A DNA stretch of 64,000 bases from a virus. Taxonomy: Duplodnaviria; Caudoviricetes. Both the position numbers and the translations under genes were made by a program. Below are positions 1-64,000 of the stretch, piece by piece. Where the stretch lies: IMG/VR virus record IMGVR_UViG_3300010998_000026, positions 12,142 to 76,141 of that record. The stretch is one strand, 5' to 3'. The first letter of the stretch is position 1, and each line of letters opens with the position of its first letter. The notes under the pieces are model-generated. The model saw only the letters and a program-made list of their open reading frames with translations. It ran no database searches and was not told where the DNA came from.

Positions 1-3000
1 CAGAAGTTCAAGCTTCTAATCCATATATGATGGCTTGGATTGACGGTGTTATGACTTCTGCGCGTCCATATGATGGCAACTTTGTACAAAATACTCCTTC
101 AAATATTATTATTGGTTCTGATGATTGTGATGTATATATTTATTTAGTAAAATATTATCCTAATGTATTAACTATTGCTGACCATATTTCTAATTTTTTT
201 TCAGATGCTCCAAATGCTACTGAAATGGTTCGCCGCTATGAAAGAAATAATATTCTTGATGAAGATGGCGATATTGATTTTAATGCATTAGCAAATAAAA
301 ATAAAGATTGCCGTGTATGGTTATACGATATTCCTCGTATGACTACTGGTAAGAAAGATTATGTTGGTGGAGTAGGATTTTAGCAAATTTATAAAAATGG
401 TACTGCTTATTAGGACAATCTACATGGTGTAGGTACATTAACAGTACAAGGAACTTCTTCTGTAAACTATCGTAAAGGCGCGGCAAATACTGATATAAAT
501 TTCTATGATACAAAAGATGAAGGTCGTTTAGCATTATGTGAACTTTATGATGGTCAAAATAATGATTTATTATATAATATAGTTAATGGTGAAAAAGTTC
601 TTAAACCGGAAAATGAAAGGGGTTTTAAAATTAATACGGATTCAGTTCCAATTACATATTCTAATATGAAAGTTAACTTTGCTTCTTGTGAGCAAGTAAA
701 TAATATGTGTAATGCTGAATGGTATCAACAATTTTAGCCTTATCCAAGTTTAAGCCCTCGTGATTGTATGGAATTTAGCATGGGTGTTCAATTTATTCAT
801 GATAGAGGTGAAAATGAGCCTTCTGGCGAAGTAATTTTATTTAATGAAAAAACTAATAGACAAGCAAATAAATATTATATGTATTCTATTGGTAATTTAG
901 GAACTTCTAAGAAAAATACTCATATTTTCCATAATGAAAATGAATGCTGTGTTGAAGTAATGAATAATCAAAACGCGGGTTGCCGTATGATTTCTATTCC
1001 TTCAGATTTATAGGCAGACTATACTGCTTATCAAAATGAGCAATATGAAAGTATGACTAATTATGATTGGGGTGGAGATAATAAAGCAAAAGACCACTCT
1101 TATGAAATGCGTTTCCCAGATACTAAAAATCCATCTAAAGAAATTAAGGCTGGTTGGGCGCGCTTTGTAAAATGGATGGCTGATAACAATCCTAACGCAG
1201 CAACTAATACAGCATTAAATTCTCCGGAAACTTATGCTCCTTATACATTTAAAGGCCATAAACGCCAAGGAACACAAGTACTACGTGGTACAACTGTCAA
1301 TCAATATGCCGGCACTTATACAACTGATAGCTTTGAACGTCGTATGGCAAAAATGTTATCTGAATGTGAAGACTATATGGCAATGGACTCTGTTATTTAT
1401 CATTTCTTATTCATTGAACGCCATACTATGGTTGATAATGTATCTAAAAATACATTCTGGTCTGCTATGAAAACTAATCAATATATTAATGGTATAGAAC
1501 AACCAGATACAGAAGGATATTGGATTTGGGATTTAAGTAAAAATTATGATAATGACACTTCTGATGGTAATAATAATGAAGGCCAATTAATATTTGATTA
1601 TGGTAATGAGGCGAATGATAGACAAGATGGAAAAGCAATATTTAACGCCGCGGATGCAGTTTGGTTTGTTTTCAGTAGTAATTTATACGAAGCTTGTTAG
1701 GTTATGTTCCAAAATCGCGAAGCCGCGACTTCTAAGAACGGTAAATGGCAAAATGCTTGGAATGCTTCTGTTTATCATACTTATTTATTAAATGAATAGC
1801 GAAAGATTCCAGAACGCGTTTGGAATGAATGTTATTGGTATGATTATTTACGTACTTATGAAACAGGTAAAGTATATAATGAAGAAACAGATCAAGATAC
1901 TCAAATTATTGATAAATCTTGGATTACATTCCTCGATGGTGGGCAAAAAATACATCAGCGTAAACATTATGAAACATTTGAAGAATTATATGATGCTTCT
2001 AAATATCGTAGTAATTTTTCTACTGCTAATACAGTTACATTACGTGGCTATACTCCTGATAATGACGATCCTAGTTTAGATGCAGTACCTGCGAAATCTG
2101 AAATTTCAGTTAAAATGTACAATAAATGTTATTTAACTGTACATTTTGATGATAATATAGAAACATAGAAAGCAGGAAAAGGAGAATTAGTAACATTAAG
2201 ATTTTTAGAAAATGGTCAATATATGCATCTTTCTGATGTAGTTATTAAGATTGATACTGCTTCTATGATACAAGAAATTGGTGATTTAGCTCCTTTATAC
2301 CCGGGACAAGCATCTTTTAGCGCGGCAACTCGTCTTCGTTCTATTAAAATTGGTGATTCTACTCCTGGATATAATAATCCTCATATTACAAATACAGAAA
2401 CTGGTACCGTAGATTTTGGCGCGAATTATATGTTAGAACATTTAGAAGTACAAAATCTATCTAATGCTAATTAGCCATTAAGATTAGCTGATTGTCCTGC
2501 TCTTACATATCTTGACGCGCATGGCTCTAGTTTTACTAGTATTACATTTGCTAATGGTGGATTATTAAATGAAGTATATCTTAATAATCCTACTAGTTTA
2601 GAAATGCGTAATTTAGATTTCTTAAGTAATGAAAATTTCCATTTAACAGATCCTACTTCTGTATTAGAATTACGATTAGAAGGATGTAAACTTTTTAATA
2701 ATTTATCACTTATTGAAAGTTTAACTAATTTAAATATTATTAGATTAGTTGGAGCTAATTGGACATTAAATAATAATACATTATTAGAAAGATTAGTTAA
2801 TATCATGGGTATGGATGAACGTGGTTATACTATTAATCAATCTTATCTTGCTGGTACAGTTAGTTTAACTGGTACTGTATATAGTGGTGATTATATTAAA
2901 TATACAAATGCTTGGAGTCCAGATTTAGTTATTGATGTTTCACAAGCAACTAATTATATTTAGTAGCGTTTAATTACTTATAAAAACTATGATGGTACAG

Positions 3001-5129
3001 TTTTACATACTAGATATATAAATTAGGGACAACAATTAATAGATGTTGTTGCCGCGGGAATAATTGATACTCCTCAAAAAGCACCAGATATACAAAATCA
3101 ATATACTTTTGGTGAATATATTTCTGGTGAATGGTAGCCATTTACTGGTTGGAGAGAAGAAAATGATTCAGTTTCAATTTATAGAAAATATAATGGTATT
3201 ATTCCAACAGTAGGAAATAGTGATATTATATTATATACTGTATATTCTTCTACTCCACAACAATATACTGTACGTTGGATGGTTGGCTCTACTGAAATTA
3301 GTAGTGTATAGGGCCAAAATTATGGCGGAGGATATAATTTATATGCTCCAACTATTAAAGATGTATAGTTAAAAACTGATACATATACATTCCATGATAA
3401 TGGTAATGGAACTTGTAGTTATAGTATTATGACTGGATGGGATAAATTACCAACAAATATTGCTCCAACACAATTAGGAGTACCATATGATATTAATGCT
3501 ACCTGGCTAACAAGAACAAATGTGAATTATAATACTGTTTTAACAAGTAATGATTATAGTGTAGAAGAAAAATTACTTATACTAAAATGTATGAGTGTAC
3601 CTCGTGGTTAGTTGAATATTCTAGATATGTATTCAGTCGCGATGGGATATGATGGTACTAAACCAGCAATTGATCTATTGGCCACGCCAAAACGATATAG
3701 AGGAACCGCTGATAGTCCAATTACTACTTATACTCCATTTAGTTTAAATAAGAGTTTCACTATTGCTATTGATTATCGTTTCGATCCAATACAAAATAGT
3801 TCAGTTAATGAAGCAGTATTATTATCTTGTTATAAAGAAGTTGGTAGTTCAAAATATGGATTTAAATTATTCTATAATCCAAGCGCGGATACGATTGCTC
3901 CTCAAATTAGTTTTGGTAGCACTGATATTATTAGTGATACAAATGTATTTAGACTTAATTCAACAATAGACAAACGTGGTATAGTTGTACTAAAACACCG
4001 TGCAGGTGAACCAACTCTTTATGTTTATTCCGGAACAAATTCTTCCGGCTTAATTACAGATTATGACCCAAATGCTTTTAGACATACACTAAGTGTATCT
4101 GGTTCAACTGAAACAGACGCAAACATTATTTTAGGTGGAGTTAATTCTAATAGCACTAGTACAATAAATGCTACTGGTACTTTATATTCTGTAAAATACT
4201 GGGAAGAAGATTTAGGTGAAGGTGAATGTGTATAGCTTGCTAATTGGTGTCATGAAACAATGCACTTTGCTGTGGCTGATTTCTATGAAAATAGTACACA
4301 TAGTGGACTTCCTTCTGGTAGTAATATATTATTACATACTATGAATGCTTCTCAAATGGGTACTATTAGTGTTGATCAAATAAACTTTGCTAATGATTCA
4401 GTTGGTTGGGATCCATCTACAATTAGAACATTCTATAATAATCGTATCTATCAAGGATTACCAACAATGATGCAGAGTATTGTTACACGCGCGAATATTA
4501 ATCATATTAAAGCCTATAAATCAGATGGACAATATGCAATAGGAACCAGAACTGATCCTACTTTAGATTATATTTTTGCTCCAAGTTTCAAAGAAGTAGA
4601 AACTTCTTCTAATGATAGTAATAAATATAATGGAGAAGCAGCCGGTCGCTGGGGTTGGAGCGGTTTATTAACAAAACAATATTCTGGTGGACAATTTATT
4701 ACTGCCACTGGTAATACTGATATTTATGAAAATTTACGCTTCCCATTTATGCCTATTGCAATTAGTGGTACTTAGGTATTTATAGATTATACTTCTAATA
4801 ATACCAGTTTTGAAAGTTATGCTATTTCAAATAATTTAGGGTTAAAGACTGGTGATATTTTGGTTCCTGAAAGCCATACTGCTGCATATATTTATGTCTC
4901 TAGCAATGAAGTATCTAAGGGAGCGCCTATTACAACTTCAACAGATGCTTATCTAGCAACATCTACAGGCGCTTGGATTGAATCCACTTCTTGGTGGCTA
5001 CGTTCTACATAGCCAGAAGCATTTGGTAACACTAGGTCAAGTAAATTATCATATATTAATAACTTTAATGGTAATACTGGTTATGGTAATATAACCTCAC
5101 GCGGTATTGTCTATTCATTAGCATTATAA
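1..5129 (+). CDS. Very large virion-associated protein (5' partial) with CotH-like kinase region, LRR-like region, LamG-like and C-terminal DUF6273-like region; TAG read as Gln
   Basis: ORF fragments 27,768,1053,2223,2604,3429,3612,4260 are all in one frame and end at TAG; frame ends TAA 5127-5129. Motifs VQGTSS, KVNFAS, DSVIYHFLF..DNVSKN, YDNDT, C-terminal GWDPSTIRTF and WWLRS. Confidence 0.8.
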
Positions 5130-5143
5130 GGAGGTGAGCATTT

Positions 5144-5875
5144 ATGTTATATTATAAAATTATTTAGAATAATGAAATTTCTGGAGTGGGTAGTTTAGAA
5201 AATTTATTTAAATTTTAGCAAAAACACTCTATATTAGAGCGCACAAATGAAAAAGAAGCGGAATATATCAAATGCTCAGGAATTCTTTATCATGCTTATT
5301 GGATGAGGCCAATAAAAACAGATTTATATGAATATCTTATTGCAGACGTAATTGAAATTACGTAGCAAGAGTATGATATACTTAAACCCGCGGTTGAAAA
5401 TGCGCCCGTCTATATTGAAGAAGAGGAAGAGCCAATTGTAATTGTTAACTCAGTAAATCCTCTTGATGAAATTACTTTAGAATATGTTCGTACTTCTAAA
5501 ATTAATGAAATGTCTCGCGCATGCAATAAAACAATTGAAAATGGTTTTGATATTGAAATCGAGGGAGAAGTACATCACTTCTCCCTTGATACTCAAGACC
5601 AGCTTAATTTAATTACATTATCTGCACTAACTGATACAGAAGAAATTATTCCTTATCATGCAGATGGTGAAATTTGTAAATTTTATACTGCCGCAGAAAT
5701 GAAACAAATTATCGCGGCAGCAACAAGATTTAAGATATATCAAACGACATATTATAATGCTTTAAAGGCATATATTAATTCATTAGAAACCATTGAAGAA
5801 ATTGGTGCGATTACTTATGGTATTGAAATACCAGAAGAATTTTAGACTAATGTTCTTCGCGCGTTAAATGCTTGA
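5144..5875 (+). CDS. DUF4376-like tail fibre assembly/accessory protein (TAG=Gln)
   Basis: RBS GGAGGTG; in frame with ORF 5510; HFSLDTQDQLNL..YHADGEICKFY motif; stop TGA. Confidence 0.7.
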
Positions 5876-5900
5876 CTTTTTACCTTTTTTATGATATAAT
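5872..5900 (+). promoter_or_regulatory. sigma70/sigmaA-type promoter
   Basis: TTGACT-17nt-TATAAT with extended -10 TG. Confidence 0.8.
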
Positions 5901-5923
5901 ATAAAAAAAGGGGATGAATATAA

Positions 5924-6313
5924 ATGAATAACTGGATGCCAAATAATAATAATAATTAGCAAATTAATAATTATCCCTATAATTGGATGGCTCAATCTCG
6001 TTTGCCAGTATATCGCGCCGATCCAATTCATGGAGAAAACTCGGCCTGGTAGTTTATGATGGGGCCTAACAGTGAAATTTATTTACCTGATGATACAGAA
6101 AATATTATTTGGTGGATACGTACAGACCAGAATGGTAATCGTAGTGTAACGCCTTTTGATGTAAGTCCTCATAAAAAGCCTGAACCAATAGATATAAATG
6201 CTATTCTTACACGATTAGATTCTTTGGAGGAAAAAGTAAATGCCAAGTTTAATAAGTCAAATGCGAAACGCGCAAATGCAACAGAGTCAACCGCAGCAAA
6301 TGTCATTGAATAA
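5924..6313 (+). CDS. Conserved hypothetical protein, first gene of 7-gene cluster (TAG=Gln)
   Basis: ATG 5924 in frame with ORF 6056 through two TAGs; N/Q-rich N-terminus. Confidence 0.75.
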
Positions 6314-6527
6314 TTCTATTGCTTAGGCAAAATAGCTTATGTAGCAAATTCAAATGGCAAAAGATAAGCAACAAGCATTGGTATAGATGCTGCAAAATAA
6401 TCCAAATAGCAGTGCTATCGCACAAATGTTAAGGAACGGTAATAGTTTAGAAAGTATTGCTCGTTCTTTAGCCGCGGCGAAAGGCGTAGATATTAATGAT
6501 TTAATAAATCAATTAAAGGCGACTTAA
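6240..6527 (+). CDS. Gln/Met-rich small helical protein (TAG=Gln)
   Basis: MPSLISQMRNAQMQQSQPQQ..AQAKQLMQQIQ with four TAGs in Gln-rich context; stop TAA. Confidence 0.75.
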
Positions 6528-6548
6528 AAAGTCGCCTTTATTTTTTTT
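6516..6548 (+). terminator. Intrinsic terminator
   Basis: aaggcgactt-aaa-aagtcgcctt followed by T run. Confidence 0.8.
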
Positions 6549-6672
6549 ATCCTCGTAAAGAAAATAGAATGGTTTAGTACTGATTACTCTACCTATATCA
6601 TAGGATAGACATTTTATTGCCTATCTTTAATTGGTTTCCTTATTTATATTATTTTCTCGGAGGATGATATTT

Positions 6673-7305
6673 ATGGGTGAAAATGGATTATCTGCTTCTG
6701 ACGTTGCCTTAATGAATCGTGATGGCAATGGCTTCGGAGATGGTTGGGGTATTTGGCTATTTGCTATTCTTGCTCTAATGGGCGGTGGCTTTGGCGGCGG
6801 TTGGGGCGGTAACGCTCAACAGTATGCCACTCGTGACCAAGTACAAAACGGATTTGATACTTAGAACTTACAAGCACAAACTCGTGATATTCTCGCAGCC
6901 GTAAACTCTGGTACTGCACAAGCAGTTGCGGCAACAAATCAAGTTTTCCATGATGTTGTAAATTATGTGGGCGACAAATATATGGAATTACAGCGTGATG
7001 TAGGCGGTCTTGCTGTCGGTCAGGCTAATTTACTAGCTAATCAAAATCAATGTTGCAATGCTACTCAACAATTATTACAGCAAATGAATTATGACGCTGC
7101 AATGCGTGATGCCGCAACTAATGCTAACATTGTTGCTCAGAATCAGAAGATTCTTGATGCTATCATGGGTAATAAAATAGAAGCTATGTAGAATCGCATT
7201 AACCAATTAGAACTACAGAATCAATTACAGGGCGTTGTCCGTTACCCAAATGGTTGGACTTATAATGCTGGTAATAGTCCTTTCTGTGGTGGTTGTAATA
7301 TGTAA
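6673..7305 (+). CDS. Gly-rich membrane-anchored coiled-coil protein with Cys motifs (QNQCC, PFCGGC), common in Bacillota phages (TAG=Gln)
   Basis: RBS GGAGG; ORFs 6631 and 6967 joined through TAG; hydrophobic WGIWLFAILALMGGG. Confidence 0.8.
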
Positions 7306-7329
7306 GAGCGTATTGAGTACGCCATAATA

Positions 7330-7360
7330 GGGACGTACTAAGTGCGTCCCTTTTTTATTT
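7330..7360 (+). terminator. Intrinsic terminator
   Basis: gggacgtac-taa-gtgcgtccc followed by T run. Confidence 0.75.
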
Positions 7361-7380
7361 TACCCCACGGAGGTTTGAAT

Positions 7381-7695
7381 ATGAAAGTAATTAAACGAGT
7401 GTCAGATGATATTGAAGAACAAATTGAAATGGCATAGTGCTATGGTAAGGCCGCGATGGAATTAAAAGAAGATTATCCAGCATTGGCTGAAGTTTATGCT
7501 AAGGCCGCGGCGTAGATGTTAGATATTATGAACTCTTTCCATACTTAGATAGTAAATATCATTACTGAATACAAAAAAGCCAAAGGTGATGTACCAAAGG
7601 AAATGTAGATATTATATGATATTCTACATGAAAAGCATATTTCAGACACTATTACGGCGAAAAGTATAATCGCTTTATATAATGGAGGACGATAA
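7381..7695 (+). CDS. Small helical-bundle (ferritin/coat-like) protein (TAG=Gln)
   Basis: RBS GGAGG; MKVIKRVSDDIEEQIEMAQCY..; four in-frame TAG; stop TAA. Confidence 0.7.
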
Positions 7696-7697
7696 TT

Positions 7698-8105
7698 ATG
7701 ATACAAGCATATAGTTCTAACCTTGATGTCGCGGCCAGAGTCGCTATTCCTTTTAATAATGCTATTATAGAGAAAGGTTGCACCGCAGTTTTATCTGCAC
7801 CAGCAACAATTCAATTAAATGCTCGTGGGTTATATATGGTTTCTGTTGATGCTTATGGTGAGCCAGGAGCCGCGGGTGATGTTTCAATTCAATTATATCG
7901 TAATGGTGTTGCTTTACCACAGGCTATTAGTTCTGCTACTGGCGCGACTGGTGATCTAACAGCATTATCTTTCCAAACTTTAGTTCAAGTTTCTCAAAAT
8001 AATACCAATTGTTGTTGTTCTAGTCCTACTACTTTACAAGTAATCAATGGCGATATAGCTCTTACTGACGCTCATTGTAATATAGTAGTTACTAAGGTCT
8101 GCTAA
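7698..8105 (+). CDS. BclA-C-terminal/C1q-like beta-sandwich protein
   Basis: IQLNARGLYMVSVDA, IQLYRNGVALPQA, CCCSSPTTLQV. Confidence 0.65.
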   Translation: MIQAYSSNLDVAARVAIPFNNAIIEKGCTAVLSAPATIQLNARGLYMVSVDAYGEPGAAGDVSIQLYRNGVALPQAISSATGATGDLTALSFQTLVQVSQNNTNCCCSSPTTLQVINGDIALTDAHCNIVVTKVC

Positions 8106-8338
8106 TGAATAATAATGGGAATCTTGAGTTTCTTGATGCTTTAAATATTGCCAGCTTCTGTATTGGCCTAATGAACCTTAATTCTAATCTTACTTAGAAT
8201 GATAAATAGGAATTAGAAGAGCAACTTAATAGGTCAGTACAGAAGTTGCTTCAAGAAATTCATCAACATTTAGAATAGTAGGATAAAAAAATAGACCTTA
8301 TTTTAGAAAAAATAGGGGTGAGAGCAGATGACAATTGA
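8105..8338 (+). CDS. Small coiled-coil hypothetical protein (TAG=Gln)
   Basis: TAATG overlap with previous gene; LQEIHQHLEQQDKKIDLILEK with TAGs. Confidence 0.7.
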
Positions 8339-8885
8339 AGAAATTTTTGCTAGACTAGCTACGCATATGATAGAGGGTACAAAAATACATTGTACTATAT
8401 TTAAAGCATATGATTTTATCGGTTTATGCGGTTATGCTAAATGTCATTTATATCACTATATGGAAGAAATAAAGGGGTATGAATGTTTATTACATTATTA
8501 TTCTACTCATTATCATAAGTTATTAAATACTAATGATGTTCCTAATCCGGATATTATACCTGGAACTTGGTATAAGTATAATACAATGGAAGTTGATACT
8601 AATACAAAACGCAATACAGTAAAAACTTTGATGGAAAAATGGGTTGAATGGGAAAGAGAAACAAAGAAATTGTATTAGGAAATGTATAAAGAAGCATTAA
8701 GTATTGGCGAAGTCGCGGCCGCGAGTAAAATTAAATGTTATATTTGTGATGTTAGTGATGAACTAAAACATGCAGAAAAGAAATTAATAAAATTAGAAAC
8801 ATTAGGGTATGACATTGGGGATATTGTAAAAGAATAGTAGCCAATGTATAATAAATATAAAAAACGACTTAAACATGGGTGGTGA
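8328..8885 (+). CDS. Ferritin-like four-helix protein (TAG=Gln)
   Basis: HMIEG..H, GYAKCHLYHYMEE, KWVEWERETKKLYQ, DVSDELK; stop TGA. Confidence 0.7.
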
Positions 8886-8890
8886 TACGG

Positions 8891-11665
8891 ATGATTAGAT
8901 TAATCAACCGTCGCTTAATCATCCCACGCGGTGACACAGGAACTTTTACTGTGCCTTTAATAGCATCAGCAACTGCCGCGGACGTTGCTGTTTTTACTAT
9001 ATTTGATTGTCTAACTCATACAAAGTTGTTTTAGAAAACAATCACCACAAGTGAAGATAGTTTAACAATTGAATTTACTCATAATGATACTGTAAATTTA
9101 AAACCAGGCCATTATGTATGGGATATTAAGTTCTATAAAAATCCTGTATTCGCGGAAGAAGAGTTGGTTAATGGAGATGAAATTGACTCTTATTATGCAG
9201 GTTTCACTTTACCTGTTTGTGAAATAAGAGAAACAGGCGATGATTTATTATTATCAGATGATGCACCTACTTCTACTATGTCTCCTATGTAGTTAGATAT
9301 AATTAGTTCTGCTATTAGTGAAACTAATTTATCTAAGCGGGACGCGGCGGCATCAGCAAGCGCGGCAGCGTCCAGTGCGAACGAAGCTAGTGCTTCCGCG
9401 GCGGCGGCATTGCAAAGTTAGACTAATGCGGAAGATGCGGCAGGAGCAGCAATTAACGCAAAAAACGCGGCAATAAGTGCTTCTGAAATAGCAGTAAGTG
9501 CAAAAAGTAATGCCGAAACCGCGCAAGCCAATGCAGAAGCGGCAGCTTCAACCGCGACCTCAAAAGCAGATGAAGCATCACAAAGCGCAATGAATGCAGA
9601 AAGCGCAAAAGCGGATGCTTTAGCCGCGGTATCAGAAATTAGTAATTTACAAGTATCAGTTAGTACATTAGGACCAACAGCAAATGCAACCGCATCCTAT
9701 GATTCAAGTACTGGTATGCTTTCTCTTGGTATTCCTCGCGGCCATACTATTTCTTCTATTAATAAAACCGCGACTAATGGATTAGTTGATACTTATACTA
9801 TAACTTTTACAAATGGAAATACAACGACTTTTAACATTACTAATGGTGATTCTGGAGTTTATTATGGAACTACTGCTCCTACTAATCCTAATGTAAATGT
9901 ATGGATTGACCCAAGTGGAACTAACAATTTAGTTTCTCCTACTGTTGTAGTATCTAATATTTAGGGTGGTAAGAGAATTGCTATTACTGATATAAATGGT
10001 ACTCATAATGCAGATATTTATAATGGCGATGCAGGGCATTTATTAATTCATATTTGTACTGCGGGAGAGTATGATGCAGAAACTGGCGTACCAACAGTAC
10101 AAAATCCAGATTAGGATACTTTTTATTTAGTGCCTGGTAGAGAAAGTGGTAATTTATATATTGAATGGATGTATGTAAATAATAATTGGGAGCAGTTCGG
10201 TAGTGCGAATATTGATCTGAGTGGATATGCGACGAAGACGGATACTGTGTTGGAGACTACGTTAAGTAGAGGTAGAAAAGCCGGAACGACGATTGGGGAC
10301 GGAAGTTTTGCGTTTGGGCTTGAAGTTAAAGCAAGTGGATTGTATTCACACGCGGAGGGCGGTGCAACTTCTGCGTCTAACAGTGGTTCACATGCTGAAG
10401 GTATGTCTACATTGGCATCTGGAATATGTTCTCATGCAGAAGGTATGGCGAATAGTGCTTCTGGAAATTATTCGCATGCAGAAGGTGGAACATTTGGTTC
10501 TGGGAATAGTGCTGTTGGAACGTCTTCGCATGTGGAAGGACAAGGAAATAGCGCATTAAAGTCTAATGCGCATGCAGAAGGACAAAATAATATAGCGGCT
10601 GGTTTCCGTTCTCATGCAGAAGGCTATAATACTTATGCGTATCACGCTGATACTCATACTGAGGGAGAATTTACTATTGCAAATGGACAAGCTTCTCATG
10701 TTGGCGGTAAATATAACGTCGAAGATTCTTATGCTTTCTGGCTCGAATGGGAACCCGGAGAATACGTTGTAGGTGATAAGTGCAAAGTCACCACTATCAT
10801 AGACAATGAAACCACCGTAACTGGTTATGTTTGCAAAACCGCCAATAACGATGCTACCTTTGATGCTTCTCACTGGACAGTAGATACCTACATGAACTAC
10901 GCTGAAATCATTGGTAACGGTACCGCAAATAATGCCCGCTCTAACGCCCGTGCTCTCGATTGGGATGGCAACGAACATCTTATGGGTGACTTATATGTTA
11001 GATGTAATGCTGATTCTTCTGGTGGAACAAAACTTGCAAGAATTGGCGATATACAAATAGATAGCACAAGTATTCTAAATAATGGTACCGCAAATATCCC
11101 AATTGCTACATATGATACTTTAGGTGTAATAAAACCAAGTAGTTATGGTTTTTATATCACAAATAATGGATAGCTTAATATTGAACATGCAGAATTAAGT
11201 GAAATTAAGGCCGGAATTACTCAGAATGTAGCTCTTACTCCTTCCGCAACTAATACAATTGCTTTTTATGGATTAGCGAAGGCCGCGGGAGATACTACAT
11301 AGGCAAGTTCAAATAATGCGGTTGGGGTTTATACTGAAACAGCATTATCTAAAATTAATACTATGTTAGATGCACCTGTTTCTGTATCTGGTACAACTCC
11401 GACAATTACGGCGATGGCGGGAGTGCAATACGTTTGCGGAGAAGTTGATACTTTGGCAATCACTGTCCCAGAATCTGGATGCTTTGATGTGGTTTTTGAG
11501 AGCGGGAGTACCGCTACTGTGTTAACATTCACTCTTCCAACCGGGTATACGTTAGAATGGGCGAATGATTTTGATGATACGTCGCTTGATGCTGATACGA
11601 CCTATGAAATTAATATTAAGGTTGTTGGGACGAAATGTCTGGGGGTGGCGGCGGCATGGATGTGA
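8891..11665 (+). CDS. Tail fibre protein: BppU-like N-terminus, Ala-rich stalk, YadA-head-like SHAEG repeats (TAG=Gln)
   Basis: ORFs 9590,10130,11363 share one frame with ATG 8891; repeated SHAEG motifs. Confidence 0.8.
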
Positions 11666-12384
11666 TGAGTTTGAGAAGGGCTATTATACAAGCACCCACG
11701 AAGTTCCCACTCTTAAAATACTGGTGGTGTGGTGATGACGCACCAGTAAATAATCAATGGATTGATCGTGTTAGCGGGTGGGCATTTACAATATATGGAG
11801 ATAATGTTTATAATAATGATGATAAGCAATATGATTTTATAGAATCATCGCAATATGCAACCGCTACAAAACCTAATACTCCTCCTGGTTTTTCAATTGG
11901 TCATCATTGGATATTTAAATTTGATATTTGGGTTAATCGGTATAAAAGTGCTAATGCAACATACTTTTTTGATATAGGATCTGTAAATAGTTCTTCTAAA
12001 GCTATTGGATTTGGAATAGGTACAAGAACTAATGATAGTGATGCTGGTGCGCCATATAAAATATTAAATTGGAAGATGAAAGGAAATTCAAGTAATCCAT
12101 TTTTAGGCAGTACAGAAATGCATCCAGCGTTACCATTACAACCAATGACTGAATTTGTACACGCAATAGGCTCTTATAAAATGGTCGATGGCGGTAATGG
12201 TTATGATAAATTTATTGCGACGATCAATGGACAAACTATGCATTTTACAACAAATGTCCCGCAAGTTGAGTATGGGCCAACTTGGAGTCCGGATATATTA
12301 CGTATGGCTCAATCAGCATATAATATTGGATCATATAAAGCTTCGTGCAAAATAAAAGATATAAAATTCTATGTAATAGATTGA
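11656..12384 (+). CDS. LamG/concanavalin-like putative receptor-binding protein
   Basis: Aromatic beta-rich ORF without TAG, overlapping the previous stop. Confidence 0.65.
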   Translation: MDVMSLRRAIIQAPTKFPLLKYWWCGDDAPVNNQWIDRVSGWAFTIYGDNVYNNDDKQYDFIESSQYATATKPNTPPGFSIGHHWIFKFDIWVNRYKSANATYFFDIGSVNSSSKAIGFGIGTRTNDSDAGAPYKILNWKMKGNSSNPFLGSTEMHPALPLQPMTEFVHAIGSYKMVDGGNGYDKFIATINGQTMHFTTNVPQVEYGPTWSPDILRMAQSAYNIGSYKASCKIKDIKFYVID

Positions 12385-12489
12385 TAGGAGAAAAAACAAT
12401 GTGTAACATCTTCATCATATCTACGGCTCAGACGGTCATTAGACATAAATAAATTGTATTTCCAAATCCCGTAAGGAGATGAAAAAACA

Positions 12490-14706
12490 ATGGACATATT
12501 AAAAGTAAAAGTAAATAATGAATGGGTTGCAATTCCTTCCATCACCGGACAACGGGGTATTGGAATACAATCTATTACTAAAACAAATACACAAGGTTTA
12601 GTTGATACATATACCATCCTATTTTCTGATGGCAATTCAACTACCTTTAATATATCAAATGGCGCGGTTCCTTCCTTTACAATTGGTACTGTAACGGAAG
12701 GACCTACCGCCGCGGTAACTGTTACTGGAACAGATGCAAATCCAGTTTTAAACTTAACTCTACCTAATGCAAATGTGCCAACAGCAGTTAGTGAATTAGA
12801 AAATGATGCGGGTTATGCTACTGAATCATATGTTGATACAGCGATATCAAATGTGAATACAATGAAAATTCACATATGTGCCGCCGCGGAATACAATTCT
12901 GAAACTGGCGTTCCAACTATTCAAAATCCCGATACTCAAACTTTCTATCTCGTTCCTGGCGGTGAAGGCAGTAATTTATTTATTGAGTGGGCATATGTGG
13001 ATAATGCTTGGGAGCGGTTTGGAAGTGCGGATGTTGATTTAAGTAATTATGTATAGAAGACGGATTACGCAACAACAACAAATGCAGGTGTTGTAAAATT
13101 AGCAACCAATGGTGGTCTTGTACAATATACAATTGGTAATAATAAATATCTTATAATAGATTCTGCGACAGAACAAAATAATAAAAATGGAACACTTGTC
13201 TAGAAGCCTATAGCACCAAATACTCTTAATTCTGCAGTATTTTATGGCTTAGCCAGAGCAGCCGGTGATACATCACAATCTTCTTCTTCAAACGCGGTTG
13301 GCACTTATACTGATAATGCTAAATCTGCTATTCGCACAATGCTTGGCGTTTCTTCATCTGCGGATGTAAGTAATAAAGCAGATAAGGCAGACACAGTATT
13401 AGATACAACCCTAAGTCGCGGCCGCAAGGACAACACAACAGTCGGCACCGCCAGTCTTGCGTTTGGTGTTGACGCGGAAGCAAGCGGCTATTATTCCGTT
13501 GCTCTCGGCTTAAATACAGCCGCCGTAAGTCAAGGCGCCTTTGCGGAAGGCAAAGGCACGATCGCGCATTATATTGCTCACGCAGAAGGTGAAAATACTG
13601 AAGCAAATGGTTAGTGGTCACATAGTGAAGGTGTTGACACAGTAGCAAATGGCGCGGCATCACATGCGGGCGGCGATAACACAATCGCAAATGGACATTC
13701 TTCATTCGTAACTGGTAGATATAATATTGCTGATAGCTATGATAATTGGCCTTTCTGGGCAGCAAATACATCATACGCGGTTGGCGATAAAGTAAAAAGA
13801 GAATAGCTTATAAACAATGAAGCTACAATAGTTGGTTATATTTGTAAAGAAGCAAATACTGATGAATCTTTTGATATAAGTCATTGGGACTTTGATGTTC
13901 ATCATATGAACTTTGCCGCGATTGTAGGTAATGGATACGAAGCAGAAGACCCAACAACCCATGAAATGGTAAGACATGGATCAAATGCGTATGCGTTAGA
14001 TTGGGATGGTAATGGGTATTTTGCGGGAGATGTGTATGTTGGTGCGGATGCTGGTTCTGCTAATGGAACAAAGCTTGTGAAAGAAAGTGATGTGCCGATT
14101 GAATATGGAAGTGGCGTTGGAAGTATAAAAACAAAATCATTTACGACAACAGCGAATGTAACATATACACAGAACGCTACTGGGACAGCAAGTTCCGCGT
14201 TTGGTCTTAGTACAGAGGCAAGTGGCTATACATCACTTGCAACTGGTACTCTAACAAAAGCTTCTGGTAACTATAGTAGTAGTTTTGGATATTATACAAT
14301 TTCTAATCTTCCTAGTATGTTTGTAATTGGTACATGTAATATTGAAGCTAGTGAATATCCTGCATGGGAAGCTAATAAATCATATAGTGTTGGAGATAGA
14401 GTAGTACATACAAGAATACTTACTCAAACAATTCGTGTACCTATATGTCTTGAATGTACAATTGCCAATAATGATGCAGAATTTACAATGGCAAATTGGA
14501 AAAACATAGGCCCGCAAACTTCCCGTAGAGGAGACGCTCTTTTTGTTGTTGGTAATGGAATTGCTACAAGTGCTCGTTCTAACGCTTATACTCTTGACTG
14601 GGATGGTACTGCACACTACGCAGGCGACATATATATAAATTGTAATTCCGATAGTACCGGCGGCGAAAAGTTAGTAAATGGCTTAAAGGTGGTGAGGTTG
14701 ATATGA
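12490..14706 (+). CDS. Tail fibre protein 2 with YadA-like repeats (TAG=Gln)
   Basis: ORFs 12490,13339,13906 in one frame; shares modules with 8891 gene. Confidence 0.8.
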
Positions 14707-15158
14707 TGTATTTGGGAGATTAGGCGGTTGGATTATTAGTTAATAGTCAAGTAAAAGTAGACAGCGGCGTACTTACTATTCCTTCATCGACTGATAAAAT
14801 TGTAGTTGAGCATCATTTGGCCGATATTCCTGATTTCGCTTATATTTTTATTAAAATAGAGGATTCAAATAAAATACCATTTGGTAGTTGCGTTTCTTGC
14901 GCATATGGGGATATGCATATAATAAATAATGCATATAATGCTGATGAGAGATATAATTTTAGATTTTGTTATACATATCGTCATCCTACTTCTGGTAATT
15001 TTTTACATGGAGAATGGTATTGCTCAAAACCAACTTCGACATAGTTTAGCTTTTCTAGAGGTTCAAGTGATTGGCCAGCAGTTGATACAGACGGCAATCC
15101 TATAAAATATTGTTGGGTAGTTGGAAAATTTGTAAAGGAGGTGACACCAAATGCCTAA
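14703..15158 (+). CDS. Hypothetical tail-associated protein (TAG=Gln)
   Basis: MMYLGDQAVG..; in frame with ORF 14817; stop TAA. Confidence 0.65.
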
Positions 15159-16944
15159 TTCAAAACAAATAGTTTATTTATCTCAGGCGCAATATGCCGA
15201 ATTAATTGCAAATGGCACCATAACTGTGGATGGTGTCACCGTTACATACGATGAGAATGATATATACGTAACGCCGCAGGCGGAACCGGTTACGGATGTA
15301 CGTATAAACGGAACATCTATCGCGGCGAATGGGGTTGCAAATGTTCCGTTAGCTGATGCTGATACATATGGCGTTATGAAGCTTGGCACAGGACTTTTTG
15401 TTCAAGACTACGGTGGTGGTAATAAGAAAGTAAGGGTCGGTGAACCATCGAGCGGACAGATTAAAGTTGGAACACATGGAAGTGGGTATATTAGCCCGAT
15501 GAATCAGCACGAATCTGCATTTTACGGTTTAGCCAAAGCGTCTGGCGACACCACTCAATCTCAAAGCAACAATGCCGTTGGTACTTATACCCCCGAAGCC
15601 AAAGGCGCCATCCAACAAATGCTCGGCATTTCAAATCTCCTCGCCCCTTCCGAAACCGCAACCGCATCTAAAGCATATAGTATTGGAGAAGTATTTACTT
15701 CCAATGGAAAATTATATAAAGCAACCGCGGCAATTGCGGCGGCGGATGCAATTGTTACGCAAGACGCGGGAGAAGAGGTTAGTGGAAGTAATGCGGCGGA
15801 AGTTAAGTTGAGTGAGTATGCGGTAAGGGATGTGCAAGTTAATGGGACGAGTGTGTTGCAGAATGGTGTGGCGAATATACCGGTAGGAAGCACTACAGAA
15901 TACGGCGTATTAAAGGCTGAACATGGTTTAACAACATATGAAGGTAGAATATCTGTAAGGACTCCAAACGACACTCAGGTAAAAGAAGGATATTTGGGAA
16001 GTTATGCCGTTGTACTTTCCAAACAACATGCATCCACCTTCTATGGCCTCGCTAAAGCCGCCGGTGCTGACATGGCATCCATCGCATCCACTACTGTCGG
16101 CATCTACCCCGACGCTCAAAAAGCCGCAATTCAACATATGCTTGGCACCGATACAAACCTCGCATCCTATGAATCCGATACAACCGCGGATTAGGCATAC
16201 GCAATTGGTGAACTATTTATGTTGAATGGTAAATTGCATTAGGCAACTGCCGCAATAGCAATTGGAGATACATTAGAGGTTGGTACAAATTGCGCGGTGG
16301 TAAATGCGGCGGGGGTATTCCCGCATGATGTGCAGATGCGAAATACGTCAATCCTTAATAATGGAGTAGCTAATATTCCAGCAGCGGGTCAGCAAACATT
16401 CGGCGTTGTAGCATTATATAGTTCATTTGGTATCAGCACCAGTGCATCTGGCTACCTTACACTCACGGACGCGACCGCAAATAACATAAAAGCAGGAAAT
16501 GATATTAGGAGCGGTTTTAATCCAAACCATCAGCACGAATCTACTTTCTATGGTTTAGCTAAAGCGGCGGGAGATACTACATAGAGTGCATCCAACAATG
16601 CAGTAGGAGTATATACAAGTGAAGCCAAAATTGCGATTAAAAATATGCTTGATATACAAAGCGCATCAATAAGTATTACTATTTCAGGTACTACACCCAC
16701 TATTATTGCACAATCAAATGCACGATATATTTGTAGTGAAATTAGTACACTAGATTTTACCCCATGTGCGTCAGGTATATGTGAAGTAATTTTTACAAGT
16801 GGTTCAACCGCGGCGGTACTTACTGTTCCAAATACAGTTAAATTCCCGGAATGGTTTGATGCCACATCTTTAGATGTAAATACAATTTATGATATATCAA
16901 TTGTAGATGGAATATACGCGGCGGTGATGACATGGGCAGTTTAA
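15151..16944 (+). CDS. Tail fibre protein 3 with repeated DV.VNGTS...NGVANIP / FYGLAKA modules (TAG=Gln)
   Basis: ORFs 15151,16297,16645 in one frame; RBS GGAGGTG. Confidence 0.8.
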
Positions 16945-18935
16945 TTCCGGTTGAGTATTAGTAGGTAGAATATTTAGAAAGTACAGGAACACAATATATC
17001 ATTACAAATATACCAATTCAAACTCCAATTATTTTTGACTCAATTCAAATTTTTACAAATCTTAGTGATCAGTATTTAGTTGGTGCGGCGTATGATGAAG
17101 ATGATGTTTCATATAGATCTTCTGGTAATGGTTAGTATTCAAGTAAATTTTAGTCTGCTTATAATGGATATTTTTTATTTGGAAATGTAATAACTAATAA
17201 AATATATAATATTGTTACTTTATTATCTCAAAAAAATCAAACAGTAACAGTTGATGATAAAATAATAGGAACTAGAAATAGATCTTATCTTACTGAGCTT
17301 AATAGTACAAAGGCTCAATATGGTATTTTTTGTTAGTATAAAACAGGTAGTGGCGCATAGTTTCAGAGTAAGGTAAAATTATATTCATTAAAGATAAGTA
17401 ATTCGACTACTTTACTCGGAAATTTTATTCCATGTTATCGTAAATCCGATAATGAACCAGGTATGTATGATACAGTATCAAATACTTTCTTTACCAACTC
17501 TGGTAATGGTACATTTCTAATTGGTGGAGAAGTACATGAGTATGGAAATTTAATTGAGAATAGAAAAAATATTATATTAAATACTCCTCATTTAATTACA
17601 ACTACCGCTGCACCCATAGCAACCTTTAATACAGATATGAAGGCGCCATTAGATTCATTAAAAGTTTATTTTAATCCAATTTAGGAAGGTAGCGGCGATC
17701 CAAGTCTAGAAAATGTAAGGCCAATTAATGGATGAAATAGCTTAATTTGTGGTGTAAATAGAAGACCTTTACCTAGTGAATATTAGGAAGTTGAATATCT
17801 TTTGCCGCCTAGTGATAAAACAGCAAGAAATGATGCTTATTTTATAACAGATTACTTTGCAAATTAGGACACTAGATTTAGTGTTACCACACATTGTAAC
17901 AGTGAATATGTAAGTTTATTATGGAGTAATAATTTTGAATTATATAAAAATGGATGGTATACTTATCGTCTTACATGGGCAAATATTACATATGGTACTA
18001 GTGGTCTTAATGCACATCGTAATAATAAATGGCTATTAGAAACAAATGATGCGGGAACACAATGGATTAGAACAAATTTAACTAATAGTAATGTTTATAA
18101 GCAAGCAATTACGGCGCCTTCTACCTTTTAGGATACATCTCCAGTAATTATTTTTGGTAAAGAAACTGATGGCGTAATTACAAATGATATTCCTAATAAT
18201 TCATATACTTATGTTATTTATTTATATGAAATTACATTTCGAGAAAATGGAATTATTAAACGCAATTATATTCCATGCTATCGTAAATCAGATAATGAAC
18301 CAGGGTTTTTTGATACTGTAACCAATACTTTCTTAGCGGGAAGTGGAACTGGTAAATTTAGAGTTGGCCCCGATGTAACAACTGGATACCTTCTCCCAGT
18401 AGACTGGACTTCAACTACGGGGACGGTGTATGGCGGGTATGTAGATTTAGTAAAAGGTGAATTAGTAGAAACATGGCATAAGATTGTGGCGGATGGAGTC
18501 AATGTAAAGTGTAATACTAATTATAGTAATGATACATATATCGCCGCAGGAATTGTATATCTTTCTCCAAAGGGTAAGTATGATGGTTATTCTGTTAGTT
18601 CAACTGTTTTATGTAATAATATACCTGTTTATGCTGTTAATCAATCCTTACCAAATAATTGGGATTTTCCATTTATTCGCACGACTTCTAATGGACAATA
18701 GTATTTAAGATTTTATACAGCATATACTGCTGATCATCCAGAGTTAGAAACAAATGCAGATAAAATTGCATTTGTTAATTCATACTTACAAGAACACCCA
18801 GCAACAATAGTATATAAATTGACAACTCCAATAACTTATACTCTTACTCCCCAATCCCTCAAAACTCTCCGCGGTACCAACAACATATGGTCAAACGCGA
18901 ATGGCAATATAGACCTATCCTACTGGTCTCATTAA
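16932..18935 (+). CDS. Tail-associated protein with two YQ(Q/E)VEYL lectin-like domains; one in-frame TGA at 17733-17735
   Basis: MGSLIPVEYQQVEYLESTGTQYI (QQ=TAG TAG); frame continues to TAA 18933-18935 apart from TAGs and one TGA in QEGSGDPSLENVRPING*N. Confidence 0.7.
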
Positions 18936-18963
18936 AAAATAAAAATAAAGTGAGGTAATTATT

Positions 18964-19308
18964 ATGGCAAGAAATATTTTTATAGTCAACGCAACTTAGG
19001 TGGTCACATCTGAGGCCAACCCACACGGCTTATTTTCCGTAGTCAGTGGTTATCCAAAAACATACGATTCTAACACCTACGACGGCAATATGGAAGCCGC
19101 TCTACGTGCTGCAAAATCTGAATATTATGCGCGCTTATCTGCCAACTACGCAGGTTCAACCGCCCGCGTAATGGCAACCGTAACTCTTGAACAAGCAAAT
19201 GGTCAAATGATTCTTCGTGACTCAACTGGTGCTTTCCCAGTTATTGAGCCTGAACCTGTCGAGCCAGAATCCCCCTCTGAGGTGAATGGCGATGAAGAAG
19301 GGAATTGA
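18964..19308 (+). CDS. Hypothetical protein (TAG=Gln)
   Basis: RBS GAGGT; ATG 18964 in frame with ORF 19000. Confidence 0.7.
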
Positions 19309-19777
19309 TTGGAATTACGAGCGCTATCGTACCCGCGATTTACTTCTTGAATATGACATAAATATTATGCCTCCTCATCCTCGCGCGGGCGGCCTTGCAA
19401 TGGTATATCCTTGGGGTTCCTCAATACTTGATAATGTAGTGGATATGTCAATTCCTTCAAGACCACATACTACTACACTTTCAATGATATACCCTTGGGA
19501 AAATACTTCTCTAAATATTTTAATGCAACAATTATTCTTACTCGCCGTGCAAAGTGGTTTTGAAGGCGATATGGATGATTTCAAAAATCTTTTCACTTCG
19601 TATGTAGGTACTCGTAGTATTATGTTTGCAAAATATTCCGATTTCCCAGAAGAAGGAATTGCTTCAAAATTATATTTTGACTTAGAAGAAAAAATACTAT
19701 ATTACTGGGACAATGACTACATACCAGTGAACGCAATGATTATTGCTAATACAATACTTAATGGTGGTGAAGCATAA
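19286..19777 (+). CDS. Hypothetical structural protein
   Basis: Intact ORF with overlapping start/stop; FPEEGIASKLY motif. Confidence 0.7.
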   Translation: MAMKKGIDWNYERYRTRDLLLEYDINIMPPHPRAGGLAMVYPWGSSILDNVVDMSIPSRPHTTTLSMIYPWENTSLNILMQQLFLLAVQSGFEGDMDDFKNLFTSYVGTRSIMFAKYSDFPEEGIASKLYFDLEEKILYYWDNDYIPVNAMIIANTILNGGEA

Positions 19778-20487
19778 TGGCAACTAATAGTGTAAAAGTA
19801 AGATTACAAATTAGGCACGACGAAGCCGCCGATTGGATTACACGGAATCCAGTATTAGCACAAGGTGAATATGGTTTAGAAACTAACACATTTCTAATAA
19901 AAGTAGGGGATGGTGTAACCGATTGGTTGCACCTCCCTTATTTAAATAAACTTGATGCTTCTTATTTTCAACATCACAGTGATGGCACAATATCATTTAG
20001 TGATAATTTTATGAATACTATCGCGGCACTTGAAGCCGCGGCGGGGCAAGCAATTACGCAATTAGTAGTTACTGAGCCACCAGTAAATGATACTGATGTA
20101 CCAAATAAAAAATATGTTGACGACGCGATTCGTAATGCAGGTCATTTAAAGCGTGAAGTGGTACAATACCTTCCTGCCGCATCAGTGGCCGATCCAAATA
20201 CTTTATATATGGTTCTCGCCCAATCCGGAGACCATTATGAAGAATATATGGCTATTAACGGTAATTGGGATATGGTAGGAAGCACAGGCGACGGTGGAAG
20301 TGGCGGCGGAATGTTTACACTTGAAGTCGCAACCGATGCACGCCTTGGTGGTGTAAGGTCTTCTTCCGCGGCAGATGCTATTTTAGTAAATCCAGAAACC
20401 GGTATTATGACATTAAATCAAGTTTCTACTACGAAATTATATGTTCCAGTCGGAGATACATTTATTATATATGGCGGCAGTGCTTAA
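19777..20487 (+). CDS. Tail fibre protein with Mtd-N/hyaluronidase-N-like domain
   Basis: RHDEAADWITRNPVLAQGEYGLETNTFLIKVGDGVTDWLHLPY. Confidence 0.75.
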   Translation: MATNSVKVRLQIRHDEAADWITRNPVLAQGEYGLETNTFLIKVGDGVTDWLHLPYLNKLDASYFQHHSDGTISFSDNFMNTIAALEAAAGQAITQLVVTEPPVNDTDVPNKKYVDDAIRNAGHLKREVVQYLPAASVADPNTLYMVLAQSGDHYEEYMAINGNWDMVGSTGDGGSGGGMFTLEVATDARLGGVRSSSAADAILVNPETGIMTLNQVSTTKLYVPVGDTFIIYGGSA

Positions 20488-20501
20488 AGGAGGTGGATTA
20501 A

Positions 20502-22298
20502 ATGGCGGAGCATACGATTGAAACGCGTATATTGTTACGCTATGACACTTTAAGCAACTGGCTAAATAGTACAGTTATTCTTAAAAAAGGTGAAGCCGCG
20601 ATTGCGGCCGCCCCTTTTTCATATACAATTGAGGGTACAAATGACCGTCCAGAAAATACTCCCCCTGCAATTGGCATTAAAATTGGTGATGGATACCATT
20701 ATTTTTATGAGCTTCCTTGGATTTAGGGGATTGCAGGAGATGTCTATGCTTGGGCAAAACAATAGTCAAAACCAACTTATAATGCAAATGAAATTCAAGG
20801 ATTAGCCGCATTTGTATAGTAGTATGCTGGCGGAGGTCAAGGTGGAGATATTACTGTCGAAGCACGTTCTTATCGCTTAGCTTAGATAAATAATAAATAT
20901 TATTTATAGTCAAAAGGCGTAAATGATAGTGACTGGATTACTGATGAACTTACTTTTATAGATTTAAGTCAATTAGCTAATTTATTAACTTGGTTAGGTA
21001 CAGCAATAGATGACTACTGGACAATTGGCGGTTATACTAATTAGAAAATTACAGATAAATTAAATACTTTAAATTATACTGATACAGAAGATTTATCCAA
21101 AGTCATTACTGCGGTAGATTAGGTAAATGGTAAAATTAGTGTTACTAGACGCACTTTATCTGCAAGTAATTTATCTGGTAAAGTAAGTGTTCCACAAGGT
21201 GGTACAGGCCGCGATACATTAGATTATGATAGTGTATTAGTTGGCAATGGTAATAATCCAGTTAAATTAATTCCAATTGCAGATACTATTGCTACAAATA
21301 CAAATTTGGTGCCTAATTATTTAATAAAAGCATACGTAGACAATGCTGTTGCTGGTCTTGCCGGCGCGATGCATTTTATCGGTGAAGCAACAGTATTTAT
21401 TGGCTTTAATTCAAATGTAGATCCACATATTGATGGATATAATTTTTCTAAAGTTAAAAACGGCGATGTAATTCTATTTGAACATAGAGAATATGTATGG
21501 GCAGATGGATATTGGCGGTTATTAGGCGATGAAGGAAGTTATGCTATTAGAGGCTCTATTGTGGATGCTGATATTAGTGATGAAGCAAATATTGCAATAA
21601 CTAAAATAGCTAACTTACAAACTATTCTTTCTTCAAAAGTAGATAAAATTGATGGTAAGCAACTTTCAACAAATGACTATACCGATGAAGAGAAACAAAA
21701 ATTACTTAATATTGAAGAAAACGCACAGCGTAATATTATAGAGCATATTTATGTAAATGGTACAGAAGCAATACCAACAATAGTTGAAGGAAATCCTAAT
21801 TCATTAAGCTTACGTGTAAGCGCACTTACACCAGAAGAAGAAGAAAAAATTGGTGGTATTGAAAGTGGCGCACAAGTTAATAAAATAGAACATATATTTT
21901 TAAATAATAATGAATTAAACATTACTACTATAAAAGATTTAGCTAAATCGGTAAATATATTAATAAATGAATATACTGAAACCGAATAGCTTAAATTAGC
22001 AAGCATTGAAAATGGCGCACAAGTAAATACAATTGAAAAGATATTTTTCAATGAAACTCAATTTTAGCCGAATGCTGAAAAAGAGGTTCATGTTATTATA
22101 GATGAAGCCGCACTTAACTTACAGGTTATAAAAGGCGCACGAGTGCCTAGTGGTGTATCATATGAAGATGTAGATATTACATAGGATAAAAAACTAGAAT
22201 TGGCTCGTATTGCGAAGACAGGTAATATAGCGGATATATTACAATCTTATAATACTTATGTAATATTGAATTGCGGTTCAAGCACTGAAGTGCTTTAA
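20502..22298 (+). CDS. Tail fibre protein with Mtd-N-like domain (TAG=Gln)
   Basis: RYDTLSNW..LKKGE..KIGDG; KVDKIDGKQLSTNDYT; ORFs 20502 and 21306 in frame. Confidence 0.8.
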
Positions 22299-22324
22299 CA
22301 GGAGAATAAAGGAGGATTTTATAT

Positions 22325-22852
22325 ATGGCGAATGAAAAAATTATTAAGACGAGAATTATGATGAAAACTGACAGTCAAGCCAACTGGGATCGTCAAATAA
22401 ATTTCATTCCATTGTAGGGTGAGATCATCATTTATTCTGCTGATGATACTCACCCCTTTTCTCGTTTAAAGATAGGAGATGGGAATACAACAGTTGTTAG
22501 TTTACCTTTTATAGATGCAGGAACAATTAATGGAGAAGTTCTTAGTGATGTTATTATAACAGGTGTAAATCGTTATGCTTTCCCTCCTATTGGTTTTGAT
22601 AATAAATTATATGTTGATTTATCTAGAAATGTTATATATTGTTATAGTCCCAATAGTGGATACTCTCAATTATCACATTTTAGATATACCGCGACGAAAA
22701 CATAGATTTCTATAATAAATAGTTGGAACCCAGGAATAATGACCACAGCGTTAGTTGATGATTAGGCATTAATCATTAATAATGGCATCACACCTACGCT
22801 TGATCTTGGGACTTTAAATGTGGTCACAGATATAAGTGAGGTGAGTGAATAA
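22325..22852 (+). CDS. Mtd-N-like tail protein (TAG=Gln)
   Basis: KTDSQANW..FIPLQGEIIIY..RLKIGDG..LPF; absent from ORF track because of TAGs. Confidence 0.75.
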
Positions 22853-25368
22853 TGGCTAATGGTTATATTGGTTAGGTGCATATTGATAGTACTGATTATA
22901 AAATTGGTTCTACATTATTCGCCGTATTAGATACTGCCAATAGTTAGGGAACAATTGCTACTAGTAATGAGACAACTACCTTTACTGTGCCATTAGATGG
23001 ATTTGTAAATACTAGTGGTGTTACAGTACATATTAAATTTGTATAGGCTAATTCTGAACCTTCTAATTTAGCATTAAAAGTAGGTAGTGATAGTGCTCAT
23101 CCAATTAGTAACCCAAACGGTGCATTAACTTGGCAAGCTAATTCAGTAATTAGTTTTACATATGATGGTACTAATTGGGTAATGAATAGCACATAGGTTT
23201 CTGGTGGCTCTTTAAGTAATGTTAGTTTTGGTAATATTCAATCTAATGGTACATTATAGACAAATGATGTTACTATTGCAAATGGTGATAAATTAGTTAT
23301 AACTGATGCAGACGATGGTAAAATCGCAAGATCTTCTACTGCTTTTGATGGTAGCACAGAAAGTCAAGTATTATCTAAAAAAGGTACTTGGGTTGCTATG
23401 TATACACATCCAACAGGAGCAGGTAATAACCATATTCCTTCTGGCGGAAGTAGCGGACAATTTTTAAAATATAGCAGTAGTGGTACTGCTACTTGGGCTT
23501 CTTTAACTAAAAGTGATATTACTGATTTTCCAAATTATGCTGGTTCTTCTAGTCAAGGTGGCGCGGCCAATTCAGTAGCAAATAATTTAGTATTAAAATT
23601 TGATTCTGGTTCAACAGAAGGAACTAGTTTATACACTTTTAATGGTAGCGCAGGAAAAACAATAGATATTAAAGCAGGAGATAATATTTCATTAACCTCT
23701 GCTTCGGGATCAATTACTATTGCTAATACATATAGTTATACCTTACAACTTGCAGCAAATGGTACTCGTGGTGGTATTTAGATTGGATATAGTGAAAGTA
23801 ATTCTGGCTCTAATACTTCTCGTAATTATGCAGTAAAATTAGATAGTGAAAAAGCATATGTAAATGTTCCTTGGACTGATACTAAAGTAAAACAAACTGC
23901 TAAAACAGACAGTGTAGCTTATAAACTTTTATTCAGCGCGGCTGGTGCAAGTCCAACAAGCGGGACAGCTTATGAAGCAGTCTATTATACAGGTTTAACA
24001 TTTAATCCTTCTTCAAAAACATTATCTATTGTGGATGGAAGTACTACAGGTACTTTAACTGCTACTAATTATAGTGGTAAGGCCGCAACTGCAGGTACCG
24101 CGGATAGTGCAAATTCGGTTGCTTTAACAAATGTAAGTAATGCAGATGATTTAAAAGCAATTGAAGCATTAGAAGGAACTAGTGGTTTATTAAAGAAAAC
24201 CGCGGCGAACGAATGGGATTTAGATACGACATCATATGCGACAACTGATACAGTAAATAATTTATTAGCTACTAATGACGCTATGATTTTCAAAGGCGCC
24301 TTAGATGGCGGTGCATCTTCTACTACTTATACTCCCGCGGCAGAACGTGGCTGGACATATAAAGTAACTACTGCTGGTTTAATTAATGGTGAATCAGTAG
24401 AGGTTGGAGATGTATTAATTTGTACAGTAGATAGTACAGCGGCAGCAACATCTTCTAATGTAAGCACTGTAAAAGCAAACTGGATAATTGTACAAACTAA
24501 TATTGATGGTGCAGTAACTGGCCCAACAAGTTCTACTGGCGGGCATATTGCTACATTTAGTGGCAGTAGCGGCCATCTTATTCAAGATAGTGGTTATACT
24601 ATTGCTACTTCTGTACCAGCTAACGCAGTATTTACTGATAAAAAAGTAGAGTAGAAAAAATATACTTCTTCTACAAATAGTGAATTTAGATTATTATTTA
24701 AAAAATCTGCTAATAATACAGATGAAACTGATTTAGTATATTACTCTGATATTGCTAATAAAAATATAACATATAATCCTTCTACTGGGGCACTTAGCGC
24801 AGCTAAATTTATTGGTGATGGTTCAAGTTTAACTAATGTAACTGCTTCTTCTGTAGCATTAACTAATGTAACAGACGCTGACGATTTGAAAGCGATTGAA
24901 GCATTAAGCGGTACCTCAGGTTTCTTAACGAAAACTGCCGCAAATACTTGGAAATTAGACACAAGTACTTATTTGACAAGTCAAGATACTACACATTTAT
25001 ATGTTAATAAAACAGCAAGCCCAGGTACTTCACCTTCTAATGCAGCAGTTACTGCTTCAGATACTTTATATTTACATTTATATGATTCTACTACTAAACG
25101 TGATAGTATCCAAATAAAAGGTAGCGGTGGTACTTCTATCACAGCCACAAATGGACAAGTTATTACTATAAAAAGTAAAACATATAGTGCAACTACTACT
25201 ACGGTGTTAAATTCTTTAACACTAAAATATACTGATAGTTCAGACGACCATATTGAAACTCCTTCTACTTACACTTATGTTGCAGCAGTAGATAGAGGAA
25301 CTTTATTTATTAAATCAATTGTTTATGGAACAGATTCAACTGTTAATAAAGGATTTACAGAAACTTAA
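22852..25368 (+). CDS. Ser/Thr/Gly-rich tail fibre protein (TAG=Gln)
   Basis: ORFs 23398,24031,24886 in frame with ATG 22852; internal repeat SVALTNV..ADDLKAIEAL twice. Confidence 0.8.
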
Positions 25369-25383
25369 AAGGCGGTGAATTAA

Positions 25384-25752
25384 ATGGGATATATAAATAA
25401 AGTAAAAATAGGTAATGATGCCCATTTAATTGAACCTACTATATATGGTGTGACAAATGGTACAGCCGCGGCAATAACCACTTCTATTACTGGATTTGAG
25501 GCTATTGAAGGAGTAGTAATTGGATTAAAAATTACTACTCCCAATAGTGCTTCTGCTACTTTAAATGTAAATAATAGTGGGGCAAAAACAATTAGATATG
25601 AAGGAATGGCAATCGCGGCTGAAATACTTCAAGAAGGGCATATTTATAATTTTGTTTATACAAAAGAAAATAATGTATATTATTGGGATATACTTGGTGA
25701 TTTAAGTATAGATACAACAATTGAAATAGTAGATATGATGGTGGTGACATAA
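25384..25752 (+). CDS. Tail-associated protein, paralogous to N-terminus of 22852 gene
   Basis: Intact ORF; ATLNVNNSGAKTIRY motif. Confidence 0.75.
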   Translation: MGYINKVKIGNDAHLIEPTIYGVTNGTAAAITTSITGFEAIEGVVIGLKITTPNSASATLNVNNSGAKTIRYEGMAIAAEILQEGHIYNFVYTKENNVYYWDILGDLSIDTTIEIVDMMVVT

Positions 25753-28017
25753 ATGGCAATATATAAAGGTAGTACTCCGATGGGTATTAGTTATTTTTAG
25801 GAAAGAAGAATTTATGTTGAAGTACCAGAAGGTTCTACTATTGATGATATGAGTAGTGAAAATACAGTTGCAGTTTCGCCTGATGTATATTAGGAATTAC
25901 AGGAAGCCGCTAAATGGAGAACGAATAAATCAAGTAATAATATTCCTGATATAACATAGTTATTAAATAAAGATTATTATATTACAAGAAGTGATACTAC
26001 TAATATATCTCCATATACAGGAACTTGGACACGTCCTTCCGATTGGCCTGATTTAGATAGTCTTAATTTACAAATGTCTGGTGATGATTATATTTATATG
26101 ACGTATGATGCCACAGGAGTTGGTTCTGCAATTGCTTGGCATATAAATACTGCGAATAGTTAGCCAGCTACGTTGTAGATAGGACATATTACTAATGGAG
26201 AATATATTGCAGATGAAACTTATAGTGTTAATAATAATACAAATTTTGTACGTTGGACAGATGATTTAAGCGGATATTTGGTAATAAAAATAACAGGACA
26301 AATTACTTATTGCTATTCTTATAGTGTAACAAGAAATAATTAGACTTAGCATTATCGTGCTTAGCCTATATTAGAAAGAATAGCTTATGTGCCGCATTTA
26401 ATTAATCTAATGACAAATGCAAATTCTAATGCTTGGGGAGTTTATTCTTTATAGCGCGAAAAAATTGGTAATGGGACAAGTACTGCTTTAACTAGTTTAT
26501 ATTGCGGTTGGAATTCTTGTTCTTTATTACAATCTTTAGATGTATCTAATCTAAATACATCAAATGTAACAAGTTTATCTTCAACTTTTGTCCAATGTAT
26601 TGCATTAAAAGAATTAGATTTACATTATTTTAATGTTTCTAAAGTTACCAATTTTTCAGCGGCATTTAAAAATTGTCGTGGATTAACTTCTCTTAATTTA
26701 ACAGGATGGGATACGCACTCTGGAACAAATTTTTCAGAAATGTTTTCTACTTGTCGCGGTTTAAAAACTATACAAGGTATTGAAAATTTTAATACTTCTG
26801 CCGCAACAAATTTAAGTAGTATGTTTGCATATTGTAATATAGAAATACTACCAATAGAAAATTTTAATGTCAGTAATGTAACAACAATGGCAAATATGTT
26901 TGTTGGATGTATAGCACTAAAAAAATTAGATTTAAGTAAATGGCGTCCTTCTAAAGTTACCGTGCTGAATGGTACATTTTAGGATTGTATAAGTTTAAAA
27001 GAATTAAATTTAACAGGATGGACTACAGGGGCATTAACTACTATTAGTAATCTTTTTTATAATTGTAGAGGTTTGTCATATTTAGATATTTCTTGGCTTC
27101 ATATTACAAGCGCTTGTACAAATATATGTAATTTATTTTATACTTGTGTAAGTTTAAAAGAACTTAATTTCCCAAATGATTGGAACTTATCAGGAATAGG
27201 TAGTGGAAATAATACTTGTAATAGTCTTTTTTCAGGATGTAATAGTCTAGAAAAAATTACCGGAATTAGTAATTGGAAATTTTATTTTACTAATTCATTA
27301 ACTTCAATATTTGCTAATTGTTGGTCATTAAAAGAAGTTGACGTTTCTGGTTGGAAAGTAGATACTATTACTAGTCTATCAAGTATATTCGATTATTGTT
27401 ATAGCTTATAGTCTTTAAATTTAACAAATTGGAGCCCAGCTAATTGTACAACTTTTGCTTCAATGTTTAGATCATGTTATAGTCTTACAACAATTGGAAA
27501 TACTAATAATTGGAATACTGCTAAAGTAACTAATTTTTCTTCTATGTTTTAGGATTGTTGGTCTTTATCTGCTTTACCAGATATTTCTTAGTGGGATATG
27601 AGTAAAGCAACAACTTTAGCAAATATGTGTGTAGGTTTATTACGAGTAAAAGAAATAACAATTAATAATCTAAATTTACCTGTTTGTACTGCAATAACAA
27701 CAATGTTTAGACATTGTTATAACCTTAAAAAAATCACTTTTAAGAATTGGTCTATGCCTAGTTTATCTACCGCACCTGCTCAAATATTAGGAGATTGTTG
27801 GTCTTTAAGAGATGTAGATACTAATGTAACTATTCCATTAAATCATAGTTATAATACAAGTTTGGCATTAACACATGATAGTTTATTAAATATTTTAAAT
27901 GCTTTACCAACAGTTAGTACTGCCCGTACATTAAGTTTAAGCACGTAGAATGTAAACCGCTTAAGCGCGGAAGAAAAATTAATTGCAACAAATAAAGGTT
28001 GGACTTTAGCCAATTAA
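25753..28017 (+). CDS. BspA/DUF285-type leucine-rich-repeat surface protein (TAG=Gln)
   Basis: Repeats MF..C..LK.LDLS.W..S.VT; ORFs 26740,27073,27598 in frame; C-terminal IATNKGWTLA. Confidence 0.8.
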
Positions 28018-28029
28018 GGAGGAGATAAA

Positions 28030-28188
28030 ATGCGAATATTGAAAGAAAATCCTATTCATATTATGGCAAGTGAAGGATTTATTTTAACAAATGGAGAAGT
28101 TTATACTACTGAAATATGGCTTGGTAAATTTGATACTCCTTCTAATTGGCATGAAATCCCAATAGAGGAGGTGCCACAAGATGAGTAA
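28030..28188 (+). CDS. Small hypothetical protein typically following fibre/LRR genes
   Basis: RBS GGAGGAG; ASEGFILTNGE..IWLGKFDTPSNWHEI. Confidence 0.7.
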   Translation: MRILKENPIHIMASEGFILTNGEVYTTEIWLGKFDTPSNWHEIPIEEVPQDE

Positions 28189-31100
28189 TTTACAAAAAGT
28201 TATTTATATTTCTCAAACAGATTACGAAACTCTTTTAAACGGTGGCTCCGTTACTCGTAATGGACGAACTTTAATAGGAATTAATCCTAATTATATATAT
28301 ATTACAGATTCAACACCAATAAGCGCGATTGCAGGGCTTTAGGAAGCATTAACTAGTGTAACACTACCGCATAAATTAACTATTACTTCAGATTCAACAA
28401 CTTATGAATATAATGGTTCTTCTAATGTAAATGTTTCAATACCAGTAACTAGCGTTGCTTCATTAACCGGCGCGATTAGTGCTTCTGATTTAGTTACTTC
28501 ATTAGGCCTTTCATAGGCGATGCATTTTCGTGGAAAAGCAACAGTAGCAATCACAGAAGGTAGTACTACTAATCCAACAATTAGTGGTTATACATTTGGT
28601 ACCAATGGAGCATCTGCACTTGCTGGTGATGTAATTTTAGATTCAGATTCAGAATATGAATATGTCTGGACGGCAGATGGAACTAGTGGTAAATGGGAAA
28701 AATTAGGTAGTAGTAGCTCCTATGCATTATCTACTCATGATCATAATAGCACTTATCTAAAATTAGATGGTTCTAATACTATGTCTGCTGATGTAAATAT
28801 TCTCACAGGTGACACGAATAAATTTATTAACTTTTGGTATAATACAAATAAAAAAGCAGGAGCTTCCTGGCGCACCGGCGTATTAGGTACCGGTTCTTCT
28901 GATACAAATTATTTTACAATTGAATCTGGTACTAGTTCAACAACCGCAACAACATGGAATACAGTATTACAAATTGGATAGAATACTTATAATGCAGGTT
29001 TTGCAGGAAATGTATATCCACTTACTACTAATACAAAAACATTAGGAACTTCTAGTCTTAAATGGGCGAATGTTTATGCTACTACTTTTACAGGTAATTT
29101 AACTGGTAATGTAACAGGTGATGTAACTGGTAATGTAAGTGGTACTGCTTCAAATGTAACAGGAACAGTAGCTATCGCAAATGGTGGTACTGGCGCAACT
29201 ACCGCGGCAGATGCTCTAGCTAATCTTGGTGGAGTTGCCGCAATAACTAGCACTGATAATGCTATTGCTCGTTTTGATGGCACAACTGGTTAGCTTCAAG
29301 ATAGCGGTGTTACAATTGATGATAATAATAATATAGTAACTAGTGGTAATTATATTGAAAATGCTGCGGGTTGCTTCCGAAAAGTACAATTATTACCAAA
29401 TACAGCTTGGTCAAATTTTACTAATAACTCTTGGTATCGCTGTTGTAAAATTACCGCTAAATATAGTTCTTCTAATTTTATAATGCAAATAAGCGGCGAT
29501 TGGAGTACTGGAGCACCAACAATAGCAACTATAAGTGTGTCAATAATGGGTACTAATACAGCTATAACATTATTAAGTTGTGCTAAAGCAGGTAATATAA
29601 AAGCAATACGTATAGTTAATAATGATGGTTTATGGTTAGATGTACAAATAACTAAATAGTCAAGTGGTAATATTGGTGTACAAATAGCTAATTTTATAGG
29701 TAATGTAGTAATTTCTGATATAAATACAACATTAACTGAAACAACCGATAGTACAACTCCAGTCGCTACATTAACATTTGTAGAAGGTTATATTAATGCT
29801 AATGCTACATCAGCGAATGCATTAATTACACAAGCAGTAACTAGCACAACTTTAAACAATACTAGTGGTACTTTTACTTTTTCTGGTAGTGGTAGCCCAT
29901 GGTCTGGGTATGACTGGATTGGTTTACAAGTTGGAAGTAGTAATGATAAATTTTAGATTGTTGGAACAATTGACTCTAATTCATTATTATTTAGAACAAA
30001 TGATAGTGGTGGAACAAATACTAGTTGGGGAAATTGGCAAATAATTGCTCATGCTCAAAAAGGCTCAGCAGATATTGGTAGTACAACTTAGCCAATATAT
30101 ATGACTTCCGCTGGTGTAATTACTGCTGGTACTGCATTAAAAGATTTAGCCTATATTGATAAGCCTACATCAGGTGCAACAACTAAATATCTCCGTGGTG
30201 ACGGCTCTTGGGTAACTTTAAGTGACATGGGGCTTTCAAGTGCAATGCATTATATAGGTACTGTTGAAGCAAATCCAATAGATAGTGCTCCAACGGGGAC
30301 TTTCGCCGCAGGTGACGTTGTTGTTTATAGTAGTTCTGAATATGTATATGATGGTACAAATTGGAGAGAACTCGGTTCTGAAAATTCATTTAAAGTTATT
30401 CAAACATCAGTTTCTGATCCAACAGTACCAGGCTCTGGAACTACAACCGCGACCTCATTTATTGACACTATTAGTCAAGATGCGAATGGTGTAATTACTC
30501 CTACAAAAAAGAATTTGCCAGTAGCTTCAACTTCTATTGCAGGTATAATTCAAATAGGAACCGGTGCGACAGACGCGGCTGCAGGTAATCATACACATGG
30601 TAATATTACTAATGACGGTAAACTTGCAACTGCAAATAGAATGATATGGACAGATAGCAGTAAAAACATATATGCAAGTTCTCATTATGTAGATTCTACT
30701 CATGTTGCTATTAATTATACTTCATAGCCAAGCAATACTTTTTATGTAAATGGAGGTTCCTATTTTGCTGATAATATCTCTCTTGGTAGTGAAAAAAGAA
30801 TAATTTTTAAAACAAATAGAAAATATGAAGGTACTGAAAGTATTGGTTGGACATTTGCTTTATTAGTTGCACTTGGTAAAAATGACACAACTCCTTTTTT
30901 TAACATAGGAGTATATGGTATTAGAAATGCATTAAATTATGCTTATTTTGGTAGCGCTAATTATAACGGTAATAATTTAAGAGTTTATTCCGATGGTGTG
31001 GTAAAAATTCCCGTAACTACCGCTTCTACAAGTAAAACAACTGGCGCACTTGTTGTTAGTGGTGGTATAGGAGTTAGCGGTAATGTTTATGCTACTACAT

Positions 31101-32278
31101 TCTATGGAGATTTATCTGGTAATGCAACATCATCCTCAGCTTTAAAAAATATCAATACTAATACTGGTAGTGGAAATAGACCAACCAGTACAGATTTAAC
31201 ACATGTTAATAATGGCGGTGTATAGCATTTTAAAGTAGCAGATGAAACTAATTCAATAGTTGGAAATATTTTACATTTCCACTGGGATACTTCTAGCGCT
31301 TGGGATAGTTAGTTATTAATTCCATAGAGTTCTAGTGGTACTTCAATGAAATATAGAGCATCTTCCGCTGCTGGTACTTGGGCTAGTTGGAGAACATTAT
31401 TGGATTCTTCTAATTATTCTACTTATGCCGCGACAAGTAGCCATACTCACGGAGATATAACTAATGATGGAAAATTAGCAAATGCTAATAGATTAGTATG
31501 GACAGATTCTACTTCAAAAATTTATGCCGGTTATCATTACGCAGATAGTACTCATATTGCCATTAATAGTACAACGGCCCCTTCCAAAAATTTATATGTT
31601 AATGGAACTACAGAACTTTATTTAAATTCAGATTCTAGCTCAGATAAAAAACTTTTACTTACTGGTGTAAATGCTGAATTAACAATTGGGTCGTAGGGAA
31701 TATAGAGTTATGATAAAGGCACCACTACTCCTCATATTTTATATATACAACATAGTGGCGGAGCAATAGAAGTAGGTGGCACTTCTACTAGTACAGCCGC
31801 ACGAAACATGTATGGTATGTTTGACTTTAAATCCACTAATGGTTTTACTTACAGTGGAATGGGGACGGGCACGTATGATATAGCGCGTCCAGTATGGTTT
31901 ATGTATGCTGCCAGTACAAGTACTTTAGTCAATGGACGCCCTGCTTACAGTAATGATTTTAAATATAATCCATCTACAAATACAATAACTATTGGTACTG
32001 GAACATTAACTGCAACATCATATAGTGGTAATGCCGCGAGTGCTTCCGCAATTTCTGCTACATTAGCAACTACAACAAAAACATACCTACTTGGTACATC
32101 AACCGCGATTACTGCTACTGCCGCGAATGTAAATTTAACCGGTGATACTGGCGTATATTTAACTACAACCGCAGGCGAACTTTCAGCCTTAAAATATTCT
32201 ATAAATGATGGTACTAATGAAAAAGTTAGATTAGAATATAATTCAACAGATCAATCTTTAGACTTTATATTTATTTGA
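28181..32278 (+). CDS. Long tail fibre protein, about 1365 aa (TAG=Gln)
   Basis: ORFs 28520,30101,30998,31346,31808 in one frame; ANGGTGATTAADALANLG; internal repeat HTHG.ITNDGKLA twice. Confidence 0.8.
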
Positions 32279-32303
32279 CTTTTATTAATATATATGGTAT
32301 AAT
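32275..32303 (+). promoter_or_regulatory. sigma70-type promoter
   Basis: TTGACT-17-TATAAT with TG. Confidence 0.75.
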
Positions 32304-32350
32304 AGAATATAGATAAAAACTATATTCTATTATACCAAGTTGGTGATTCA

Positions 32351-34234
32351 ATGAGTTTAAAAATATGGCTACCATTAAATGGTACACTAGAAAATAAAGG
32401 TATCAGTAATGCGAGTATTACTAATAATGGGGCAACTGTAAGTACCAGTGGGAAAATTGGAAGTTGTTATTCATTTGATGGTACAAATGATTATTTATCT
32501 ATATCTGATTTTAACCCAAATGCTTGGTCTGAGATTTCAATATCTTTTTGGTATAAAGCAACCACTGATATGTCAGGTTTCTTTTGTATTAGAGGAACTT
32601 CAAATAATGCTGGAACGATAAGTGTTGTTATTAATGCAAATGGTTTTAGTTTTTGTGATACCGTAACTACAGGTACTATGAAAACATTTGCATTTCCTAA
32701 TGGTTTTCCACTAGATATTTGGACTCATGTAGTTTGTATTTATAAAAAGGGAGAAGTATTTATGTATTTAAATGGTGAAGAACAAATACATGATACTTCT
32801 CTTATTAATTCAAATAGAAAATTAGATGTACGTACTAGTGGCGCTACTATAAGAATAGGTAGATAGCAAACTACCAGTACTAATTATTATTATAATGGTT
32901 TATTAAATGATTTTCGTATTTATGACCATGCACTTTCTGCCGTGGAAGTTAAAGAAATTGCGCAGGGATTGGTATTGCATTATAAATTAGATAATATATC
33001 TACAATTATTTCAGATAGTAGTGGATATAATAATAATGGAACAATTATTGGAGATTTAGTTATTAATAGTGATACGCCTTGTTATTCTAATAGCGTTAAA
33101 TTTAATGGTTCTAATAGTACCATAAAAGTAATAGATAATAATTGGATTGTTCAAGGCGCGCGCGAAATGACTATTAATTTATGGGCCAAATCCTCTTCCT
33201 GGTCAGGTGCACATTTATTTAGTTGTACTCAAAGTGGTGGATTTAACACAGAAAACGGTAATTCTGGTTATTTGCGTTTCCCAGTACATGCTTACACTAA
33301 TTCAGAATAGACCTCAACTGCCTATAAATATGATTCAAAAGAAATATAGATTTCTGCTCTATCAACAACTGATTGGAATATGTTAACATTTGTATATGAT
33401 TCAACTGGTTCAAGAACTTATATAAATGGTAATTTACATCATACATATGCGTATACTTCATATGGTATTCATTTTAATACAAGTGCTCGTTTATTCTTAG
33501 GGTGTGAAGCAAATACAGCAAGTCCAACGACACCATATTTTAATGGACAAATGAGTGATTTCCGAATTTATTGTACTTCATTATCTGAATCTGATATAAA
33601 ATTATTATATAATACTAGAATGAAAATTGATAATTTACAAAATATACATACATTTGAATTAAATGAGAATGGAACTAATAAGTTAACTAAAACTGGTATC
33701 TTATATAATAATATAGTAGAACCATATCTTACCCTTCCAGATGGAAGTAATTGGAAATTATTATTATATCATTATGTAGATAATGGGAATAATTTATTCA
33801 CTAAAACTAATGCTACTTATTGTAATGATTTTGGCTTATATAGTAGATTAAAAGACGTAAATAATTATACTTATGATGGTAAATATGAATTTTATGTTAT
33901 TCAAGATGGAATAGAATATCGTTGGACCTAGACTTCATAGCCAACTGCTTCTTCTATCGCGGGATTAACTACTGTTAGCGGCTATACTAATCCAGTAAAT
34001 GGACTAGCAAAAGCAAATCAATCTAATACTTATATTGGATATGGCTCATGGTGGGGTGCTTGTGGTTGTTGGACAAAATATTCTACTGGCGGGAAAACAG
34101 GTATTCCTGGTTTTGGCACCCACGGTGCTAATGGTATGTGTACTAAATATTTAGCTTTATATACTCGAATAGATAAATCACACGCATCTCTTATTAATTT
34201 AAGTAGTGAAGCAAATGAATTTATCGAACGCTAA
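32351..34234 (+). CDS. Tandem LamG/concanavalin A-like lectin domain protein (TAG=Gln)
   Basis: WLPLNG, GKIGSCYSFDG, WTHVVC, NDFRIYDHALS, SDFRIY. Confidence 0.85.
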
Positions 34235-34248
34235 GGAGGTAAAAGGAG

Positions 34249-35259
34249 ATGGCACAACTTAAAGATACTACAATTTCCGGCAGCCTACGGGCTACTGATA
34301 CTTTATATACAACGACAATGTAGGCATCAATTTTTAAAGCCCCTTCAACCAGCGGCGGCGCTACATATGGAGTCGGCACTAGTGGATAGGTATTACGTTC
34401 TAATGGAACTACTACTTATTGGGCTTCATTAGGTGCCGCCGCGGATAAAGGAGTAACAGACAATTCAACTGAAACAGCAGTAACTTCAACTGATACAAAT
34501 CTTATTACTGGTCGTACTCTATATAATGCTGGCTATGTAAAATCATCTGGAGTAATAATTACAGATAGTAATTCTAAAATAATTCATAATACTTGGTTAT
34601 TAGGAAATACAACTACTGGGTCTTCATACATAACTTTCTATCAAAAAAATACCACTACTTTTAACGCTGCGAATGAAGTAGCATTTATCCAAAATGGTTT
34701 ATTTTCTGATGGTAGCACACGTATTGGTATGTCAGTATATAGTAATGATACTCCTAAAGCCAGCCCGCCAGTTACCGCATATTTTCAAGTTGGAGTCACA
34801 TTGGGAGGAGCTTTACGTAGTTATAGTAATGCAAAGATATATGGCGCTGTTTGGAATGACTACGCAGAATATCGTTATACAAATCAAGCAGCAGTACCGG
34901 GGTCATGCGTAATAGATAATACAGACGGTACATTAAGTCTTTCTACTAAGCGCCTATAGCCAGGTGCTTAGATTGTTTCAGACACATTTGGTTTTGCTAT
35001 TGGTGAAACTGATAATTGTAAAACACCGTTAGCGGTTTCAGGACGAGTTCTTGCTAAAACATTCCGCGATCGTTATGATTATAAGGCCGGGATGTGTGTT
35101 TGTTCTGCTCCCAATGGTACAGTAGATATAATGACACGAGAAGAAATACAATAGTATCCGGATTGTATAGTTGGTATTGTTTCAGAAGTACCAGAATATA
35201 AAACTTGGGGAACAGGAAATATTGAAGTTAATAAACGTATTTGGATTAAAGTAAAATAA
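34249..35259 (+). CDS. Tail fibre with C-terminal peptidase G2/intramolecular chaperone-like domain (TAG=Gln)
   Basis: GAVWNDYAEYR..VSDTFGF..LAVSGRV..IVGIVSE..IWIKVK. Confidence 0.75.
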
Positions 35260-35269
35260 GGTGATGTAA

Positions 35270-35950
35270 ATGGCGTACTGTTATGTATTATTTCCAATTG
35301 GTACTGGTTCTGTTGCTGTAGCAAGGCAAACAGTTGATGCAAATGCTACACCATTCACCACCTATTGGGAAGGTTCTAAAACTTTTACTGTACCAAATGG
35401 TTACACTATCTCCGCGGCGAGTATATATTTTACATATAACGAAGATTCTTTTAGTGCTGAGCATGTAGATGTAAATGTTACTCATCGCGGGAACATAACT
35501 TGGTCTGGGTATAACTCTGATTATCAAACTTCAATTCCATTTTCTATTAATACCCCTACTGGTAATACTTCCGCAACTTTTTATTATAATATTGCAACTT
35601 ATGTATATAATATAGACACAACAGCTTCCTATCGTGCTTATGAAATGCAATATACTTATACAGCTTGGATTTGTTTTAAATTAGAGATTCCAACTTTAGA
35701 AAGTACAATTACCGCCGCGGAGTTAAACGCCTTTGCTAAAATTTTTGATACTACAACTGTATCAGTTGGCAGTAATATAACACGAGCAGCCTGGCAAGCA
35801 ATTGGTACAGCAATTGGGACAATGACTACTACATGGAATGGTTCTACACATGCAACTGCCGTAACTTTTGATTCTACTAAACCACTTTCTTCTAACTTAC
35901 AATCTATTATTACAAATATGACAGATAAATTTTTAATCCGTTCAAGTTGA
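35270..35950 (+). CDS. Hypothetical protein
   Basis: Intact 226-aa ORF with RBS AGGTG. Confidence 0.7.
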   Translation: MAYCYVLFPIGTGSVAVARQTVDANATPFTTYWEGSKTFTVPNGYTISAASIYFTYNEDSFSAEHVDVNVTHRGNITWSGYNSDYQTSIPFSINTPTGNTSATFYYNIATYVYNIDTTASYRAYEMQYTYTAWICFKLEIPTLESTITAAELNAFAKIFDTTTVSVGSNITRAAWQAIGTAIGTMTTTWNGSTHATAVTFDSTKPLSSNLQSIITNMTDKFLIRSS

Positions 35951-36012
35951 ATATTTATTTTATTACTAATAAAAGAGGGAAACCTCTTTTATTAGTTTTT
36001 TGAGGTGATATT

Positions 36013-36216
36013 ATGGCACATACAATGACTAAAAGAGGAAATATTGATAATATCGTAGCATACGAACATTTCTGTGATACAAAAGCGGACATGGCAGATA
36101 TTGACCCAAAAGAAATTACTCTTGGTTCAGTTTGCGTTATTCTTCAAGATGAAACTAAAAATGATACTTTACAATTTATGTTGGCGAAAAGTGATAAGAC
36201 TTGGATATATGCCTAA
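36013..36216 (+). CDS. Small hypothetical tail-region protein
   Basis: RBS GAGGTG; FCDTKADM..GSVC motif. Confidence 0.7.
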   Translation: MAHTMTKRGNIDNIVAYEHFCDTKADMADIDPKEITLGSVCVILQDETKNDTLQFMLAKSDKTWIYA

Positions 36217-36228
36217 GGAGGGAATAAT

Positions 36229-38181
36229 ATGGATATGATTGATATTATTCTCGCAAGAGCAAAGTCTTTTACGGGTGAAACAGCAACATTAGTAAGCCAA
36301 GCGCAGGCCGCAATGAGTGATGCTAATGATATTGTTAATAGATTAGAAGCTATTGAACAAAATGCGTCAGATGCTAGTGAAGCAGCAAGCGCGGCCGCAG
36401 GTGAATTAGCAGAAATTAAAGCAGATTTTGAGGCCGCGGCAACCGCTGTTGTGGCTGAACAACTTGGAACAACAGTTGAAGATGTTGCTGATTTAAAATC
36501 AAGAACAACTACGTTAGAAAGTCAAATTGCTAATGCTGGTGGGACAGTAACGGTTACTGACGCAAATACTTCCGCAGCAAAAATTAGACAAGCAAGCGTA
36601 ACAAAAAATGGTACTACTACTAATTATATAGTAGAAAAAAATTATACTAGTGAAGGAACCAATGAAGATGGCTCTATGACTTAGAAAGCCATTAAGACTT
36701 ATGTTGAAAATGTAAAAAATAATTTACAATCTCAAATTAATTCTAGCGGCGGCAATAGTGGTGGAACCTCTAATCTTGGTTCTAATAATGCAGGCCAAAT
36801 GGTAGTTATTGGTTCTGATGGGAATATTACTGCAAGTACCACTACAGAACAAGCCTTAATTGAACTACTTCTACGTACTGGTACATATTAGGCGCGAGAT
36901 GCAGTAGGTTTAAATATTGATTATGAAAATAAATCTGTTGGGCGCACACAAGAAGCGACATCTAATACTAATTTTACTGATTACTTAATGTATAAACGTA
37001 TGCGTTGTAATGTAGCAGATGATGGTACTATTACTGCTTTCTATGGAGATAATAATTATAGAGAAGATGGCTCTAATGGGTAGGTAATGGTTTATCAACC
37101 AAAATTTTATTATCAGCGCGTTCCAATTAATACTACCAATGGCTTAATGGGTAAAGTTATTCATAAAGAATCATTAATTATTTCTCCAATTGCTTAGTCA
37201 GGATTTAAACTTCATCCAGCTTTTATTGATAATGCAGGAAATGAATTAGAATATATTCTATTATCTGCTTACGAAGGCTCTGCTTATGATACTTCTGCGA
37301 ATACATATCTTACTACAGACGTAAGTGGAATTAATTTTTCAGAAGATAAATTATCTTCAATTGCAAATGTTCAACCTATTAGTGGTAAAAATAATGCTTT
37401 AACAATTGATAAAGCAGAACAACTCGCTAGAAATCGCGGTGAAGGTTGGCACATTGAAACAATGCAAACTCGTAGTATTGACTAGATGTTAAGTATTATA
37501 GAATATGGTACTTTAAATCTTCAAAATGCAATTGAAAACGGCGTATGTAGTATTAATAATGCTTATGATAGAAACTATGCAAATAATACAGGTTCTACCG
37601 CGGCATTGGGTAATAACTCTGGCGCGGCAGAAAGTAGTGTAAATACAATGTTAAATACTACATATAATACAAATGGTAAGCGTTGTATCTCTTATCGCGG
37701 TGAAGAAAATCTATTTGGTAATATTTGGAAATTCATTGGCAATATAAATATTTCAGGTAATGGTGTTCAATAGGGCGGTATTCCATATATTTGTACAAAT
37801 TCTAATTATTCAACTACTATTACAGACGACTATAAAAGTGTAGGCTTCTGTCTCCCCAATAATAGTGATTGGATTTCTGGTATGGGTTATGGTAATGAAA
37901 AATATGACTGGGTATTTTTACCCGCAGAAGCAAGTGGGGCCAATAGCGCAACACCAGTAGGAGATAGCATTTGGGTTACTACAAATCTAAATGGTGTTAA
38001 TTATGTTGCTCATGGTGGTAATTGGTTATTCCAGCAAAAAGATGGTATATTTTATTATGCTTGCGATAAAAACCCAAGTTATTATGCTGCACCTTTTGGC
38101 GCGCGTCTTGTTTATATTCCTACTAAAAATTCTATCCATAATAATAATTATGCTTTATGGCAAAGTAAAATAGGAGGTTGA
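36229..38181 (+). CDS. Tail protein with C-terminal FGE-sulfatase/C-type-lectin-like domain (TAG=Gln)
   Basis: ORFs 36229,37486,37882 in frame; YRGEENLFGNIW, GGNW...GARL. Confidence 0.75.
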
Positions 38182-38186
38182 TTGCT

Positions 38187-38432
38187 ATGAAAAATTATGG
38201 TAAAGTACAAAGTTCTTCATAGCCAACAGAAGTAACTTTTACTGAAACAAAAGTATTTGTATCTTCTAATATTACTTCCTTTAATACAAATATTGGTGGA
38301 TATGAAGAAAATGGTTATGAATATGATTATATTGAATATGATAAAGATGAATATATTCAATTATTATCTTCTCAATCTAAACAACTTGCAGAAGAACTTG
38401 CCGCGGCAAAAATTCTATTAGGAGTTGAGTAA
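38187..38432 (+). CDS. Small hypothetical protein (TAG=Gln)
   Basis: RBS GGAGG; YEYDYIEYDKDEYIQLL. Confidence 0.75.
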
Positions 38433-38434
38433 TT

Positions 38435-38842
38435 ATGACATTAATTGAATTAGCAAGAAAATTACGCCCTTTAATAGAAAAGGCAGCAATTTCATTAGAT
38501 GATATAGATGCGCTTGAAGCGCCGCAATTATTTCCTATTTGGAATCCAAATAAAGAAGATATGTATAATGTTGGAGATAGAGTACGTTATAATGAAATAT
38601 TATATAAATGCTTACAATAGCATATACCACAAGTAGCTTGGAATCCAATTGACGCCCCAAGTCTTTGGGCTAAAGTATTAATTCCAGATGAAAATGTTAT
38701 TCCTGCATGGGAACAACCTGGAAGTACTAATGGTTATATGATAGGAGATAAAGTATTATTTAATGATAAAGTATATGAAAGTACAATTGATAATAATATT
38801 TGGTCTCCCGCGGCATATCCTGCTGGTTGGCGAGAAGTCTAA
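38435..38842 (+). CDS. Carbohydrate-binding (CBM5/12, ChiA1-BD-like) domain protein (TAG=Gln)
   Basis: YNVGDRVRYNEILYKCLQQH..W.P..APSLW, WEQPGSTNGYMIGDKV, WSPAAYPAGW. Confidence 0.85.
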
Positions 38843-38845
38843 TAT

Positions 38846-38874
38846 TTGACTTTTTTTAAAATTTTTGATATAAT
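38846..38874 (+). promoter_or_regulatory. sigma70-type promoter (repeated phage promoter family)
   Basis: TTGACT-17-TATAAT followed by ATATATGTAAG hairpin. Confidence 0.8.
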
Positions 38875-38958
38875 ATATATGTAAGAGGGGAAATAGTTCC
38901 CTTCTTACATATTAAATATGTGGGATAGGAACCACATTATATAAGGAGAGGAACTTAT

Positions 38959-39300
38959 ATGAAATTTTATAGTGAAAAACTAAATCGTCTTTTTGACAGT
39001 GCAGAAGATTGCCAGAGTGCAGAATTTAAGGCTAAGGAACAAGAAAATCTTGATAAGATCCGCAAGGAGCGCGAAGCCGCAGAAGCAAAGGCGAAGAAAG
39101 AAAAGGAAGCCGCAGAACGCAAGGCTATGGCGGCGGAAGTAGATGAAGCGCGCAAGGCTATGGTCGCCGCTCAGAAGTCTTATCGTGAAGCAATTGAAAA
39201 GTTTGTAAAGAAGTATGGTACATATCATTATTCTACAAATAATTTTGAAGATGTGCCAACTCTCTTTGATGTTTTTGATTGGCTTCCAAAACTTCTATAA
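38959..39300 (+). CDS. Hypothetical coiled-coil protein
   Basis: Intact ORF, no TAG, strong RBS. Confidence 0.8.
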   Translation: MKFYSEKLNRLFDSAEDCQSAEFKAKEQENLDKIRKEREAAEAKAKKEKEAAERKAMAAEVDEARKAMVAAQKSYREAIEKFVKKYGTYHYSTNNFEDVPTLFDVFDWLPKLL

Positions 39301-39327
39301 AATTAAGGGTTGAGTAATCAACCCCAT

Positions 39328-39402
39328 GCGGGCGTAGTTCAACGGACAGAACATAGTCCTTCTAAGTCTACAATCTCAGTTCGATTCTGGGCGCCTGTAC
39401 CA
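39328..39402 (+). tRNA. tRNA-Arg(TCT)
   Basis: Cloverleaf, loop CT-TCT-AA, GTTCGATT T-loop, CCA. Confidence 0.85.
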
Positions 39403-39762
39403 AAGTTCCTATTACGCCTCTTTACAATGCGCACCCAATAGGACATTTTATTAAAGGTTTCTTTTATTCTCGCCTTTCCATGGATAAGTAGAATAAACGT
39501 CGGGGCTAATTATGGTCTGCGTGAATGACCGCCATGAGTTCATAGCCATGTAAGTTAATCCGGAGTAATACTATGACGTAGGGCAACTTTTACGATAATG
39601 GAAGTTGTTAGTGGAGAATACCAGCTATCAATGGCTCGGTTTATCTTCGATATAGATATGACTTTGTAATTTCAAGAGGAAATTGCTATCCATACTAAAT
39701 TACGGTTATACATTTTAAGACCCAATCTTAAATTTAATACTAAAATTTAGTATGGATATTAT

Positions 39763-39791
39763 TTGACTTTTCTTTAAAATTCTGATATAAT
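39763..39791 (+). promoter_or_regulatory. sigma70-type promoter
   Basis: TTGACT-17-TATAAT. Confidence 0.8.
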
Positions 39792-39817
39792 AGATATGTA
39801 AGGAGGAAGGAAAGAGT

Positions 39818-39934
39818 ATGTATGAACTTGATGATTTTCTCTGTGAACCGAATTGTGAGGAACTTGAAGAAGAATTTGAAGCTTGGCTTGAGCTTCAAAA
39901 TCAAGTAGAAGTTAAATATTTGACTTCTTTCTAA
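39818..39934 (+). CDS. 38-aa highly acidic peptide
   Basis: Own promoter and purine-rich RBS; MYELDDFLCEPNCEELEEEFEAWLELQ. Confidence 0.55.
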   Translation: MYELDDFLCEPNCEELEEEFEAWLELQNQVEVKYLTSF

Positions 39935-39948
39935 AATTATGATATAAT
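39920..39948 (+). promoter_or_regulatory. sigma70-type promoter driving tRNA array
   Basis: TTGACT-17-TATAAT. Confidence 0.8.
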
Positions 39949-39961
39949 AGATATATGAGAT

Positions 39962-40033
39962 GGGGAGTTAGTTTAGGGGCTAGAATTGCTGCTTTGCACG
40001 CAGCGGACACGAGTTCGATTCTCGTACTTTCCA
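39962..40033 (+). tRNA. tRNA-Ala(TGC)
   Basis: gctgc-TTTGCAC-gcagc; G3:U70. Confidence 0.85.
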
Positions 40034-40037
40034 TTTA

Positions 40038-40149
40038 AAGGCACATACAGCAAAATCAAAGATAATCTTTGAATCGCGAGTTCAAATCTCGTCTCGCCCC
40101 ATTGGGCAAGTAGCATAGTATGGTAATGCAAAAGAATTTTATGTGCCTT
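40038..40149 (+). ncRNA. CAGCAA-family RNA 1 with permuted T-acceptor-D tRNA-like domain (YrlA-like topology)
   Basis: aaggcacat/atgtgcctt closing stem; T arm gcgag-TTCAAAT-ctcgt precedes looped acceptor ctcgccc-catt-gggcaag and D arm. Confidence 0.7.
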
Positions 40150-40205
40150 GACTTTTTTTAAAATTATGCTGTAAGTATCGTAAAGAGAAAATATTTTCTC
40201 TTTAT

Positions 40206-40281
40206 CGCAGATAGGGCAAACGGTTAAGCCGCGGCGCTCATAACGCTTGAGGAAATGGTCCAACTCCATTATCTGCGACCA
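40206..40281 (+). tRNA. tRNA-Met(CAT), atypical
   Basis: CTCATAA loop; cgcagat/atctgcg acceptor; CCA. Confidence 0.7.
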
Positions 40282-40311
40282 ACGGTTGATACCAGACCGT
40301 TAGAAGGTATC

Positions 40312-41125
40312 CGTTCAAGATGAGAAACATCGACGTAGTGATGTTAGGGCGAAAAGGTAGAGGCACAATGATGTCAGAAAACCCTGATGCACTTAGAGTC
40401 TAGCCCCGCTCAAAGGTGGCAACTGGAGAGCGTATGGTTCCAAAACACCAATAAGTGCGGCGTAAGCTACCGATGGTACAGGTGCGGTAAGTAAAACCTG
40501 TTAAAACCTTATTCACAGGTCGTCAATCATCGTTAGATTGGGATGGCAACCTGATAGCCAAAGTAATTACTAGTTATCGAAAAAGTGGAAATGAATCGTT
40601 TTCACAACTAGTTGTATGGATGTAATGCGAGATTCTCATTACATAACGCTATGGACATGGCTCCGCCAGGGATGACGGGAAGCGCATAGTATGGTGCCCA
40701 AATGCTCAATGTATTAGCTTTTGAAAAGCAAAGCTGGCTTGCAAGCAGCTATACAAGCAAAGTGAAGAATGGGCTAAATGGAGTTTGAAGAACAGCCAAT
40801 TAAATCTAGGAGAGACCTAGTATAAATAAGTGAGTCCATTCTGTGAAATGGTTATAAAAGGCAACGACAGGACGTTAGATTTTCCAAACTAAGCCTTTCA
40901 AAAAATGGGATGGGAAAATTAGTGACCTTACACTTAAAAAGGATGCCGAAAAACGGGATGGAAGGAAAGTAATGGGTGAAGTCCTTACTGATTGTCGATA
41001 AATCAGAAAAGCGGTGGAAGGGCCCTCCGCACCCGTCACAATGTGTAGGTAAATGCGACCCGACGGATATGGGGTATGGGTGAAAGCTAACCCATAATTA
41101 CGATTGCTTGATCAACAGTTGAACG
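40312..41125 (+). ncRNA. Large (~810 nt) candidate structured ncRNA, family not identified
   Basis: No long ORF; GC-elevated; many hairpins; ends pair cgttcaa/ttgaacg. Confidence 0.55.
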
Positions 41126-41196
41126 CAGTATGAGTGGATGAATTTCCCTCCCCAGTAGAGTGACTTCGCGTCTGGGTTATCAAAACGCGCAGTTAT

Positions 41197-41256
41197 GCTC
41201 TGATAGTGTAATGGAAAGCACGCCCGGAAGGATTGGTTCGATTCCAATGAAGAGCA
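41197..41256 (+). pseudogene. tRNA-like RNA lacking anticodon arm
   Basis: D arm and attgg-TTCGATT-ccaat T arm, only about 10 nt between them. Confidence 0.55.
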
Positions 41257-41407
41257 AACAGTTGACACGTATCTGTGTAAAAATGTGAGAAGCAAAGTCG
41301 ATGAAAAACAAAGATTAAAAGTTTAAAAAAAGTTTGTTATTATTATTGGCGTAATAATAACTAGTCGGCGGCGTTTCGCTATTCCGGTGCGCCAACACTG
41401 GAATTAT

Positions 41408-41480
41408 GCCCGCATCGAATAATTGGTTAGTTCGTCACCCTTTCAAGGTGAAAATTCCGGATCGTTCCCGGATGTGGGTA
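41408..41480 (+). tRNA. tRNA-Glu(TTC)
   Basis: tcacc-CTTTCAA-ggtga. Confidence 0.8.
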
Positions 41481-41486
41481 TTATAG

Positions 41487-41562
41487 GGTGCATTAGTTTA
41501 ATTGGTTAAATCCCCAGTCTGTCACACTGGAAACACGAGTTCAAATCTCGTATGCACCGCCA
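41487..41562 (+). tRNA. tRNA-Asp(GTC)
   Basis: ccagt-CTGTCAC-actgg; CCA. Confidence 0.9.
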
Positions 41563-41832
41563 TTTGCATCACCTCCTTAATGATGCAACTCTTAACACGA
41601 ATTTAGCACTTAAACTACCATCGGCACGTCCAAATATCGAAGCAAGTTTCTGAGCAGCCCTCTTCGAGGCACGTGATATGTGGCTTAGCGGAAAAGAGTA
41701 TAAATGAAGCGAAGTAAAGTGCAGTGCGCGGCTACACACTATAACAATATGGTGCCTGTAATGGAGTCAAATGCACCCCTTATAAGGGAGACAACCATAA
41801 TAGCCCATGCCGAGGGTGTGCTCGGCTTTTAT

Positions 41833-41939
41833 GTGGCAACCAGTAAGCGACCAAAGTAATGCTTACGCGGGAGAGTTGTTAGATGTTTTTGCCGACGGGC
41901 CGTCTAACACTGTAAGTTCAAATCTTACTTGCTACACCA
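41833..41939 (+). ncRNA. tRNA-like RNA with G3:U70 acceptor, T arm and CCA but no canonical anticodon arm
   Basis: gtggcaa/ttgctac-A-CCA; gtaag-TTCAAAT-cttac; long internal helix. Confidence 0.65.
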
Positions 41940-41948
41940 TAGCCCATA

Positions 41949-42073
41949 AGACGGGTCAGCAATTTTTTTCTTTGAAAATAATTCTGTAAAATTAAGGCGA
42001 GGGTTCGATTCCCTCCGTGGTCGGGTGGGCTCCGGCCGCGTGGTGTAGTTGGTCGCATTAAAAAAGACCGTCT
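41949..42073 (+). ncRNA. CAGCAA-family RNA 2 containing circularly permuted tRNA with GTA anticodon
   Basis: agacgg/ccgtct stem; order anticodon arm (CTGTAAA), T arm, looped acceptor, D arm. Confidence 0.7.
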
Positions 42074-42100
42074 AGTTTATTTTTTTTATATGGTGATAAT

Positions 42101-43045
42101 ATGGCAGAAAACAAATATACCGCAACTGATTTAAAAGAAATGTAGGCATGGCCGCTAGAAAGAAAAATTCAAGTTTCTTAGACAAGGATTCTTGAATTTG
42201 GTGACCATTTTAATGGAAAGATTTTTGTTGCTTTTAGCGGTGGAAAAGATAGTACAGTTTTACTTGATTTAGTAAGACGTGTATTTCCCGATACTCCTGC
42301 TGTTTTTATTGACACAGGCTTAGAATATCCAGAACTAAAAGAATTTGTAAAATCACACGAAAATACAGAAGTTATTAGACCTAAGAAAACGTTTAGACAA
42401 GTAATTGAAGAATTTGGCTATCCAATTGTAAGTAAAAAAATTGCTGGCTATGTTGCTACTGCAAAACGAAATCCTAATTCCGCACGCGCAAAATTTTTGA
42501 GCGGTGAATATGATAGTAAAATATTTGGTTTTGGTGATGGTAAATGGAATTTCTTAGTTCAAGCACCATTTAAAATTAGTGATTATTGTTGTGATGTAAT
42601 GAAAAAACAACCAAATCATCACTATTCAAAAGAAACTGGTCGTTTTCCAATTCTTGGAACATTAGCATCTGAATCTATTGCTCGTCGTAATGAATGGATG
42701 CGTAGCGGTTGTAATTTATTTGATAGCGATAAACCTACATGTAAGCCATTATCTTTCTGGACTGATAATGATATTTTAGAATATTTAGTAAAATATAATA
42801 TTCCATATTGTCCTTTATATGGTGATATTATAAAAGATAAAAAAGGTAATTGGACTACAACAGGTATTAAAAGAACTGGTTGTATTTTTTGTGGTTTTGG
42901 TGCACATTGTGAAAAATGTCCAAATCGTTTTCAACAATTAAAGGTATCACATCCAAAAATTTGGGAATATTGTATGCGTCCTTGGGAAGAAGGCGGCCTA
43001 GGATTAAAAGAAGTATTAGATTATATTAATGTCCCTTATGAATAA
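42101..43045 (+). CDS. Phosphoadenosine phosphosulfate reductase (PAPS reductase)-family PP-loop protein (TAG=Gln)
   Basis: VAFSGGKDSTVL, CCDVMKK, RTGCIFCGFG; N-terminus LKEMQAWPLERKIQVSQTRI joins through TAG. Confidence 0.85.
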
Positions 43046-43056
43046 GTGGTGATATA

Positions 43057-44739
43057 ATGAGAGCAGCAGTTTATTGTGGTACGAGAAATTTATATAAAAA
43101 TATGGTAATTGCGGCGAAATCATTACTTATTCATTCTAATGTAGAAAAAATTTATTTTCTTATTGAAGATGATATTTTTCCTTATGAAGTACCATAGGGA
43201 ATAGAATGTATAAATATAAGTAATTAGAATTATTTTAGAAAGAATGGCCCAAATTATAAAAGTTCTTGGACTTATATGGCACTAATAAAAGCAGCCTTTA
43301 CTAAAATTTTTCCATAGTTAGATACAATTTTATCATTAGATGTTGATACAATTATAAATGAGAATATATCTAATTTATGGGATATAGATATATCTAATTA
43401 TTATGTCGCGGCAGTTCCTGAACCAGATAAAACATATGATGACTTTACTTATATTAATGTTGGCGTTGCTTTATTTAATTTAAAAAAAATGAGAGAAGAT
43501 AAAAAAGATGATGAAATTATTTATCTTCTTAATTCAATAAAATTAGGTTATCCAGAGCAAGATGCAATTAATATTTTATGTCAAAATTATATTTATAATT
43601 TGCCAGCAGATTATAATATAAATAATTATACATAGAAAGCCTCACATAGAAAAATTATTCATTATGCTGCAATAAAAAAATGGCAAGACTTGCCGCTTAT
43701 TTCTTATTATGAAAAAATGGAATTAGTAAGAAATAAAGAAGATAATTTTAATTTAGATATTATAATTCCGACTTATAATAATGAATAGGGATTAATTACT
43801 ACTTTAAAGAGTATTCCAAATCGAGAAGAAATTACAATTAATATTATTGATGATGCTTCTCCAATTTCTTATAAGAAGAAAATATTTTCATTATTTCCAT
43901 ATGTAAATTGGATAACATTAAAGAAAAATTCTGGCCCTGGTGTTGCTCGTGAAATAGGTATAAAAAATACTAGTAATCCATATCTTATGTTTATTGATAC
44001 TGGTGATTATTTATATTCAAATGAAGTTCTTGATAGAATATTAAATGATATAAAAAATAATACAATGCCAGATATATATTTATATCAATGGTATAATGAA
44101 GAAAATAAACAATTTAGTACAGATTGGAATCCATTAATGCACGGGCATATTTATAAGCGAGAATTTTTAGAATTATATGATATTGATTTTTGTAAAGAAT
44201 CTTCTTACTCTAATGAAGATATAGGTTTTAATCATACTTGTGATATGATTTTAAATCATATTGAGATGTATGATACTACAGAACATAAAGTATTTTATGA
44301 ATATCCAATTTATTTCTATACTTATGATGCTAATTCTATTACTCATGCAGGTGGAAAAGAATATTATTATACAAAACAAATTGCTGGATTAGCGGCTAAT
44401 GCTAAACATGTAATAGATAATGCAGAAAAAAATAATATAAATATATATGTATTATTAAATGAATTAAATGTATTATTTGTTGGATTATATGAAAGTTTTC
44501 TATTATGCGCGAAAAAACGGCCTGATTTATTATATGATAATTGGTATTATATTAGGCAATTTTATTTTGAAGTATATTAGAAATATGAAAGTAAAAGTGA
44601 AGATGCGTTAGGTATTGCTATTAGTTAGAAAATGAAGCATCTATTACGAGCAGGGATAAGAAATATAAATGTAAAACGCTTTATTTCTAATTTAAAACAA
44701 TTTGAAAATTTACCAGATTATTATTTGACATAGATATAA
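43057..44739 (+). CDS. Fused glycosyltransferase (GT8-like plus GT2-like) (TAG=Gln)
   Basis: ILSLDVDTI, YINVGV, YPEQDAIN, IIHYA then DIIIPTYN, IIDDAS, NSGPGVAREIG, FIDTGD. Confidence 0.85.
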
Positions 44740-44753
44740 ATTTATGTTATAAT
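44725..44753 (+). promoter_or_regulatory. sigma70-type promoter
   Basis: TTGACA-17-TATAAT perfect consensus. Confidence 0.85.
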
Positions 44754-44835
44754 AAATATGTAAGAAAGAGAAAAGGTCGCTCTTCTTACTACCAATCATA
44801 AATTAACTCCGTCATCATACCTTCGGGTATGATAT

Positions 44836-44906
44836 GGCCGATTCGCCAAGTGGTATGGCAGGTGGCTGTTAACCACCCCAGGGGAGTTCAATTCTCTCAT
44901 CGGCCG
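44836..44906 (+). tRNA. tRNA-Asn(GTT)
   Basis: ggtgg-CTGTTAA-ccacc. Confidence 0.85.
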
Positions 44907-44986
44907 CTCTCACCTGAGCAAAAGTGGTGACTAAACCGATGTGCGGCTAGCAACCTACTGCTATTTTATTATGTGAGGTATATAAT

Positions 44987-45526
44987 ATGAGTGATGTACG
45001 TTTAAAGATTTTACCCCCTTGGACTATTGTAATTCGTAAACTTGAAGCTCTATTTGATGGTGACCCTCAGATTGCTTTCAATTGTGATTTTTCTGGTAGT
45101 CATCCTACTGTAATACTTGCTTGCAATAATGGCGATAAGGTTGCGGCTTTACTACAGATTCTTCCAGAAGAAGTTAATTTTGGTAATATTTCTCTAAAGG
45201 TTATTATTGATGGCACACCTAGTAATCGCGCTTTTACAAGTAAGGTTGAACTATTTGATACAGCTTTTAGCGGCAATCCTGCTTATGCTTATTCTGTATG
45301 TCCTGCAGAAGAAGGTTATATGTGGATTGGTACAACTTATGTAGTATTTAATAATTGCGTGGTACAATTTGCCGCAGATAATCTGAATGATTGCCACGGT
45401 ATTATTAGTACCCTATACGAAACTATTGCTAATGAACTTCTTACTGGCCCAGCAACAGCAGGTGTATTTTATAATACTAATGTTGAACGTGCTGGTCTTG
45501 GTATGCCATTAGGAGAGTGGCCCTAA
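44987..45526 (+). CDS. Conserved hypothetical phage protein
   Basis: Intact 179-aa ORF, RBS GAGGT, no TAG. Confidence 0.8.
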   Translation: MSDVRLKILPPWTIVIRKLEALFDGDPQIAFNCDFSGSHPTVILACNNGDKVAALLQILPEEVNFGNISLKVIIDGTPSNRAFTSKVELFDTAFSGNPAYAYSVCPAEEGYMWIGTTYVVFNNCVVQFAADNLNDCHGIISTLYETIANELLTGPATAGVFYNTNVERAGLGMPLGEWP

Positions 45527-45548
45527 TTAACGCGGCGAAAGCCGCTAT

Positions 45549-45623
45549 CGAGCATTAGCACAGTTGGTTTAGTGCGCGCGCCTGATAAGCGCGAGATGCT
45601 TCGTTCGAATCGAAGATGCTCGA
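45549..45623 (+). tRNA. tRNA-Ile(GAT)
   Basis: cgcgc-CTGATAA-gcgcg. Confidence 0.9.
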
Positions 45624-45718
45624 CTACCTTTATTAAAGATACTCTAGCTTATTGAGTTAAGTAGGTAAACTACTTTCTCGTTATAACGGAAACTAAAATA
45701 AAAAAAGGAAGAATAACT

Positions 45719-45955
45719 ATGACTGAGACTCAAATAAAAGAAAAAAGGAAGAATGGAAGAGATGCGCCACAAGACAGAGTCCCACGTGACGAATTACTAT
45801 ATCCCACGAAGGAGACATCATTCGATCCTCCTGTTCGCTCTATACTTGATCGTGTGCCTAATTCGAGTAAGCCAGTAAAGTATAAGTGCCTAGACCCTGA
45901 TTATGTTAAATACAAGCGTAGTATTATAACTGGAACTCAAATAAAAGAAGAATAA
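45719..45955 (+). CDS. Possible small hypothetical protein flanked by imperfect direct repeats
   Basis: 78-aa ORF; weak RBS. Confidence 0.35.
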   Translation: MTETQIKEKRKNGRDAPQDRVPRDELLYPTKETSFDPPVRSILDRVPNSSKPVKYKCLDPDYVKYKRSIITGTQIKEE

Positions 45956-46025
45956 TGCTCTCTTCTCTTTCTACCCTCGTAAGAGATCACTTTTATATCT
46001 AAACCTATTGGGTTAAGTAGGCAAT

Positions 46026-46099
46026 GCGGCATTAGTGTAGTGGTAACACCTTTGCCCTCCAAGCAAATTTCGCCCGTTCAAATCGGGTATGCCGCTCCA
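46026..46099 (+). tRNA. tRNA-Gly(TCC)
   Basis: tttgc-CCTCCAA-gcaaa (C33); TCCA end. Confidence 0.8.
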
Positions 46100-46104
46100 A
46101 GCCG

Positions 46105-46178
46105 AGATACGTCAGCAATTTTTCTTCTCAAGCGGTATTTTGAAGCACCGGGTCGGCTCCGGGAAGATAAGCGTATCT
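46105..46178 (+). ncRNA. CAGCAA-family RNA 3
   Basis: agatacgt/gcgtatct stem, TCAGCAA, internal hairpins. Confidence 0.6.
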
Positions 46179-46259
46179 AGTTTTAATAGACTTGCCCACG
46201 CCTCTTAACAATGCGTACCAGGGGAGCACGTGGCTACGACGGTTAATAGTAGCATTCAT

Positions 46260-46393
46260 GCTGGTGTGGTGGAATGGCAGACACCTCAGACACTCGGTGT
46301 CCAGTGACTTTCGCTGGGGCAGCACCAGTGCCGAGTACCATTAAAATCTGATGCTCTTTGAGCGTGCCGGTTCGAGTCCGGCCACCAGCACCA
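46260..46393 (+). tRNA. tRNA-Leu(TAA) with 49-nt insertion (46292-46340) in anticodon loop
   Basis: Removing the insert restores tcaga-CTTAAAA-tctga; long variable arm; ACCA end. Confidence 0.8.
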
Positions 46394-46400
46394 TTTTTGA

Positions 46401-46823
46401 AAATAGGTACTTTCGTAACGAATCAAGGATATGGTAAGAGTGCTGTTTGATGAGCTGTACCAAAAGACTTGGGCGTCAAAAGGCAGAAGTTAAATGGTAT
46501 TGAAAACCAGCCTATTGTTGGCTTGGGTAAGAGGACCCTGTAAGTAGTTGATAGTGGAACAATAACCTATGTAAAATAATTAGTGCTACGAAGCCAATCA
46601 GCTAAGTCCTTGTGGAGATGTACGCTGAAACAAGAGCAATCAAAAATTCCGAGGAAAAATCCTAAGACAGTGTTGAGATTGCTCACGCGGGAAAAGCAGC
46701 AGTAGTAAATGGAGTTAGATGAACAGCTAATTATTGTGTAAATAGGTGCAGAATGATGAATCTGAGGTAAGGTGAAATCCCTATGCCCGCAATGTTAAAT
46801 GGAATTTGACGAACAGCCTATTT
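46401..46823 (+). ncRNA. Candidate ~420-nt structured ncRNA between two tRNA-Leu genes
   Basis: Terminal pairing aaatagg/cctattt; no long ORF. Confidence 0.5.
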
Positions 46824-46829
46824 ACGTAT

Positions 46830-46909
46830 GGCCCGCTGGCGAAATTGGTTTACGCAGCGCACTCAAAATGCGTGCCTTCGGGTTCTCAGTTCAAATCTGA
46901 GGCGGGCTA
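46830..46909 (+). tRNA. tRNA-Leu(CAA)
   Basis: gcgca-CTCAAAA-tgcgt; variable arm. Confidence 0.85.
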
Positions 46910-46913
46910 CTAT

Positions 46914-46986
46914 GTCCAATTGGCGCAACGGCAGACGCGCATGGCTAAGGACCATGTTTTTGAAGGTTCAAATCCTTTATTGGACA
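46914..46986 (+). tRNA. tRNA-Leu(AAG), short variable loop
   Basis: catgg-CTAAGGA-ccatg. Confidence 0.75.
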
Positions 46987-46990
46987 TTAT

Positions 46991-47019
46991 TTGACTTTTC
47001 TCAAAATCTATGATATAAT
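46991..47019 (+). promoter_or_regulatory. sigma70-type promoter
   Basis: TTGACT-17-TATAAT. Confidence 0.8.
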
Positions 47020-47050
47020 AAATATATAAAAGGAAGAAAGAGGTAAAAGT

Positions 47051-47365
47051 ATGTCCTGCGTCTGTGAAAAAAATACTCCTCGTAATGGCCCATATTATCC
47101 ATTAGGTATTAAAAAACGTATTAAATATGATAAAATTGTAAATTATCATTATGAAGGTCATGATGGGCATGGTGGCTATACTTGTGATTATATTCCAGTT
47201 GAAACAGAAGCAGAAGTTTATCTAAGAGTAGATTATCCAATACTATATGAAACAAATGGTGGCGGATATAATAAAAGATTATTTCATTGTCCACTATGTG
47301 GACGTTATTTTCCGCCAGTAAGTCAATGGGAAAAAGAACAGGAAAAATATGAATTAAATACTTGA
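47051..47365 (+). CDS. Hypothetical Zn-ribbon protein
   Basis: CVC..HCPLCGR. Confidence 0.75.
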   Translation: MSCVCEKNTPRNGPYYPLGIKKRIKYDKIVNYHYEGHDGHGGYTCDYIPVETEAEVYLRVDYPILYETNGGGYNKRLFHCPLCGRYFPPVSQWEKEQEKYELNT

Positions 47366-47390
47366 CTTTCTTCCAAATTTATGTTATAAT
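47362..47390 (+). promoter_or_regulatory. Promoter of the large ncRNA
   Basis: TTGACT-17-TATAAT. Confidence 0.8.
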
Positions 47391-47415
47391 AAATATGTAA
47401 GAAAGGGAAACAAAG

Positions 47416-48003
47416 AACTCTCTGTTTAGCAATTACGAACCAAGTGAAGATGTGTTAGCCACACAGCTTGGGCTACCTGGATAACATCGCAGACCTTGAT
47501 GGGATACTTTCAAGTATGCGACGCGAAACTAGTAATAGTTAGCGATAAGGGAGAAACTCCAAATGTTAAGGGTAGGCGCCGATTACTTCGCTTGTAAATG
47601 CACGATTCCTCACGGCGGCACAATAGAAAGCTAGGTTAAGAGCCAGGCCGAATCCAGATAAGGTGTTGGGGTGGTAGCCAATACAACCTCTGGAAATAAC
47701 CACAAGTCGCTACTGTCGGTGAAAGTCAGAAATGGCATATAAGTGAGGTTTACGGTTGGAGTAGCTCAAGACAGCAAATGAATATGTTATTAAAAAGAAG
47801 CGTTTTAATTCTTTTCATATTGCTGAATGGCTTGGGTGAAACTTGAAGGTAGACAATCCTTCCTATTCTCGGCGCGAAAGCGCGGCTATTAGATGGTATG
47901 AGGTCGCTACTCATGCTACAGCCTAATGGTCAATAGTAGCATAATATACAAGAAGAAGATAATTGGTATGGCGAAGGTCACGCTAATTGTTAAACAGAGA
48001 GTT
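47416..48003 (+). ncRNA. Probable ROOL large ornate RNA (~590 nt)
   Basis: 20-bp terminal helix aactctctgtttagcaatta/taattgttaaacagagagtt; size; GAAGGTAGACAATCCTTC, GGTCGCTAC and GGCGAAGGTC segments recalled as ROOL-like; tRNA-array context. Confidence 0.7.
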
Positions 48004-48026
48004 TTCTATACAGAAAGGAGTATTAA

Positions 48027-48365
48027 ATGAATTATATTATTAATCCAATGTGGTTCTACTGGCTAAATGTTTGTGATGGTTTTAAAATATTTTTAATTGT
48101 ATTTTCAGTGCTATATGGTATTAGTATTATAGTTACATTAATTGAATTCGTAGTAGAAAATAATAAATTCCCAAAATGGAAAATTATTTTTTACATAATT
48201 CCTATAATTTTAATTTTATTAGCAATTTTTATTCCTAATAAAACTACGTTAATTGAGATGCAGGTTGCAGAATTAGCTACTAAATCTAATATTGATTATA
48301 CTATTGAATCAATTAGAGAAATTATTAATTATTTGTTAGAAACAATTAATAATTTTAATAGTTGA
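48027..48365 (+). CDS. Membrane protein (2 TM)
   Basis: MNYIINPMWFYWL, hydrophobic segments, IFIPNKTTL. Confidence 0.8.
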   Translation: MNYIINPMWFYWLNVCDGFKIFLIVFSVLYGISIIVTLIEFVVENNKFPKWKIIFYIIPIILILLAIFIPNKTTLIEMQVAELATKSNIDYTIESIREIINYLLETINNFNS

Positions 48366-48390
48366 CATTGTATAAAATTTATAGTATAAT
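48362..48390 (+). promoter_or_regulatory. sigma70-type promoter
   Basis: TTGACA-17-TATAAT. Confidence 0.75.
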
Positions 48391-48474
48391 AATATTGCGA
48401 GGAGCAGGCGGAAGTACGAAAAGAAGGCCGCAATAATTGTTAAACAAAGTGTCTTTTATATTGAAAGGAGCAAT

Positions 48475-48804
48475 ATGAAAATTTACATTTACGTAGATGA
48501 TATTCGTGATGATGATACTTATTATAATATGAATCTTTATCCCGAGTGGCGTCTAATCATCTGTCGCGATTATAATCAGACTGTACAAGTTCTCACTCAA
48601 CATCTTACAGATGAAATTTTCATTGACCTTGACCATGATCTTGGTTTTGATGATGATAATTATGAATATTCTGGTTATGATATTTGTAAGTTTATTATTC
48701 AACACCGAATTCCACTTGCCGGTTTTCACATCCATAGTATGAATCCTGTTGGTGTACAGAATATGCGGCAACTACTTACCCATTATGGATATAAGGAATA
48801 TTAA
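48475..48804 (+). CDS. Cyclic-phosphate-processing receiver (cREC) domain protein
   Basis: IYVDDIR, IDLDHDLG, SGYDICKFI, IHSMNPVG..NM. Confidence 0.8.
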   Translation: MKIYIYVDDIRDDDTYYNMNLYPEWRLIICRDYNQTVQVLTQHLTDEIFIDLDHDLGFDDDNYEYSGYDICKFIIQHRIPLAGFHIHSMNPVGVQNMRQLLTHYGYKEY

Positions 48805-48807
48805 TAT

Positions 48808-48836
48808 TTGACTTCTTTCTAAAATTATGTTATAAT
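48808..48836 (+). promoter_or_regulatory. Promoter upstream of tRNA-Arg/suppressor tRNA unit
   Basis: TTGACT-17-TATAAT. Confidence 0.8.
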
Positions 48837-48976
48837 AATTATGTTAAGAGCGTGGGACATATAGCGGCGACTCTTAACATTAGCTAAACGTGAAGGGAAC
48901 AAGTTACCTTAGAAGACTTGCACGTCAGTGGACCTGTAACGGGAGGAGAAGGTCGTAAATATTCTCCCTCCACTAT

Positions 48977-49052
48977 CTCTCGTTCGTCTAATGGACTAGG
49001 ACAATAGACTACGGATCTATTAATGAGGGTTCAAATCCTTCACGGGAGACCA
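48977..49052 (+). tRNA. tRNA-Arg(ACG)
   Basis: ataga-CTACGGA-tctat; CCA. Confidence 0.9.
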
Positions 49053-49054
49053 TT

Positions 49055-49130
49055 ACGACGATTACAGCAAATTTTTATAATAATATAAGCAATAATCTTT
49101 TAAATTATGTAGCTAATTTTAAATCGTCGT
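49055..49130 (+). ncRNA. CAGCAA-family RNA 4 with Lys(TTT)-like anticodon stem-loop
   Basis: acgacgatt/aatcgtcgt; ACAGCAA; ataat-CTTTTAA-attat. Confidence 0.65.
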
Positions 49131-49142
49131 GTTATTTATTAT

Positions 49143-49237
49143 AGCCCCTTAGCTCAATTGGTAGAGCACCGGTCTCTAAAACCGTGATATGCCTCTGAAG
49201 CAGGTTGTTCTGGGTTCGACTCCCAGAGGGGTTGCCA
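49143..49237 (+). tRNA. Amber suppressor tRNA (CTA), probably Gln
   Basis: cggt-CTCTAAA-accg; agcccct/aggggtt, G73, CCA; long variable arm. Confidence 0.85.
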
Positions 49238-49242
49238 TAGTT

Positions 49243-49319
49243 TAGACCATTACAGCAATTATTTAATGAATTAAAGAAAATATTTTTGCTACAAATCCTT
49301 TCTCAAATTAAATGGTCTA
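49243..49319 (+). ncRNA. CAGCAA-family RNA 5
   Basis: tagaccatt/aatggtcta; ACAGCAA; weak attt-TTGCTAC-aaat hairpin. Confidence 0.65.
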
Positions 49320-49326
49320 GTTTTAT

Positions 49327-49397
49327 GCGGCTATAGTGTAGCGGTAACATTGATGCTTGCCATGCATCCATCACCAGTTCGAGCCTGGTTAGCCGCT
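49327..49397 (+). tRNA. tRNA-Gly(GCC)
   Basis: gatgc-TTGCCAT-gcatc. Confidence 0.85.
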
Positions 49398-49453
49398 TTA
49401 AAATTGAATAACTAGGAATAATTTCCTAGTTATTTTGTTTCTAAGGAGATTTT

Positions 49454-49696
49454 ATGCGAAAAGGTAGGCAAATTGATCATAATTGGGATATACGAAGATA
49501 TAAAGGTGATTGTGCCTTTTATGCCTATTGTAAATGTGGATTTTATTATCCTTGTCATAAAATATCTCATAGTACAGATATTTTTAAAACAGAAATTGAC
49601 TTAAATAAAATATATCATTATTGTCCCAATTGCGGCGCACATAAAAAATGGTATAATGATATTCCAAGAAAAATTAATAAATTTCAATGGGAATAA
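49454..49696 (+). CDS. Small Zn-ribbon protein
   Basis: CKCG..YHYCPNCGA. Confidence 0.75.
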   Translation: MRKGRQIDHNWDIRRYKGDCAFYAYCKCGFYYPCHKISHSTDIFKTEIDLNKIYHYCPNCGAHKKWYNDIPRKINKFQWE

Positions 49697-49700
49697 TTAA

Positions 49701-49729
49701 TTGACATTATATTAAAATTATGTTATAAT
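49701..49729 (+). promoter_or_regulatory. sigma70-type promoter
   Basis: TTGACA-17-TATAAT. Confidence 0.8.
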
Positions 49730-49754
49730 AAATATGTTGAAAGGGGAGAAAAAG

Positions 49755-49928
49755 ATGACTAAGGTTGGAGATAAAGTTAGAATTATCTTTATGTCTGGTG
49801 AACCACAGTATACTGGAAAAGAAGGAATTGTTAAATATATTGATGATGCGGGACTAATTCATGGAACTTGGGGCGGTTGTGCTATTGTCCCAGGTGAAGA
49901 TGAATGGGAAATTATTAATGGGAAGTGA
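49755..49928 (+). CDS. DUF4314-like small SH3-fold protein
   Basis: VGDKVRIIFM..GIVKYIDDAGLIHGTW..IVPGED. Confidence 0.7.
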   Translation: MTKVGDKVRIIFMSGEPQYTGKEGIVKYIDDAGLIHGTWGGCAIVPGEDEWEIINGK

Positions 49929-50078
49929 TTGACGCATCAGGGTAGCGTCCGCTGTGGCAATCGTCACCGGCCTCGGGCAAACAGAGGTCTATGCGTAAGG
50001 GTCATATGAGCATTTTAATTGCACGCACCGAAGGTGGTCCGCACATCACCTGGGGTTCAAATCCCCCACTTTCCACCA
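49920..50078 (+). ncRNA. 159-nt tRNA/tmRNA-like RNA with G3:U70 acceptor and ACCA end
   Basis: gggaagt/actttcc-A-CCA; gggg-TTCAAAT-cccc; ~100-nt structured interior. Confidence 0.65.
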
Positions 50079-50148
50079 AGGCACGCTGGTTCTGCCTATA
50101 AGACCAGTCATCGGGTACAGGTCGATGTAAAATATAATTTGTACGTTA

Positions 50149-50223
50149 GCGGGTATAGCCAAGCGGTATGGCATCACACTTTTAATGTGAGCACGTTGGG
50201 TCCGACTCCCAATACCCGCACCA
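50149..50223 (+). tRNA. tRNA-Lys(TTT)
   Basis: tcaca-CTTTTAA-tgtga; CCA. Confidence 0.85.
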
Positions 50224-50226
50224 TAT

Positions 50227-50301
50227 ACCTCACTAGCATAATGGTAGTGCATTTGATTCTTAATCAAAGTTGTCAGGGTTCAAGTCCCTGGTGAGGTACC
50301 A
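50227..50301 (+). tRNA. tRNA-Lys(CTT)
   Basis: tttga-TTCTTAA-tcaaa; CCA. Confidence 0.85.
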
Positions 50302-50398
50302 GTGGCGGCGGCGCCCGTCAGCAGTGTCTGATCAACACAAAACCGACCCATGTGCGTTCCGCAACTTCACATGTAAAGCTAAAAAAGTTGCGACGCGT

Positions 50399-50474
50399 GC
50401 CTTCGTAGCTCAATTGGTAGAGCACTTCTATGGTAAAGAAGAGGTAGTCAGTTCAAATCTGACCGTAGGCTCCA
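50399..50474 (+). tRNA. tRNA-Thr(GGT)
   Basis: cttct-ATGGTAA-agaag; CCA. Confidence 0.85.
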
Positions 50475-50478
50475 ATAT

Positions 50479-50551
50479 GCACGCATAGCTCAGTTGGGAG
50501 AGCACCACGTTTACACCGTGGGTGTCGGCGGTTCGAGTCCGTCTGTGTGCA
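50479..50551 (+). tRNA. tRNA-Val(TAC)
   Basis: ccacg-TTTACAC-cgtgg. Confidence 0.9.
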
Positions 50552-50777
50552 TTATTAAATATATGACCAACACGCGAACAACCTGTTCTATTTAAAATGC
50601 CAGTCTACTTGTTGCCGAAAGTAGTGCGGGAGCGGCAACTCCCAAAAGGTGAAGCGCGGCCACCATAAGAGTACGCCGGACACCTCGCCCGTTGAGGAGG
50701 GAAATGTAGAGTAGAAACCCACCATTCTCTACTACCAGAACATAAGGGCATATGGAATGGTAAATTGTGGGATTTAT

Positions 50778-50834
50778 GGGAATGTGGTGTATGGGCATTG
50801 CTTCTTGGTTGAGGTTCGATTCCTCACTTTCCCT
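50778..50834 (+). pseudogene. tRNA-like RNA lacking anticodon arm
   Basis: gggaatg/ctttccc acceptor, short D arm, tgagg-TTCGATT-cctca. Confidence 0.55.
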
Positions 50835-50837
50835 CAT

Positions 50838-50908
50838 AGGAGTTTAGGATAATAGTAGTCTACTTGTCTCCAAAACAAGTGGTGGGTGTTCAAATCACTC
50901 AACTCCTG
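50838..50908 (+). tRNA. tRNA-Trp(CCA)
   Basis: cttgt-CTCCAAA-acaag. Confidence 0.8.
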
Positions 50909-50915
50909 CTTATAT

Positions 50916-50987
50916 GTGGTCGGTAGTTTAACGGTAAAACCTCGGATTGTGGCTCCGAAGACGCAGGTTCAACTCCTGTCCTTCCAA
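50916..50987 (+). tRNA. tRNA-His(GTG), two acceptor mismatches
   Basis: tcgga-TTGTGGC-tccga; G-1. Confidence 0.7.
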
Positions 50988-50997
50988 TTTTATTTAC

Positions 50998-51073
50998 GCC
51001 GAGGTAGCTCAGCAGGAAGAGCAGGAGACTGAAAATCTCCGTGCCGGTGGTTCAATTCCGCCCCTCGGCACCA
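50998..51073 (+). tRNA. tRNA-Phe(GAA)
   Basis: ggaga-CTGAAAA-tctcc; CCA. Confidence 0.9.
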
Positions 51074-51077
51074 ATAC

Positions 51078-51149
51078 GCGCCGAATACTCGTCGGCCGGG
51101 TGAAGCACTGCAAATGCTTTGTTAGTAGGTTCAACTCCTACTCGGCGCT
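51078..51149 (+). tRNA. tRNA-Cys(GCA), atypical D arm
   Basis: aagca-CTGCAAA-tgctt; U73. Confidence 0.75.
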
Positions 51150-51167
51150 TAATAAGGAGGAATTATT

Positions 51168-51425
51168 ATGTATAATGTGGATAGAATCAATGAATGGAAA
51201 GAAAAAATTACTAATCATTTCTTTTATCAATTTTTACAAAATCTAAAAACCGTTGACGAACCAAAAATTGGCTCATCCGCGTGGGAAGATGTATTTGAAG
51301 CAACTTGTAAACAGGAAGGCGAAGAAGAATTATATAATGAATATCGTGATTTTCCCCCTGTAGATAAAAATGCTATTTATGAATTTTTACAAATTAAAAC
51401 AATTGACTTTCGGAGAAAATTGTGA
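51168..51425 (+). CDS. Hypothetical protein
   Basis: RBS AAGGAGG; intact ORF. Confidence 0.75.
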   Translation: MYNVDRINEWKEKITNHFFYQFLQNLKTVDEPKIGSSAWEDVFEATCKQEGEEELYNEYRDFPPVDKNAIYEFLQIKTIDFRRKL

Positions 51426-51431
51426 TATAAT
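51403..51431 (+). promoter_or_regulatory. sigma70-type promoter
   Basis: TTGACT-17-TATAAT. Confidence 0.75.
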
Positions 51432-51454
51432 ATAAATATAAAGAATAGATACTT

Positions 51455-51528
51455 ACAGGATGTGGTGTAATGGTAACATGTCGCATTTGGGATGCGAAGT
51501 AGCGGTTCGAATCCGACATCTTGTACCA
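51455..51528 (+). tRNA. tRNA-Pro(TGG)
   Basis: tcgca-TTTGGGA-tgcga; ACCA end. Confidence 0.8.
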
Positions 51529-51611
51529 TGGGGAACGGAAAGGTAGCTCCTTATACGGGATTTAAGAGTGCCTCTATCACTCAGCCATAATTTTCAATAG
51601 AGGTGAAAATT

Positions 51612-52169
51612 ATGCCTAAAAAATGGACGCAAGAAACTTTTGAACAAAAAATAAAAGAATATAGCAATGATACTGTAATAGTAATTGGGCAATATATAAA
51701 TAGAAAAACACCGGTTGAAATAGAATGTAAAACTTGTCACTATCAATGGTCTTATTCTCCTTTATCATTAATGCCTTCTTCTTAGAAAAAATATCATTTT
51801 AAAGGATGCCCTAATTGTAAATATATAGAAACTACTTGTTAGGAATGTGGTAAAACATTTAAAATTTTAAAATCTAAAATAAAAGAACAAAATTTTTGTT
51901 CAATAAAATGTGGTAATAGGTATAAAAATCATAGTAGGATAAATATTATTGATGGTTTTGCATATCGTAGAAATGCTTTCTTATATTATCCTCATAAATG
52001 TAAAATTTGTGGTTGGGATAAAGATGAAAGAATATTAGAAGTGCATCATATAGATGAAAATAGAAATAATAACAATATATCTAATTTGATAATATTGTGT
52101 CCTATCTGTCATAAATATTTAACTCTACATTTATATACATTAGAACAATTATTAAATCAGAATAAATAA
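51612..52169 (+). CDS. Zn-finger HNH homing endonuclease (TAG=Gln)
   Basis: Several CxxC motifs; EVHHIDENRNNNNISNLIILCPICH; two in-frame TAG. Confidence 0.85.
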
Positions 52170-52174
52170 TGATT

Positions 52175-52245
52175 GCCCTATTAATGTAATGGCAACATAA
52201 ATGTTTCGTAATCATTTTATGAAGGTTCAAATCCTTCATAGGGCT
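52175..52245 (+). tRNA. tRNA-Thr(CGT)
   Basis: aatgt-TTCGTAA-tcatt. Confidence 0.75.
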
Positions 52246-52262
52246 TGAATAAGGAGGTTATT

Positions 52263-52598
52263 ATGGAAGAAAGACAACCTATTTATCGTATTTTCGTATT
52301 TGAAAAACCTAATTGTGAACATCTAACGCCAGTGGGAACACCTACAGGTTGGCCAGATACTGGTGAAATAAATGATGTTGGCTTTTATTATGAAAAAGAA
52401 ACTGCTATTCAAGCCTTACATGAAAATTGGTGTGATATTCAGGATCATTGTTTCTATGCCGCGTTTGTCATAAAACATGAGCCTGGTTTGTATCCTGCCG
52501 CTACTAATCAAGAAAGAATTTACTTTGTTTGGGATGATGAAAGAGAAGGCTTCTTTGAAGCAGAAGAACCAGAAATTTTTCATCATTTTGCTTATTAA
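52263..52598 (+). CDS. Hypothetical protein
   Basis: RBS AAGGAGG; intact ORF. Confidence 0.75.
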   Translation: MEERQPIYRIFVFEKPNCEHLTPVGTPTGWPDTGEINDVGFYYEKETAIQALHENWCDIQDHCFYAAFVIKHEPGLYPAATNQERIYFVWDDEREGFFEAEEPEIFHHFAY

Positions 52599-52615
52599 AT
52601 AGGAGAATATTTAAT

Positions 52616-53068
52616 ATGAAATTATATACTTCCTATTGGGCACAAGTAAGAAATTTTCCAAAAAATCTTGTCGGTTTAAATACCACTGTATGGCCGCCAC
52701 GATGGCGTCCTATGGGAAAAGATAAGAATGGAGTTCTTGTAATTGATTGCCCTCCATTAAAACCTGGCGCGGAATGTAGTGGTTTATGTAATGGACCAGA
52801 TGATTGTAGATATAACGAATCTCATAATTGTCTATTTTTACGTACTTATTATTATCAGTTAGAACAAATTGATTTTGATCATTTTATATATCAACTTCAA
52901 AAATTACATGATGATATTTGTACCGGAGAAAATCTTGAAGATGTAGATTTTGCTTTTATTGTCTATGAAAAATATAATAGTCCATGTAGTGAACGTTGGC
53001 CTATACAAAAATGGTTTAAAAAACATAATATGGAGATACGAGAATGGCAATTAGACAACAACCAATAA
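52616..53068 (+). CDS. Hypothetical protein (DUF488-like N-terminus)
   Basis: MKLYTSYW..CSERW. Confidence 0.65.
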   Translation: MKLYTSYWAQVRNFPKNLVGLNTTVWPPRWRPMGKDKNGVLVIDCPPLKPGAECSGLCNGPDDCRYNESHNCLFLRTYYYQLEQIDFDHFIYQLQKLHDDICTGENLEDVDFAFIVYEKYNSPCSERWPIQKWFKKHNMEIREWQLDNNQ

Positions 53069-53325
53069 TAACAGAACAGGGTTTTATGGATGCTATTGAA
53101 AAAGCATATGAAAATGAAACTACCTGTTTTATCCAATGGAAAGATGTAGATGTATCTACTTTTGAGCCAGAAGTTGTTACAGCAGAAAATTTTATTTGGT
53201 ATCAAACAAATCCAAATGATGCTTGGTGGTATATTGAAAATGGCCAAGCAAGATGTTGGGAATTATTTCCAAATCGCGAAGAAAGAGATTTACCTTGGAG
53301 AGAAATAAAAAATGATTTGGTTTAA
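53044..53325 (+). CDS. Hypothetical protein
   Basis: Overlapping operon ORF. Confidence 0.7.
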   Translation: MAIRQQPIITEQGFMDAIEKAYENETTCFIQWKDVDVSTFEPEVVTAENFIWYQTNPNDAWWYIENGQARCWELFPNREERDLPWREIKNDLV

Positions 53326-53710
53326 GAAAAAAGAGCCAGAAGTTGCTCAACCGCCGCCAGAAATAAAACATGAATGTCATCATAAATGGAAAGATTTTGA
53401 TTGGTATATTGAAATGGAATATAATAGATATTTAAGTGGTCCATATGGTAGAGTAGAAATTAAAATTATAGAACCTTATGTATGTGTTCTATGCGGTGAA
53501 CGTGAAGATAAACAACTTATGCGCTATTATAATGATAAAATAAGCGAAGAAGATGCTCGTGAACAATTAAGAAAAATTACTAATGAACATAAATCTTTTC
53601 TTAAATCACGTTTACAAATTGAAGATGAAATTGCCGATATGCAACATCATATAGATAGAGAATATTTACAAATTTTAGAAAATTTATTTCCTCATAGAGT
53701 AGGAAAATAA
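53312..53710 (+). CDS. Hypothetical protein with CxH..CxxC motif
   Basis: Overlapping operon ORF. Confidence 0.7.
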   Translation: MIWFKKKEPEVAQPPPEIKHECHHKWKDFDWYIEMEYNRYLSGPYGRVEIKIIEPYVCVLCGEREDKQLMRYYNDKISEEDAREQLRKITNEHKSFLKSRLQIEDEIADMQHHIDREYLQILENLFPHRVGK

Positions 53711-53714
53711 TTAT

Positions 53715-53743
53715 TTGACATAAATATAAATTTATGATATAAT
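53715..53743 (+). promoter_or_regulatory. sigma70-type promoter
   Basis: TTGACA-17-TATAAT. Confidence 0.8.
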
Positions 53744-53772
53744 AAATATGCAAAGAGAAAGGAGAATTAAAA

Positions 53773-53961
53773 ATGGAAAACGAGAATAAAAATGCAACCA
53801 TAAGTTTTAGTTTTTACCCTGAAGATTATGCTGACGTTGATTTAACTTTCCGTTGTAGTGAAGATTTAGATTTTGGAGAGCTTTTAAGTTACTTTCGTCG
53901 TTTTGCAATTGCTTTAAGTTTTAGCCCTACTACTATTGATAAATATCTTGGAGAGGAATAA
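53773..53961 (+). CDS. Small acidic hypothetical protein
   Basis: RBS AAGGAG. Confidence 0.7.
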   Translation: MENENKNATISFSFYPEDYADVDLTFRCSEDLDFGELLSYFRRFAIALSFSPTTIDKYLGEE

Positions 53962-53970
53962 CTCTCCCTT

Positions 53971-54046
53971 CGGGCACTAGCTAAATTGGTGGTAGCGGCG
54001 GCCTTATAAGCCGTGTTTTATCTGGGTTCGAGTCCCAGGTGCCCGA
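53971..54046 (+). tRNA. tRNA-Ile(TAT)
   Basis: gcggc-CTTATAA-gccgt. Confidence 0.8.
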
Positions 54047-54068
54047 TTATTTTAAAGAGGTGTATATA

Positions 54069-54362
54069 ATGGGAAAAATTGAATATGGATGGAAATGCCC
54101 AGTATGTAATGCTGTAATGGCTCCCTGGTAGAAATCATGTATAAATTGTTTAGGTAGTAATCATACTACTACTGTTACAGGTAATAAAATTATAATAGAA
54201 AATCCAAAACCAGTAGAATATGAACCTGCTCCTTGGTGGACTAATCCAATGATTAATTGGGATGTTATCTGCGAGCCTAAAACAGTAAATAGCGATCAAA
54301 TTACTTGTACCACGACAAATTTTTTGAAAAATGCTTTAAAAAATAATGGAATAAATATTTGA
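54069..54362 (+). CDS. Small Zn-finger protein (TAG=Gln)
   Basis: RBS GAGGTG; GWKCPVCNAVMAPWQKSCINC. Confidence 0.75.
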
Positions 54363-54387
54363 CTTTTTGTAAAAAATTTGGTATAAT
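54359..54387 (+). promoter_or_regulatory. sigma70-type promoter
   Basis: TTGACT-17-TATAAT. Confidence 0.8.
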
Positions 54388-54394
54388 AGATATG

Positions 54395-54960
54395 TAAGGA
54401 AGAAAGGGGTAGTTGACGATGTATAATTCTCACCTAGTGTTTTCCTCCTCCTGGTCTAAGGTGCGTCAAGCTAAGGAACTTGACGAGTATCAGAAATGGG
54501 CGCTTTACTACTAAGAAGTAGTACGAATTTACGGTAAGTCGTTATACGGCGCCACCGTTATCTTTTATAAAGTAAGTTGGCCAGCCGAAATATAAAAGAA
54601 ACCGTTCCCTAATTGAATCCCGACGGTATATAAAAATAGGATTCTTTCCGTGGAGATGGTTAGCCCTAACGCAACTTCCGTGTGCGGTGAGATCGAATTA
54701 AATGCCTATGGGACGTGTTGGCGGCTGAGCAACCGCAGTACCTGTGAAAACAGCATCACGAGAGGACTAATAAAAGGCTCACAATGCATTGGGGTTAGGT
54801 GGTGAATTGCCTCACTAATAGGTGGAAAACCACACAGGTTTAACTGATAACCGAATTAATATCAGTTGATATAAAGTGGCTAAGCCGATAGCCAAGAAAG
54901 CGGAATAAAGAAGTAAATGATGTACCGCCCACTTTCATCATTTTCATCGGCTTTTTCTTT
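54395..54960 (+). ncRNA. Candidate ~560-nt structured ncRNA, family not identified
   Basis: Own promoter, no long ORF, many hairpins, ends at tRNA-Ser. Confidence 0.5.
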
Positions 54961-54963
54961 TAC

Positions 54964-55056
54964 GGAGCCATAAGCCTAATTGGTAAGGCAGCGCACTGCT
55001 AACGCGCGAGTAATCTGTTAAAGGGTGTGAAGGTTCAAGTCCTTCTGGCTCCGCCA
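54964..55056 (+). tRNA. tRNA-Ser(GCT)
   Basis: CTGCTAA loop; long variable region; GCCA. Confidence 0.85.
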
Positions 55057-55058
55057 AT

Positions 55059-55133
55059 GGGCGAGTAACCGAATTTGGCATAGGTACTAGACTAAGAATC
55101 TAGGTTTTGGGAGTTCAACTCTCCCCTGGCCCA
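55059..55133 (+). tRNA. tRNA-Leu(AAG), second copy, short variable loop
   Basis: ctaga-CTAAGAA-tctag. Confidence 0.7.
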
Positions 55134-55141
55134 CTTAATAT

Positions 55142-55215
55142 AGCCGGATAGCCTAATGGAAGGGCAGCGGACTTTGACTCCGCTTGTGAAAGTTCAATTC
55201 TTTCTCCGGCTGCCA
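55142..55215 (+). tRNA. tRNA-Gln(TTG)
   Basis: gcgga-CTTTGAC-tccgc; A1-U72, G73, CCA. Confidence 0.85.
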
Positions 55216-55218
55216 TTT

Positions 55219-55285
55219 AAGACCCATACAGCAAATTTTATTAATCATCAAACAGTAAATTTGACACGATATGGCAATGGGTCTT
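55219..55285 (+). ncRNA. CAGCAA-family RNA 6 with GTA-containing anticodon-like stem-loop
   Basis: aagacccat/atgggtctt; ACAGCAA; tcaaa-CAGTAAA-tttga. Confidence 0.65.
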
Positions 55286-55290
55286 GATAT

Positions 55291-55362
55291 GCCCTTGTAG
55301 TTTAATTGGTAAAACGATGGATTTGTAATCCTTCGTTCGCGGTCCGAGTCCGCGCGAGGGCT
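55291..55362 (+). tRNA. tRNA-Thr(TGT)
   Basis: TTTGTAA loop; gcccttg/cgagggc. Confidence 0.8.
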
Positions 55363-55398
55363 CTAGTTGGTGAAGCGATAACACCATCTAAAACACTT

Positions 55399-55511
55399 TA
55401 GGCCATTACAGCAAGTTGTCTCGCTCTCAGCGAGGGTAGCCGAATTGGATCAGGCATTTGATTGATAATCAAAATATTTGGGTTCGAGTCCCAACCTTAA
55501 AATATGGTCTA
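55399..55511 (+). ncRNA. CAGCAA-family RNA 7 enclosing tRNA-Ile(GAT)-like body with permuted acceptor
   Basis: taggccat/atggtcta; ctcgct-ctc-agcgag hairpin, D arm, tttga-TTGATAA-tcaaa, T arm. Confidence 0.7.
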
Positions 55512-55582
55512 GTTATTATTATGAATTGCGGTTGAAGTCTTCGGATGAAACCTGCCCCAAAGGATGTGTCTAGCGGGATTAT

Positions 55583-55671
55583 GGCAGATGAACATGGCCG
55601 GCGCTGTGCTCCGCCTTGAAAGCGGGTGGTACCAGGGATGGTATGGGGATCGACACCTCCGTCTGTCGCCA
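55583..55671 (+). tRNA. tRNA-Ser(TGA) with 8/4 acceptor/T-stem fold
   Basis: 8-bp ggcagatg/cgtctgtc, 4-bp gggg/cctc T stem, long variable arm, G73 CCA. Confidence 0.75.
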
Positions 55672-55692
55672 TTTAAAATAAAGGATGATTTT

Positions 55693-55878
55693 ATGACAGT
55701 TTAGCAACTAATTGAAGAATTAAAGAAACTTCCACCAAATGCTTATATTGCTACATATAATGATATTGATTGGTGGAATAAAGATGACCCTGAACAAATA
55801 AAATTTAAAAAATGCATTTGGGTACATAGTAATTATCCATATAACAAACCAGACTTTGAGTATTATAATTTGGAGTGA
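55693..55878 (+). CDS. Small hypothetical protein (TAG=Gln)
   Basis: MTVQQLIEELKKLP, first Q is TAG. Confidence 0.7.
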
Positions 55879-55883
55879 TTATT

Positions 55884-56153
55884 ATGAGAGACACCGCGGA
55901 AAAACGCCATAATGATTGGAAAAAAGCAATTCGTAAACGAAATCTTGATCGTGCGCTTGATACGGGTACCTATCATCATGACTGGTATGATAATTTACAT
56001 CAATATTCAAAAAATAAAATTCATTGTTCTTGTCCTCTATGTGCTGAAAAAACAAATAATAAACATATTAAAAATTCTTGGCTTCCTAATACCAATTGGA
56101 GCATGAGAGATAGAAAACAAATTGATAAACTTAATTATCAAGAAGAGGAATAA
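55884..56153 (+). CDS. Basic hypothetical protein
   Basis: YSKNKIHCSCPLC. Confidence 0.75.
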   Translation: MRDTAEKRHNDWKKAIRKRNLDRALDTGTYHHDWYDNLHQYSKNKIHCSCPLCAEKTNNKHIKNSWLPNTNWSMRDRKQIDKLNYQEEE

Positions 56154-56154
56154 A

Positions 56155-56637
56155 ATGAAATCTACTTTATATATTTTAATTGGTGCCCCCGGGTGCGGCA
56201 AGTCAACTTTCGCGGCAAATTTTTCTAATAATGGACATATTGTTTGGGTATCTCGTGACACTATTCGATTCCGTTATCTTGATAAAAATCCAAATGCGCA
56301 TTATTTTGATTTTGAAAATGAAGTTTATAATGATTTTATTAATGAAATTGTTACCGCTTTAAAAAATAACTATAATGCAGTTGCTGATGCTACTCATTTA
56401 AATACTGCGGCCCGTAAGAAACTTACAAATGCGATTGATAAATATTATACAGATTATAATATTATTTATATTGTATTTCTTGCCTCCGCGGAAGTATGCA
56501 TTGAACATAATAAAAATCGTGTTGGGCATGCAAATGTTCCAGAAGATGTAATTCGTGATATGCGCGCGAAACTTACTATTCCAGATAAAGAAGATTCACG
56601 CGAAATAGGTAAGTGGTTTATTGAAGGAGAAGTTTAA
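56155..56637 (+). CDS. AAA_33 polynucleotide kinase (T4 Pnk kinase-like)
   Basis: GAPGCGKST, SRDTIR, VADATHL..AAR, R..VPEDVI. Confidence 0.85.
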   Translation: MKSTLYILIGAPGCGKSTFAANFSNNGHIVWVSRDTIRFRYLDKNPNAHYFDFENEVYNDFINEIVTALKNNYNAVADATHLNTAARKKLTNAIDKYYTDYNIIYIVFLASAEVCIEHNKNRVGHANVPEDVIRDMRAKLTIPDKEDSREIGKWFIEGEV

Positions 56638-57236
56638 TGGGCGAAATTTTTCTCACCAGCGACACTCATTTCGCGCATCAGCCCATGTTCCTATGGGAAC
56701 CACGTGGTTTTCAAAGTGTAGAAGAAATGAATGAAGCTATCATTGAAAGATGGAATAAGGTGGTAAAGCCAGATGATACAGTAATTCATCTTGGTGATAT
56801 TATGCTTACAAATAATAAAATTGGTCTAGAATGTCTAAAGAGTCTTAATGGAACAATTAATATCATTTGGGGCAACCATGATTCGCCATCGCGGCAAATG
56901 CTCATTCATACAGAGTGCCCAAATATTATTACACTTGGATATGCACATATGTTTAAATATGGAAAATATTCTATTTATCTTTCGCATTATCCAACATTAA
57001 CTGCAAATTATGATGATAAACATTTTTCACAGCATGTAATTAATATGCACGGGCACACTCATCAACAAAAAAATTGGCTTCAGCCAGATAATCCATTTAT
57101 GTACCATGTTGGTATGGATAGTCATAATTGTACACCAGTGCATATTGATGAAGCAATTACCGATATTCGAAATAGATGGAATGAAATGCAAAAATTTGGA
57201 GTTCCTATGAAAGAACTTTACAATTACCCACTATAA
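56637..57236 (+). CDS. Calcineurin-like metallophosphoesterase
   Basis: SDTHFAH, HLGD, GNHD, HYP, HGHTH, HVGMD. Confidence 0.9.
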   Translation: MGEIFLTSDTHFAHQPMFLWEPRGFQSVEEMNEAIIERWNKVVKPDDTVIHLGDIMLTNNKIGLECLKSLNGTINIIWGNHDSPSRQMLIHTECPNIITLGYAHMFKYGKYSIYLSHYPTLTANYDDKHFSQHVINMHGHTHQQKNWLQPDNPFMYHVGMDSHNCTPVHIDEAITDIRNRWNEMQKFGVPMKELYNYPL

Positions 57237-57285
57237 ACCTACGGTCTAGATAGTAGACTAAGATAAAAAGGAGAGATAAAAGGAT

Positions 57286-58788
57286 ATGAATACATTACTA
57301 AATGGGTTAAAGGACAATTTTAATTATACTCACACCGAAAATGGTGCTATCACTCATAAGACTACTAAATCCGCGCTATTAGATATGTTTGGTATGGGCG
57401 GTTCTATGCGTAATCGTTCTGACGATGACGTTATTCTAATGTTTAAAAATGCATATGAAGAAAATCCAGAATACGCGCTAAAGTGTTTATTCTATCTTCG
57501 TGACTGCCGCGGCGGCGCAGGCGAACGTCGTTTCTTCCGTATAGTTATTAAATGGCTCGCGCGCGAAAATAAAGATGCAGTAATTCGCAACATGAAATTT
57601 ATCCCTGAAATGGGACGTTGGGATGACCTATATTCCCTAGTAGATACTCCTGTTGAAAAGGAAATGTTTGAGTTTATTTGCAAGCAGTTAATTCTTGACG
57701 TTGAATGCAACACTCCTTCTTTGCTTGCAAAGTGGTGTAAGAGTGAAAATACTTCTTCTTATGAAAGCCGCAGATTAGGCCAGAAAACTCGTGAAGCTCT
57801 TGACCTAACTCCTCGTGCATACCGTAAGATGCTATCTCTACTCCGCAACCGCATCAACATTGTCGAAACCTTAATGTCTCAAAATCGTTGGGATGAAATT
57901 AAATTTGATAAAATTCCTTCTCGCGCTGGTCTAATTTATAAGAATGCTTTTGCGAAGAGAGATATTATCAAAGAACAGTACAAGGCATTTATGTCTGATA
58001 AGACTACTAAAGTAAATGCTAAGGTACTAAATCCTGTTGATATTGCTAATCAAATTTTTTCTAATTCTTGGCGCACAACTGAAATTGAGCGTCTTACTTG
58101 GCAAAAGTATTGGGATAATCTTGAAGACTATTATGCTGGCCGCGAAGAGCCCGGTATTGCTATTGTTGACGTTAGTGGTAGTATGTACGGTCAACCATTA
58201 AACGCTGCGGTATCTATGGGCGCTTATATTGCTGAACGTGGTAAGGGCCCATTCCATAATCACTTCATCACCTTCTCAGATAATCCTGAACTTGTTGAGT
58301 TTAAAGGTATTGATATTTATGATAAATTCTGGCGCGCTAGAAATGCAAATTGGAATAATTCTACTAATATTGAATCCGTATTTGATTTGCTACTTCATAC
58401 TGCCATTCAGAAAAAAGTAAAACCAGAAGATATGCCTAAGACTCTATATATCTTCAGTGATATGGAGTTTAATCATACTCTTACTTCTAATGAATGGGCT
58501 TATGATATGTGGGGTCGTCGTATCCGCAAACCACTTAGCACAACAGATAATATCAATACTCTAATTGAAGCGCAGATGAAAAAGTGGAAAGCGCATGGAT
58601 ACACTACACCTCGTATTATCTTCTGGAATCTTGATGCTCGTCACGAGAATATTCCTGCTATCGGAGATAAATTTTCCTATGTAAGCGGTTTTTCCATGAA
58701 TATGGTAAAGACTATTCTTTCTGGTAAAGACGGAATGGCTTTAATGTTTGAAAAATTAAATGAGCCTAGATACGCTAACATTAAATAA
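57286..58788 (+). CDS. DUF2828-family Ro60/TROVE-like protein with vWA domain
   Basis: TENGA, RDCRGGAGER, GRWDDL, LAKW, DVSGSM (MIDAS), FITFS, SDMEF, FWNL, VSGFS. Confidence 0.85.
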   Translation: MNTLLNGLKDNFNYTHTENGAITHKTTKSALLDMFGMGGSMRNRSDDDVILMFKNAYEENPEYALKCLFYLRDCRGGAGERRFFRIVIKWLARENKDAVIRNMKFIPEMGRWDDLYSLVDTPVEKEMFEFICKQLILDVECNTPSLLAKWCKSENTSSYESRRLGQKTREALDLTPRAYRKMLSLLRNRINIVETLMSQNRWDEIKFDKIPSRAGLIYKNAFAKRDIIKEQYKAFMSDKTTKVNAKVLNPVDIANQIFSNSWRTTEIERLTWQKYWDNLEDYYAGREEPGIAIVDVSGSMYGQPLNAAVSMGAYIAERGKGPFHNHFITFSDNPELVEFKGIDIYDKFWRARNANWNNSTNIESVFDLLLHTAIQKKVKPEDMPKTLYIFSDMEFNHTLTSNEWAYDMWGRRIRKPLSTTDNINTLIEAQMKKWKAHGYTTPRIIFWNLDARHENIPAIGDKFSYVSGFSMNMVKTILSGKDGMALMFEKLNEPRYANIK

Positions 58789-58827
58789 TAAAAATTAAAT
58801 ATGGGTTAGATTTTAAAAATCTAACCC

Positions 58828-58856
58828 TTGATTTTTTTTGAAATTTATGATATAAT
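58828..58856 (+). promoter_or_regulatory. sigma70-type promoter, preceded by terminator-like hairpin 58803-58827
   Basis: TTGATT-17-TATAAT; gggttagatttt/aaaatctaaccc. Confidence 0.7.
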
Positions 58857-58881
58857 ATATATGTAAGAAAGAAAGGAAAGG

Positions 58882-59511
58882 ATGATTTATATGCTCCCCA
58901 ATATTCATATCTCTATAGAAAGATGGAAGAAAAATGAAGAGTATGGAGTTTATGTAAGTACACTCGGGCGTATTCGTCTTATTCAAAATAAAGAGTTTTT
59001 AAATATTCGTATTAATCAAGAGGGTTATTGTGTTGTATTTACTAATAAAGGGCCGCAATTCGTCCATAGACTTGTCGCTTACACTTGGCTTGGTGGTAAA
59101 CGTAACGAAAAATATAATATTGATCATATTAATAGTAATAAACGTGATAATTCTATTAAAAATTTACGCTGGATTGAAGTACAATTAAATACTGATTATG
59201 CCAAATATACTCATACAAATTTAAGGGTAGATTCTATTGAGTGTATTGAACAAACTGAAGATATTATTAAAAAATTTAATGAAGACCCTAATAGATCTGG
59301 CAGTATTTTATTAAAATTATTTACAGAAAATAGAATTAAATTATTTTATAATGATACGTTAGTAAATGAGTATCAAGACATTTTAAAAGCAATTAAATTT
59401 GGTGGGAAAACTCCGCTTAAAAAAGATGTCTTTGATCATATTGCTATGGCAATCAGGGAAAATCAGTCTTATGGTACGTATATGTGGCGTTTTGAGAAGA
59501 AAGAGGCATAA
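58882..59511 (+). CDS. HNH (HNH_3) homing endonuclease-like protein
   Basis: YVSTLGRI, VHRLVAYTW, IDHINSNKRDNSIKNLRW. Confidence 0.85.
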   Translation: MIYMLPNIHISIERWKKNEEYGVYVSTLGRIRLIQNKEFLNIRINQEGYCVVFTNKGPQFVHRLVAYTWLGGKRNEKYNIDHINSNKRDNSIKNLRWIEVQLNTDYAKYTHTNLRVDSIECIEQTEDIIKKFNEDPNRSGSILLKLFTENRIKLFYNDTLVNEYQDILKAIKFGGKTPLKKDVFDHIAMAIRENQSYGTYMWRFEKKEA

Positions 59512-59512
59512 T

Positions 59513-60325
59513 ATGGAAAAAAAACAAGAAATTTTTAACTTAGTAAAAGTCAAACACGAGTTAGTTAAGGCTTATGGGGAAGAATACGGCTATCAATATG
59601 TACTAATGACTGTTTTGATAGGCAGTCAAAACTATTGTTTAGATACTGCTGACAGTGATGTGGATACATATTCATATGTTCTTCCTAGCTATTTAAATTT
59701 TATTACTAATAGTGGCCCACTCATTAGTAAAGAAATTAATTTAGCAGATGGTAGTAAGGCATATATTCGGGATATTCGTCTTGGCCTAAATTCACTTCGT
59801 AAATCTTCTCCTAATAGTGTAGAATGTTTTTTAAGTGCTTATAAAGTTTATGATCCTTTTTTTGATGAAGTACTTAGTAATTATTTAAATAATGACGATA
59901 CACTATTTTATCTAACTCATTGTAATTATAAAAATATGGTAGATGCAATCGCAGGAACAGTTGGCAGTTTACATGGGCGTAATATGTCATTAGGTAAAAA
60001 ATATGCTCATGCTTTACGATTAAAAAATTTACTTGATAAATATTTAAATATCAGTGCTTTTCCTTCTCAATATTTAATTCCTGATCCTAAAGTATTAGAA
60101 ATAGCTTTTAAAGCCAAAAATCATCCAGAAAATTTTACTGAAGAAGAATTAAAACAAAAATATGAAGAAATTAGAGATGATTTAAATACCTTTAAAAAAT
60201 ATTATCAAGTAAGTGAAGCAGAAAAAAGAATTGAATATTTAGCCGAGCATAATATTGATAGATTTGAATATAAATTATTTAATAAATATTTTGAATTAAA
60301 TGGATTAGTATGGAGAACACCATGA
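59513..60325 (+). CDS. Pol-beta superfamily nucleotidyltransferase (RlaP-like)
   Basis: GSQNYCLDTADSDVD, K.SPNSVE.F. Confidence 0.75.
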   Translation: MEKKQEIFNLVKVKHELVKAYGEEYGYQYVLMTVLIGSQNYCLDTADSDVDTYSYVLPSYLNFITNSGPLISKEINLADGSKAYIRDIRLGLNSLRKSSPNSVECFLSAYKVYDPFFDEVLSNYLNNDDTLFYLTHCNYKNMVDAIAGTVGSLHGRNMSLGKKYAHALRLKNLLDKYLNISAFPSQYLIPDPKVLEIAFKAKNHPENFTEEELKQKYEEIRDDLNTFKKYYQVSEAEKRIEYLAEHNIDRFEYKLFNKYFELNGLVWRTP

Positions 60326-60909
60326 AAAAAATTACTTTAAAAAATACTTTCGCGCATTTACGTAAAATTCAAACCCATCGTAAATGGGTTAGGCATTATT
60401 GTTTTCTTGCTGGTATTCCTTGGCGTGGTTTAACACATGATTTATCCAAATATTCTCCTATTGAATTTTGGGAAAGTGTTAAATTTTATGTAGGAATTAG
60501 TTCTCCCATTAATGAAGCAAAAAAAGAGCAAGGATATTCAAAAGCATGGCTTCATCACAAAGGACGAAATCGTCATCATTGGGCTTATTGGACTGATAAT
60601 TTTAGTGAAGGAACAACCGTTTATCCTATGCCTAAAGATGATTTTGTAGAATTAGTCTGTGATTTTTTAGGCGCGGCAAGAGCTTATACTAAAGATACTT
60701 TTTCATATAATAATGAATATGAATGGTGGAAAAAAGATAGAGAAATAAATAATAAAGCCATGAATGAGAAAAATAAAAAAATGCTTGATATTATTTTTTC
60801 TGATCTTGCCCAGGCAGAAGCACATCATTATTTAGATTTTACTTTCCCTTCTCCAGAAGATTTAATTAAAAATGGTTATCTTCAAGATGTATGGGAGGCT
60901 AATAAATGA
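60310..60909 (+). CDS. DUF5662 HD-superfamily phosphohydrolase
   Basis: H..WV, THDLSKYSPIEF, AWLHHKGRNRHHW, ELVCDFLGA. Confidence 0.8.
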   Translation: MENTMKKITLKNTFAHLRKIQTHRKWVRHYCFLAGIPWRGLTHDLSKYSPIEFWESVKFYVGISSPINEAKKEQGYSKAWLHHKGRNRHHWAYWTDNFSEGTTVYPMPKDDFVELVCDFLGAARAYTKDTFSYNNEYEWWKKDREINNKAMNEKNKKMLDIIFSDLAQAEAHHYLDFTFPSPEDLIKNGYLQDVWEANK

Positions 60910-61112
60910 AATGGAAATGCGCGAAAGAAAATTATCCTATTGAAAACTTTTATAAAAATATAATTAACTTATATTCTACATCACAAGATATAATGTTTGT
61001 AATAAAAGTTAAAAATCTTACTTATATTGCTTCATTTGAAACAATAGATAAATTACCGATTGATATAGAACAAGAAGCAAATCAAATTTTAATTTGGGTA
61101 AAAATTGAATAA
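60906..61112 (+). CDS. Small hypothetical protein
   Basis: ATGA overlap, RBS GGAGG. Confidence 0.6.
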   Translation: MKWKCAKENYPIENFYKNIINLYSTSQDIMFVIKVKNLTYIASFETIDKLPIDIEQEANQILIWVKIE

Positions 61113-61123
61113 AATTTTATTAT

Positions 61124-61152
61124 TTGATTTTTACCCAAATTTGTGTTATAAT
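61124..61152 (+). promoter_or_regulatory. sigma70-type promoter
   Basis: TTGATT-17-TATAAT. Confidence 0.7.
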
Positions 61153-61182
61153 AGATATATAAGAGGAAAGGGGAGAAATGAA

Positions 61183-62034
61183 ATGGCTGTTGCGAAATCT
61201 TATGAAAATATGACAATCTGTGGCGAGCCTTACAAAGAAGATGGGAAAATGTATGTAAAAGTAATTGGTCCTTGTAAGCGTTGCGGTGGTAGCGGCCATT
61301 ACTCTTATAATCCTATGGATGGTACCACTTGTTTCGGCTGTAATGGTACCGGTAAAACTTCTATGATTGTACGTTGGTATACTGATGCTCAACGTGCGAC
61401 TATGGATAAAGCCACTGAAAAGCGCAAGGCCGCCGCGGCTGTAAAACAAGAAGAGCGCCGTATTAAGTCCGCCGCGCGTAATGCTTTTGGTTTTGGTGAA
61501 AAAGGTTATATTACTCTCATCTATGGTGATAATGATACTATCAAAAAGTGGCGCGAAGATTTGCCCGAACATACTGTGTGGTATAACAATACCTTTGGTT
61601 GGTTTATTCCTTCTACCAAAATGATTGAAGGTCTTATTATTCCTTCTAAAATTCATTCTGCCGTACTTCAATGGGAACAAGTACGCAATATAGATGATGA
61701 AGAAAATCTGCAAATGATTAGTAACGAAGACGCGCATAAAATTGTTGTTAGTCTTACTGTTGGTGAAAGTAAAAGTCAATGGCAAGGTATCATTGGTGAT
61801 TGGCTTGAACCTATTGAAGTAAAAGTTATTAAAAATATTTCCTTCTCCAATAGTTATGGTGATTCTCATATGCATATTCTTCATGATGAAGATGGAAATG
61901 AGTATGTTTGGACTACAGGTTCTAAAAACCTTGAAGAAGGTAAAGTTCTTAAACTTAAAATGAAAGTTAAAAACCACAGTGACTATAATGGTGTAAAACA
62001 AACTATTGTATGGTATTGTAAGGAGAGTAAATAA
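61183..62034 (+). CDS. Protein with DnaJ-type CxxCxGxG zinc finger and C-terminal OB-like domain
   Basis: CKRCGGSG, CFGCNGTG; HSDYNGVKQT. Confidence 0.75.
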   Translation: MAVAKSYENMTICGEPYKEDGKMYVKVIGPCKRCGGSGHYSYNPMDGTTCFGCNGTGKTSMIVRWYTDAQRATMDKATEKRKAAAAVKQEERRIKSAARNAFGFGEKGYITLIYGDNDTIKKWREDLPEHTVWYNNTFGWFIPSTKMIEGLIIPSKIHSAVLQWEQVRNIDDEENLQMISNEDAHKIVVSLTVGESKSQWQGIIGDWLEPIEVKVIKNISFSNSYGDSHMHILHDEDGNEYVWTTGSKNLEEGKVLKLKMKVKNHSDYNGVKQTIVWYCKESK

Positions 62035-62035
62035 T

Positions 62036-62296
62036 ATGAAACTTTATTTTGAAAATTCATACGGCGAATCTCGTGTTATTGCAGAAGTTAAAACACTAGA
62101 AGAAATTTCGCAAGAGATTAAGAAATTTATTGATAATTGTAATAAAAATAAACCAAAAGAAAAACAATTTAAATCTTATTATACCCGCGTATGGAGTGAA
62201 AATGGTAGGACTTGGTATGATGTAGGCTCTCATTCCGAATATTTTTGGGTAGATAAGGAGCTATATAATGATTACAAAGGCCGCGACGAAAATTAA
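62036..62296 (+). CDS. Hypothetical protein
   Basis: MKLYFENSYG..YDVGSHSEYF. Confidence 0.75.
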   Translation: MKLYFENSYGESRVIAEVKTLEEISQEIKKFIDNCNKNKPKEKQFKSYYTRVWSENGRTWYDVGSHSEYFWVDKELYNDYKGRDEN

Positions 62297-62540
62297 AGAT
62301 TACCGTCAAGATGGGAAAGAATTAATTATTCCTTTAATGCGTCACGGTGACTTGTATATTATTTTAAAAGCATTTGGTTATACACCGCATAAAGAATATA
62401 AAGAAATAGAACAGGGTTTTTTAAATCACAAAGGTGAATTTTTAAACCGTCGAGAGGCTTGGGAAGAAGCCTATCAATGTAGACAACTAAAACAAATAGA
62501 TAAAACTAATAAAAGTTTATTTTCGGAGGACATTTGGTAA
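62268..62540 (+). CDS. Hypothetical phage protein
   Basis: RHGD, EQGFL..GEFLNRREA, LFSEDIW. Confidence 0.75.
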   Translation: MITKAATKIKDYRQDGKELIIPLMRHGDLYIILKAFGYTPHKEYKEIEQGFLNHKGEFLNRREAWEEAYQCRQLKQIDKTNKSLFSEDIW

Positions 62541-62788
62541 TGGCAACAGAATCACAGTCTTCATATAGCCCAGACTTTTTAGAAGGCTATACGAAAGCTA
62601 AAAATGAAGATAAAGAAGAACTTAATAAAACATTAGAAAAATTACATAATCTTGAAAGAGAATACATGGAATTAAAAACTGCAGCTATTAAAGATGCTCA
62701 ATTTGTTAAAGAAAATAGTGAATATGCTGAATTAGGTAAATCAGTAGTTACAATTTTAAAATATCTACGAGGTACTGTAAATGAGTAA
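62540..62788 (+). CDS. Hypothetical coiled-coil protein
   Basis: TAATG overlap. Confidence 0.65.
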   Translation: MATESQSSYSPDFLEGYTKAKNEDKEELNKTLEKLHNLEREYMELKTAAIKDAQFVKENSEYAELGKSVVTILKYLRGTVNE

Positions 62789-62996
62789 TGAATATAAAGA
62801 TTGGTTACTTGATGAAGTACAAGAACGCGTAAGTGAATTTGTTGATACTATTGACTCTTATGAACCGTATTTTGATCCAAGTTCTAATGGATATATTTTT
62901 CATGGTCGTATTTGGTCAGAATCTGCCGCGGAAGAAATTAAAGTAACAATTAAAATATCAATTGATAAGAAGATAAGCTCTTATTCTATTGATTGA
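62781..62996 (+). CDS. Hypothetical protein
   Basis: RBS GAGGT; overlap with previous gene. Confidence 0.65.
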   Translation: MSNEYKDWLLDEVQERVSEFVDTIDSYEPYFDPSSNGYIFHGRIWSESAAEEIKVTIKISIDKKISSYSID

Positions 62997-63010
62997 AAGG
63001 AATGATATAA

Positions 63011-64000
63011 ATGCCTTATTGTGGATATATTGTTGAAGTAAAAGAACTTCGTAAACATTCTAATGCTGATAGACTGCAAATTGCTACCTTCTTTGGTAAT
63101 GATACTATTGTAAGTCTTGATACTCATATTGGAGATAAGGGAATTTATTTCCCTGTAGACGGTCAACTCTCCGAGCGTTATTGCGCTGTAAATGACCTAG
63201 TGCGGCGTAAAGATGAAAATGGTAAACCTTGTGGCGGTTATCTTGACCCCGATAAGCGCAACATTAAGGCACTAAAGCTTCGCGGCGAAAAATCTGACGG
63301 TCTTTTTATGCCTTTGACTTCTCTTGCTGATTTTTGTAAGATTTCTGATCTAAAGGTTGGAGATACTATTGATACTGTTAATGGTGAACTAATTTGTCAG
63401 AAATATATTCCTCGCGCGAATACTTATTCTCGCAGTCACGGAGCTAATGCCACTAAAAAGGCAAAAGCTAATATTGCGCCTACCTTCTACGAACATGTAG
63501 ATACTGCGCAGCTCGCTTATAATCTAGATGTATTTAAGCCTGGTGACCTAGTACAACTCACTCTAAAAATGCACGGAACTTCAGGGCGTACTGGCTATTT
63601 ACCTTTACTTCATACTAAGCGCACTTGGCTTGATAAATTGTTCCATCGTCATGGTAAGGACTATATGGAATATGGCTATATTACTGGTACTCGTCGCGTG
63701 GTACTTGATGGAATACGCAATGGCGGTTTCTATGAAAGTGATGATTTCCGTCATGCAATGGCAGCAAAGTTTGAAGGAAAACTTCATAAGGGTGAAGTAG
63801 TATATTACGAAATTGTAGGTTTCCAGGGCCCAGATGGAGCACCTATTATGAGCCAGGTTGCCAATAACAAAGTAAAAGATCCAGAATTTACTAAGCTATA
63901 TGGAGACACTACTACTTTTGCATATGGCTGTGATCAGCATGGACCTTGGGAAGAAACTGCAATAGAAGCACCTTGTTGTGAAGTATATGTTTATCGTATG
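63011..64000 (+). CDS. ATP-dependent RNA ligase with N-terminal tRNA-binding OB domain (DRB0094/Rnl5-like), 3' partial
   Basis: HSNADRLQI, KLRGEKSDGL, HVDTAQL, motif I TLKMHGTS, YYEIVG. Confidence 0.85.
   Translation, partial: MPYCGYIVEVKELRKHSNADRLQIATFFGNDTIVSLDTHIGDKGIYFPVDGQLSERYCAVNDLVRRKDENGKPCGGYLDPDKRNIKALKLRGEKSDGLFMPLTSLADFCKISDLKVGDTIDTVNGELICQKYIPRANTYSRSHGANATKKAKANIAPTFYEHVDTAQLAYNLDVFKPGDLVQLTLKMHGTSGRTGYLPLLHTKRTWLDKLFHRHGKDYMEYGYITGTRRVVLDGIRNGGFYESDDFRHAMAAKFEGKLHKGEVVYYEIVGFQGPDGAPIMSQVANNKVKDPEFTKLYGDTTTFAYGCDQHGPWEETAIEAPCCEVYVYRM

Follow-up and report, generated by a model that had tools for sequence, protein, structure and literature searches.

The plus strand of the analysed window (the whole 64,000-nt stretch of viral DNA) contains an element at positions 40038–40149 in which the arms of a tRNA follow one another in permuted order. 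The locus raises the question of what kind of RNA is encoded here: a tRNA, a Y RNA of the bacterial YrlA class, or the partner of a protein encoded elsewhere in the same genome.

Anatomy of the element and comparison with YrlA

The element was divided into the following parts.

40038–40047, plus strand: terminal stem, 5′ strand, pairing with 40140–40149 (10 bp, no G-U pairs)
40048–40053, plus strand: CAGCAA handle motif, unpaired, immediately 3′ of the terminal stem 5′ strand
40054–40065, plus strand: A-rich 5′ linker, containing most of aaat and all of aaaga
40066–40070, plus strand: tcttt, anticodon-stem equivalent, 3′ strand (partner 40131–40135)
40071–40075, plus strand: variable-loop equivalent gaatc, 5 nt (tRNA numbering by eye)
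40076–40092, plus strand: T arm, 5-bp stem and 7-nt loop TTCAAAT
40093–40110, plus strand: acceptor-stem equivalent (40093–40099, 4-nt loop catt, 40104–40110)
40111–40112, plus strand: TA, U8-A9 equivalent
40113–40129, plus strand: D arm (gcat, AGTATGGTA, atgc), GG in the loop
40131–40139, plus strand: aaaga (anticodon-stem equivalent, 5′ strand; 40131–40135), then attt linker
40140–40149, plus strand: terminal stem, 3′ strand, with a T-rich tract next to it

The first-pass annotation had named the T arm, the acceptor stem, the TA dinucleotide, the D arm with its GG and the terminal stem, and each was found at its place on the plus strand. The acceptor hairpin comprises seven positions with a single C-A mismatch (40095/40108), and aaat (40053–40056) is able to pair with attt (40136–40139). 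The tRNA elbow positions U8, A14, G15 with C48, G18 G19 and G53-C61, as well as the T-loop nucleotides U54, U55, C56 and A58, were recognised by eye; on this by-eye numbering, the final C of gaatc could form a Levitt pair with G15. Neither an anticodon loop nor an encoded CCA was found in 40038–40149. The element differs from a canonical tRNA in its loop-closed acceptor and missing anticodon loop, and the missing loop also sets it apart from a permuted tRNA gene with all four arms. ARAGORN called no gene at 40038–40149, and the Rfam tRNA model (RF00005) gave just 15.2 bits, on 40104–40154.

The fold z-score of the element was −3.79, and none of 200 shuffled sequences was equally stable. The helix tcttt/aaaga had been proposed as the anticodon-stem equivalent. 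This proposal agrees with the family, in which the equivalent pairs are kept, but the energy model disfavours the helix in this particular copy: the pair probability of the long-range helix 40066–40070/40131–40135 was 0.0, and a rival local hairpin, aaaga(40058–40062)-taa-tcttt(40066–40070), reached −32.7 kcal/mol versus −25.4 kcal/mol with the long-range helix. Either aaaga strand can pair with tcttt, and the choice is kept with matching changes in the closest relative (L241:5361-5476). It may let the RNA switch between two conformations, one closed and one tRNA-shaped.

The Rfam YrlA model (RF02553) aligned at 40038–40152 over its full length (model positions 1–114 of 114) with a score of 37.2 bits (E = 3.7e-6 for the 1.5 kb searched; 4.3e-8 per record). 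The arms of the model, namely the T hairpin, the closed acceptor-like hairpin, GUAGC with the D hairpin and the enclosing helices, coincide exactly with those of the element. The order T, then AS stem-loop, then D is also that given for the tRNA-like domain of YrlA in the available part of Chen et al. 2014 (PMC4201824), and the element has these stem-loops with the conserved tRNA nucleotides. The YrlA-like topology that had been claimed for this locus is thus supported by the alignment, by the published arm order and by the covariation described below.

However, the gathering score of 69 bits was not reached. Sub-threshold YrlA matches were also obtained in 6 of 14 control genomes, and two tandem tRNAs scored 20.9 bits with the same model, so the Rfam match alone is weak. 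At the 14 other family loci examined, the model scored 31.0–48.3 bits at the element, below the threshold in every case, and was covered as a whole in 10; the relatives in two complete genomes gave 38.6 and 32.9 bits. The available part of Chen et al. 2014 further describes YrlA by the motif GNCGAAN0-1G near the 5′ end and by a TROVE Ro60 gene within about 4 kb on the same strand; YrlA is characterised there also by its binding to Ro60/Rsr and by pseudouridine 55 and dihydrouridine. GNCGAA was absent from 40038–40072, where CAGCAA stands at a comparable place, and GNCGAAN0-1G was found in none of the 48 relatives among the matches listed. No TROVE domain (PF05731) was found in the 76-kb contig to which the window belongs, nor, among the matches listed, in any of 46 element-bearing records, including 16 near-complete ones. 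The DUF2828 gene for a predicted Ro60-fold protein is found on the same strand at a distance of 17.1 kb, which exceeds the range of about 4 kb. Judged by score, motif and TROVE gene, the element has a YrlA-like topology and is not a canonical YrlA.

The RNA family and its CAGCAA handle

Viral contigs were scanned with the pattern CAGCAA, 20–45 nt, GTTCRANTC, 22 nt, TAGC, and at least 120 stretches containing 121 matches were obtained. Among the matches listed, 78 of 121 had tRNA features (T stem with at least 4/5 pairs and acceptor with at least 6/7 pairs). Among the matches listed, 45 of these 78 have an uninterrupted terminal helix of 8 bp or more right next to CAGCAA, compared with 3 of the 43 that lack tRNA features (Fisher p = 1.7e-8). 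The sequence of the terminal stem differs between relatives, with its pairing kept. CAGCAA occurs in all 48 distinct relatives among the matches listed because the scan pattern required it; it is preceded by U at −2 in 36/48 and A at −1 in 37/48 and followed by a G-poor linker.

Covariation was estimated using a MAFFT alignment of 28 relatives that was not fitted to the structure. Of 543 cells, 97.4% were paired, compared with 63.1% in shuffles and 33–45% with slid partners, and 185 cells were changed on both sides versus 52.6 in shuffles. Helices 3 and 4 had been pre-filtered for pairing; helices 1, 2 and 5, which had not, were 92.5%, 96.4% and 99.1% paired. Compensatory changes were present in every arm, and 17 of the 20 tested pairs changed on both sides; homologues lacking such changes had been named beforehand as grounds for abandoning the YrlA-like topology, and the opposite was found. 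The T helix (53–57/65–69) was 99.3% paired with both-side changes in four of its five pairs, all seven acceptor pairs changed on both sides, and the D helix was 99.1% paired. The pairs flanking the variable loop (columns 46–47/108–109, the top of tcttt/aaaga) were 96.4% paired with at least four pair types each. The acceptor was capped by a GNRA or UNCG tetraloop in 19/48 relatives among the matches listed, with about 2 expected by chance, and many relatives contained a 7-nt anticodon-like loop at the right place.

Another viral contig, 8.6 kb long, contains a copy identical in sequence to the element, and two complete genomes have clear homologues (87.2 and 84.7 bits). A megablast search of 39300–41600 against GenBank phages gave no match. 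The DNA runs containing the stretch carry the label animal gut metagenomes.

Six further CAGCAA elements were recognised in the window.

41949–42075, plus strand: CAGCAA element 2, divergent, permuted tRNA-like body (anatomy only)
46105–46178, plus strand: CAGCAA element 3, 8-bp terminal stem, non-tRNA cargo
49054–49131, plus strand: CAGCAA element 4
49242–49320, plus strand: CAGCAA element 5
55217–55287, plus strand: CAGCAA element 6
55398–55512, plus strand: CAGCAA element 7, near-complete tRNA body as cargo

The second element was assigned by anatomy only, because its scores with YrlA (22.3 bits) and with the family model R1 described below (30.2 bits) are at the noise level of tandem tRNAs. 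The cargo of element 7 was called tRNA-Ile(GAU) at 55431–55501 by ARAGORN, and for five of the seven window elements the distance to the end of a tRNA called by this program is 5 nt or less. The window elements share the handle and carry quite different cargo, which points to a common binding partner. A generic scan for CAGCAA with any 8-bp helix produced a high background of A/T-rich chance stems and is not diagnostic alone. The element at 40038–40149 combines all the features by which such handle RNAs were defined: a terminal stem of about 8 bp or more (here 10), an unpaired (A)CAGCAA, a G-poor linker and a same-strand DUF2828/DUF7788 gene in the genome (57286–58788, plus strand).

Neighbourhood and linkage to DUF2828 genes

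The following features surround the element or lie downstream of it.

39920–39948, plus strand: promoter-like site lying 13 nt upstream of tRNA-Ala (TTGACT, 17-nt spacer, TG-TATAAT)
39961–40034, plus strand: tRNA-Ala(UGC) (ARAGORN; Rfam tRNA 56.1 bits), ending 3 nt before the element
56122–56637, plus strand: polynucleotide-kinase-like gene, directly upstream of the phosphoesterase gene
56637–57236, plus strand: phosphoesterase gene, directly upstream of the Ro60-like gene
57286–58788, plus strand: gene of a 500-aa predicted Ro60-fold protein (Pfam DUF2828 and DUF7788), 17.1 kb downstream of the element
59399–60325, plus strand: nucleotidyltransferase-like gene, weak match (phrog_388, E = 1.3e-6; no Pfam match)
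63011–64000, plus strand: RNA ligase gene (phrog_968, E = 4.9e-53), running past the window end

The promoter-like site has 11 of 12 consensus matches and an extended −10 TG, as a consensus match only, and a twin site is located at 39763–39791. The putative promoter likely drives a transcript of tRNA-Ala and the element. A further tRNA is located at 40206–40278, and 28 standard tRNAs are encoded by the phage according to ARAGORN. The 98-aa minus-strand ORF 39973–40269, which runs antisense across both tRNAs (39961–40034 and 40206–40278) and the element, was taken as spurious. RNA-library contigs from four runs gave, on 39300–41600, one 40-nt piece on the element (40106–40145, one run), which says nothing either way. 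The gene pair at 56122–57236 matched Pfam AAA_33 and Metallophos_2, and phrog_505 and phrog_547.

The protein encoded at 57286–58788 matched DUF2828 and DUF7788 (E = 9.1e-27 and 2.2e-44) and phrog_850, 'RNA-binding protein' (E = 1.4e-119); Pfam TROVE gave no match in it. A single-sequence search against the PDB returned chance matches only, and a profile search revealed a weak Ro60 similarity confined to the vWA part (E from 0.0055 to 0.4), so a fold search was needed. A model obtained using AF2 (pLDDT 90.1, pTM 0.89) was compared with the PDB using Foldseek, and the best 13 matches were all Ro60 structures (TM 0.41–0.58 over 520–595 columns), including phiLo 9kop (the best, E = 1.8e-8), Xenopus 1yvr, 1yvp and 2i91, human 9nen and Deinococcus 2nvo. 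According to this model, the protein has the Ro60 fold, namely a HEAT-repeat ring and a C-terminal vWA domain. DUF2828 was found in 703 of 50,697 GenBank phage records, including those of Felix-O1-like coliphages, Listeria, Staphylococcus and Campylobacter phages and mycobacteriophages, and Protein Atlas places DUF2828 clusters in viruses and Bacillota.

The association of the element with DUF2828 was estimated in both directions. Among the matches listed, DUF2828 was present in 34/46 element-bearing records and in 15 of the 16 that are at least 90% complete, compared with 3/41 control records (pattern matches without tRNA features) and 2/14 near-complete controls (Fisher p = 8.8e-11 for all and 1.7e-5 for near-complete records). 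The other 12 of the 46, again among the matches listed, comprise 11 incomplete records (2–83%) and one complete record of 185.6 kb.

For the reverse test, 80 loci were collected by DUF2828 protein similarity alone and searched with R1, a model of the family that includes the CAGCAA positions; the terminal stem was not modelled, because MAFFT could not align the 3′ strands. There were 78 hits at E ≤ 0.001 in 49 loci, all 78 on the strand of the gene. CAGC[AT]A stood at the 5′ end of 57 hits in 40 loci, although the motif in strong hits is partly there by construction, since R1 contains these positions; in 18 loci, hits bearing it were at most 1 kb from the DUF2828 gene, and the number rose to 29 loci at a limit of 4 kb. 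R1 gives tandem tRNAs scores of up to about 37 bits, which makes its weak hits unreliable. Hits came from named phages whose hosts span three phyla: Mycobacterium phage Fezzik (48.7 bits, 109 nt past the DUF2828 gene end; L175:5528-5642), the Felixounavirus Escherichia phage tootiki (46.2 bits, within the tRNA block about 1 kb downstream; L174:8386-8507) and Bacillus phage PK-3 (two hits of 41.8 and 38.3 bits, on the upstream side of the DUF2828 gene). As Fezzik exemplifies, the element adjoins the DUF2828 gene even where there is no tRNA block. A terminal stem of at least 7 bp was found in 26/54 R1 hits near DUF2828 versus 11/54 in a downstream control window; this contiguous-helix scan is noisy, because one mismatch breaks the count, and the contrast of 45/78 versus 3/43 was relied on instead. 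Part of the association could reflect a shared preference for large tRNA-rich phages, for which the controls were only roughly matched.

Proposed reading, rival explanations and known systems

The handle travels with the gene of a Ro60-shaped protein in many phages, so the element is probably the partner RNA of that protein. On the whole, we consider there to be a good chance that it is a Y-RNA-like partner of the phage Ro60-like protein (DUF2828/DUF7788), to which it would bind. A noncoding RNA of about 112 nt would be made from 40038–40149, most likely as one transcript with tRNA-Ala, freed by tRNA processing and presumably stable. Its protein-binding module would consist of the 10-bp terminal stem and the unpaired (A)CAGCAA handle, the part common to a large phage RNA family, and would be bound by the predicted Ro60-fold protein (57286–58788). 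The second module would be the circularly permuted, acceptor-capped tRNA body, built as in bacterial Y RNAs of the YrlA class. This tRNA-shaped body may serve as an effector module that recruits or distracts a tRNA-recognising enzyme, either a host exoribonuclease (compare the Ro60-Y RNA-PNPase particles) or a tRNA-targeting defence nuclease, in the setting of a repair neighbourhood of kinase, phosphoesterase and RNA ligase genes. A broader version is more tentative and, in our opinion, has perhaps one chance in its favour for two against: the handle would be the recognition element of a second, very large, DUF2828-based branch of Ro/Y-RNA particles, in which a single ring accepts interchangeable cargo for defence against tRNA nucleases. 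The seven RNAs of the window (permuted tRNA bodies, anticodon-like hairpins and a near-whole tRNA) would be such cargo, and they might intercept or repair damage by host tRNA-targeting nucleases.

Several other explanations were considered. The element could be a free-standing tRNA-shaped RNA with no Ro60-like partner, the link to DUF2828 being shared residence in tRNA islands; it could then serve as a decoy that draws off defence nucleases cleaving tRNAs or enzymes modifying them, or as processing punctuation in the tRNA operon. This is unlikely, although it is the strongest of the competing explanations: five of the seven window elements directly follow tRNA 3′ ends (≤5 nt), relatives have anticodon-like loops, and one complete genome has the element with no DUF2828. 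Yet the handle is common to very different cargo, elements stand beside DUF2828 genes with no tRNA block (Fezzik, 109 nt), and the association is strong in both directions. It is improbable that the element is a permuted tRNA gene. Its transcript would then be severed at the terminal stem and circularised by the phage RNA ligase, after which RNase P and a 3′ nuclease would open the acceptor loop and release a working tRNA. Algal circularly permuted tRNA genes have the 3′ half of the tRNA first and the 5′ half second, with the acceptor end as the junction, and mature into working tRNAs with anticodons. The element also has its 3′ half before its 5′ half and a 7-bp acceptor, many relatives have the 7-nt anticodon-like loop, and kinase, phosphoesterase, nucleotidyltransferase-like and RNA ligase genes are close by. 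In addition, the M. smegmatis YrlA (7-bp acceptor) is cut by RNase P and gains CCA, as stated in the available part of PMC4201824. Unlike the algal genes, however, the element has a capped acceptor, a conserved handle and no anticodon loop, and encodes no CCA. The frequent GNRA/UNCG caps suggest that the acceptor hairpin is meant to stay closed, CAGCAA and the link to a Ro60-fold gene would be left unexplained, and 28 standard tRNAs are already encoded.

An ordinary YrlA (RF02553), partner of a canonical TROVE Ro60 encoded in the missing 57% of the genome, is more doubtful still. The contig is 43% complete, so a TROVE gene could lie off it; the Rfam model aligns over its full length, and YrlA-like RNAs were reported in 22 phages in the available part of Chen et al. 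2014 (PMC4201824). Nevertheless, the score of 37.2 bits is below the cut-off of 69, as are those of 14/14 other members; GNCGAAN0-1G is absent from the element and from its relatives (0/48 among the matches listed), and TROVE is absent from the element's own contig and, among the matches listed, from 46 records, 16 of them near-complete. That the element is a decayed tRNA remnant or a functionless chance arrangement is hardly credible. Descent from a tRNA is plausible, given the likeness of its T arm to the one in the tRNA-Asp of this phage, but the compensatory changes in all arms of 28 relatives, the fold z-score of −3.79, the same-sequence copy on the 8.6-kb contig and the homologues in two complete genomes argue against both decay and chance.

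The reading as partner RNA of a Ro60-like protein was compared with known systems. Like YrlA, the element has its ends paired in a terminal stem with a conserved unpaired motif after the 5′ strand, a body of T arm, closed acceptor-like hairpin and D arm with tRNA elbow nucleotides, and a same-strand linkage to a predicted Ro60-fold gene. Co-transcription with tRNAs is possible, as for Deinococcus Yrn2, tRNA-Asp and Yrn1, and the partner operon of the Salmonella YrlA system also includes RNA repair enzymes according to the available part of PMC7790460. In contrast to YrlA, the linked protein matches Pfam DUF2828/DUF7788 and not TROVE, an anticodon-like hairpin absent in YrlA is added in many relatives, and one genome has several differently loaded RNAs on one handle.

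The phiRo60/Yrl1/Yrl2 system of Thermus phage phiLo (PMC12135203; PDB 9KOP, 9L5Y) likewise combines a phage Ro60-fold protein with phage RNAs, and its structure 9kop is the best structural match of the window protein model. In the available part of that article, Yrl1 and Yrl2 are stem, bulge, stem partner RNAs encoded beside the phiRo60 gene; they were chosen by a CGAA motif, and a permuted tRNA body is not described there. phiRo60 is deposited as a TROVE-domain protein, whereas the window protein belongs to DUF2828/DUF7788. In Escherichia phage Bas63, a Ro60-like gene (gp130) lies directly upstream of the phage tRNA genes, as in tootiki, and its product counters the ppl defence (PhageMaP preprint, PMC11482910, available part); judging from the genus, gp130 would belong to the DUF2828 family. 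In the available part of the preprint, no RNA is identified, and the presence of Y RNAs among those tRNA genes is a guess of the authors. AcrIIIA1, a protein-RNA anti-CRISPR and fragmented-tRNA binder, was considered and dropped, no Ro60 or DUF link being mentioned in the available part of its description.

No paper on CAGCAA-handle RNAs or on RNA partners of DUF2828 was found in the literature; the 22 phages of Chen et al. may include a DUF2828 phage. A catalogue of 10,006 viral structured RNAs (PMC10690425) contains tRNA-like candidates, and the available part of its text mentions no Y RNA or Ro60, though its tables might list the motif. DUF2828 is a large protein family of unknown function, and a defined RNA partner would make it a testable ribonucleoprotein. 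It would also put forward a definite candidate where 'missing Y RNAs' have been guessed at for the anti-defence protein Bas63 gp130, and extend Y-RNA tRNA mimicry from a few bacteria to many phage lineages. For annotation, the tRNA islands of large phages should be expected to hold tRNA-shaped genes that tRNA finders miss or miscall.

Outside phages, the element partly resembles the dictyostelid Class I RNAs (Kjellin et al. 2021, PMC7919456, available part). These are encoded by many genes in each genome and carry variable cargo; their short terminal stem varies in sequence and keeps its pairing, and its 5′ strand is directly followed by an 11-nt motif that is unstructured. They differ in being eukaryotic and 42–65 nt long, with no tRNA body and an RRM protein as binder. 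The near-invariant positions of their motif are T, C, C, A and A at 3, 6, 9, 10 and 11, and the 11 nt of the element ending in CAGCAA (40043–40053) match four of these five named positions, the ones compared. These orphan RNAs of social amoebae may themselves be accounted for by the CAGCAA handle.

The element and its relation to YrlA

The RNA-like element at positions 40038–40149 of the window was read along the sequence, and every arm listed in the first-pass annotation was present in its place. All features are on the + strand:

40038–40047 with 40140–40149, +, terminal stem of 10 bp
40048–40053, +, CAGCAA motif (the handle), immediately 3' of the first strand of the terminal stem
40066–40070 with 40131–40135, +, tcttt/aaaga pairing
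between tcttt and the T arm, +, variable-loop equivalent of 5 nt
40076–40092, +, T arm with the loop TTCAAAT
40093–40110, +, acceptor hairpin of 7 positions with the loop catt and one C–A mismatch
40113–40129, +, D arm with GG, preceded by TA

The CAGCAA handle, which the first-pass entry for 40038–40149 did not stress, is the signature of the family. An anticodon loop is lacking in the window's copy, whose central tcttt strand is flanked on each side by an identical 5-nt partner strand (40058–40070, 40131–40135) and can pair either with the aaaga 3' of the D arm, as in the earlier model and the YrlA arrangement, or with the upstream aaaga, giving a local hairpin. The energy model favours the local hairpin by about 7 kcal/mol. 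In the closest relative (L241:5361–5476, a locus of another viral contig) the three strands have changed in step and both pairings are still possible; this single event in two sequences hints that the region 40058–40070/40131–40135 may switch between two folds.

Chen et al. (2014, PMC4201824) recognise YrlA candidates by three features: a tRNA-like domain, the motif GNCGAAN0-1G close to the 5' end, and a TROVE Ro60 gene on the same strand no more than 4 kb away. The element shares the tRNA-like domain described there, and the Rfam YrlA model aligned over all 114 positions at 40038–40152, its hairpins falling on the arms of the first-pass annotation, so that the proposed YrlA-like topology was supported. 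The score was 37.2 bits, however, with a cut-off of 69, and 14 further family members all scored 31.0–48.3 bits, that is, under the cut-off. Unlike those YrlA candidates, neither the element nor any of the 48 listed relatives has the GNCGAAN0-1G motif. TROVE was not found in the window's contig (43% complete) or in any of the 46 related records listed, 16 of which are at least 90% complete; the near-complete relatives contradict the explanation that a TROVE partner is encoded outside the contig. The first-pass observation is confirmed, and the element fits best as a Y-RNA-type variant that lies outside YrlA proper.

Comparative evidence and the plan of the family

The fold z-score of the 116-nt stretch was −3.79. 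The 37.2-bit YrlA match alone is weak evidence because the model also gave sub-cut-off matches in 6 of 14 control genomes and 20.9 bits for a pair of tandem tRNAs. At the level of sequence comparison, it is the relatives that are decisive for more than chance. Clear homologues whose stems differ in sequence occur in two complete relatives, each about 180 kb long. Viral contigs were scanned with a pattern that combined the handle with the T loop and the beginning of the D arm; it matched at least 120 stretches. Among the 121 matches listed, 78 kept both helices in register, with at least 4 of 5 pairs in the T stem and at least 6 of 7 in a closed acceptor hairpin. Next to the handle, 45 of these 78 had an uninterrupted terminal helix of 8 bp or more, whereas only 3 of the remaining 43 listed matches had one (p 1.7e-8).

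Twenty-eight of the 78 were aligned using MAFFT with no structure supplied. Standard pairs occupied 97.4% of 543 cells (63.1% when shuffled, 33–45% with slid partners), the T and acceptor helices having been pre-filtered for pairing before alignment. In the parts that were not pre-filtered, the pairing reached 99.1% for the D helix, 92.5% for the hairpin upstream of the T arm and 96.4% for the two body-closing pairs. The compensatory changes named as a test in the first-pass annotation were present, with both sides altered in 17 of the 20 pairs across the 28 relatives, and this covariation excludes a chance arrangement or decay.

The family runs from the terminal stem through an unpaired (U)(A)CAGCAA, a G-poor linker, an anticodon-arm equivalent and a 5-nt variable loop to the T arm, followed by a 7-bp acceptor hairpin with a 4-nt loop, UA, the D arm, an A-rich linker and the 3' strand. 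From this common order of arms it follows that the predicted tRNA body is circularly permuted, opened either at the anticodon stem's 5' strand or within it. Some members have the entire anticodon arm as a local hairpin, often with a 7-nt anticodon-like loop, and in others 2–5 pairs beside the variable loop are formed with the strand after the D arm. In 19 of the 48 distinct members listed, a GNRA or UNCG tetraloop caps the acceptor hairpin (about 2 expected by chance), which suggests that this hairpin is built to stay closed. The reading as a permuted gene that yields a real tRNA agrees poorly with the tetraloop caps and the handle, and for this copy it fails, there being no anticodon loop.

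The hairpin upstream of the T arm frequently has a 7-nt loop N-U-NNN-A-A (e.g., L045, L082, L090, L093, L101 and L148), reading as the anticodons UUU, UCU, UGU, GCU and others; these loops could be displayed anticodon-loop mimics.

A Ro60-like protein accompanying the element

An open reading frame at 57286–58788 (+) was assigned to Pfam DUF2828 and DUF7788 and to phrog_850, "RNA-binding protein". The AlphaFold model of its product, based on a 33-sequence alignment, had a pLDDT of 90.1. The best 13 Foldseek matches of this predicted model in the PDB were all Ro60 structures, matched over the whole length (TM 0.41–0.58), with Thermus phage phiLo Ro60 at the top (E 1.8e-8).

A DUF2828 gene was found in 34 of 46 listed element-bearing records and in 15 of the 16 near-complete ones. 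Controls, obtained by the same pattern and having no tRNA features, contained it in 3 of 41 records and in 2 of 14 near-complete ones (p 8.8e-11 and 1.7e-5, respectively). In a reverse test, 80 loci were fetched by protein similarity only and searched with R1, a model of the family, at E ≤ 0.001. This gave 78 matches in 49 loci, all 78 on the strand of the DUF2828 gene; the handle was present in 57 matches in 40 loci, at most 1 kb from the gene in 18 loci and at most 4 kb in 29. Named phages from three host phyla show the pairing as well: in Mycobacterium phage Fezzik the element lies 109 nt past the gene, in Escherichia phage tootiki it is in the tRNA block just downstream of the gene, and Bacillus phage PK-3 has the pairing too. 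A tblastn search found the protein family in 703 of 50,697 GenBank phage records, and some mycobacteriophage annotators already use the label "Ro-like RNA binding protein". Six more elements in the window have the same handle and other cargo, which is consistent with one protein serving several RNAs.

We infer the expression of the RNA, its protein binding and its function. With Ro60 and Y RNAs as the analogue, the putative binding site of the Ro60-like protein would be the stem with its handle, and the tRNA-shaped body would be an effector module. In Ro60–Y RNA particles it is the 5' strand of the terminal helix that the protein contacts (Chen et al. 2014, PMC4201824), and PMC12135203 describes a ternary complex of host PNPase with phiLo Ro60 and the Yrl RNAs of that phage. 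The gene at 57286–58788 is accompanied by those for a polynucleotide kinase and a phosphoesterase, with an RNA ligase further on. These repair-enzyme neighbours, together with the countering of ppl defence by a Ro60-like protein of phage Bas63 reported in PMC11482910, point to a possible role in conflict over tRNAs and RNA decay. As an explanation, a decoy or a processing signal that has no protein partner is unlikely, although not negligible.

Phage homologues of Ro60 that come with Y-like RNAs are already known, as are tRNA-mimicking Y RNAs. For a CAGCAA-handle family tied to DUF2828, neither an entry in Rfam 15 nor a publication among those returned by the literature searches was found. In a partial comparison with dictyostelid Class I RNAs, 4 of the 5 near-invariant motif positions named in the text of Kjellin et al. 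(2021, PMC7919456) matched.

The tRNA island around the element

The window covers 64 kb of a 76-kb viral contig (CheckV completeness 43%). An island on the + strand, at about 39.3–55.5 kb, contains 28 tRNA genes detected by ARAGORN and one ROOL RNA. Features in it include:

39920–39948, strong promoter-like site by consensus match, preceding tRNA-Ala(UGC)
ending 3 nt before the element at 40038–40149, +, tRNA-Ala(UGC) (ARAGORN)
40206–40278, tRNA with a CAU anticodon (Rfam tRNA 43.5 bits; not called by ARAGORN)
41197–41256, tRNA-like gene of 60 nt that has D and T arms but hardly any anticodon arm (Rfam tRNA 30.2 bits; 1 nt in place of 13 model positions)
41833–41939, tRNA-like RNA whose acceptor has 7 bp and whose T arm is perfect, with encoded CCA and rebuilt D and anticodon regions; directly 5' of CAGCAA element 2, called by no tool
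47416–48000, ROOL RNA (317.7 bits)
49143–49237, "tRNA-Pyl" of 95 nt with anticodon CUA and a long extra region, amber-suppressor type (ARAGORN); followed by CAGCAA element 5

Two near-identical promoter-like sites (39763–39791 and 39920–39948; 11 of 12 consensus matches, extended −10) stand ahead of a small ORF and tRNA-Ala, and a similar TTGACT starts at the 3' end of the element. From such motifs, the island seems to be composed of many short transcription units. A ROOL RNA was also found in an unrelated viral contig with a CAGCAA family member (L074:39–667, 351.5 bits); ROOL RNAs, CAGCAA elements and tRNA islands may be linked in their occurrence.

Between a tRNA and the armless tRNA lie about 900 nt (40281–41189) with no ORF of at least 100 aa and no Rfam match even at E ≤ 10. 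Parts of this stretch were covered by RNA-library contigs of four metatranscriptome runs, with summed word depths of up to 777 and near-zero depth in its flanks, and a structured RNA that is large, abundant and so far undescribed may be encoded here.

Follow-up and report, generated by a model that had tools for sequence, protein, structure and literature searches.

What are the 49 nt that interrupt the anticodon loop of a phage tRNA-Leu(UAA) gene, and how could they be removed from its transcript? To our knowledge, the tRNA introns of bacteria and phages are thought to be self-splicing group I introns, and protein-dependent tRNA splicing is regarded as archaeal and eukaryotic. The gene lies in a stretch of 64,000 nt (hereafter the window), which forms the end of an IMG/VR record of 76 kb; the completeness of the record is estimated at 43%. 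TAG is read as sense in this phage: the ORF content doubles on TAG read-through and a tRNA(CTA) gene is present. The window carries a tRNA array between 39 and 55 kb, plus a ROOL RNA.

An intervening sequence in a tRNA-Leu(UAA) gene

An earlier note on this DNA had described a tRNA-Leu(UAA) gene split by a 49-nt insert between C32 and U33, a description that was confirmed by intron-aware ARAGORN (ARAGORN -i), Rfam and orthologous genes. In this mode, ARAGORN predicted that 46260-46393 is a tRNA-Leu(taa) gene whose intron, 49 nt long, lies at 32/33; the gene was missed by default ARAGORN, which reported 28 genes, and by Rfam at gathering thresholds over the whole window (29 matches). When the segment 46200-46450 was compared with Rfam, the tRNA model matched 46260-46390 with 39.3 bits (gathering 29; E 3.6e-07), and its alignment placed 55 nt where the consensus has 6 loop positions. 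Every other family had an E-value of 0.45 or worse in this segment, and no intron or ribozyme family, RF00028 included, was found at E <=10, which agrees with the former judgement that the insert is too short for a group I intron.

The exact position of the insert was derived from related phages (loci numbered with L; see below). In L013 and L014 the tRNA-Leu(taa) gene is uninterrupted and its loop reads CTTAAAA; the joined exons of the window share 90% identity with these two genes, and the 28-nt word across the spliced junction occurred exactly, with zero shift, in an uninterrupted gene of L009. Because the uninterrupted orthologues fix the junction, the insert comprises exactly 46292-46340; a junction shifted by one base was rejected since it would give A32, present in no orthologue. 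Apart from these 49 nt, an intervening sequence, the tRNA-Leu(UAA) gene is intact (Table 1). An interruption in the anticodon loop of an otherwise complete tRNA, with uninterrupted orthologues in existence, is what is expected of nested-tRNA or minihelix inserts.

RNA libraries were also searched for the spliced form. Each of ten RNA runs contained 5-9% of the sampled words, and four of them were used as assembled contigs at 85% likeness. No joint across 46291/46341 was found in the four contig sets, a kind of data that cannot show rare or short mature tRNA. One contig of 170 nt (X7) spans both junctions unspliced over 46263-46386 with 4 differences and may represent precursor or DNA; this contig apart, RNA contig cover of 46270-46343 was low (0-8.6).

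Table 1 Features of the interrupted tRNA gene, its insert and the RNA-repair genes of the window
Feature	Positions	Strand	Evidence or remark
5' exon of tRNA-Leu(UAA): acceptor 5' strand, D arm, anticodon-stem 5' strand, C32	46260..46291	+	ARAGORN -i, Rfam, orthologues
tRNA-like minihelix insert, 49 nt, between C32 and U33	46292..46340	+	28-mer junction match; models R1 and R2
Insert: acceptor-like stem, 5' strand	46292..46298	+	7/7 pairs with 46330-46336, one G.U
Insert: linker, 14 nt, in place of D and anticodon arms; contains CAGT motif	46299..46312	+	Alignment A4
Insert: T-arm-like hairpin, 5-bp stem and 7-nt loop	46313..46329	+	5/5 pairs (46313-46317 with 46325-46329), one G.U; loop 46318-46324
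Insert: acceptor-like stem, 3' strand	46330..46336	+	Pairs with 46292-46298
Insert: ACCA tail (discriminator-like A and CCA)	46337..46340	+	U33 of the exon follows directly
3' exon: U33, anticodon UAA, anticodon-stem 3' strand, variable arm, T arm, acceptor 3' strand, A73, encoded CCA	46341..46393	+	Rfam, ARAGORN, orthologues
cREC_REC (cyclic-phosphate processing receiver) ORF inside the tRNA array	48475..48801	+	PF20274, E 1.3e-17; RNA-repair context only
Polynucleotide-kinase-like ORF	56122-56634	+	Pfam AAA_33, 3.8e-21; phrog_505 polynucleotide kinase
Metallophosphoesterase ORF	56637-57233	+	Metallophos_2, 9.1e-11; phrog_547 phosphoesterase
RNA ligase ORF, cut by contig end; putative exon sealer	63011..64000	+	phrog_968, E 4.9e-53

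The insert as a reduced tRNA

The insert is a reduced tRNA mimic, in which a 7-bp acceptor-like stem is stacked on a 5-bp T-like stem and followed by ACCA. The T-like arm directly adjoins the 3' strand of the outer stem, an arrangement identical to that of T arm and acceptor stem in a tRNA. The outer stem and the ACCA end had already been recognized in the earlier note and were borne out here; the inner hairpin of that fold is better read as a T arm. The likeness of the insert's end to a tRNA acceptor also stood, and the ends match tRNA +1 and CCA across the family described below. The features of a bacterial RNase P minihelix substrate are present, that is, a 12-bp coaxial acceptor/T stack (7+5), a 7-nt T-like loop and a 3' RCCA beyond the stem, here ACCA.

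It should be noted that the fold of the insert alone was not significant (z -1.38; 26 out of 200 shuffles folded equally well), and that the whole precursor gave a z-score of -2.33 with a minimum-energy fold lacking the cloverleaf. Since the single-sequence fold is not significant, the argument that the structure is more than chance rests on comparative evidence.

A family of tRNA-like inserts in related phages

Using the neighbouring ORF 44987-45526 as query, we collected 80 loci on related viral contigs, many of them from genomes of 160-190 kb; these relatives are TAG-recoded phages of ~170-190 kb. Intron-aware ARAGORN gave 1274 tRNA calls in 76 of the 81 loci. Among 57 calls labelled tRNA(taa) by the program, 41 were uninterrupted, 4 had a 49-nt insert (the window, L027, L028 and L044) and 12 had inserts of 198-801 nt. 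The short introns reported by ARAGORN in these loci (38-125 nt) comprised 49 distinct sequences, 38 of which were well formed (at least 6/7 acceptor pairs and at least 4/5 T-stem pairs). When copies were counted, well-formed inserts of 43-117 nt were present in 45 tRNA genes from 36 of the 81 loci. The family spans 43-nt minihelices to 117-nt whole tRNA-like units, the latter retaining the D arm and extra hairpins, and it occurs only in anticodon loops. An 83-nt insert in tRNA-Gln of L006 was itself called as a tRNA, with anticodon CTA, by ARAGORN; thus, at least some inserts look like releasable tRNAs.

Because ARAGORN placed the junction 1-3 bases off, the interrupted tRNA was often mislabelled. 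The junction and the identity were therefore fixed by an exact 28-mer in an uninterrupted gene, which could be done for 19 of 50 distinct interrupted genes. In this way 'Thr-ggt' was relabelled Asn(GUU), 'Pro-tgg' of L008 and L025 Ile(UAU), 'Leu-caa' of L006 Trp(CCA), and 'Thr-tgt' of L019, 'Arg-tct' of L022 and 'Trp-cca' of L009 all Lys(UUU). With corrected junctions, each insert begins at the 5' base of its stem and ends with the tail. The tails of the 19 junction-fixed cases were CCA (11), CAA or AA (6) and A or AT (2), and an NCCA tail was found in 21 of the 38 well-formed inserts, the other 17 ending in AA, AC, AT, A, C, ACAA, GCAA, ACTA or without a tail. The first insert base was G in 29 of the 38, and the preceding exon base was U in 21 and G in 11; the insert of the window departs from the commonest state at both positions, with C at -1 and A at +1. 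Insertion sites ranged from 32/33 to 36/37, 34/35 being the commonest, and the loop of the T-like arm was highly diverse, with 20 variants among the 38 inserts.

The pairing was examined in an alignment of 18 short inserts. The 12 helix pairs were standard in 97.7% of cells compared with a shuffled mean of 67.4%, and none of 500 shuffles reached the observed pairing. Double-sided changes were seen in 11 of the 12 pairs, and in a control with partners slid by 1-3 columns the pairing was 30-40%. The equivalents of G53, A57 and C61 were invariant (G53-C61 in 18/18) and that of C56 nearly so, these four, all in the T arm, being the only conserved positions across the family. On this comparative evidence, the structure of the insert is under selection.

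Covariance models gave additional information on the insert of the window. Model R1 scored it at 44.2 bits, the insert itself being in the training set. A leave-out model (R2), built without Leu-type inserts, matched 46292-46340 end to end with 19.1 bits (E 4.5e-4) when 3 kb were searched with the filters off, and this was the top match; in a search of the whole window under default filters, R2 missed it. The independent model support for family membership is moderate. The acceptor and T-arm architecture of the insert is seen in its pairs (7/7 and 5/5), in the covariation and in the leave-out model.

Constraint on the interrupted gene

The earlier note had suggested looking for the insert in homologues and regarded a unique, unconserved insert as the mark of a pseudogene. 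When IMG/VR was searched with a pattern covering the T-like arm and the 3' junction, 10 additional loci were obtained, 3 on contigs already in the set and 7 on contigs not previously included. Together with the window they provided nine distinct gene sequences with five clearly different insert variants. In the insert, all 7 pairs of the acceptor-like stem had changed on both sides among the nine homologous genes, and the T-like arm, the CAGT motif of the linker and ACCA were invariant. In the outer tRNA, the five helices were 100% paired in 9/9 insert-bearing genes, with 8 pairs double-changed. This conservation of structure, the covariation and the existence of homologues speak against the pseudogene reading. 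The exon pattern indicates that the insert-bearing gene is still under tRNA constraint, but some exon covariation may predate the insert if it entered already diverged alleles.

The only Leu(UAA) gene on the 76-kb contig is the interrupted one, and TTA accounts for 638 of the 1058 Leu codons in the long ORFs of the window, whose G+C content is 35%. The tRNA complement of a complete relative of 172 kb with terminal repeats (G001) is limited to 15 genes. Clear interruptions are present in those for Gln(UUG), Lys(UUU), Thr(UGU) and Leu(UAA), and no uninterrupted copy of these four anticodons exists in that genome.

RNA-repair genes and a possible route of excision

The window encodes a set of RNA-repair proteins. 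The ORF at 63011 is an RNA ligase by its match to phrog_968; it also gave a weak match to the PHA02142 OB-fold (E 0.0013, below the Pfam cut-off) and a weak match to Naegleria RNA ligase chains (E 0.22). The kinase and the phosphoesterase (56122..57233) would act together in end healing, a step required only after cuts that leave 5'-OH and cyclic phosphate. A DUF2828/DUF7788 protein (annotated as 'RNA-binding protein' in PHROG) is also encoded beside the array. The whole set, DUF2828/DUF7788 included, recurs in G001, which encodes a kinase, a phosphoesterase, cREC_REC and PTH2, together with an Rnl1-type ligase domain (RNA_lig_T4_1), a second RNA_ligase domain and a Thg1-like protein. Neither RtcB nor a tRNA-intron endonuclease (tRNA_int_endo/EndA) was found by Pfam among 67 window ORFs, and RtcB, tRNA_int_endo and reverse transcriptase were absent from 146 G001 ORFs of at least 90 aa at E <=1e-6.

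Our best explanation, to which we would give about an even chance, is that the insert is removed by the enzymes of tRNA end maturation: RNase P would cut its 5' end, a tRNA 3' endonuclease would cut after its CCA, and a phage RNA ligase would seal the exons. Host RNase P would take the insert for a pre-tRNA and cut between 46291 and 46292, leaving the 5' exon with a 3'-OH. An RNase Z/BN-type tRNA 3'-end endonuclease, or RNase E, would cut between 46340 and 46341, directly behind the insert's CCA, and leave a 5'-phosphate on U33. The exon halves would be held by the outer tRNA's own helices as a tRNA with a nicked anticodon loop; a phage ATP-dependent RNA ligase would then seal the nick with no end healing required, and the excised 49-mer would be freed as a minihelix. 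The family supplies what such a mechanism needs, namely, exact ends, retention of the acceptor and T parts only, covariation, constraint on the exons, movement and nearby ligases, and the reduction to the acceptor/T half plus RCCA fits selection for the part that RNase P and 3' endonucleases recognise.

The ends produced by RNase P and RNase Z are 3'-OH and 5'-phosphate. With such ends a ligase alone would suffice, and kinase and phosphoesterase would be required only for a different nuclease. The earlier note had assigned the joining of the halves to the 63011 ligase together with the kinase and phosphoesterase, under the name of repair-dependent splicing. The three genes are indeed there, but the need for the latter two is doubtful with RNase P/Z cuts, and repair-dependent splicing is a good hypothesis rather than a result. 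Conversely, the kinase/phosphoesterase cassette is left unexplained by the RNase P/Z route because the products of these enzymes need neither protein.

What has been reported on the 3'-end enzymes bears on this route in both directions. RNase Zs cut just past the discriminator in CCA-less precursors and just past CCA in CCA-containing ones; that of T. maritima cuts after CCA, and the CCA end is sometimes made directly by RNase E (PMC7479834). The archaeal RNase Zs that were studied need a mature 5' end and an acceptor stem, not the D, T or anticodon arm, whereas B. subtilis RNase Z is strongly inhibited by CCA with Mg2+ (PMC7479834). Such inhibition weighs against the RNase P/Z route, as do the unspliced X7 contig, the C-1/A+1 at the site of the window and the detection by R2 with filters off only. 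In addition, 17 of the 38 inserts have non-NCCA tails and yet an exact junction is demanded, which cuts placed simply behind CCA or behind the discriminator would not give.

Variable tail lengths would be easier to understand if a protein read the context of the junction rather than a fixed distance. This is the case in an alternative that we consider unlikely, in which a dedicated endoribonuclease of phage or host would recognize the minihelix and cut both junctions, the ends would be healed by the kinase and phosphoesterase, and sealing would fall to the ligase. The cuts would then leave 2',3'-cyclic phosphate and 5'-OH, as in T4 repair of nuclease-cut tRNA. In favour of this alternative, a cassette of kinase, phosphoesterase, cREC_REC, DUF2828/DUF7788 and ligase adjoins the tRNA array, with the same set in G001. 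However, defence against host anticodon nucleases is an obvious alternative function of such a cassette, no candidate endonuclease was found among the ORFs of the window or the 146 ORFs of G001, and the exact match of the insert's ends to tRNA +1 and CCA would be left unexplained.

Other readings of the insert

The exact ends would also be expected if the insert were an unspliced scar, that is, a mature tRNA-like RNA that was mis-ligated into a cut anticodon loop and copied to DNA, or a product of recombination, the interrupted gene being dead or otherwise used, for example as a decoy. Several anticodon nucleases cut after position 34, where the insertion sites cluster, and both the common degenerate tails and the unspliced state of the sole RNA-library contig over the gene are in line with this reading. 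We nevertheless regard it as distinctly unlikely. The exons of nine diverged insert-bearing genes are completely paired with compensatory changes, the insert's own helices co-vary, and the interrupted genes are the only copies of their anticodons in G000 and G001. Moreover, no reverse transcriptase for such a retro-copy origin was found among the scanned ORFs of the window and G001.

It is also conceivable, and in our view quite improbable as the main explanation, that the minihelix is the product that matters and the outer tRNA is mainly a processing scaffold; this is compatible with splicing and may be an added role. A released CCA-ended 49-mer could act as a decoy for acceptor-stem- or CCA-binding enzymes or toxins, or as a primer. 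In nine genes neither the linker motif nor the unusual loop varies, a degree of conservation beyond the simple needs of RNase P recognition. With a covariance model, no free-standing copies outside anticodon loops were found in the window or in five complete genomes, nor in the 80 loci (1.38 Mb), one weak match aside (L002 9377-9425, 23.9 bits), so tRNA genes would be the only source of the minihelix. On the other hand, the sequence of the acceptor-like stem is free to change completely, the loops vary widely over the family, and the conservation of the exons argues that the outer tRNA itself is needed.

Small ribozymes of ~50 nt exist, some of them phage-associated, but a self-cleaving or self-splicing ribozyme is a highly improbable reading of the insert, given the Rfam result for 46200-46450, the restriction of family-wide conservation to four T-arm positions and the true group I introns that relatives carry in the same gene.

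Comparison with known tRNA introns and repair systems

Anticodon-loop inserts with tRNA-like features have been described in other phages. The 'enigmatic' conserved introns of Lak megaphage tRNAs were presented as the first report of introns in phage tRNAs; of one of them, that of tRNA-Thr(TGT), it was noted that it 'itself may encode a tRNA' (Devoto et al., 2019; PMC6784885). A 2026 survey, in which such introns are common in recoded jumbo phages, found tRNA intronic sequences in 262 alternatively coded jumbo phage genomes and stated that they 'could encode another tRNA' (PMC13037316). As far as these descriptions go, the present case is similar in that it concerns a TAG-recoded phage of animal gut microbiomes, the anticodon loop is interrupted, the insert is tRNA-like, alleles with and without it exist, and the predicted junction was corrected via uninterrupted genes. 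The Lak and jumbo phage reports, compared here by their descriptions, concern whole-tRNA-like inserts and offer no mechanism. By contrast, the window has a 49-nt acceptor/T minihelix at 32/33 in a phage of ~170-190 kb, and in its family the helices co-vary, the ends run exactly from +1 to CCA, and inserts have passed from one tRNA species to another. Our literature search, outside which subscription journals and the Lak supplements lay, found no proposed or tested mechanism, no minihelix-sized inserts and no movement between tRNAs. The window holds the smallest and cleanest example of a tRNA-like intron in a phage tRNA. If the RNase P/Z route is true, it would be a novel pathway of splicing and would give phage RNA-repair enzymes a further function; the insert may also act as a switch by which the tRNAs of a TAG-recoded phage come to depend on the ligase that the phage encodes.

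Group I introns have a conserved ribozyme core and are typically ~200 nt or more. That of tRNA-Leu(UAA) shares the gene and the loop with the insert studied here, and the 198-801-nt inserts of the relatives lie after position 34 or 35; among four such Leu genes scanned, Rfam detected Intron_gpI in L021 and L035, and L003 and L011 were below the gathering score. Unlike them, the insert of the window is 49 nt long, has no ribozyme core and no Rfam match, and is located at 32/33.

In T4, tRNA cut by PrrC is healed by Pnkp and sealed by Rnl1. A phage ligase would likewise seal a nick in the anticodon loop of a folded tRNA under the RNase P/Z route, and G001 has an Rnl1-type domain; T4 responds to damage inflicted by the host, whereas the break here would be a programmed excision of 49 nt. 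The mascRNA in MALAT1 is processed like a tRNA by RNase P and RNase Z. Similarly, an embedded tRNA mimic in the phage gene would direct cuts at its own +1 and 3' end, but the MALAT1 case is eukaryotic and its flanks are not rejoined.

At bulge-helix-bulge splice sites, a 4-bp helix lies between two 3-nt bulges, and processing involves EndA, RtcB or Trl1. In the window, the 5' junction is at the base of a 7-bp helix with no 5' bulge, and the 3' junction is 4 nt beyond the helix, in a single strand of 10 nt; the EndA and RtcB domains of such systems were absent from the 67 window and 146 G001 ORFs, a scan that concerned phage ORFs only. The resemblance to archaeal and eukaryotic protein-spliced introns is of a general kind: these are short, not self-splicing, located in or near the anticodon loop at variable positions, and removed by a nuclease and a ligase (PMC4090602, PMC3400036).

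Movement of the inserts

Similar inserts were found in different tRNA genes. The insert in tRNA-Ile(UAU) of L008 and that in tRNA-Lys(UUU) of L045 were identical at 41 of 47 positions, and those in Lys of L027 and Trp of L006 at 67 of 75. One insert type was shared by two Lys genes but lay at 35/36 in the first and at 36/37 in the second. A second type of Leu(UAA) insert, at 35/36, matched that of the window at 31 of 51 positions, with linker and loop motifs in common. On the basis of these likenesses, inserts have moved between different tRNA species.

A wider reading, which we think possible and rather less than probable, is a third kind of tRNA splicing, in which tRNA-mimic introns would be excised by the universal enzymes of tRNA end maturation (RNase P on the 5' side, an RNase Z-like cut at the CCA end) and the exons joined by a phage ligase, and in which the same chemistry in reverse would spread the introns. 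In the reverse route, a host anticodon nuclease would open the anticodon loop of a tRNA, and a mature CCA-ended minihelix would be ligated into the break. This would explain the spread between tRNA species, the mostly post-34 sites and the exact +1/CCA ends, and, if true, the phage repair system would be both a splicing machine and a transposition machine.

With regard to distribution, a pattern for the Asn-type insert found 3 IMG/VR loci only, 2 of them on known contigs, so this narrow pattern gave no spread beyond the clade. Searches of GenBank phages yielded no match to 45500-48200, nothing beyond 3'-exon and T-arm matches for the Leu gene itself, and none to a 190-nt nested-tRNA gene of L002; no example in a cultured phage was found. 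Descent from a particular free tRNA is a weak lead: the acceptor stems of 8 of the 38 inserts are within one mismatch of the stem of some free tRNA in the loci, and that of the window's insert is near the stem of a tRNA-Arg(acg) of L067, but the T arms differ.

Inserts in other tRNA genes

Besides the interrupted tRNA-Leu(UAA) gene of the window, inserts were also found in tRNA genes of related viruses (loci from their contigs carry L numbers; coordinates of all features are listed in the table). In seven relatives, an insert of 173-177 nt interrupted the anticodon loop of the suppressor tRNA(CTA) gene. Three of the seven (L004, L011 and L044) lay in loci scanned with Rfam, and their inserts gave no group I match. 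In addition, a tRNA-Gln(UUG) gene contained an 83-nt insert that ARAGORN itself called as a tRNA with the anticodon CTA, a possible case of a suppressor tRNA nested within another tRNA.

Coordinates of features in the window and in related viral sequences
Feature	Sequence	Positions	Match or call
ORF with Mtd_N domain	window	19777-20484	Pfam, E 9.1e-11
tRNA	window	40206-40278	Rfam, 43.5 bits
Intergenic stretch	window	46394-46832	
ROOL RNA	window	47416-48000	Rfam, 317.7 bits
tRNA(CTA), long variable arm	window	49143-49237	ARAGORN, 'Pyl'
RNA-repair gene set	window	56122-64000	
RNA-repair gene set	G001	L092 2767-7326; L094 5642-11361	
12-kb stretch	G001	~124.2-136.1 kb (L098 4214-16099)	
tmRNA/'drum' RNA sites	relatives	L004 8327-8679; L021 8603-8709; L003 6308-6401	Rfam
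Insert-bearing tRNA(CTA) genes	relatives	L004 11407-11672; L007 1106-1368; L011 12771-13039; L015 3839-4107; L026 9787-10055; L034 8637-8902; L044 15799-16065	
Insert-bearing tRNA-Gln(UUG) gene	relative	L006 15464-15618	

TAG recoding

The window itself encodes a tRNA with the anticodon CTA, and when TAG was read as sense, ORF content was approximately doubled both in the window and in G001, a complete 172-kb relative genome with terminal repeats. On the basis of these two observations, the phage is TAG-recoded, and the ORF lists of the window made with the standard bacterial code (table 11, TAG as stop) are therefore fragmented. Even when TAG was read as sense, neither strand of a ~12-kb stretch in G001 contained an ORF of at least 90 aa. 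One further tRNA of the window, detected by Rfam, was absent from the ARAGORN output whether or not introns were allowed.

RNAs and RNA-library cover in the tRNA region

A ROOL RNA lies within the tRNA array and was also present in four of the six relatives scanned with Rfam (L003, L004, L035 and L044). It was deeply covered by RNA-library contigs, two of which had joints that go back within it (from 47982 to 47426 and from 47955 to 47426), a pattern that copies in tandem or with circular permutation would produce. In relatives, the same tRNA region also contained a tmRNA gene, at 95.4 bits, and 'drum' RNAs.

Strong contig cover in all four RNA libraries was also observed for an intergenic stretch flanked by two tRNA-Leu genes, which had neither an ORF nor an Rfam match; a single contig of 438 nt spanned 46406-46840. 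The stretch is a mosaic of modules, each 90-99% conserved in different relatives, and the fold of the first module was not significant (z -1.19). Unknown small RNAs may be present within it.

Other genes

One ORF of the window contained a major-tropism-determinant N-terminal domain, as found in the targets of diversity-generating retroelements, and no reverse transcriptase was found among the window ORFs scanned. Extended RNA-repair gene sets (kinase, phosphoesterase, cREC_REC, DUF2828/DUF7788 and one or more ligases) were identified in the window and in G001, the latter also including a Thg1-like 3'-5' polymerase, an Rnl1-type ligase and PTH2.
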